59,171 nt of DNA, filler included, from Platydemus manokwari (GCA_037951405.1; 5 parts of 5 records of this genome joined end to end with filler, not necessarily neighbours in it), one strand, 5' to 3'; positions 1 through 59,171 are shown, counted from the whole stretch's first letter. Made by a program: numbers and translations. Notes: a model not told the origin generated them from the sequence alone.

Positions 1-12275: not shown

Positions 12276-14483
12276 ATGATTACACTGGAGGACGAAATGG
12301 TAGGACTAATATTAAAATAAATATTGATTTTAAAGTTTTAACCAAATTTAGGAAAATAAGGTATATCTTCATTGTTGAAAAAATTGAAAAATTTTAGTTA
12401 TTGATACGTTTAAATAGATACTCGAGCTTAATACCCAATTAAGTGAAACTTCCATCAACAAAGTTGAGATTTTTAATTTCAGTCACTATTTAATAATTTT
12501 TAATAGGAAGTTTCTTCTTCAATCGCTGATTATAAAGAACGAAAACTTAAAACATCTACAGTATCAATAATATTTAACATTTATTAATTATTCTCTTATG
12601 GTATTTTTAAATTGTTCTTCAGATAGATGTCAACGAAAATTGCCATGTTCCAATAAAAGTGATTTTAATTTTTCATTTCTGCTTTTTAATTCCAATTTAT
12701 ATTGAAATCCAGGAAAATCAAAACGCCAATGATTTTGTTGGAGTCGAAGTAACATAATTTTATTTCCAATGGTAAATCTTAATAATATTTTCATTATAGA
12801 ATGATGAATCGGAAACTAGCAGAAAAATGGTAAGTTGTTTATAATATAATATTGATCTGAAATATGTTTAAAATTTAAAATAACAAATCAATTTTTATAA
12901 ATTAGTTTTCATCATTATTAATTAATTTTATTATAACGTGAATATATTTATCAAAAATTAATTTATACAAATGCATTATTGAACTATTTCTATGGTTATC
13001 TATTTAATTTCATTTCATCATCCATAGCTGGAAATAAATCTTCAGCTCCTTTAATCTGTTTCTTATTGTGAAAATTAAATCAAATCTTTCAGTGTTTATT
13101 TATCCATTTCGTTATTAATTTGATATGAAAGTGTTAAATCGTTTTTTAACGTTGTTATGAATGACTAATAAATCTATTTTTAGAACATATCCACTTGTAT
13201 TTCATTGGTTGAAAAAATGGAATTCCATTTATGGTCACTGGTTTTATTAAAATTAACATAATAAATTACCGTTAAATCATACGTCACCAAAATCTTGGAA
13301 TTTATAATTGATAGATATTTAATACTGATATTATCATTAGAATATTTAGTGTGTATCAGAAAATTTTAATATTGTTATTACAAAATTAAGGGTTGATATT
13401 GATTATTATTATATAGTATCATTATCAGATCATTGATTTCTATATTGATATTGAAATTCTGAACCAAAATAAGCATATTATTATCTTGTTATTTATTTGG
13501 TGTGTTAAATGCAGGGATTTTATTCATCGAGAATTTGAAAACCTAATTTTCACCATTCTTGTCTTTATCATGAAATATGTTTCCATTTTCTGTATTTTCT
13601 CATCAGTGGTGTTTGAAACCTCTAAAGTCCATAATTCACATTTTATCGAATACTAAACCCATGAGCTTTATTTATCACTTGTGCGTATGTTGTGAACACC
13701 ATTGGTGATCGGTTCATAATAATACATTGGTTATATTTATCATTTGTACTTTATAAGTTAACATTAAGCCATGAATTATTGTTATTTGAAACGATAATTG
13801 TTTGTTTAACTCTATTCACTATAAATAGTTATTCAAATATTTCAATGGTATCCAAATCAACTATCTATTTATGAAAACTAAATCAACGTCATGTCGCATC
13901 AACAAAATTATTCACAATTTTGTATTTAAATAGGTTTTGAAATATTAATGATATACATTTTGAAATCATTATTTAATTATCAAGTAGTTACTATTAGCTA
14001 TTATAGGAAATGAACTTTCTAAAATGAACTTCACAAGTGTTATTTTATTAATAAATAGCCCCCGGATAATATTAAAATGTAGATTTGATTAGATATAATG
14101 ATCATGAAATAATTATTGAGATTGATCATTTGTTTTTATTGAAATCAAATTATTGATTAATTAATTATTCTGTCATTATTAGAATGATTGTCTAAAACAT
14201 TAATGTCAAATATTTATAACAAAACGTGGCTGATGAGGAAATAACAAATCTATGAAATTTATGGCCATTTAAGGGAATTTCTTATCATTAATAGTGCGAT
14301 TTATCCTAAAAATCTGCATGATTTAGATAAAGAAATTCTTGATAACAAACCTGACTTGATATAAATGATATTTGAACTCAAAGATTATGTTAATCATTTA
14401 CTCAACAAATACTTTTATATTCCAATTATGTAGAATATATTCAACAAGTTTCATCCACAATCTTGTTTATTTTAAATAAAAGC

Positions 14484-14516
<33 letters not shown>

Positions 14517-16315
14517 ATGTAGTGAATCTTGTAGTGAAAGTATATTAAAATATCTCATTGAAATAATTTTGTAACACTATCCAATCTGTATATGTTTGGA
14601 GAAAAGAAAAACAATTTTTAACTCATGTCATTTACATGTAATTCTCGCATGACGGGTGCTACTTATATTTATTTACATAGCATGAATCTAGTTTTATTCT
14701 AACAACGTAGCTAACATTTACAAAAGATAGAGATAATATTAAATAAAACTAATATTACAATTAATGCTATGTTGTCTGTTTGAGATTCGTTCTACAAATT
14801 CTGAAAAGTCCATTATATCTTCAAATAATAATTAATATATTTGATTATATTTCCACTAAAATAAATAATAAATCAAATAATTTTATCGTGGCTGAGATCC
14901 CACTAAATATAAACTAGATCGATCCGTTATATATATAACATTATCATGAACATAATATTTGAATTATTGTACTAGCCAGTTTCTTGGATCAGGTTTTGTA
15001 CCAATCTTTTGATCATTACATGTATAATAGAGCTTTTCTAATTTTAAAAATATCTAACAAGGAAAAGAAAAATTAATTTTTATTTATAAATTAATTATTT
15101 CAGACATCTAAAAGACTAAATTGTGAGATATTTTGCAATAATATGTTACAATAGACTTTACTTGTCACACACAAATGAAAGTTGCATTATTAAATGAACA
15201 TTGAAAATATGAAAAAATATTCATAAAAAAAATTCTTAGATGAAAATTATTGTAAAATTATTGACTGTAAATAATTTTTACTTTGAATTGTTTCGACTTC
15301 TATTTCACTTAAAAGTTTGAATTTTCGATTTATCTATTTGACTTTTATTCAAATGTTTTGAATAATAATAATAATAATACGAGAATATTAAACTTTTAGC
15401 CCACCTATTAACTGGTTTGGCTTATTTTTGATAAAATATTACATAGCTATAACATATTAATTTACTCTAGTTCCATCAAATTTAATAATTGTTATGAATT
15501 ATTGCGCACTTTATTACCAAATGAAATTTTTATCGATTATAGCAATATTCGAGCATCTAGACCAGTGTGTGTATGTGATTGTAATAATATAAATTCATCT
15601 TTGATATGAAAATTATTTTCAAAATAAATATTTGTATTAGTTTTAAATTTATTGGTATTTTATTATATTTATAGGTTGCTGAACTGAGTCACCGAATTGA
15701 AAGAATAGGTATTTTCATTTAATTAAATGCAATGGAATATGTGCTATTGCCGTCATAAAATTATTTACAAATTATTTGCAATATTTTCTGAACAATTAAC
15801 TATAATTTCATTTTCTTGTTTTCAAAATCCAAAAATAACTTGAATGCAATCAGCATTTTTCCATTGCATTCAAGTCTATTAATTTTTGGCATCTTGTTTA
15901 TAGAAAGAAAAAATTTGACCATTAATATTCAAAATAACTTTGCGCCAATGACTTTTATTGACTCGAAAAATAATAACATTAAAAAGAGTGATGTTCGAGG
16001 TATAAGCTTTGAATTTCAGGTTTTGACCTTTCATGCAATTTTGTAGATCCAGATGGTCTTGCATATTCCAAATCTAAAGTCAATAGCAATTGTCTTTTAA
16101 ATGCCGTATGTTGTGATAAAGATGTCCAGGCTAAGTGGACAGAAATCTGTGCAGAATTCTCTATTCCCGTGACTGGAAACCCACCAACCGACGACATATA
16201 TAATTTCCTGTATGATTGTCTTAAAATTCAATTGCAAAATACTTCAATAACTCGATTTAATTTTTTAAAGCAACTGTCCAAAGTTGTTGATGTTTCACAT
16301 CTGTATCAAATTTAA
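12276..16315 (+). CDS. Micro-exon-rich gene, unknown protein (charged N-terminus, possible death-domain-like C-terminus); central exons unresolved
   Basis: 5' exons 12276-12299, 12352-12360, 12418-12462, 12507-12560, 12623-12658, 12713-12748, 12800-12829 splice in frame via GT-AG introns of 44-62 nt. Tentative 3' chain 14976-14992, 15104-15122, 15400-15414, 15543-15568, 15675-15708 leads to a stop-free terminal exon 16020-16315 (GFDLSCNF...HLYQI*). Joining the 5' and 3' blocks into one gene is inferred. Confidence 0.6.
14484..14516. repeat. Compound (TA)n(TG)n microsatellite
   Basis: Directly visible. Confidence 0.95.
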
Positions 16316-16999
16316 TATATTTATTGAATTTATTTTTATAAGAAATTATTAATCAATATGTTTGAACATAGGATGATCATTATATATTTATCCAATATTA
16401 ATATGATTTACAGATTATTCTATATATTGCTTTTGTCTTAGATTTGACTTGAGTTCGCTTCATGGCCTCATGTGTAATCCACGTTAAATTATTATCACCT
16501 TTCACCTTTATATTATATGATGTTAATAAGGACGGAAACAGTAATACGTATCAGTTTCGGTTATTAATGCATCAGAAATATTTGGTTTATCTATGGAAAA
16601 GTTATGCTGACAATAAAAATCTTTTACTGTTATCTTGATTGATCAGGAAATTACCATTGCAGCCATTAATTATTATTACGGATAAATATGATTGAGCTTA
16701 CTTATCATTATGGTATTCTAATACGTTTGGAAATTTTTCTGTTCTATTATTTGTTTAGTACTAGATCCCACCCCAAATAGAAATAATAATTAATAGAAAA
16801 TTGTTATTTAAAATCAATTCAAAAATAGACCAAAATATTTATTTCGAAATAATAAAATGTCATATTATAACCACGAGATAAGAATAACTAAACTAAAAAC
16901 GTTCTTTAATTCCATCACAAAATTTATTAAAATTTGAAAAAGCACGTCATTCATAATATTTAAATAAATTGAATTTCCAATATTATCTAACTTCCCTCT

Positions 17000-18030
17000 C
17001 CAGTAGTTTTTGAAATCTTTTTCAACTACTCAATTCTTCGACATTTTGTCTGTCCATGGAAATTAAGAAGCACTTCATATGGGCTTTAAAATTTCAAAAT
17101 TCTGTGAGAACATTTGTAACGATCTCAGTTCTTCTTTATTTTGTGCGGTTCTTCTCTAAAACTAATTCTTTAACCTTGAAAATTCAACCTCTTCAGCATC
17201 ATATTTCTTTTAATTTGTAGCCATTGATTTAATGTTTCTTTGATGATTTGGTTCATTTAATCATAATCCATCCATATTAAGACATCGTCCAAACAAAACT
17301 TCAAAAGGAGAATGTTGAATTAAGCTTTGATATGTTGGATTGATTATAAATTCTATCCGAGGTATTAATTTATCCCAAGTCAGTTTCTCTGATTCCAACG
17401 TTGTTACCGCCATGTCTCGGACTGTCTTAATCATCCTTTCGGTCAAGACATTTGCTTGGTGTTGGTATGGGGTGGTAAATTCTGGCTTTATTTCGAAACG
17501 TATTGCTAGTTCCTTCATTTCCCTTGCTCGAAGACTATGTCCCGATCGGTGAGCATTGATTATGGATTACCATACCTATAGATCTAATTATCGATGATGG
17601 ACTTGGAAATTCTTGTCTAGTCTTGTCGAATAAGTGGCACTAAGCTTACTAGATCGAACTCCGATAATCCAGTGATATTTGTGTAATAATGCCCTATCCT
17701 TTGTCTCGGCGTTACATTGGCTTCCCACACCACTTGTCCTTCAATATTCAGTATTATTATATATATATTGGGTGTGGTTCCCCATTTAGGACAAATTCTA
17801 CCTTAATATCCATAAATATTATTCGGTTCCTCAGCTCCGTGGGAGTCAGATCTATATCCCGGACGTATGATATTTGTGTGTTATATCGGGTATATCGGGT
17901 TTCTTATATTTCGCCTGTTGTTGCTGTTTCCACTCACTATATGTTTTGATAGTACATGGAATTTTTTCGTCCTCGCTCTCTTCACTATCTGAATAGATCA
18001 CAAGACGTTCCATGCTATCCCAACAATATC
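17000..18030 (-). mobile_element. Gypsy/Ty3-type LTR retrotransposon remnant: integrase core plus an upstream short ORF
   Basis: ORF 17261-17518 FTTPYQHQANVLTERMIKTVRDM...WDKLIPRIEFIIN...SPFEVLFGR is the rve integrase C-terminal half (TTPYHPQxNGxxER; SPFxxxFGR). Upstream 18013-17852 encodes 53 aa (MERLVIYSDSEESEDEK...), copy 2 of the dispersed ORF. Confidence 0.85.
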
Positions 18031-18253
18031 AATGCATTATAAACAGTAAGTAAAAACCAAAAAACCAAATTCTTTTTTTCGAATAAGTAGACGCTAATGA
18101 TAAAATTTTCAAATCAATTTATTTATTGGATTTTAGAATTTTTCAATATTCATGATTGTTTCATCCCAATATAGTAGATGTTGAACTTGTTGTTAGGCTG
18201 CCCTGTGAATCCTAATTCTCACATTGACATGTTTTCAATGATAATCTTGTCAC

Positions 18254-18533
18254 CAGTGGTTTTCAACCTTTTTGCTGTAGAGGAGCCACACGTAAACATT
18301 CTTCTGGCTCTAGGAACCCAGGTGCAATAATGTAGCGAGTTGAATTATGTTAAATTTAGTATATTTAAACCAAAACTGATAATTAAATAAGACAAATGAT
18401 AATACAAATAATAATAAAATGGATTTTCGAAATTGAATTTAATGTTTTTTATTTGTTAGTTGTTCTAATTTAGAAATTTAGAAATTGCGGAAGCCCTGGA
18501 GTGTATTGGCGAAACACTAGTTGAAATCCACTG
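18254..18533. mobile_element. hAT-type MITE
   Basis: TIRs CAGTGGTTTTCAAC ... GTTGAAATCCACTG, typical hAT CAG..CTG ends; 8-bp TSD not conserved. Confidence 0.75.
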
Positions 18534-19759
18534 ACCTATTGTAACCTCTTGAGACAAACGGGTTAAAATCATTGAATATCTTAAATTAAAAAAATTCAAA
18601 TTCAGTCTTTATTTTCAAAGATAAAAATCAATAAGATTAAGATGGAAAATGATGTTATAAGATTTTATTAAATGAATTTCATGATTATTTAAATGTCTGA
18701 GAAATTCATGAGACAAATTATTATTTCAAATAATATTCACAGAACAATTTACTTCGTGCAGAACAAGATCAGAAAAATTAAGAAAAACATTCATGTAACA
18801 GAAAATAATTGTAAAATAAAACATTAATTTAACAAATAATGAGTTGTTACTGTCTGTCAAACGATTAGCTGGTTTTTAAAGTGTTTAGCTTTGAGCTGTT
18901 TATTATTTTCATTCACAAGCTCTGGTATTCAATTCCATCATTTGCTGATAATGTTTTCATTATCTTCTCATTGGATCGTTTTATACGAATTTAGCTGTAC
19001 ATGGATAAATTATTTATGAAATTTACATCAATAGCACTTTTAATTTCAACACTGTCCATTGAATTGGCCAATAAATTTGTCAAAGCTGATGTACGCACTC
19101 TTGTACATACTAAGAACCGGAACTTTTTGAGTGTTAAAAATCTTATTTCTTTCCAAAATGCTTATTTTTCATGTTACCATGCTCATGAATTTTAATTTTA
19201 TAATAATCCAATGACTATAAAAGAAAGTTCTTTTTGTGAAAAAAAAGTACATTAAAGTGCATCAAACATGATAAACATTCAACACAGTGTTTATCAGCTA
19301 TGTTTGTGGTCTTAAATACTATGAATATGATACTCGACATTGTTAAAGTAGACACTTTAAATTGTTTCATATAAATTTCGATAAAACAAATAAACATATT
19401 ACATTTTTCCGTCATTGTTATCGAATAAACAAATTAAGTATACACGTATGTATAATTTGTTTATATCTCTTTAAAATTTACCAATAAAAATTCCTTTAAA
19501 AATATTTTAAATATATAAATTAATTTTATAAAACTAAATGAAAGCACTACTTATTTTGCTGACAAAGTTAATTAAAATCCGACAGCTTTTAATTTAGTTG
19601 GTTTGATTTTGTTTCTAATTTTCTGAATAGCAGTTTCAAAAGTGCTTGATTTCTGCTGGATTTTTAATATTTAAATATATCTATTAGCATTGTTGGACAA
19701 AATCGTAATATGTAAATATTTCCGAAAATTTGCAAACAATTTAATTTAATTTAAAATAT

Positions 19760-20522
19760 AGGCTAAACGGGTCTTTGTTGAGTGTATTGCGAAAACCTAT
19801 ATGCCGTATTTACCCGACTATAAGGCGTACCCTAACTACGCGTTGAATGATTAATATATTAAATTAAATTAAAAATGCATAGCATGATTTAATGCTCTTC
19901 ATCATCAAAAATGTCAGATTCGCTTATATTAACACCATCACCATCTTTTTTTTTAATATTCCAGTCTTAAATCCTAATAATCTGTTTTAGTCGGAAAAAT
20001 ACGGTGGTTTATTTAATTATATTCTGTAAAAATATTTTGAATTTTTCATTTAAGCACCCCAGAAAAATTCTAAATACACTTAAGCGTCAAAATGTCAAAA
20101 AATTTAATTATTTGGAAATGTGGTCAAAGTAGGTCGAATTGCAATTTATCGAAAGTGGGAGACAAACTCTTTTTAAGCCTTAGACTCAAATTGAGAGATA
20201 TTCTAAACTTTTACAATTATTTTATAAAAATTAGCAATGATATTATTAAACGTGTTTGTAGGTTAACTAGCTCGATTTATAGTTAAAAAAAATTAAATTT
20301 AAAAACTCAAATAATCATATAGAAGTGTTGTTATTAGAATAGAAACTTGGATTTAAAACTATATTTTGTCCGTATTAGACACCCTAAAAAGTGAGATATT
20401 AACTGAATTTTACGATTAAGTCAAACGTCACAATTATATATAAAATTCATTTATAAAATCTCATGCGCGAAAATTCATTATTATTAAAGTAAGTCAAAGG
20501 ATCCATTTTCTGAATCTTAACT
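19760..20522. mobile_element. Non-autonomous DNA-transposon copy (same family as 42388-43367)
   Basis: Shared blocks GAGTGTATTGC.AAAA.CTATA, GGTCAAAGTAGGTC.AA and GTCAAAGGA.CC.TTT. Boundaries approximate. Confidence 0.6.
19804..20004. mobile_element. pogo/Tc2-type MITE nested in the element above
   Basis: TIRs CCGTATTTACCCGACTA ... TAGTCGGAAAAATACGG. The homologous host copy at ~42450 lacks the insertion. Confidence 0.8.
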
Positions 20523-21949
20523 ATTTATTGAAATAGTTTTATTCAATTAGTATTATAATCTATAATTTCTAACAACGAACACCCTTTTTAATAAATAATT
20601 TGGAAACTAAAAATGGACGAATTTGTTTAAATCAGTTACATGGTAAGGATTGAAAGAAAATTTATTTAATATTTTGAAGATATAATAAAATTGCAAGAAT
20701 ATATAGATTTCAGGAAGGAAAATAATTTTTATAAATATCATGACGAACACAGCACTGTTTTGCATAGACCGTGTTTCATCAAGCACGCTGACATAACGAG
20801 AACGATGTAGAAATAATTATCGAGTCAACTAATAAAGGTTTTTATTTCATCTAAAAGTCTTAAATTGTTTTGATAAGCACTAGAACTGTAAGAAATCATA
20901 TGTTAAATACAGGTGAAGTATCCAACAATGTCTTGAGAGAATATTTTAGGTATATATAACCTTATTAATGAAATATTGGAGAAGTATTTTATTTGAGATT
21001 GGCATATTTTAGTGTTGCAATATTAATATACATTGTAGAGAATTTTGTTTTTCAACAATATGCTGATATGATGCATGTATGCACACTTGTGCAAAGGAAT
21101 TTCATTTAAAAATATATTATTTTATTGAATTTTGCTCCCTAGTGTCAAAATTTATGGAATGGCTTGAGATGAGAAGCAAGATAATCGAAACTATCTAATT
21201 GAGCAGGACTGGATAAAGTAGTAATAGAAATATGGAAAACATGGACATAAAAAAAAATCGATAAATTGTTTTGTATTTAAATATGTTCTCAAACTGCAAT
21301 AAATACAATTCGTCATTTTGCCTTTTTTGAGGGTTTAAATTCTTGTAAAACTCTTGAAGATTTAAGAAAGGAGATTTTTATTAAAAAGAGTTTTGATAAT
21401 AAAAAACTTCATTGATTCGTGTACATTTTGTACAATCTTCAAAATATCGATTTTTCTCATCATTGTATTTATAGACTTATGTTTCCTTTTATTATTTTAT
21501 GATCATAAAATATGTTTCAAAGCAGCCCTTTAGATTGAATCTTTCACCAATTCATCAGCAAAACTAATTCATTTTTACTGATGACGAAATCATCAAAGGA
21601 TGAAAGCAAAGACCACCGTAGAGAAATCAACCATGATTTGCGATTTCCATAAAGTTAATTATTAAAACGATTTCAACTTCTTTTGCATCAAAATTCTTAT
21701 GCATCGTTTAAAATTCCATGTCGTTTAGTCTTCGTCTGGTTCTGTTTCCTTGGATGATTAAAAACGGACTAATCGAATAAAGACTAAATCGAAAAACAAT
21801 CAAAGGCTAATTTCAGCTTAATCAATAACTTGAGAGTGAAGAATTTTGTAAATCATAATCCAGTTATTTCTTCGAGATTTTTATTTAAAGAATTTATTCT
21901 AATAAGACCAATGATTCAAGCAAATGAACATTAAATGGTTTTGATAATT

Positions 21950-22163
21950 CTGAAAGACAAGGTCCACCATAATAGTTATATATAATTAAATTTTACAAAT
22001 ATATTAATAATCGTTGTAATCCACTACTATTTTAGAAGCCTTGAAAAAGAAATAAGAAGTCCGGACACTAAATTATGTCTTTAAATAGAGTTATATAAAC
22101 CAATTAATATTAATTTATATAAAATTAAATCTTTAAAATTTAACTCATTTAAAAATACTCTCA
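21950..22163 (-). mobile_element. LTR fragment of the 3.1-3.7 kb family
   Basis: CCACTACTATTTT...AAGTC..GACAC...CATTTAAAAATACTCTCA matches 3137-3300. Confidence 0.55.
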
Positions 22164-23930
22164 ATCGTTATTTAATAATGCCTTATTTATTGATTATCTA
22201 TTATAGATAATAAGAGCATTATCCTAAGCTGAGTGATTTATATTCGTAGCCACAACCTTTTCAAACAACCAATCAAGCAAGTTAAATATTTTCAGGCACA
22301 CCACAACCTGATCAAACACTAAGAAAAGATATATTTAACAGTTCCCACCCAACACTCGTCTGATAGTTGATATAATAATACAGGTTGTACAGAATTGTAC
22401 ACGACGAAATAAGGTTCACTTAAATAATTTTAATAAGTCAATAATTCGATCGATCATTGAGAATAAAATTCAATTTCGTAAATTAAACACAATTCGAAAT
22501 GATTTATTTTATTTTATTTTCAATCCCGGAATCACCCAATATGACTGTCTTGAAATATGGTTTGCAGACCTCTGAAAGAGAAAACGAGGAGAAAATCTTA
22601 ACATTACTTTTAAAATTCAATCGAATTATATGGGATATTATATTTTTGAAAATACTAAATTACATTGAGTTGTTATAAAGTGAATATGAAGTTAGACTAT
22701 TAAGGGAAATCGATAGATTTCATGTGTTTCGGGGTTGTTTGTTTATTTTAAATACCTTATCAGTCTCAATATTTTATATTTTATTACTATGAATCAATGC
22801 CGTCTTGACCAGTCTCAAATGAGTTCTGATCAACCCCAAGGTACAATCTATAAAACTTTAATTTACTATTAACTATCTTCACCTCGCGATATTTGATGAT
22901 AGCATGATCGGCAGCACTATTATATATTTTACTATCAGTCTTGAATTTAACTATCTTACAACGATACTATTTATTTTATCAAATTACCAATTATTGAAAT
23001 CAGCAATTTTTGATGCTATGCAAATATACACAAAATATAGAAGTTTGCTGTTTGAAAACTACAATATAAAACTATAAAATTACACGTAAACGATGACCCT
23101 ACAAATTCAGGAATAAGCTAAGGTTACAAATTTCAACTCGAGAAGGCGAACAAGTTACCTTAAGATGGTTTTTGACATACAACTCCATAGTAGAATAATA
23201 CGCGATACAATAAATAATATGTATTATGATTTTACAGAATTAATCCAACTCACTGATATTGAAATACTTGGGCTAGAATGATACTATGGCTGCAGACGAT
23301 CAGTACCAACTCGAACGTTGAAAGTTTTATGGCTAATATGATCGAAGATTCTTCAGAGTTCAAATGATGCTTACACAACCTAGGGCGAGTTGTGATGATT
23401 TCAACTTCTATTTATACTTTGTCTATGTCAGCGCATATAATAATTCTGATTATAATATATTTTGATACAATATTATAAATATCCCATATATTTATTAAAT
23501 ATTATGTTACAATAATTCTTTTCAAAGGTTCGTTTATTCCAGCCATTGTATTTATCAGTTTCTATATTTAGAAAATATTATTTTAAAATCACTAATATAA
23601 TTATTACACAATAGTATAAATTATTTATTCCTGAATTCATGAATACATGATTAAAAATTATCGCTACATTGCGATTTTTCACATAAATATTTGTTTTCCA
23701 ATTTATCCTTGCGGTAGATAAAATTGAATATCGATACAAAATTTACACTTAGATAAATTACGGCTAATTGATAGATTCAATTAGATTTTTCAAAAATTAA
23801 TACCATATAAATTAGAAATTACTACTTATATACATTTATAAAAAATTGTCATTGCCATTAATTGTCAATATTCACATTTGAAACTTTTCTTTTGAATTGA
23901 ATTTTGCGAAACCCCAACAATTGTATATGT

Positions 23931-24094
23931 CAGGGGTCTCCAAAGTACGGCCCGCCAAGCGTACTATGAAACACACGAACATTATGACAAAAACCTTGCT
24001 ACAGGTCACGGTTGTTAGATGAACATTTAAATGACTTATTAATGATTTCAACTACTCATTTTGAATCACAATTTTTGTAAACCTATCATAGTTT
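23931..24094 (+). mobile_element. hAT (Charlie-like) element terminus running into a gap
   Basis: CAGGGGTCTCCAAAGTACGGCCCGC is a characteristic hAT-Charlie terminal/subterminal sequence. Confidence 0.6.
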
Positions 24095-24194
24095 NNNNNN
24101 NNNNNNNNNNNNNNNNNNNNNNNNNNNNNNNNNNNNNNTTAATTAATTAANNNNNNNNNNNNNNNNNNNNNNNNNNNNNNNNNNNNNNNNNNNN
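24095..24194. other. Artificial assembly spacer
   Basis: 44 N + TTAATTAATTAA + 44 N. Confidence 0.97.
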
Positions 24195-25799
24195 AAACAA
24201 ATCAAACAATGTTGACTGATTTTGATAGCTTATGAATAGAGCTTCAAAATGACGTGTATGTTAATGATTTGTTACAGCACACACACAAGTGTTTACATCT
24301 GGTGTCAAATTCCGGTTATTAAGTTATGGACCCAATATAATTATATTCACTCAAATATTTTCAACTTATCTGGACCCCAAACAGATAAGAGATTGTTGTC
24401 GCTTGATCGTTCGGTTGGTATGATAAAAAACAATATTTAAATAAATTTGATAATAAAATAAAATATTGCGAACAAATGCAAAAATAGAACACGATAAAAT
24501 AAATTAATCAACAATTAATAATCTCAGTACAATGAATTTAAAATACTAAAGGCAGTGTTCGCTATTTCTGGAGCAAAGAGTGTAGTCAAGAAAACAGTAA
24601 AGGGCAAACTGCTTAGGTGCTCGGGTAACCCTCTTGTGACAAAAATGAAAGTGGGGAACTTTAAGTAGTGCTTATAAAATTCAGTAGACCACATGGCTAA
24701 AATTTGCTCGAGTTTTAATTAAAAAGTTAATAAATTTACTCATAATGTCTTCGTAAAATAAAATTCTACAGTAATCAAAATCTGCGGATCAAAATTGGCA
24801 TACAATAAAATTGAAATTGATATAAAATAGCTTCGGAATTGAGCTTTGTTGAATTGTAAAACTTTCCTACAATTTTCTAATGAGTCGTAATCGTAATTAG
24901 TCGAAGTGCGATGATTGCTTGTCGCTCTTTGCTTTTATACTATCTTGTGTATTATTATGAGTCATTCATCTTATTGCTATTTTTGGTATCATTCTAGGCT
25001 TAGTAGGATATGTCACTAATTTTAGCATATGTACAGCATATGTTACTATTTTTAGTTTTAGTGTCTATTTTTAGCAACTAATGTTGTTATTTCTGTTTTA
25101 CGTACATCATCAGTTCTATTTTTAGATTTCAATGCGGTTTTCTCTAATGACCTTACTGTTGATTAGTTTTTGTGCAGTAAAACAAATTTAAAATTTTTTT
25201 GGCATTGTTATTTTCCTAATTTGAGACTTATTTATGATGGGTTTTGGGGTTGTTTGGTTTTTTATATTTTATTTTATTTATATTTTGAGTTTTGGTTGTG
25301 CAATATCAGAGTCTTATCAGTCTCGAGGAGTTCTCATAACCTTAGGTATTAAACCAATTGTTTCTTATGATCTTTCTTCGCCTTGATCATGTCAATGATA
25401 TTGCTTTGAATTTTATCAGTCTCTTATTTTTATTGTTATTATTTGCCTCTTTACATCCTTCTAAAAAGGTGGCGAATTGACAATGAAATACTTCTGCTAA
25501 ACTATTGAAATGAAACTTATGATACTTGTCAAATTAAAAAGCCAACTGGTTTAAGTTTACTAAACCTTTATTATTACTAAATTATAAATAAAAATGGCTA
25601 CTTTTATACGATTTGGTGCGTTATAAATTACTACTTTTATGATTAGATACAACGATACTTTTATACACAAAAACGATAAGAGTTCAACACAATTCTGGAC
25701 AAAAGCTCCGGTTAACAATGCTCCCAAGAGGAGTAGAACCTTTTACTCAAGATGTTCGGGTTTAACCCTATAAATAGGAAGAATATACGATGTTGATGT

Positions 25800-26670
25800 T
25801 GTAAATTGTCGATGATTTTACAGGAATTATCTTAATAGTTTTCGGGCTTCCTATTGAACGATTCGGATATCAATATTTAAATTGATCTTCCAGATGAATC
25901 TGGGCATATATTGGCAACAGGGAAGTTGACTTCTGCTTGACTGTCTCAGCAACGAATAATTGGAATGTTTGATATCAGGCACTCATAATGGGTCTTGGGC
26001 TTGTTGTAACAGGCGGGTTCAATGTTATTGATTTAAAGGGCCTATTTATACGAAATTTTATTGATGGAGAATTTTGATAAAAATACGGGCTGTTTTCTTT
26101 TTCATCCAGGCGAATTTCTTTTCATCAGGGCAATTTTTAGTTATTATGCAAAATATTTTGGTTTATTATTTTTTAGGGTTAATTGAATTATTTTTTTAAT
26201 AAACGGTTCCAATTTATGACTTTTAATTCTAAAATTGTTTATTTTAAAAATTCAATTTATATTTTGTTAACTTTTAACGGAATTTGTCCAGAATAAACAA
26301 AAGATGAAAAATGGAAAATATTATTAATAACAAAATTCACTACTGCTACACTTAGTACAATAATAAGAATTTCATCCACAAAATCAAGTTTTAATGTTCC
26401 CAAAATCCAACATTTAAAAAATATTTTATATTGAATTATAATTTTTTTTTGGTTATTTTGGTTGGGTCAAAATGGTCCGGTTAGTTCCCCACATTATTAT
26501 CGCCCCTTTAATTTTAATTTGGGGTTGTGTTTGGATTGTATTTGAGGTATTTCGGAATGCTTGGGGTTGTGATACTTTTCACCACGGCTATCTTGCTATC
26601 CCATATCCCATATGGCCTGATGGTGATTGGAATCTTCTCACTAACAGGCCTATAGTTTCCCAACAATATT
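25800..26670 (-). mobile_element. Copy 3 of the unrecognised ORF-bearing dispersed repeat (decayed)
   Basis: Peptide similarity to copies 1 and 2 at 26670-26380. Colinear nucleotide similarity of 25800-26420 with 34430-35233. Confidence 0.5.
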
Positions 26671-27952
26671 TGTCAAACAATTATTAAATTATGTAATTGT
26701 ATTATTGATTTGGTTTTAATTTACTGGTTCTCGAATGGGTTTGCTAACAAGTATTGGAGACAATACCCTCGAAAAATGGTATTTAACTTTGAGATAACGT
26801 TCAACTGCTATTGAAGTCTAAATATAACAATATTTGCTTTACATAAATAAAATATTGTTAGTGAAGCTTGGTTTATTATGACTTTATAATGTTACTTTAT
26901 TGTGGTCGACAAAACACTAAATAAGACCACTATTATTTATAATATTTTATTTTTTGAAAAATGAAAACAAAATAAGTAGGCAAAAGTAATAAATATTCAA
27001 TGACTGATGCCTTAAATAAGTAAATTATCAAGAAGACAAGAAAATTTATCAGTTGAAATATGATGGCTTTAAGTTATAATTAATGTTTAAATTATAATCT
27101 ATTATTAATGCTGATTAAATGAGATAAAGAAAATATTTATTAAAAAAATAATCTTATTGTTCTTCGCACAGGTGATTGATAAATTATTCTCATGCTCTAA
27201 GAACGAATATTAAATCTACAAGATATTTCTTACAATTCACAAATCTATTCTCTAATGAATTATTATTATTATTCCAAATTTTAACCACCAATAATCCAAA
27301 TGTGATTGCTCTTGATTATCAATGATAAATGCCTTGTATTAGCTTATAAGGTATTCGTATCTGTGTGTTTATCGACATTCGAGTGTGATATTTATAGTGG
27401 AATTAGTGGTCAGTGATTATTATTGGTTTTTTGTCTGGTTTTTATCATGAATATTTATTTCTCGAATAAACATTATTATTAATCATTATTTCTATTTTTC
27501 TTCATTTTTACTGTCTTATTTATTAATATATGTATTAATATTTTTTTAATTAGTTTTAATTTCATTATTAATGCCATCATTCAACCAATTCTTATCTTCT
27601 CCTTAAATGTAAATCAAATAGAAACACATCCTTATATTAATAATAAAGTATCCAATTACAAAGTAAATAAAACAATATTCAAATAAAATGAATAACGTAA
27701 TTTTTATAAAGCTTAAATTTGAACCGTTAAATTTCTATCGATGTAATTGAACACCAACCGAATATCTATAGTGATATTGGTATGGTATGGGATGGCTTTG
27801 GAACAAGATTTAAGGGTCGAATTGAAAAATTGTGGATTGATGAATTAATCGAATCTTGTGATCGAAATGAAGATTAAATTAGCTTGCTAACTGAGTTGGG
27901 CGACGGGTTTAAGTTAGTAAGATTTATTGTGTGCTGAGTTCTAACACAACTA

Positions 27953-28329
27953 CCGTAGATTACATAGATTGCCTACCTTTTTGCAAAAAAATCAGTCTAA
28001 AATTCAGAGGAGTCTTAATAGTCAGCAACTTGGCTTGTTGGATCAACCATTAATGCATGTTATTATCCAGCTTTCTGCCGTTATTCAGCTGTTTTATGAT
28101 GCTACACAACAAATTGATATTTAAGCTAACAAATTTGTGTGTAATTTTCTGATTCCCGTAAAATGGCTGAAAGGCGAAATTTCTATACCGCAAGATACAA
28201 GCTAAAACACGTGGAAACAGAAGATATATTTGAGAGTGTAGAAGAATTTCATGGTTTCTATGACGAATTAGGTTTTTCTAAGATTTTTTTATCTAAACTG
28301 ACGGCAGTCTTGATACACATAATTTACAG
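27953..28329 (+). mobile_element. Internally deleted pogo/Tc2-like transposon
   Basis: ORF 28163 fuses a pogo-type N-terminus (RRNFYTARYKL ~ RRSYTAxFKL) directly to a pogo-type acidic C-terminus (EDIFESVEEFHGF). Imperfect TIRs TA|CCGTAGATTACAT..AGATTGCC and GGCAGTCTT...ATAATTTACAG|TG. Confidence 0.65.
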
Positions 28330-28794
28330 TGCATTATTTTTACAAAAACTAATCTTTGCTGTTCCTTTGATACACAAGATATTGAATGTTTATTACGAAT
28401 CTTCGTAATTTATTGGTCTTTATTGTTTCTTATAACACAATACCAAACCTCAGCAACTTTATAACAAATATGATACGAGCTATTCTATCAATAATGAAAG
28501 TCAACCGGAACAAAAAAGTTTATTACTGACAGAAATAAATTCAATAAAACAACTCTGAATAATACAAGTTTAAATACAAAATGCGATCAAATAAAAGATC
28601 ACTTTCGAGTTTCCATCTCAAAATTTATCACATGATCAACGCGGAAATATTTCACCATTTCAGCCAATAATATTTGAGTTGTTGTGTGACTGCTACAAGT
28701 GCAAAAACATTTTATTATCAAACATACACACATACACACACACGCACAGAAATGGATCACAAAATCAATAATGCAAGACAACAAATTAAAATAT

Positions 28795-31700
28795 TTATTT
28801 TTTCTTTTTCGATTTCGATTTGATCGTGTTTCTTTTCTCGACAAATTTCTGCAACTCCGGTCCGAACACGGTTTTGAAATGCTGCAAGCCTTCCACGTTG
28901 AAACCCAGCAAATCCTACACAATGCATCACCATGACAACAGTTCAGCAGGGAATATCATAGAATTACCTCATAGTTTTTCATAGCAATGCAGCCATGCCT
29001 AGCAACCGAATCGATCAGTGACACAAATTTCTCATTGGTTGTTATGAATTTGAAATGCATTTTCGCCAAGAACAACAAGCACCGACACGTTAGCAACACT
29101 TCTCGATTGCGCATCACAAAACCACACAAGATCTCCATCAATACCGCAACATATGTCAATGGCAACTGAGCCAAAGTGAACTCGAGATCACCGCTCTTGA
29201 TCCTGCGCATCGTCTCCAATAAATACAGATCGGGATCTGTGAATCCCATGGCGCTCATTTTCTGATTGGGCACTGCTCGAGGGTCCGTCTTGAGCTCGTC
29301 GTAGTGGTCGAGCGCTTCGATCAATTCGTCGGCACACCGTTCAGTATTGATTGTTTTCTTGGTGAGCAGATTGCTCTCGGTGTTCCTCGGTGCTCCGACA
29401 ATCGTGATCTCCTCTCTCACCATTTCTTCCTTCTCGTGCTGGGCATTTATTTCGTCCTCCTTTTCCGCTTCCAAAGAGAGAATTTCCTCACTCTCGTACC
29501 ACAGCCGAATGCTGCCATCTGTGCTCACAGAAACCAGCTCGGCATCGCCCAACTCCTCTCCCTCATTGTCTCTCTCGTTTCCTGTCGATTCAATCGCCAA
29601 ACTGGTGATCTGTGCGCCATGGCCTCTCAGCTTCATGATGGCCGTCATGTTGTTGAGATCGATCTGGATAACCAAGCCGCCCTTATCGCAAGAGAATGCC
29701 ATCGATCGACCGAGAATATATTTGACATCCGTCACGCTACATTGAACAGAACAATCAATCAATAACACACGCACACACACACAATCAATAATCTCACGGA
29801 TCTTTGTGGCCACGGAAAATCTTGCAATCACCAAACGGCAAATTCCAGGCTCGAACTGTCTTGTCGCCGGCACCCGATATGATTTGCGAGCTGTCGTATT
29901 TGATTGACAAACACGTGACTGGTTCTGTGTGGCCATGGAGATCGAGGATATGCTTGGAGGTGTCTGTGGCGAGATAAGTGCGAACTTTGTTGTCCAGGAA
30001 GGCGATAGCCATCAATTGGCCATCTGGCGTTGTCTCGATGCACGAAATGCCATTCTTGAAGCTGGTGTCGGTCTGCAATTTAAGCTGCAGGCGTCCCTTC
30101 AACCCCCTTTTGGCGTCGCTATTGGTTACGTATTCGATATTCCATGTTTTCATGTGTTTGTCGGTGCTGGTTGAAATAATGCTCGATTTGTCAGCAGTAG
30201 TGATGAGCGACGAGATGGATTCCTGATGTTCTCGCATAAATTGCATGATCGATCCATCCACCAGATGATACACAAACATGACACCGTTCTATAATCAATC
30301 ACTGTTGTCATGGTGATTTGATTAGAAATTGATTACCTTGAATCCAATCACGGCATGGCGATCTCCTGGCAACAACAAAGCCGTCGACGCTTCGAGTTTC
30401 TCACCTGATTTTAGGTCGAGACTCTCGTAAATCTTGCGGAACTCATCACAGTTGTCGGAATTTTTCTGCTCCTTCTGTGACCAATTAAGCGTGAAATAGC
30501 ATTTCAACTGTGACCTGAATCGATAGAAAATAGAGAATTCAATCACAACGATCTCCATCCGACACAAATCACCTACTTTTCCCAAAGTTTGGCCTCGGAA
30601 AGCGACACCGTAAACAAGCCCGTGTTGTCCGATGTGAATTGGGCGTGAATCACTGCGGTGCGATGGCCTGGTTGTGTGATTTGGTCACGGATGAACAATT
30701 CGGTACCGTTTGGCAAATTGAAATACATCACGGCCACACTGTTGTTATTCAATGAAGCGAGAAATTCGAGCTGCTGACAGTCCTGGGAGATCTTGTGAAT
30801 CATGTCGACAGATTTGCATCGTGCTGGCAAATCCACTACTCGAATCAGTTTCAATCGATCTGTTGGCATCAGAATGACTTCTGTCGCATCGGTCGCAGTG
30901 CTAAACAAATCGATATCGATCAAAACAAATTAAATCATTTCATCCCACCTGGAGGCTTTCTTGGATTTCTTTTTCAGTCTTTTCTTCAATTCGAGTTCAC
31001 TCAATATTTTATACACCTCCAATTTGCGTTCGGACGTCTAGAAATTAATCAATATCAATGAATTCACTCATCCATGACCGGGTGGTTATAAATCTTACAT
31101 TGCACACCAAATAACCGCCATCCTGATCGACAATCATCTGCACAATGCGTTTGGCGGTATTTCTTGCAACTTCGCCCAAATAATTGGCCTGAATTTTGTT
31201 GCTGAACAAATCGGCTGTCGATTCTGAAATGTTGAACTGAGTGCCTTTGTCAGCTGGATTTGTGAAATGCAATTTCCACATCCGGATCAGTGCATCACTG
31301 CTTCCAGTGATGAGCAATTGTTGAGCTTCACAATAATGGAAATCCCACACTTCATTCGTGTTAGACAACGTTTTGAAGCAATGACGCTCTTCGACAGCCC
31401 AGAATTTGATATTGCCATCTTGTGAACTCGATATCAAGATATCTTCTTTCCATAGATATGTGAGCTTAGTTATTGGGCTAATATGGCCCTTCAATTCAAA
31501 ACCTTGCTCCTCTTGAATATCAATAACCGTTATCGAGGTGTCCTAGAATGAGTTTTGTTGAATTATTATTGGATTTTTTATTCATCAAAATTAACTTTGC
31601 TGCCACATATGATCCTTTCACCGTAAGGTTTGCAATATGTAATATAGGATACAGGATGTTTATGACATTTTAAACTGATTAACTTTTCCATTTTCCATAA

Positions 31701-32051
31701 AGAATAAACAGAAACATATCCAGACTCATAACCAATTGATATTGTCAAGCCGAATGTGTTGGAATTGAAATAGGTTAAAAAGGTTACTCTATCATCAACT
31801 TGGCCGTGAATAGTTTCTACCTTAATATTTCCATCACATCTGACTCAATTAATAAATCAAATTTTTACTATTTCATTTGTTTGCATATTCCATATTATAA
31901 CATCTTCAGCAAAACCAACCATACAAAGTGAACCAATGTTGCCACTTTTGTTTGGTAGGTAGCAAATATTACTTTTTTCACATCCAATAACACCAAATAA
32001 ATTATCTAGCTTGAATTTTAAATAATTTTTTACGATTCCTAATTTTGTCAT
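28795..32051 (-). CDS. WDR3: WD repeat-containing protein 3 / U3 snoRNA-associated protein 12 (SSU processome), 940 aa
   Basis: Nine exons splice in frame: 32051-31869, 31820-31596, 31542-31099, 31037-30949, 30900-30577, 30514-30337, 30288-29798, 29736-28968, 28914-28795 (2823 nt). Introns are GT-AG, 48-62 nt. N-terminal LGIVKNYLKF..FGVIG, WD40 repeats (GHTEPVTCLSI..DSSQIISGAGDKTVRAWNLPFGDC) and Utp12 C-terminal domain (IKSGDLEFTLAQLP...DLLGFN). Confidence 0.95.
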
Positions 32052-32949
32052 TATTAACGCTAAATTTAATTGATATTATTCAAACAAAACAACTAATTAC
32101 TTTTTTAGAAGATTTTAAACCTCTAGTTAATTTAAATTTTCTATTTAAAGATGTGAAAATTATTTCAAATGATCAAATCACAAATATTTTTAATTAACAT
32201 AGGTTTAAGTCAAGAAAAAGGGTTTTTTGATCTATTTTTTTAATGATTTTAGGTGCATCATTTAATATTAAAATTTATTTGTAATCATATTTTAATGAAA
32301 TTTTAGCTAAAGCTCAATTTTAGATTAAAACGGAATAAACGACTTCAACAATCTGTATATATTATGGATCCTGGTTTCATCCAGCTAAAATTTAATAAAA
32401 AATATCATTTTAAATATAACATTTATGTTTACCTTGTGTTTATTGCTTCCTTAGTCGCTGCGCTTCGATTGTCAACTAGAAAAATTATGCAATTCGTTTT
32501 AATATAACTCTCCTGTCTTTAACAACTCAAATACAATGTCTGTGACATCCTCTATTATATTTAACTTCTCCAAAATAGACCTCATCAATTTTCATGACGA
32601 TATTTCGGTTGACTAGTTGACTTTTCAAGATACATGATAAAAATCAAATAAGTATATATTTATTTAATAAATTCAATTTTAAATAGTTCCACTTTAATTA
32701 AATATTTCAGAGTTATCTGAAGAATGTTGAATGTCTATAAGAGATCACATGTTTTAAAAGCATGATTATTTTATCGTAAACAAAATTGTCCATGTTTCAT
32801 ATATATTGCATTGTGAGGTGATTTATTTAGACTTAAAATTAAAAAATAAAATTGATGATTTACTCCTTTTATATTCAAATGATTAGTGATGATTACACAA
32901 ATATTCTGACAACTAATATATTAATAAGTTGTGTGAAGATCGAATAATA

Positions 32950-33195
32950 TATATGTTGGATATGCACAGCCTACAAACACCCTACAAATATCCCAATTTA
33001 CACTCTAAAAACACCCTACAAATATACACCCTTTCAACACCTGTGCATATGTAAAACCCTACAATTATCATTGACCCCGAATGTGATCCAAAAAATAATA
33101 CACCGAAAAATAACCCATGTATATAGAATATAGCCAAATATAATAAACACCCATGCATATTTTAAACCCTAAAAATATACATTGACCCTGAGTAT
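32950..33195. repeat. Degenerate tandem repeats (ACCCTACAAATAT core) at the edge of an LTR-like block
   Basis: Repeated CACCCTACAAATAT / AAACCCTACAATTAT / AAACCCTAAAAATAT units and a duplicated CATTGACCC. Confidence 0.6.
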
Positions 33196-34429
33196 GGACT
33201 GACCTGCTGCTGATAAATCAAATAATAAATCAAATCAACAATGCTAGCCAATTATGCCAACAATATTATCCGAAAGCAACAATCGTGATCAATAACAATA
33301 ACTGCTTTTACTCTGATTAATTGCTTTCACTCTGATTAATAAACATTGTGCATTATATGTTGTAGTTGTTTAATTTATTATTTGCGCTTTATTATTATTG
33401 TTTTTATGTTAAAATCCGGTGGAGATGAAGATACGGAGAGAAATAAATAATTAATAAATAATGAAATTAAATAAATAATAAATAATATAGGCAAATGAAC
33501 AATAATTAATATCAAGTTAAATATTACAAAATAACAATGATAAATAATAAGAAATATAATAATTTTCAGAAAGTCGATTACAATGGATAATAAGAATAAG
33601 ATAACATCATTATTTATTCATACAAAGCGTGTGAAAAAATGGTAAAATGGATGATCGGCATGAAGAGCCGTGTGAGGGGGTCGAAGTTGCCAACGCATAT
33701 AAATAGCGGCGTTGGTCATAAGATCACCACCACATAAAAACCACGAACAAACCGCGAAGAAAAAAGACGTCAAGAACTGCTATAATTAATCACTACAAAC
33801 AAATTGCGACGATAGGCGATCATTGTGGTCTACGGGGAGATAGTGAATTCAAGTTAATTTCACATATTAGCAGCTGCGTTTAATCGTTCTTTACAGAATA
33901 AATTACAGAAAATCGTATCGCAGCCGAAATTTTATTTGTACACAGCTCGGAACATTTATAAGAAGACATCGAACGAATCAACAATTTTTTCTGGGATTTT
34001 ATGCGAATTGGATTTTTGCCGAATTATTATCATAGACACAGAAAGAGTTAATTTTCTACTTCAGTACGTTTGCAATCACATTCATTTGCTTTAATAATTT
34101 AATTTAAAAGCTGTATTTTTGACATCATAATAATAATTGAATTTATTAATTCTATGCAATATATTAATAATCTCATCTCTCCGTATCACTAAAATCTCCG
34201 TCCGGTCACAGGATTACTCGTTAATCGCTGAGGCGAGGTACGAGATATTTTGCTCAAATTTTGTTTTCGTTTTATACTAATTGTTCTATTCATTTTCCTA
34301 AATAAACATTTTGAAACCCCAAGTTGCATTATCATTACAGCGTATTAATAATTATTAACTAATTTTAACGATAGCAAGGGTAAACGGATTATTGTATTAT
34401 CATCGAACTAACTACCGATAGATTTTAAA

Positions 34430-35233
34430 TCTCATATTATTTTAGGCCCAGAGAGACAACGCATTCTCTGTGCTACAATCCGAAAATCAATACATTAAAT
34501 TTGTTTTCCAACAGCTTGGTCTTCAATACCAGTTGTTGAAGCCCCTTTAGGACCAGTGAATTTAGATTAAATCGCGCCCAATAACGGTTATTACCAACCA
34601 CTAAACGAAAGTGAGAATATCATTCAATAAAAACAACCAACACCAAAATCTATCATTTAATATTTATATGGGTTTTTATTCGGACTGAATTTCGGTTGAA
34701 ATGCGGGTTCTTTTTAATCTATTTTGAAAAAATTTTCATTTAATACGGGTTGTCATTTTTTTAATGCAGGTGGAAAATGATGTTTATTATATCTTAAATA
34801 AAGGGATTTATTTCTATTGATGTTCGTTTTAGTTGCCAGCTAATTTTTAATCAATTTTTATACGGGTTTTTTATCATTCAATTATTTTATAAGTGTATTT
34901 TGTATATTTTGGTATTTTAAAATAAGGGTATTTTTTAGTTACTGGGTTTAAAATACGAGTAAATTTTCGGGCTTAATTATATTTTAATAACCGGTTCTTT
35001 TATTTTTCAAAGTTATTTCAATTTTAATTTAACTTTATTATACTCATTGTTGCGAAACATTGTCCCGAAAGAAAAATAAAAGGGATAAAAAGGTATAATT
35101 AACAATAAAAATTGCTTCGAATATACACAGAATATTTACTTAATGAGCATTATAAGAAGTTCATGCACAATAATAAATACGGAGTCATATCTCCTAAACG
35201 AATAAAGTTATTTTCCAAAACCCAACATTGTTA
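34430..35233 (-). mobile_element. Copy 4 of the dispersed repeat (truncated by gap)
   Basis: Colinear similarity to 25800-26420, e.g. TTGTCC.GAA..AAA..AAA.GAT.AAAA and TAAGAA.TTCAT.CACAA...TTCC.AAA.CCAACATT. Confidence 0.5.
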
Positions 35234-35333
35234 NNNNNNNNNNNNNNNNNNNNNNNNNNNNNNNNNNNNNNNNNNNNTTAATTAATTAANNNNNNNNNNN
35301 NNNNNNNNNNNNNNNNNNNNNNNNNNNNNNNNN
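35234..35333. other. Artificial assembly spacer
   Basis: 44 N + TTAATTAATTAA + 44 N. Confidence 0.97.
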
Positions 35334-35416
35334 ACGTAAGATCGACTTTTCATTTGAATAACATCTCACGCGATAGACTAAAATTGGCTTCAAGATCGAC
35401 CGGTTGGCCAACCCTG
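35334..35416. mobile_element. hAT (Charlie-like) right terminus
   Basis: ...GATCGACCGGTTGGCCAACCCTG followed by GTCTAGAT, matching the NTCTAGAN target consensus of hAT-Charlie; subterminal GATCGAC repeats. Confidence 0.7.
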
Positions 35417-36372
35417 GTCTAGATGATCGAAAGGCTGTATTTTATGGATAATTCATTTAATTAGGTGGTTTAATGAAAAAATATTTTAATAAACTTCTTC
35501 ATTATGATCCTACAAATATTTTAGTTTACCAATATAATAAAATAGCAATATAATAAAATCGCAATTGGTAAGTTCACGTTACGAACTAAATACTTTAGAA
35601 TTAGTACGTTTTTTTTAAAAATATATAATATGATGTCACATAAACAAGAAAAAATGCAATACGATAAACAAAATTGAAAACAAATATTTTGACAACACTG
35701 CTCATATTTTCTATTCAGATCAAAATTATACTAAATAATTAACAACAAATATAATTTGATTAATATCAACTTAAAATTATAATGACATTGTGTAAAAGCT
35801 TACAGTGAAAGGGTATTAAATATTCTTTTTCAAGATCCTTTTACAAAGGAAACTAATGTGTAATTAAATATTTTTTTTTAAAATTTAAAACCAAAGAAAT
35901 AAGAATGCTTAAATTTAATCTACATTTGTAATACATTCCTTTATTATTATAAATACTCAAAACTCTTAATTGCCAAATAAATCAGTGATTTTATTCCAAT
36001 ATATATATGAATTCATTTGGAGTAGTTGAAAGTAGGAATCAATTGATTTTCTAACCGATTCAGCAGTTGTGATTTGAATAAATGTTTGAGTATTGTTTAT
36101 ATTTATTTTAATACCACTATAAATATATAAATTATTCGTCTATAAGTTCATAAAAACATATTATAAAATCCACGATATTATGAATAATATAGAAAATTCA
36201 ATGGATAATATCAAACCTATGAAAGAAGAACATCATATAGTGTAGAAACAGCATTGGTTTGATTCAATTTATATTACACATAAGCAATATAAACTTATAG
36301 CAATTATGGTATTTTTATGAATAAAATATCTTTAAAATTGAATCGATTTAAGATAACAATCATCGATTAATA

Positions 36373-36669
36373 ATGAAAATCGTGGCTTTCTATTTGTCTA
36401 TAAAATTAATTTTGAGCTGTATTCATGTTGTTTGCAGTAAATTTTGGGTGTTTTGGCCCGGTGGAATTTCATGGTGGATGTGGAGAATGCAAATGGGATT
36501 TAGTGCTTACTACACTGGATTTTACATACATTATTTTTCCGAATGGAAAGACTTAACTGGAAATATAATTTGGAAAAATGCTGAATTTGAAGAGCCAATG
36601 TTTTTTCAGAAAATTTCTAGCTTTGTCCCGGCTTATTTAAGGTCATTTGTAAATTTTATGAATTTTTGA
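36373..36669 (+). other. Unassigned Trp/Phe-rich ORF (possible exon or pseudogene fragment)
   Basis: 98-aa ORF in a locally GC-richer patch; no recognisable family. Confidence 0.2.
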
Positions 36670-37296
36670 ATTTGAAATAAATACAAAATAAATTCAATGC
36701 TTTATCAAAAGAAAAAATATCTATTCACAAATTTCCAAACTTCTTAGTACATAGGAATTCATGTTTCTACTTTGGCATAGTTTCTATTGTATTTTTACTA
36801 ATGTAATTAAAGCTAAGAAGAAATTTTTATAGCTGTCGCTGAGTCTTCATCAGAAATTTTTCAAAATAACCTTTAATTCAATTGCTGGTGCTGCAATAAC
36901 AATCCAACTCAGTCTATCAATGAAACTCTTATTCTTATATATTTATATTTGAATAATGTAATTCGTGATATAATCTTTATCTAATATAATTTTGATTGTT
37001 AAAGTGATTGTACCAGCAAAGTTTAAGAAAGCCTTTTGAGCAAAATATTAAAGGCAGCCAATGCAAAAATTATTTCAAAGGTGTTACTGAGATAAAAAAT
37101 AAATAATATTCTTTATTTATTCATTTTGAGATTTCAAATTATTGCAATGGTAATCCTAGTTTCTTTCTTATTTATCTATTATCTTATTTAAGAATTAAAA
37201 TTCTTATTTTAAATTTTTATATTACTGTCTCTTGAAGTTGTTTATTTTCGATTATTTGGAAAATTGAGCATTTTTGATTCCAAGATAACTAATAAT

Positions 37297-38424
37297 AGTA
37301 TCTACTATTTACTCTTAAAATAGTAAAATCTAAAGAAATATTTTAAAGTAGGCCAATAAAACTTTTAATTAATAATAAATAAATAATTGTTAAAAAATAG
37401 GGAGAACTAATAATTTTTAATTTCTCTAAAATGAACCAACAATTTTATCGTGTAGCCTAAAGTCAAAGTCGACAGGTTTTTGTCGACTGCTTGTTTCTTA
37501 GTTCATAAAACTGCCCAAACTGAAACTGGATAATTATTCATTAATTATTATTCATTAGTTGCTAATAAAATTATTAATTTCTTGAAAAAAAGCTCTTAAC
37601 ATTAAATATTCAAAATAAAATTAAAGTTTTTAAAACAAATAAATTAATAAAATAATTTGTCAATAATTAAAATTTTTTTTTCTAAATCATCAATAATATT
37701 AAAAAAATTCAATATCATCAGATTTAAACATTTCCTTGTCCATATTCTTTATTTAATTTCATTTAAGAAATTTTCAGGCTATATGGTTGACATAGCATGC
37801 GATTCACCGCGTAGATTTCTTAACTTCAATAAGTTTCTTTCATTAAAACTTCTTAACTTCCTATTTCAGGATTTAAAATCTTGCATGCCATTTAAATAAG
37901 CTATTTGAACTGCTTTTTCTTTTATTATATTATCCGTAATGATAACACCTATTTCTTCAAGTCTATCAACCCATGCGGGCAATTCTTTGTCTAAAACATT
38001 AAATTTTAAAACGGGATTTCGCAAACCACTTTTATGTACAAGGTCAGTATTTCGAATAAAAAATTCTTGTTTCTTCTGATATCATTGATAGTTCTTCTTG
38101 AAAGTTCTTTTTAAATTTACATGAGAAAACTTCTGTTATCCTGTTATCTGAATATACAGGATAAGATTCAATGTACTTCAAAATTTCAATTTTTTCAACA
38201 ACAGTTAACTTTACACACCTTCGTTTTGCCATTAAAAAGTTCCAATAAAAATTTTTTAAATAAACATTTAATATTAAAACAACGTTATCATATCAAAAAT
38301 TAAAACAAATCATTAAAATGTTTTTTAAAAAATGTGACGGTTAACAGAACTGGCAGCTAGAAGGAGTTTTCTATTATAAATTTTAAACTTCCTAAAAATT
38401 TGGTGGTTAAAAGGAGGAATACTG
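37297..38424 (-). mobile_element. Tigger/pogo-family transposon remnant (CENP-B-type HTH transposase, frameshifted and truncated)
   Basis: MAKRRCVKLTVVEKIEIL (HTH_psq-like) continues after a frameshift as RTINDIRRNK...LDKELPAWVDRLEEIGVIITDNIIKEKA...FKS..KLRSF..RNLLKLRNLRGES (CENP-B HTH). Terminus TA|CAGTATTCCTCC at 38424; other end tentative. Confidence 0.85.
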
Positions 38425-38571
38425 TACAAAACATTTTATAATTAAAATAGTTTCCAGTGCATTTATAATGAGTTTGATTTAATATTATAAATCAATATGA
38501 ACTCAAAAAACAAATGAAATAAGTGTTAATAATGTTAAATGAATAAATATTTACTTCATTTAACATTGAAG

Positions 38572-41500
38572 ACGTTATAACATCACATGCTATGACAATA
38601 ATAGAATATCATGTGCCAGAAGCTTTAGATTATTCCAGCTTGACAATTCGGAGTATTTAGTAGCTATTCTAATATCTATCTTTTGTGATGTTTTATTAAT
38701 TTTTCACTCACCTACGAAGATTCTTCTAATTTCAGGAGTAATTGTGATGCTGATGGAATAGATGCTAGAGATTTTCATTATTACAGTGCTCGAGAGGATA
38801 TGCGGCGCTCTTATACTGAAATGAAAAAACTCGGTGGATCAAAATTTTACGATAATTACCACTACCATACATATATTTCATTTCTTTTTAACGTTTGCAA
38901 TTGCTTAAAAGGAAATGTGAGTGTTTCAAGTTTCATATTTGATATACTTTGGTTTCGTTTTATAATTATTGGTCTTTTAAATAAATTGAAAGACTTTATC
39001 ATTCTAATAGATGATTTGAATAACAATTACTGACTGTCGTTGTTACAAAAATGACAACTATATGATAATAGAACATGAAGCATATAAAACGACTGTTTCA
39101 GTGTAATTGATATATAGCGATATTAACAGAATTTCCTCTAATCAAAATGAAATTTAATAAAAAATTGGTTATATATACATTCATCAGCAATAAATGTCGA
39201 ACTAGAACTGTCAATTTATCAATAACTGCTTCTATCAAATTAGATACATAATTGTTGGAAGTTACATGATACTTGTTTCTATCGATCCAATCAACCAACA
39301 TTAAAGTGATACTAACATTTCAAAAACATTTAAATATGTTAGTGATATTAAACGATTTTTGATGTCAATCGATTAATCGAGTTCGATTGTATTAACCAAA
39401 TAACACTTGCTAAGAGAAACTTACTCGTTGACTTAAAATTATACATTTTAGTATTATACACAAAATTTTAATTTAAAGCTATACTTCTTTCTAAATCGAA
39501 GGTATAATTTTTCCTAATTTATGAATAGAATGAAACTAGTAATACATTAAATTAATTTTTAATGATTCCATTTGACTTGTGGTAGTTGCAATTATTTACA
39601 AAACTATCAAGATAGAAGTTGTTTCGTTGTATTTTTAAAAGAAGAAATTCACGAGGCATTAATTAATTGGATAGTGGGCTTAAGAGATCTCTAATTCTAC
39701 AAATAATTTTCTTGCGTATTCTCGCTTATCGTAATAATCGCCTACTATCTTGGTGTTTGAATGAATCTAAAATATTTATTTACTTCAATATTATGATATT
39801 CTAATCACGTTCCGGTAATGACATATGGTATTGTTGGGATCTGATTTTGAATGACCAAATTATTGCTGACTCCTAAAATCGAAGGTTATAGCCTTTATTT
39901 CTAACTATCACAAAGTAATACAAATTTACAATTAAAAATTCAATTCCAACTGCACGCATACTACTCAGTACGAACAAAAAATTTAATGCAATCTCTCAAC
40001 CCGTAAGAAAAACTTGGTTTCCAACATATAGTTGGTGATCTTTTCATCAGTATGTATTTATACTCGAGATCTGTATGTCACGCTTGTATTACATTTTGAT
40101 TTGATCTTTACTTTACTATTTTTCTATTGAGCTTATTGGTATTTGGATGAGTGGGATTCGTCAATCCTTACGCGTGTGTTGTTGTATCCCTTTTTCCAAT
40201 TGTCGTTTTCCATCTAACTTTGATGTGATTGGTTTGATTGCCATGCCTGCGTGGTTGTGTAGGCATTCAAATATTGAAAATTCTAAAACAAGGGTTCCAA
40301 AATGCAGACCAGTTTTTCTTTTGTAAGATTTCGTCTCACTCAACAGTATCAAGAAATATCAAAATTATAAAGGCTACTTGAAGGAAATCCAAAATTTCTT
40401 TAAATGCTAAGTTTTTCAGAATATTATATATACCGTTATTTCGTCGAAATATAATTGAAATATCAGGACTTTATTAAGCAGTATTTGGTAAACTAAAAAA
40501 ATATTTTTCAATATATTGTTTAACATTCAACAAAAAGTAGGCTAAAATATAATTTTTCTTTATTTTTGCTTTATTTATCTTTTTTAATGCATTTTTGCTT
40601 ATTATTGATATTATTTTATTCTGTGCATTTACATTATTTTTATAACAATTTATTCTCAATAATTATAACATTTTGATATCAATTTTTTCTATTATTGTAC
40701 TTAATTTATTTATATTATCATTTAAGTTTTAATGATATTTAAATTTTTATGAGCCTTTTTACGGAGTGCGGGTATGCCATGATTTATTATTTTGTAAATT
40801 GTCTTTTACTTCGATTCCAACCTTATGACATCATAATAAAACAACAGGAAAATAATCCTTGAACAAGTTACATCTGAATTAAATAAATACTTCAGCTATT
40901 TTAGAATTCATTTTAGCCATATTTTCTCAAAATTGATTATTAAAATATGAGTGCAGTTAAAACTAATTATGTTTGTTTGAAATTTAATTTAAATTAGTTT
41001 GCAAAATATAACGAATTTCATCCTTGAAAACATCCAGCCAAAACCTCGAAGAATTGAATGGCTAAAAAGGGTCTCAAAAACAACAGGAGAGGGAAGTTAG
41101 ATCAAAAATAAGATTTGTTTTAATATTAAAAAATAAACGGTGTTATTTTGAATTAGAATAAAATATTGACGCAAATGAGTTATCTTTTTACTATACTTTT
41201 TACTTTATACTATTACAATTCTAATAGCCAATAATTAAATACATTTAATAATAAAATAATCATTTAACTATTTCATTACAAAGTTGATAATTAATTTAAT
41301 GATTAGGCAACTTCAGAAATTATTAAAATCTAATTTAAATCCATATTAAAATATTTTTTAATGTTAATTCTGGGTCGTTACAGTGTTTCAATTTTAGAGA
41401 TCGCAGCCCCACAACTTAGTTTTAATGAATCTAATTATTTTAAATGAATCATCCTTATTCTATAAAGTTAAGTAAATTGATTAGAGTATATCTAATACAT

Positions 41501-41903
41501 GTCCGGATCCATGCAGAAAACCCGAGACATGTGTTCTTGAGAAAAACGTAGTCAAGGGTTCGTGTTCTCGAGTTCCTGATAAAGATCGGCCGTCCAAACT
41601 AATGAATGGCGATTTTAAAAACATCTTTGGTTCAATATACGCCTATTCTTCAGAATGCAAATGTAAACAAGGTTATAATTGGAATCCTAAAACAAGATCA
41701 TGTGACTACATGAGAGCTGGTTGTTCAATAAAGCGGTTCAATAATTTTTTACAAAAATAAATAAGTACCTGTTTGTTAGTATTGGAAATAGAGTATGTCG
41801 ACATGGTGGGCAATGTCTACCTGTTCCAGAAAAAGAAAGGCAATACGACTTTCAAATATTACGTTGCGTTTGTTTGCCAGCATGGACGGGCTATCTTTGC
41901 ACG
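38572..41903 (+). CDS. Partial Cys-rich EGF-like-domain protein (4 internal exons)
   Basis: Exons 38572-38652, 38736-38916, 41485-41735 and 41780-41903 splice in frame: ...NVCNCLKGN|SISNTCPDPCRKPETC...ECKCKQGYNWNPKTRSCD...|VCRHGGQCLP...RCVCLPAWTGYLC (EGF CxCxxxWxGxxC). Start and stop exons not identified. Confidence 0.75.
39850..40360 (-). mobile_element. Decayed non-LTR (LINE) APE-endonuclease remnant within the EGF-gene intron
   Basis: ILLSETK (APE motif D.I.LxET) and a downstream HTR (PTR-like) in ORF 40161-40352. Confidence 0.4.
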
Positions 41904-42387
41904 GTAGTAATTTTGTAATTTTATCAAAAATAATTAGAATGAATATTATTATTTCTTACCAAAGATAAATTTTCAAAATTTGATTATATTTACAGATTTT
42001 CAAAATTACATGATACCATTTTTCTTCGGATGTATGTTTAATGAAACCAAAAAATGAAGAATGTTTTTGCTCATTCACCTTTGGAGAGAAACCAACATTA
42101 ATAAATATTTTTTAGAATTCCGTTGTATCATAGGTTTTGTTCATTTGTACTTCTTGATCAATATCAATTGAACAAAATATTTTCCGTCGGAAATCAATGA
42201 GTTTCTTGAAGTTTCTATTTTATCTGACCAATAATTATATCAACTAATGCTCTATGAAACTCAATTGATTTTCAATTCTTCACTTAAAATTGATCAAATT
42301 GAATCAACGGTGTTTATTTACCGAAGAATCCAATATTTATTTTTAGTAATAATTAATTTGTTTTCCTAGTATAATTAATAGAATTAT

Positions 42388-43367
42388 GGCTAAAGTTAAA
42401 AAATAGGGTTCTAAAATAAAATTTTAAATTTGTAGAGTGTATTGCAAAAATCTATATAGTTTATTTAATTAAATTCTTTAATAACATTTTGAATTTTTAT
42501 TTAAGTACTTTAAAAGAATTTTAGTTATTTAGAATCAAATAATACAAGCACATGATTTTTAAAATTTTTCTAAGAATTAATTATTTGAAAAACGGGTCAA
42601 AGTAGGTCAAAATTCAATTAATTGAAAATTAGCGAGGACCCCTTGTTTTAACATTAGAAGTAAATATAATTATATCTTATTATTTTTAAAAAAAAAGTGA
42701 CTTCGAAATTATTGAGGAGTGCCAGGAAAAAGGTACTGTGTTTTCTATTTAATATCTATTTAATAGATTGGATACAAAGATCTCAAACCCGTTGATGCTG
42801 TAATGTAATGAAGATTTTATGCAAATCAAATAAATCGTACAGATGAAGATGCCACAAATATATAAGAAGTTTCAGAATTCAAATAGGGACTTGGTTCAAC
42901 AATTCAGCCTTGTCCCTTTTCGACATTCTGAATAAGGTGTTTTTGGTGCAAAGGGCTCATGCAAAAAAATTATATTTACAAAATAATATCCATTGGTAAA
43001 CTAACAATCAACAAATATTGACAATTTTTATTAAAATAAAACCAAGATTTTAAAATTATATATTAAAGTACAAAATTTGTAGGTTTCTCGCCAATGAAGA
43101 AATATCTTGGCATAGAAATATAATTGCATGCCTAAATATCGTCGTATAAATTGACGAGAAGTATTTTTGAAAGTGCCTACTATACTAGCGGGCATCGAAG
43201 ACATCGTTTTTGATTGTTAGAGTTGATTTTTGATTTTTAATATAAAATTGAATTTTATGTAAAGATTTCATTAAAATATGATTACAGATAAATATTAATA
43301 TCAAATAACTCACGAAAAGTCATTACTTTAAAATTGCGTCAAAGGACCCTTTTTCTTAACTTAAGCC
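42388..43367. mobile_element. ~980-bp DNA transposon with 24-bp TIRs (superfamily unassigned)
   Basis: Left GGCTAAAGTTAAAAAATAGGGTTC vs reverse complement of right end GGCTTAAGTTAAGAAAAAGGGTCC. Related copies at ~19760-20522 and a TIR at 32202. Confidence 0.7.
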
Positions 43368-44279
43368 GATTTAAAATATGTGAATTCAAAACAACACTGA
43401 GTGTATATAGTTACAACGTCGTTACAATATTAGTTATTAAAACAAGATGAGACAAAAGTAACGGTTCACTTTACCAGGAATAGACAAAACCTGTTTTAAT
43501 TAGAAATACATTGGATTCACAAAGAAGAAATGAATTTATAAATTAGAATACATAAAATGACTGTTCACTCTGATAACCATATATTCTCTAAACATTAGCC
43601 AAGGAAGTTCTTATAAACTTTTTATAAGACAAACCATAATCATACCTCACAATCTTTGTTTGTCAGCGAGGATACCATAAAACTAAAGGGAAAATCAAAA
43701 TTCTGAGGCATCGTTAGACAAGGATACCTTCAACCTGGGAAATTCACAAAATAATAAATTACAATAAATCCTTGTTAAGTTGAGTTTATAATCTACTCTG
43801 GTTCATTTTTCTAAAAGTTGTTTGTGCCTTGTGACAAATATGATGGAATAATTTTTGAAAAATTTGACATATACAAATACATACATAGACAAAATGAAGG
43901 CTCATATCGAACGGGTGATATTGGGTGATAATTGATGAATGAATTTTTATAGTAATTGGATGGTGAATGTTGAAATATTTTATTTATGTTTCATTGAAAT
44001 TTTAAAATTCTAGATTACGATAATTATCATCAAAACGATCGTCTAAAGATAGTTAATATGAAATAGAGACAAATATAGGAAGATATGCTAGGCATGTATA
44101 AGTGTAGTGACAATTCCACCAAGATTAGAACTAAAAAAATTAAATCAAAATATCATCATAATTTATCATTTGATTATGGAAATAACTAAGACATAGATCG
44201 AAGAAAAACCACTCAAATAAGGTCATGACTCATCACAAAGAGAATTAAGTGGGAATATGACAGCATTATTGAGATTCAA

Positions 44280-44580
44280 TTGTCAAATGTTAGAGAAGGA
44301 ACATATTGTCAGGACAATTTAAAAGCTTGTAATGTCAATTGGCTAATAAACTGGTACATAAACTCAAACGATCGTGAACAAATTGAAAACCGATATTATA
44401 GAAGTAAACTAAACAGAACCAACAAAAAAGAAAGTGCAAAAGGAGCACTCGCATTTGTTCACGAAATATCGATGGGATAAATTTAGAGCTAGATCATTGG
44501 ATTTGTTAATGCCAGAAGTAGTGAGGCTAAATAAAGTTAATTAGAAAGGTCAGGTTGACCCAATAATGTTGATAAACACA
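44280..44580 (+). mobile_element. LINE ORF1/ORF2 junction remnant
   Basis: IIGFVNARS (APE N-terminal xxNARS motif) followed by DPIMLINT, with stops. Confidence 0.4.
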
Positions 44581-45059
44581 AATCATAGGTTTTAGCCTAA
44601 AATAAGATTTTGATAAAACAAAAATGATTTATTATATATGATAAATACCTAAATTAAATATTAATGGACTTCACCACATTTCTTACCTAGAGTTTCTTTT
44701 ACAAAAGACTCTATTCTATTTTCTTTTTTGTTCGATGAAAAAATATTTGAATTACAAGTTTAATCTGAGCTCATTTCTCCTGATATATCAGCTTTCTTGT
44801 TTTCTTCATGATAAGTTTCTCCTCTTAAAAACAAGTTCAATTTTTGGTATATTTTTCCTTTCAATTTAAGAGACTTTTCTCTTGACAAGATTGATATTTT
44901 CTGATTTTATTTTTATTAACTTTTCTCAGCAATACTTGATCAAGTCGAGTGAACCGAAACGTATAATATTATTAAGCTAATTTAGTTTTTTTATAAATGT
45001 TATTTGATGGAAGCACATTTAAGTTCATTCATTAATAATTTGATCAAATTTCTTAGGTT

Positions 45060-46920
45060 AGTTTTTAGTTATTTAACTTTTGTGGGGTTGTATTATAATA
45101 GAATTGATGAATTTTAGAAATCTCTTATGGTAGTGGCAGTAAGAGTCCTCAATTGATTTTATCAGTGATTAGTCCTAATAGCACAGTAACCACTGCTATA
45201 ATATCTTTTAGATTTTAATTTGGGTTCTTGGTGTATGAGTTTCAGACCAGAAATTTTATATTGGAATACACGTACAATGTGATTTTAAAAGAATTAAAAT
45301 TACTTGATAGATGGATTTAAAATAATGTCCAATTTGCACTAAGAATCATACTCCAAAATGGTATTTTGGTTGAATTTATTCTTCGCAATATAATGATACA
45401 AGATAGTTTGTCGGGTTCAGTTAAGTAAAAAAAATTGTAGAAATTTTTCTTCGCAAGGTACTTTGAGAAAACGGTTTGTCGGATTGGTACTAATTAAAGT
45501 TTAGATAATTCGATAGCCTATTCATTTCCTAAATATGTTGGTTCTTAACGCGACATTATGACTTCTGTCAAACAGCGAATTTTCAACTAAAGTGGATCTA
45601 TGTTTAAAATACTTTTTTCGGATTAATTACTAGCTTTAAATAAAGGATTTTACACATTCTCTACGACGTAAGTCACTGTAATGGCTAAACAACGAACCTA
45701 ATAAAAACCAGTCAGATTCCTTTTCACAAATTTAATATATCTTGAAACAGATAAGCTAAACAATATCAACAATGTAGTTGCGATAATTACTAAGGACAAA
45801 AGGTAAAAGTTCGTTTCGATCCCATAAAATCGTCAAAGCACAACATTCAGAAATCTTAAACCTTAATAACTTAGACAAACAAAATTTTCAAAAGTCAAAG
45901 GTCAAATCACAATGACCTCAACACCCAATAGATAAGAATTTTGACAGGAATTACCGACTATAAAATACTGGCAGTTACACTAGTGATCTGACTCCTTTTA
46001 TAGACTTTGCTGTGTTTTTCTTTTTGGATATGTTGGATAGAGACCTTCATAATAAAATGATAATAATTAATATAACTTTTTAAAATAATTCTAAAATTAG
46101 CCATTGCTTGCCAAAAATAAATAAAATCCAAAATTAGAATAAAAGCAATATATAAATAAAAAGAACGAATAAAAGTCCCTAAAATAGTAATAATAAAAAA
46201 TACATCAATTAAAATAATACTAAAAACAATGATTAAAAATATAATGAAAATAAAACTAGTAAAAATTAAAAAGAAAAATCAAAAAAATTCCTGAAAGAAC
46301 TGAAACTAAATTATCGGTCAATCTAATTACAGACAAACAAAGACAGATAATTATCGAAATCTTTCATCAGCGAAGTAACAAATCCTCAATTAAAGGAAAA
46401 ATTATCCTCATTTAATGAGTTGAAAACTATATATTTATATGATGATTGTTATCAGCATAAATAGAAGAAGAAAAATTAGCTTTATCAAATTCAAAAATCA
46501 AATTTAGTTTATTCGAGGTGCATTTCATTCTCAGTGTAAACAAAACATTGTAATCATATTGTAATCGTTCTCAACTTATTCATAAAACAATCTTTTTAAT
46601 CATAAATCACTATTCCAATATTTAAACTCTGTTTTCAAGTAATTTTACTGATGGTTTAAGTTTAATTCCAAAATATTTGTACTTCAATGTTATCTAAGCT
46701 TGAATTCCATTGAACTAAAACATATTTTTAAAATTGGTTTTTTAAATTTAAACAGAAACTTCTATATAGTAGTGGTTACAGTGCAATTAGACCTAACCAC
46801 CAATAGATTATTTTCCGAGACTTTTGTGAGCACGACTATAAGAGACTTCTAAAATTAATAAACTCCAGCTATAATAAACCATTCAATGGACTTATAACTA
46901 AAAGCGGATTACCCAACCTT
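45060..46920. repeat. Pair of diverged inverted copies (45060-45230 minus; 46745-46920 plus)
   Basis: TATAG(C/T)AGTGGTTAC(T/A)GTGC(T/A)ATTAG...ATAAGAGA(T/C)TTCTAAAATT occurs in opposite orientations. Confidence 0.65.
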
Positions 46921-49651
46921 GTTATCTGCCTAAAATCTCAGCTATTTTTTTATCTTATTGTGTTGTATTACCATTTAATTTGAATCTCGTTGTATTTTAT
47001 TGATTGTATCCAGTGTAATTTAAATCGAATCCTTCATTTTATTATAGACATATAATCTAACCTCATATCCCGATCATAATATACATACTTCTTTCTGAGT
47101 CAAGCGTACTAATTAAATATCATTAGTAAAAATCAATTAGAGCTCAACTCATTCATAATTTATTATAGGATTTCGATACTCAGTTAATTCTCATTAATTC
47201 TAATATAATTTTCAATTTATTTTGATCAAAGTTACATTAAATTAGGAAACTTAGTAAACCCAACAGATATTACAACAGAATGCAGGGCAAATCTGGAATT
47301 CTGAAAACAGAGCCAGAATGATCTTCTTGAATTGTAAGTCGTGTCCTGATTTCGTACATAACAAATGTGCATGCTATAATTGTGACTGGTGCCTTATGTT
47401 AGAAAAGATTCTGTGATTAAATTTATTCTGTACGATTATTTTATCCACAGTTAGAATTTATTAAATGTGATAACTAGTAATTTGACTAGCAATTTATTTT
47501 ATGAAAGTATTGTTTTAATTGATAAGTCTAATTGAATGGGTTTTATTTATTCATATAAATTTTTTATCAATTACAAGGTTTATTATTTTGAATTTAACTT
47601 TTATTTATTTCTTTTAACCGTAAAGATTCCATAATTTAAATAAAGATATCCAATATTATTCTTCATCCAAAAATACTTTTATACATCTAATAGTATATAA
47701 ATCGATGCCCAACTTTTGTCTTTCAAACTGATAAAAACCCAAACCAAAACAAATTTATAAACATAATTCCTTACTTTATTATTATTTTATTCTATTTGAA
47801 CTATTTCGCTCATTCTTATATAGTATTTAGTCGACACGCTCCCACTATCTAGCTATTATTGTTGCTTAAATCTTACCAAACAATAATATTAAAAATAAAT
47901 AAACTGAATCAATTAAATAAATATGGAAAACAATTTCCGAGGTTGGAAGTTGTCATTAATGAAGAACAGATCAGGACCAAAGCGCCAACTAGTGAAGTTG
48001 ATGAAGAAATGCACTTTGGCGTGTTTGGAAAATAGTTATCGACGAAAGGGTTTCGACCGATTATAGGACAAACAAACACCAATTCCTATAACTGCGAGAA
48101 ATGGTGTACTGCACGCTGCTGCAGTACATACGCGATGGCAGACAGTATTTCAGTCAGTACAGCAGTGAACAGAAAAAAATTAAGAAGACAGTTCTAAATT
48201 TATGAAGCGATTGTAAGGAAAATTAAGAAAATTATTTCGACAGTTATTGATTCAAGAACCGGAAGAATCCTGGTTATTTATTTTTGTTTAATAATTTTGC
48301 AGAGTTGAAACATTCGAGGAAATTGTTTCCGGGATATTAATAAAGGTAAAAATTATAAATTGTGTGATATTCGAGGACGGCGTTCCCGAATATCGGTATT
48401 TAGTAGAAGTAATAAATGTGTCTTGTCCTTAACTTATTGTTGCGCATACTAGTATGTCGTTAGGCCCTGAGTAGCTCCTTGGCTGGTATTTTAATTTTGA
48501 GTATTTTTCATCCGTATTTCCTAACAAATTCGAATTTAAGGGTTGGGCCCTTGTTTTGTGATTTATTTGAACCAGTTTATATTGTGATATTTATAAACCT
48601 TACTGAGCAGCCATTATCTTTAGGAATCAGATAGGTTAGATCACGAGTATTGATTGCGCTTTACAGCAGGTAGACCCAATAATATTATTATATTATCTTC
48701 TTTATTTTGTCACTATTTACATATAATCTCATTTTATATTTTAGATAATATTTAAATTTCCTAATTTATATTTGTTTATTTATATTGTCATTATTATTAT
48801 TAATCTTATTATTATTAATAATATTATTATTATTATCATTGTTCTTGGTATTATTGTTGTTATCACTATTATAATCATTGATACGTTATTTTATTATTTA
48901 TTTATATTTGTAATCTAAATGAAATCCATTTGATTGTGCTATTGGCCAATTATATATGCTGCCAGTCAATAAACTTGTTTTGTAATCCTTTCTGCTTATC
49001 ATTATTGATTCGAAACAGCAAGCATCTCAAAAAAATTTTACAATCACTCAACCGTAACTACGTATTGTTAAAGTATTTCTGATTTATATCGGCAAATCCT
49101 TAGATAATACTTAATTATAATTAATAATAGTAATTACATTTAATGATTTCATTAATTATTATATTTTTATTAAAGGTTTTTATCTCGTTTAAATTTATAC
49201 ATCAAATATTCCTTAAAAAAAGTCAATAAATCTCTGTTATCATATCATATGGAAGACGTCATTGGGCGAGTCATCCTGGTTGGTAATGAAAAACGTTTAT
49301 CTTTAAATCAATAATAGCAATATTAATAGTTAATAATTATTCCAACATTTTCACCGTTCGTCATGGCAACAAGAGAAAGCAATTAATAATTGAAGGAAAA
49401 ATATTTTTTGTTTTCATTAAGTCGAAGCCAATTATATGTCGACAGGAATCTCATCAAGATCTTAATCGAAACGATCATTTATGCGCTTCTTGGATTGAGG
49501 AGGTACTTCGATGAAATGTAGTTCATTTAGATTGATTTGGGAATTTATTCTCTTATTATTAATAATATTGATAATTTTCTTTTCTAAGTGATTTTGTTTT
49601 AATTATTGACTCAACATTTAACAAAATCCCTTCATTATTATCATTATAATA

Positions 49652-49751
49652 NNNNNNNNNNNNNNNNNNNNNNNNNNNNNNNNNNNNNNNNNNNNTTAAT
49701 TAATTAANNNNNNNNNNNNNNNNNNNNNNNNNNNNNNNNNNNNNNNNNNNN
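49652..49751. other. Artificial assembly spacer
   Basis: 44 N + TTAATTAATTAA + 44 N. Confidence 0.97.
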
Positions 49752-50007
49752 ACAAAAGTATATTGGATCAATATATTTTCTATAATTTTAAATATCAATA
49801 TATTTTCTGTTTAAAATGATCATTTAATGATTAATTAATTTTAAATAAACATAAACAATTATTGTAAAAAATATTAAAACTCTTGTTAGTTTTTTATCAG
49901 TGAACTAACGAGATTTATAGATAGAGCTTAATTGAAAAGAAAATTTAAGGATGGCATATATGGGGTATAATGGTTTGCTGATTAGAAACAATATTCTGCT
50001 GGTAAAC

Positions 50008-50294
50008 TACGATTTTGTACTGATATCTGCCTATCACTATCGAATATCATCTCGAATCAACATTTAATACTTTTTCCAACAATTGATTCCGATTAATGAC
50101 CATGTTACTCACCACTCGACCGGACACATTTGTTGTTATTAGATACAATATTTTAGCGATTAACCACTATTTTGTATTGATTTCTGCTTATCAATATCGA
50201 ATATCATCTCGAATCCACCATTTAATACTTTTTCTGACAAATTGATTCCGATTAATGACCATGTTGCTCACCACTCGACCGGACACATTTGTTG
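50008..50294. repeat. Near-identical tandem duplication (~125-nt core, ~160-nt period)
   Basis: ATCGAATATCATCTCGAATC...TTGATTCCGATTAATGACCATGTT.CTCACCACTCGACCGGACACATTTGTTG present twice. Confidence 0.9.
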
Positions 50295-51519
50295 CGATTA
50301 CAATTTGGTCTTATACAAACATAACTCCTACAGTTGGTAAATTAAATTTTAGCTGACCTATAGAATCCAAATTGGATTGAAATGTTTAAATTATCACATC
50401 TGTCAAAGGTCTTGTAGCTCAAACTTTTAATAATAATAAAATATTTTGATTCCAATAAAAGCAAATGCTAATAAATTCGATCATCTTGGAAGCTACGTTG
50501 AATGAAAATATTTTTTGGACATTATAAGAGACGAAAATACTAATAGAATTCCCAAAATAAAACAATTAGAATCAACAGTATGTTAGATAAAAACTTGATT
50601 TCAGCGTCACAATTTATCATGGACTATGGGTTATCGTGAGTGGCAAATAATATATTATTTGACTTCAGAGATTTATCAAGTATAATGTCTGCTTGTTCAA
50701 CTCAATAAATCTCCACAAAAACTTGTCAAACGAATAAAAAACAGAAGCCAAAGAAATAAAACTTTTAAATTTTAAAGGTGGATGTTTGGTTGTGTATGAT
50801 GTTAGAGGATTTCCAAATGATATTTTTGCAAGTATTGTGCTAAAAACACTGATTCTGTTATCTTTACTTCTTATTATTGAAAAGTAGTATTTTTTCTTTT
50901 TATCTCGTAGTCCAACGTAATCCGTCGTGTTTCTCTGCTCTGATTAGATCTTTAAATATTCATGTTGTTTTGAAAGCTTTTAGTGGCTTCAAATGGTATC
51001 ACATATGTCAATTTCAGATTTTTCTTTTAACTTCTTTTCCGCATTATTATTACTACTACATAACGACCGTATCGATAATGTTTGAAAACAACTCCTTATT
51101 TTAAAATTTCTATATTTTGTATTCTAATTTAATTTTTCGCAATAAATAATTATTAATATAAAATTCAATATTGGTTACCTTCTTCTCAAGCATTCCTGTA
51201 GTCTATTATGGAATAGAAAAGATATAATTTCACAACAATTTTTCAAGTTCTTTCAAACTCATTTTTTGCAAAGTAGACAATGTTTCTTCAACTAAACCAT
51301 GGGAAAAGTCGCAGTGTTAATTATGACCATTCATGTGAATCATCAATTTTCCCGGTAGATATTTATTCACCCAATGAAGAATAATTTTGGTAAAATGAAA
51401 AACAACATCAGAGATTTAATCGTCATGTATTTAAGCACAATCCAATGAATTGAAAAGTCGACAACATAATAAATCATAAGATTTGTGAAATATGGAGCTG
51501 ATTTTCAAATATATCTCAA

Positions 51520-51944
51520 ATTACATCAGCTACAGAAAGAAAATGATTTTGTTTCGTTTAAATATGAGACTTTTTTTAATAATAAAATTATCCACCAACT
51601 TTTATCTTGAACTGTAAGAGACCGAGAGAAATTCGAACCAAAGGAATTTTCGCTCCCAAAAGCATCGTCGATATTTATAATTTGAGTGCAATCTGTATTT
51701 AGAAATGGGGATGTCGTTGTTTTAGTTTTGATAAGACCTTGACGTATTAAAGATTCGAAATTAGCAGTAGATGAATTCGCAGGGCTCGGCATACGTTTGG
51801 TATTGTTTGCATTGTGTAATAAAACATAATTGTAGCAACCTTAATTTGGAAAATATTAGTTTCATCTTTAATCACTGAGTCGTTAATTTGTTTTTCTAAA
51901 TAAATAACTACGACTAGGTAAGTCTTCAAGTGTTCTTCGACTTC
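51520..51944 (-). CDS. Probable 3' coding exons (Ser/Thr-rich tail), possibly of the tincar-like gene
   Basis: Phase-1 exon 51944-51912 (SRRTLEDLPS), 72-nt GT-AG intron, exon 51839-~51597 (CYNYVLLHNANNTKRMPSPANSST...VQDK), then an acceptor TTTCTGTAG with a stop within a few codons. Confidence 0.45.

Positions 51945-59171: not shown

Follow-up and report, generated by a model that had tools for sequence, protein, structure and literature searches.

Can a string of very short exons, each a multiple of three nucleotides long, be taken as a gene, and if so does its symmetry say anything about how the transcript is spliced? These questions are raised by a run of seven small open pieces at 12276–12829 on the plus strand of the window, by which we mean the whole stretch of DNA that was analysed, 59,171 nucleotides including filler. 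All positions are counted from its first letter. A sequence-only reading of the window had proposed that the run is a hidden gene made of symmetric micro-exons, resembling the micro-exon genes (MEGs) of schistosomes, and that it encodes an intracellular protein that is varied by combinatorial splicing. Here the run is examined for its layout, its coding character, its continuation downstream and its likely product, and the comparison with MEGs is then taken up.

Layout of the micro-exon run

The seven pieces are 24, 9, 45, 54, 36, 36 and 30 nt long and form a single continuous open frame. The gaps separating them are 52, 57, 44, 62, 54 and 51 nt long, and all are bounded by GT and AG. The piece lengths, translations, borders and intron lengths that had been given for the run all agree with the sequence. 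The six internal junctions, and also the junction after exon 7, are in phase 0. The surrounding DNA is very AT-rich (22–36% GC per 500 nt; the contig is about 25% GC). The ORF list holds no plus-strand ORF of at least 45 amino acids spanning 12276–12829, and the run was thus indeed passed over by the ORF track, as the earlier reading had noted.

The coding part of exon 1 (12276–12299) consists of an ATG in an A-rich context and seven further codons, with a codon score (described below) of +2.7 bits over its eight codons. A stop codon lies at 12222–12224, the first in-frame ATG is that at 12276, and there is no AG between the two; this ATG is therefore the start codon if exon 1 is used. Intron 1 (12300–12351, 52 nt, GT..AG, phase 0) has a GC content of 0.17 and a negative codon score in all frames. 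Exon 2 (12352–12360) is only 9 nt long, encodes ENK and scores +0.9 bit. It is the least certain of the seven pieces, and skipping it produces an in-frame intron of 118 nt.

Intron 2 (12361–12417, 57 nt) leads to exon 3 (12418–12462, 45 nt), which has an alternative in-frame acceptor at 12427. Intron 3 (12463–12506, 44 nt) begins with the donor GTTGAG; GTT donors are known in real introns of the assembly. Then follow exon 4 (12507–12560, 54 nt, +3.8 bits), intron 4 (12561–12622, 62 nt) and exon 5 (12623–12658, 36 nt), the last with an alternative in-frame donor at 12629. After intron 5 (12659–12712, 54 nt) come exon 6 (12713–12748, 36 nt, +5.0 bits), intron 6 (12749–12799, 51 nt) and exon 7 (12800–12829, 30 nt, +3.6 bits). 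In order from exon 1, the donors of the seven exons are GTAGGA, GTATAT, GTTGAG, GTATCA, GTGATT, GTAACA and GTAAGT, of which the last, following exon 7, is the best. The frame is still open at the end of exon 7, and a downstream exon is therefore required. No internal duplication was found among the exons, and a search of the assembly found no second copy of the locus.

Introns of the assembly

In order to judge these features against genuine introns, a reference set of 29 junctions was used, drawn from the assembly's CCT, kinase and myosin genes and placed by HMM coordinates and continuity of the frame. The lengths of the reference introns are bimodal, with a short mode at 40–56 nt and a long class running from about 0.1 to 1.5 kb or more (L011–L018 and L051–L067); the myosin genes have long introns of 0.7–1.5 kb. 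The donors are GTA or GTT without a strong G at position +5 (GTTATA, GTTGAT, GTATTT and GTAATA are examples), and the acceptors are YAG. The introns of the micro-exon run, at 44–62 nt and with weak donors, fit the short-intron class of the assembly. It follows from the high degeneracy of the 29 real donors and acceptors that splice sites cannot discriminate exons from the AT-rich background.

The phase of the reference junctions is also informative. Phase 0 is found in 19 of the 29, and on this basis seven consecutive phase-0 junctions have a probability of 0.66^7, or about 5%. A run of seven is mildly unusual only, and given the phase-0 excess the symmetry of the exons needs no special explanation.

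It should be added that the assembly is a mixture. It holds four full-length COX1 genes, on contigs C1514745, C1389203 and C1344449 (L005–L007) and on C1440324. The three that were compared have pairwise DNA identities of 71–80% and arthropod-like motifs, and they use the invertebrate mitochondrial code (AAA is Lys in TGIKVFSW, and ATA is Met). Such divergent COX1 genes imply that the assembly, of 911 Mb in 2 million contigs, mixes several animals, at least three. The CCT1 gene (L009, G000:C1456310:508-2085) and many kinase domains (L021–L048) are intron-free over their full length, while other CCT genes and the myosin genes, on similarly AT-rich contigs, have many introns. The contrast might be explained by retrogenes or by the mixture of organisms. 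The best named relatives of the CCT1 gene lie at much the same distance (72–75% identity) and come from cestodes, horseshoe crabs, a brachiopod, spiders and insects, which makes its owner a protostome with no close relative among them.

Coding character of the seven pieces

In the 13.5-kb contig we looked for chains of pieces that are free of stops, in phase 0 and set apart by GT..AG gaps of 40–70 nt. On geometry alone, chains of seven or eight pieces are present elsewhere on the same contig; of 300 sequences simulated from it with a third-order Markov model, 100 contained at least one seven-piece chain. The bare geometry is thus not rare. In DNA of about 25% GC, chains of open phase-0 pieces with GT-AG borders are common by chance, and a test of codon usage is needed before such a chain is called a gene.

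As training set for a codon log-odds model we took 33 conserved stretches that code for CCT and kinase domains in the same assembly (GC 0.30–0.44, GC3 0.17–0.44); the non-coding DNA of the contig, conditioned on open frames, served as background. On this model the seven pieces total +15.0 bits over 78 codons. The resulting 0.19 bit per codon is comparable to the mean of the training sequences, 0.21 ± 0.10. The top-scoring seven-piece chain on the plus strand of the contig is the micro-exon locus itself, at +16.6 bits; there is only one other real seven-piece chain, which lies on the minus strand and has a score of −5.7 bits. The maximum of the simulations was 5.9 bits (n = 300), so the locus lies above all 300, with the proviso that real DNA is heterogeneous and the simulated sequences are not, so that the null may underestimate what arises by chance. 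The six gaps have a negative codon score in all three frames. The exons also differ from the introns in base composition, with a GC content of 0.329 against 0.188 (Fisher p = 2e-4).

A dynamic-programming search that allowed any phase and introns of 38–130 nt still returned chains that are phase 0 throughout and use the same sites. The differences were limited to the two in-frame alternatives noted above, the acceptor at 12427 and the donor at 12629. From the codon score and the contrast in GC we are reasonably confident that the seven pieces are real exons, and the proposal of a hidden plus-strand gene of small symmetric exons is in our view probably right.

Continuation downstream

Where, then, does the open frame lead? 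The earlier reading had pointed to the region 16020–16315, and it is here that a much larger, exon-like ORF is found (16020–16315, plus strand, 296 nt). It encodes a conserved C-terminal domain and ends with a TAA stop at 16313–16315. This exon has no start of its own: there is a stop in its frame at 16010–16012 and no ATG, and it takes one nucleotide from the preceding exon. The position of the upstream stop forces the acceptor to 16019|16020 or just downstream.

The terminal exon needs a phase-1 junction, and exon 7 ends in phase 0. Some 40 single exons of length 3n+1 could bridge the two, and the one with the best codon score is 15675–15708 on the plus strand, which has a good, pyrimidine-rich acceptor and a length of 34 nt (11 codons and one nucleotide); this score is only +3.6 bits. 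With this putative exon 8 the join is in frame. It would be preceded by a long intron (12830–15674, plus strand, 2845 nt, phase 0), whose sequence is single-copy in the genome, and followed by an intron of 311 nt (15709–16019, plus strand, phase 1). The nine exons then read as one frame of 187 codons ending at the TAA at 16313–16315, and the predicted continuation into 16020–16315 is borne out to this extent. Linking exon 7 to the terminal exon through 15675–15708 is the simplest model, and we infer the splicing from it. Between 12830 and 16019 the codon model found no other plus-strand segment that is coding-like at 5 bits or more.

One public sequencing run matches the locus (97% of words). 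It is genomic, and its contigs are collinear with 11800–16600 through exons and introns alike. The joints listed for this run are spurious and of low complexity, and none falls at a predicted junction.

Relatives of the terminal exon

Of 1.84 billion representative proteins searched in full with an HMMER profile, one proved to be a true relative of the terminal exon, namely P0001 (UniParc UPI00060AE0E0, 262 aa, E 1.8e-21). The profile match spans the last 90 residues of P0001, which are 45–47% identical to the terminal exon and share the position of the stop. A word search with the terminal exon was blank, and one with P0001 returned P0001 only. Among the other matches in the profile search, P0002 and P0004–P0009 are Bacteroidota T9SS repeat proteins, and were rejected as resting on a short 'C..Y.APDG' motif multiplied by the repeats; P0003 was rejected as a low-complexity repeat.

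A further copy of the domain is encoded in the assembly itself, on the minus strand of a 247-bp contig with 40% GC (L002, G000:C490485, 1-247). In the search of the 911-Mb assembly it is about 41–51% identical to the terminal exon, and its stop is at the same position. This copy could be paralogous, or it could be the orthologue of a different animal in the mixture. Neither the terminal exon nor P0001 nor L002 matches any Pfam family at E values up to 10. NCBIfam gave no match, the ESM Atlas no usable match, and a scan of metagenome contigs no relative. If the gene model is right, we have an unannotated gene and a small undescribed family of three sequences, with no Pfam family and possibly with a highly divergent death-fold domain, as discussed below.

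Residues C24, C30, C43 and H93 of the terminal exon are invariant in the sequences that cover them. These conserved cysteines and histidine may form a structural metal site or disulfides.

The N-terminal region

The region encoded by the micro-exons is acidic and polar, with a net charge of −8. Its most hydrophobic stretch, measured as the top Kyte–Doolittle 9-mer mean, reaches only 0.43, in keeping with the earlier claim that there is no signal peptide. When the micro-exon peptides were aligned exon by exon with the N-terminus of P0001, no score rose above those of shuffled sequences. No similarity to the micro-exon peptides was found elsewhere in the genome, and a search of the genome with residues 1–170 of P0001 gave no match.

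The two regions are nevertheless alike in composition. In the first 170 residues of P0001 and in the micro-exon peptides, respectively, the fractions are 0.12 and 0.15 for E, 0.10 and 0.12 for N, 0.10 and 0.09 for K, and 0.09 and 0.10 for S. Residues 1–132 of P0001 have an AlphaFold pLDDT of about 30 and are predicted to be disordered; the N-terminal region encoded by the micro-exons is probably disordered also. In this family, then, a polar N-terminal arm that evolves fast is joined to a C-terminal domain that is conserved.

One gene, two genes or chance

Taking these results together, we consider that the run and the terminal exon belong to a single unannotated gene on the plus strand, of about nine exons and about 187 codons, and we put the probability of this at roughly 0.6. 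There are two other ways to read the same DNA. The pieces could be non-coding, AT-rich DNA that falls into a pattern by chance, the true upstream exons of the terminal exon being elsewhere or undetected. It is the case that chains of seven or eight pieces arise without coding, both on the real contig and in simulations, that the splice signals of the locus are weak, and that no homologue backs the seven exons. The codon score, however, is higher than in any of the simulations or in any of the contig's other chains, and chance does not readily account for the difference in GC between exons and introns. Moreover, the chain opens with an ATG in an A-rich context, closes at the best of its donors and joins a conserved exon in frame. 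We therefore regard a chance pattern as unlikely.

Alternatively, the micro-exon run could be real and the terminal exon part of another transcript, with the further exons of each lying in the 3.2-kb interval or off the contig. The link between the two parts is after all a 34-nt exon with a score of 3.6 bits, reached across a gap of 2.8 kb, and P0001 has about 170 residues ahead of its domain where the model has 89. Against this, the plus strand of the interval 12830–16019 offers no other segment that looks coding, long introns are normal in this assembly, and the two parts, each incomplete alone, are in frame when joined. Two separate genes appear slightly less likely even than a chance pattern, and the single nine-exon gene remains the reading that we prefer.

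Predicted structure of the C-terminal domain

Structures were predicted for the terminal exon and for P0001, both models being built from the same three-sequence alignment. The terminal-exon model has five helices, with a pLDDT of 61. In the full-length AF2 model of P0001, the C-terminal domain (residues 188–261) has six helices and a pLDDT of 74–91. The models were then compared with 48,161 PDB representatives using VIA-align, for which a Z score of 8 was taken as the line of caution for helical bundles. For both models, almost all of the best 50 rows are death domains (DD), DED, CARD or PYD. The P0001 domain aligns best with the DD of FADD (Z 7.9, rmsd 2.7 Å over 78 residues), followed by those of ankyrin-G (7.6) and RIPK1 (7.5). 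The terminal-exon model gives Z scores of 6.0 for the RIPK1 DD and 5.8 for the FADD DD. All of these values, for both models, are below the line of caution.

With Foldseek neither model had a significant match, and the Pfam families Death, DED, CARD and PYRIN do not match the terminal exon, P0001 or L002. A death fold for the helical domain of about 75 residues is therefore best described as a lead only: it is consistent and extends over the whole domain, and it is unproven. A match in the PDB to the RWD of KNL1/CASC5 (E 0.04–0.1) was rejected, being borderline and setting a β-rich region of KNL1 against a domain predicted to be helical; nor does the fold search recover it.

There are points of resemblance to small adaptors of the FADD type, in that the protein is short, ends in a helical domain of about 80 residues, and has an N-terminal part that is predicted to be unstructured and a predicted intracellular location. 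The best structural alignments of the predicted domain are likewise with the death domains of FADD, ankyrin-G and RIPK1. IMD of Drosophila is another small death-fold adaptor with a C-terminal death domain. In contrast to established death domains, the domain described here has no match to Pfam Death, DED or CARD and reaches Z scores of only 6–8, with homology unproven, and its conserved C30, C43 and H93 are not a death-domain hallmark.

On the basis of these predictions we suggest the following for the single gene. Its seven small phase-0 exons, separated by minimal introns of 44–62 nt, would encode an acidic, polar N-terminal region, probably disordered and without a signal peptide. Beyond a 2.8-kb intron and the probable exon of 34 nt, the 296-nt terminal exon would supply a helical domain that is conserved, about 75 residues long and nearest by structure prediction to the death-fold superfamily (DD, DED, CARD). 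If the domain does adopt a death fold, it would be a homotypic interaction module, and the protein may be a small intracellular adaptor.

Comparison with micro-exon genes

The MEGs of schistosomes, in the accounts drawn on here (DeMarco et al., 2010, as reported in PMC8293314 and bioRxiv 10.1101/2023.06.21.545858), have most of their coding sequence in symmetric exons of at most 36 nt, with introns of 0.1–5 kb. As described in the same sources (PMC8293314; bioRxiv 10.1101/2023.06.21.545858), they have signal peptides and secreted products, they form expanded families, and their alternative splicing by exon skipping has been demonstrated. To the extent that these accounts cover them, schistosome MEGs share several features with the present locus: consecutive very short exons with lengths in multiples of three, a small product, and a tendency to be overlooked by gene finders and ORF lists.

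The differences are greater. In our gene model the micro-exons make up 234 of 561 coding nucleotides, or 42% of the coding sequence, and a single 296-nt exon makes up about half. Five of the seven small exons are of 36 nt or less, the others being of 45 and 54 nt. Set against the schistosome genes as these sources present them, the locus has a minority of its coding sequence in micro-exons, introns of 44–62 nt, no signal peptide, a single copy and a conserved globular C-terminal domain. Profile and word searches found no kinship to a known MEG family, the micro-exon peptides being too short to serve as queries on their own.

A broader definition was given by Olson et al. (2020; PMC7653826), in which micro-exons are shorter than 70 nt and divisible by three, and a structural MEG has seven exons or more, half or more of them micro-exons, with four or more of these in a row. 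It is a definition by geometry only, and the genomes on which it was used, those of tapeworms and flukes, were annotated and backed by RNA-seq (PMC7653826). The nine-exon model has all of these properties, known here from sequence alone: it contains seven consecutive exons of 9–54 nt, each divisible by three, or six if exon 1 is discounted because of its UTR. The label MEG-like used in the earlier reading can therefore be kept in the structural sense of Olson et al. (2020; PMC7653826) and not in the schistosome sense, given the share of coding sequence, the introns and the missing signal peptide; the locus is not a schistosome-type MEG, and has MEG geometry only.

This leaves the second half of that label, namely that a family of in-frame isoforms of an intracellular protein would result from skipping the symmetric micro-exons in many different ways. 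The junctions that follow exons 1 to 7 are all in phase 0, so the loss of any internal exon of the run would leave the frame intact, and the geometry is that of a structural MEG (Olson et al., 2020; PMC7653826). The alternative in-frame sites at 12427 and 12629 point the same way, and the encoded region, if disordered as predicted, would probably tolerate deletions. Yet symmetry is fairly expected in a genome in which 19 of 29 introns are in phase 0, where seven in succession have a chance of about 5%. The introns are of the size class of constitutive introns in conserved genes of this assembly, unlike the 0.1–5 kb of schistosome MEGs as given in the sources above, and the locus shows no signal peptide, tandem gene family or exon duplication.

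Minimal introns are recognised by intron definition and are usually spliced constitutively. Combinatorial splicing of the run is in our opinion improbable. More doubtful still is the full proposal that, outside the flatworms, a death-fold-like adaptor diversifies a disordered N-terminal arm by combinatorially skipping six symmetric micro-exons. If true, it would place a MEG-style mechanism in intracellular signalling and not in secreted proteins at the host interface. Most likely, the all-phase-0 layout results from the phase-0 excess of the genome together with intron-dense coding of a disordered region, and is not a dedicated mechanism for diversity. The locus is best seen as an ordinary gene whose exons are unusually small. 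If the model is right, MEG-like geometry can arise in an ordinary intracellular gene, here in a genome with many minimal introns and phase-0 junctions, and caution is advisable before combinatorial splicing is inferred from symmetry alone.

Sequences within and around the probable gene

An Rfam search of the contig gave no match. Within the putative long intron there is a coding-like segment on the minus strand at 13008–13052 (12 bits over 15 codons), which may have arisen by chance or may belong to an antisense gene as a small exon, and a (TA)n(TG)n microsatellite at 14473–14528. The gene is flanked by retroelement-like ORF fragments on the minus strand, at 10970–11404 and 17261–18013. The two fragments have a motif of 24 aa in common, in which they are 54% identical (E 2e-7). 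The segment 17369–17554 (minus strand) has a weak match to the integrase core (rve_3, E 0.003).
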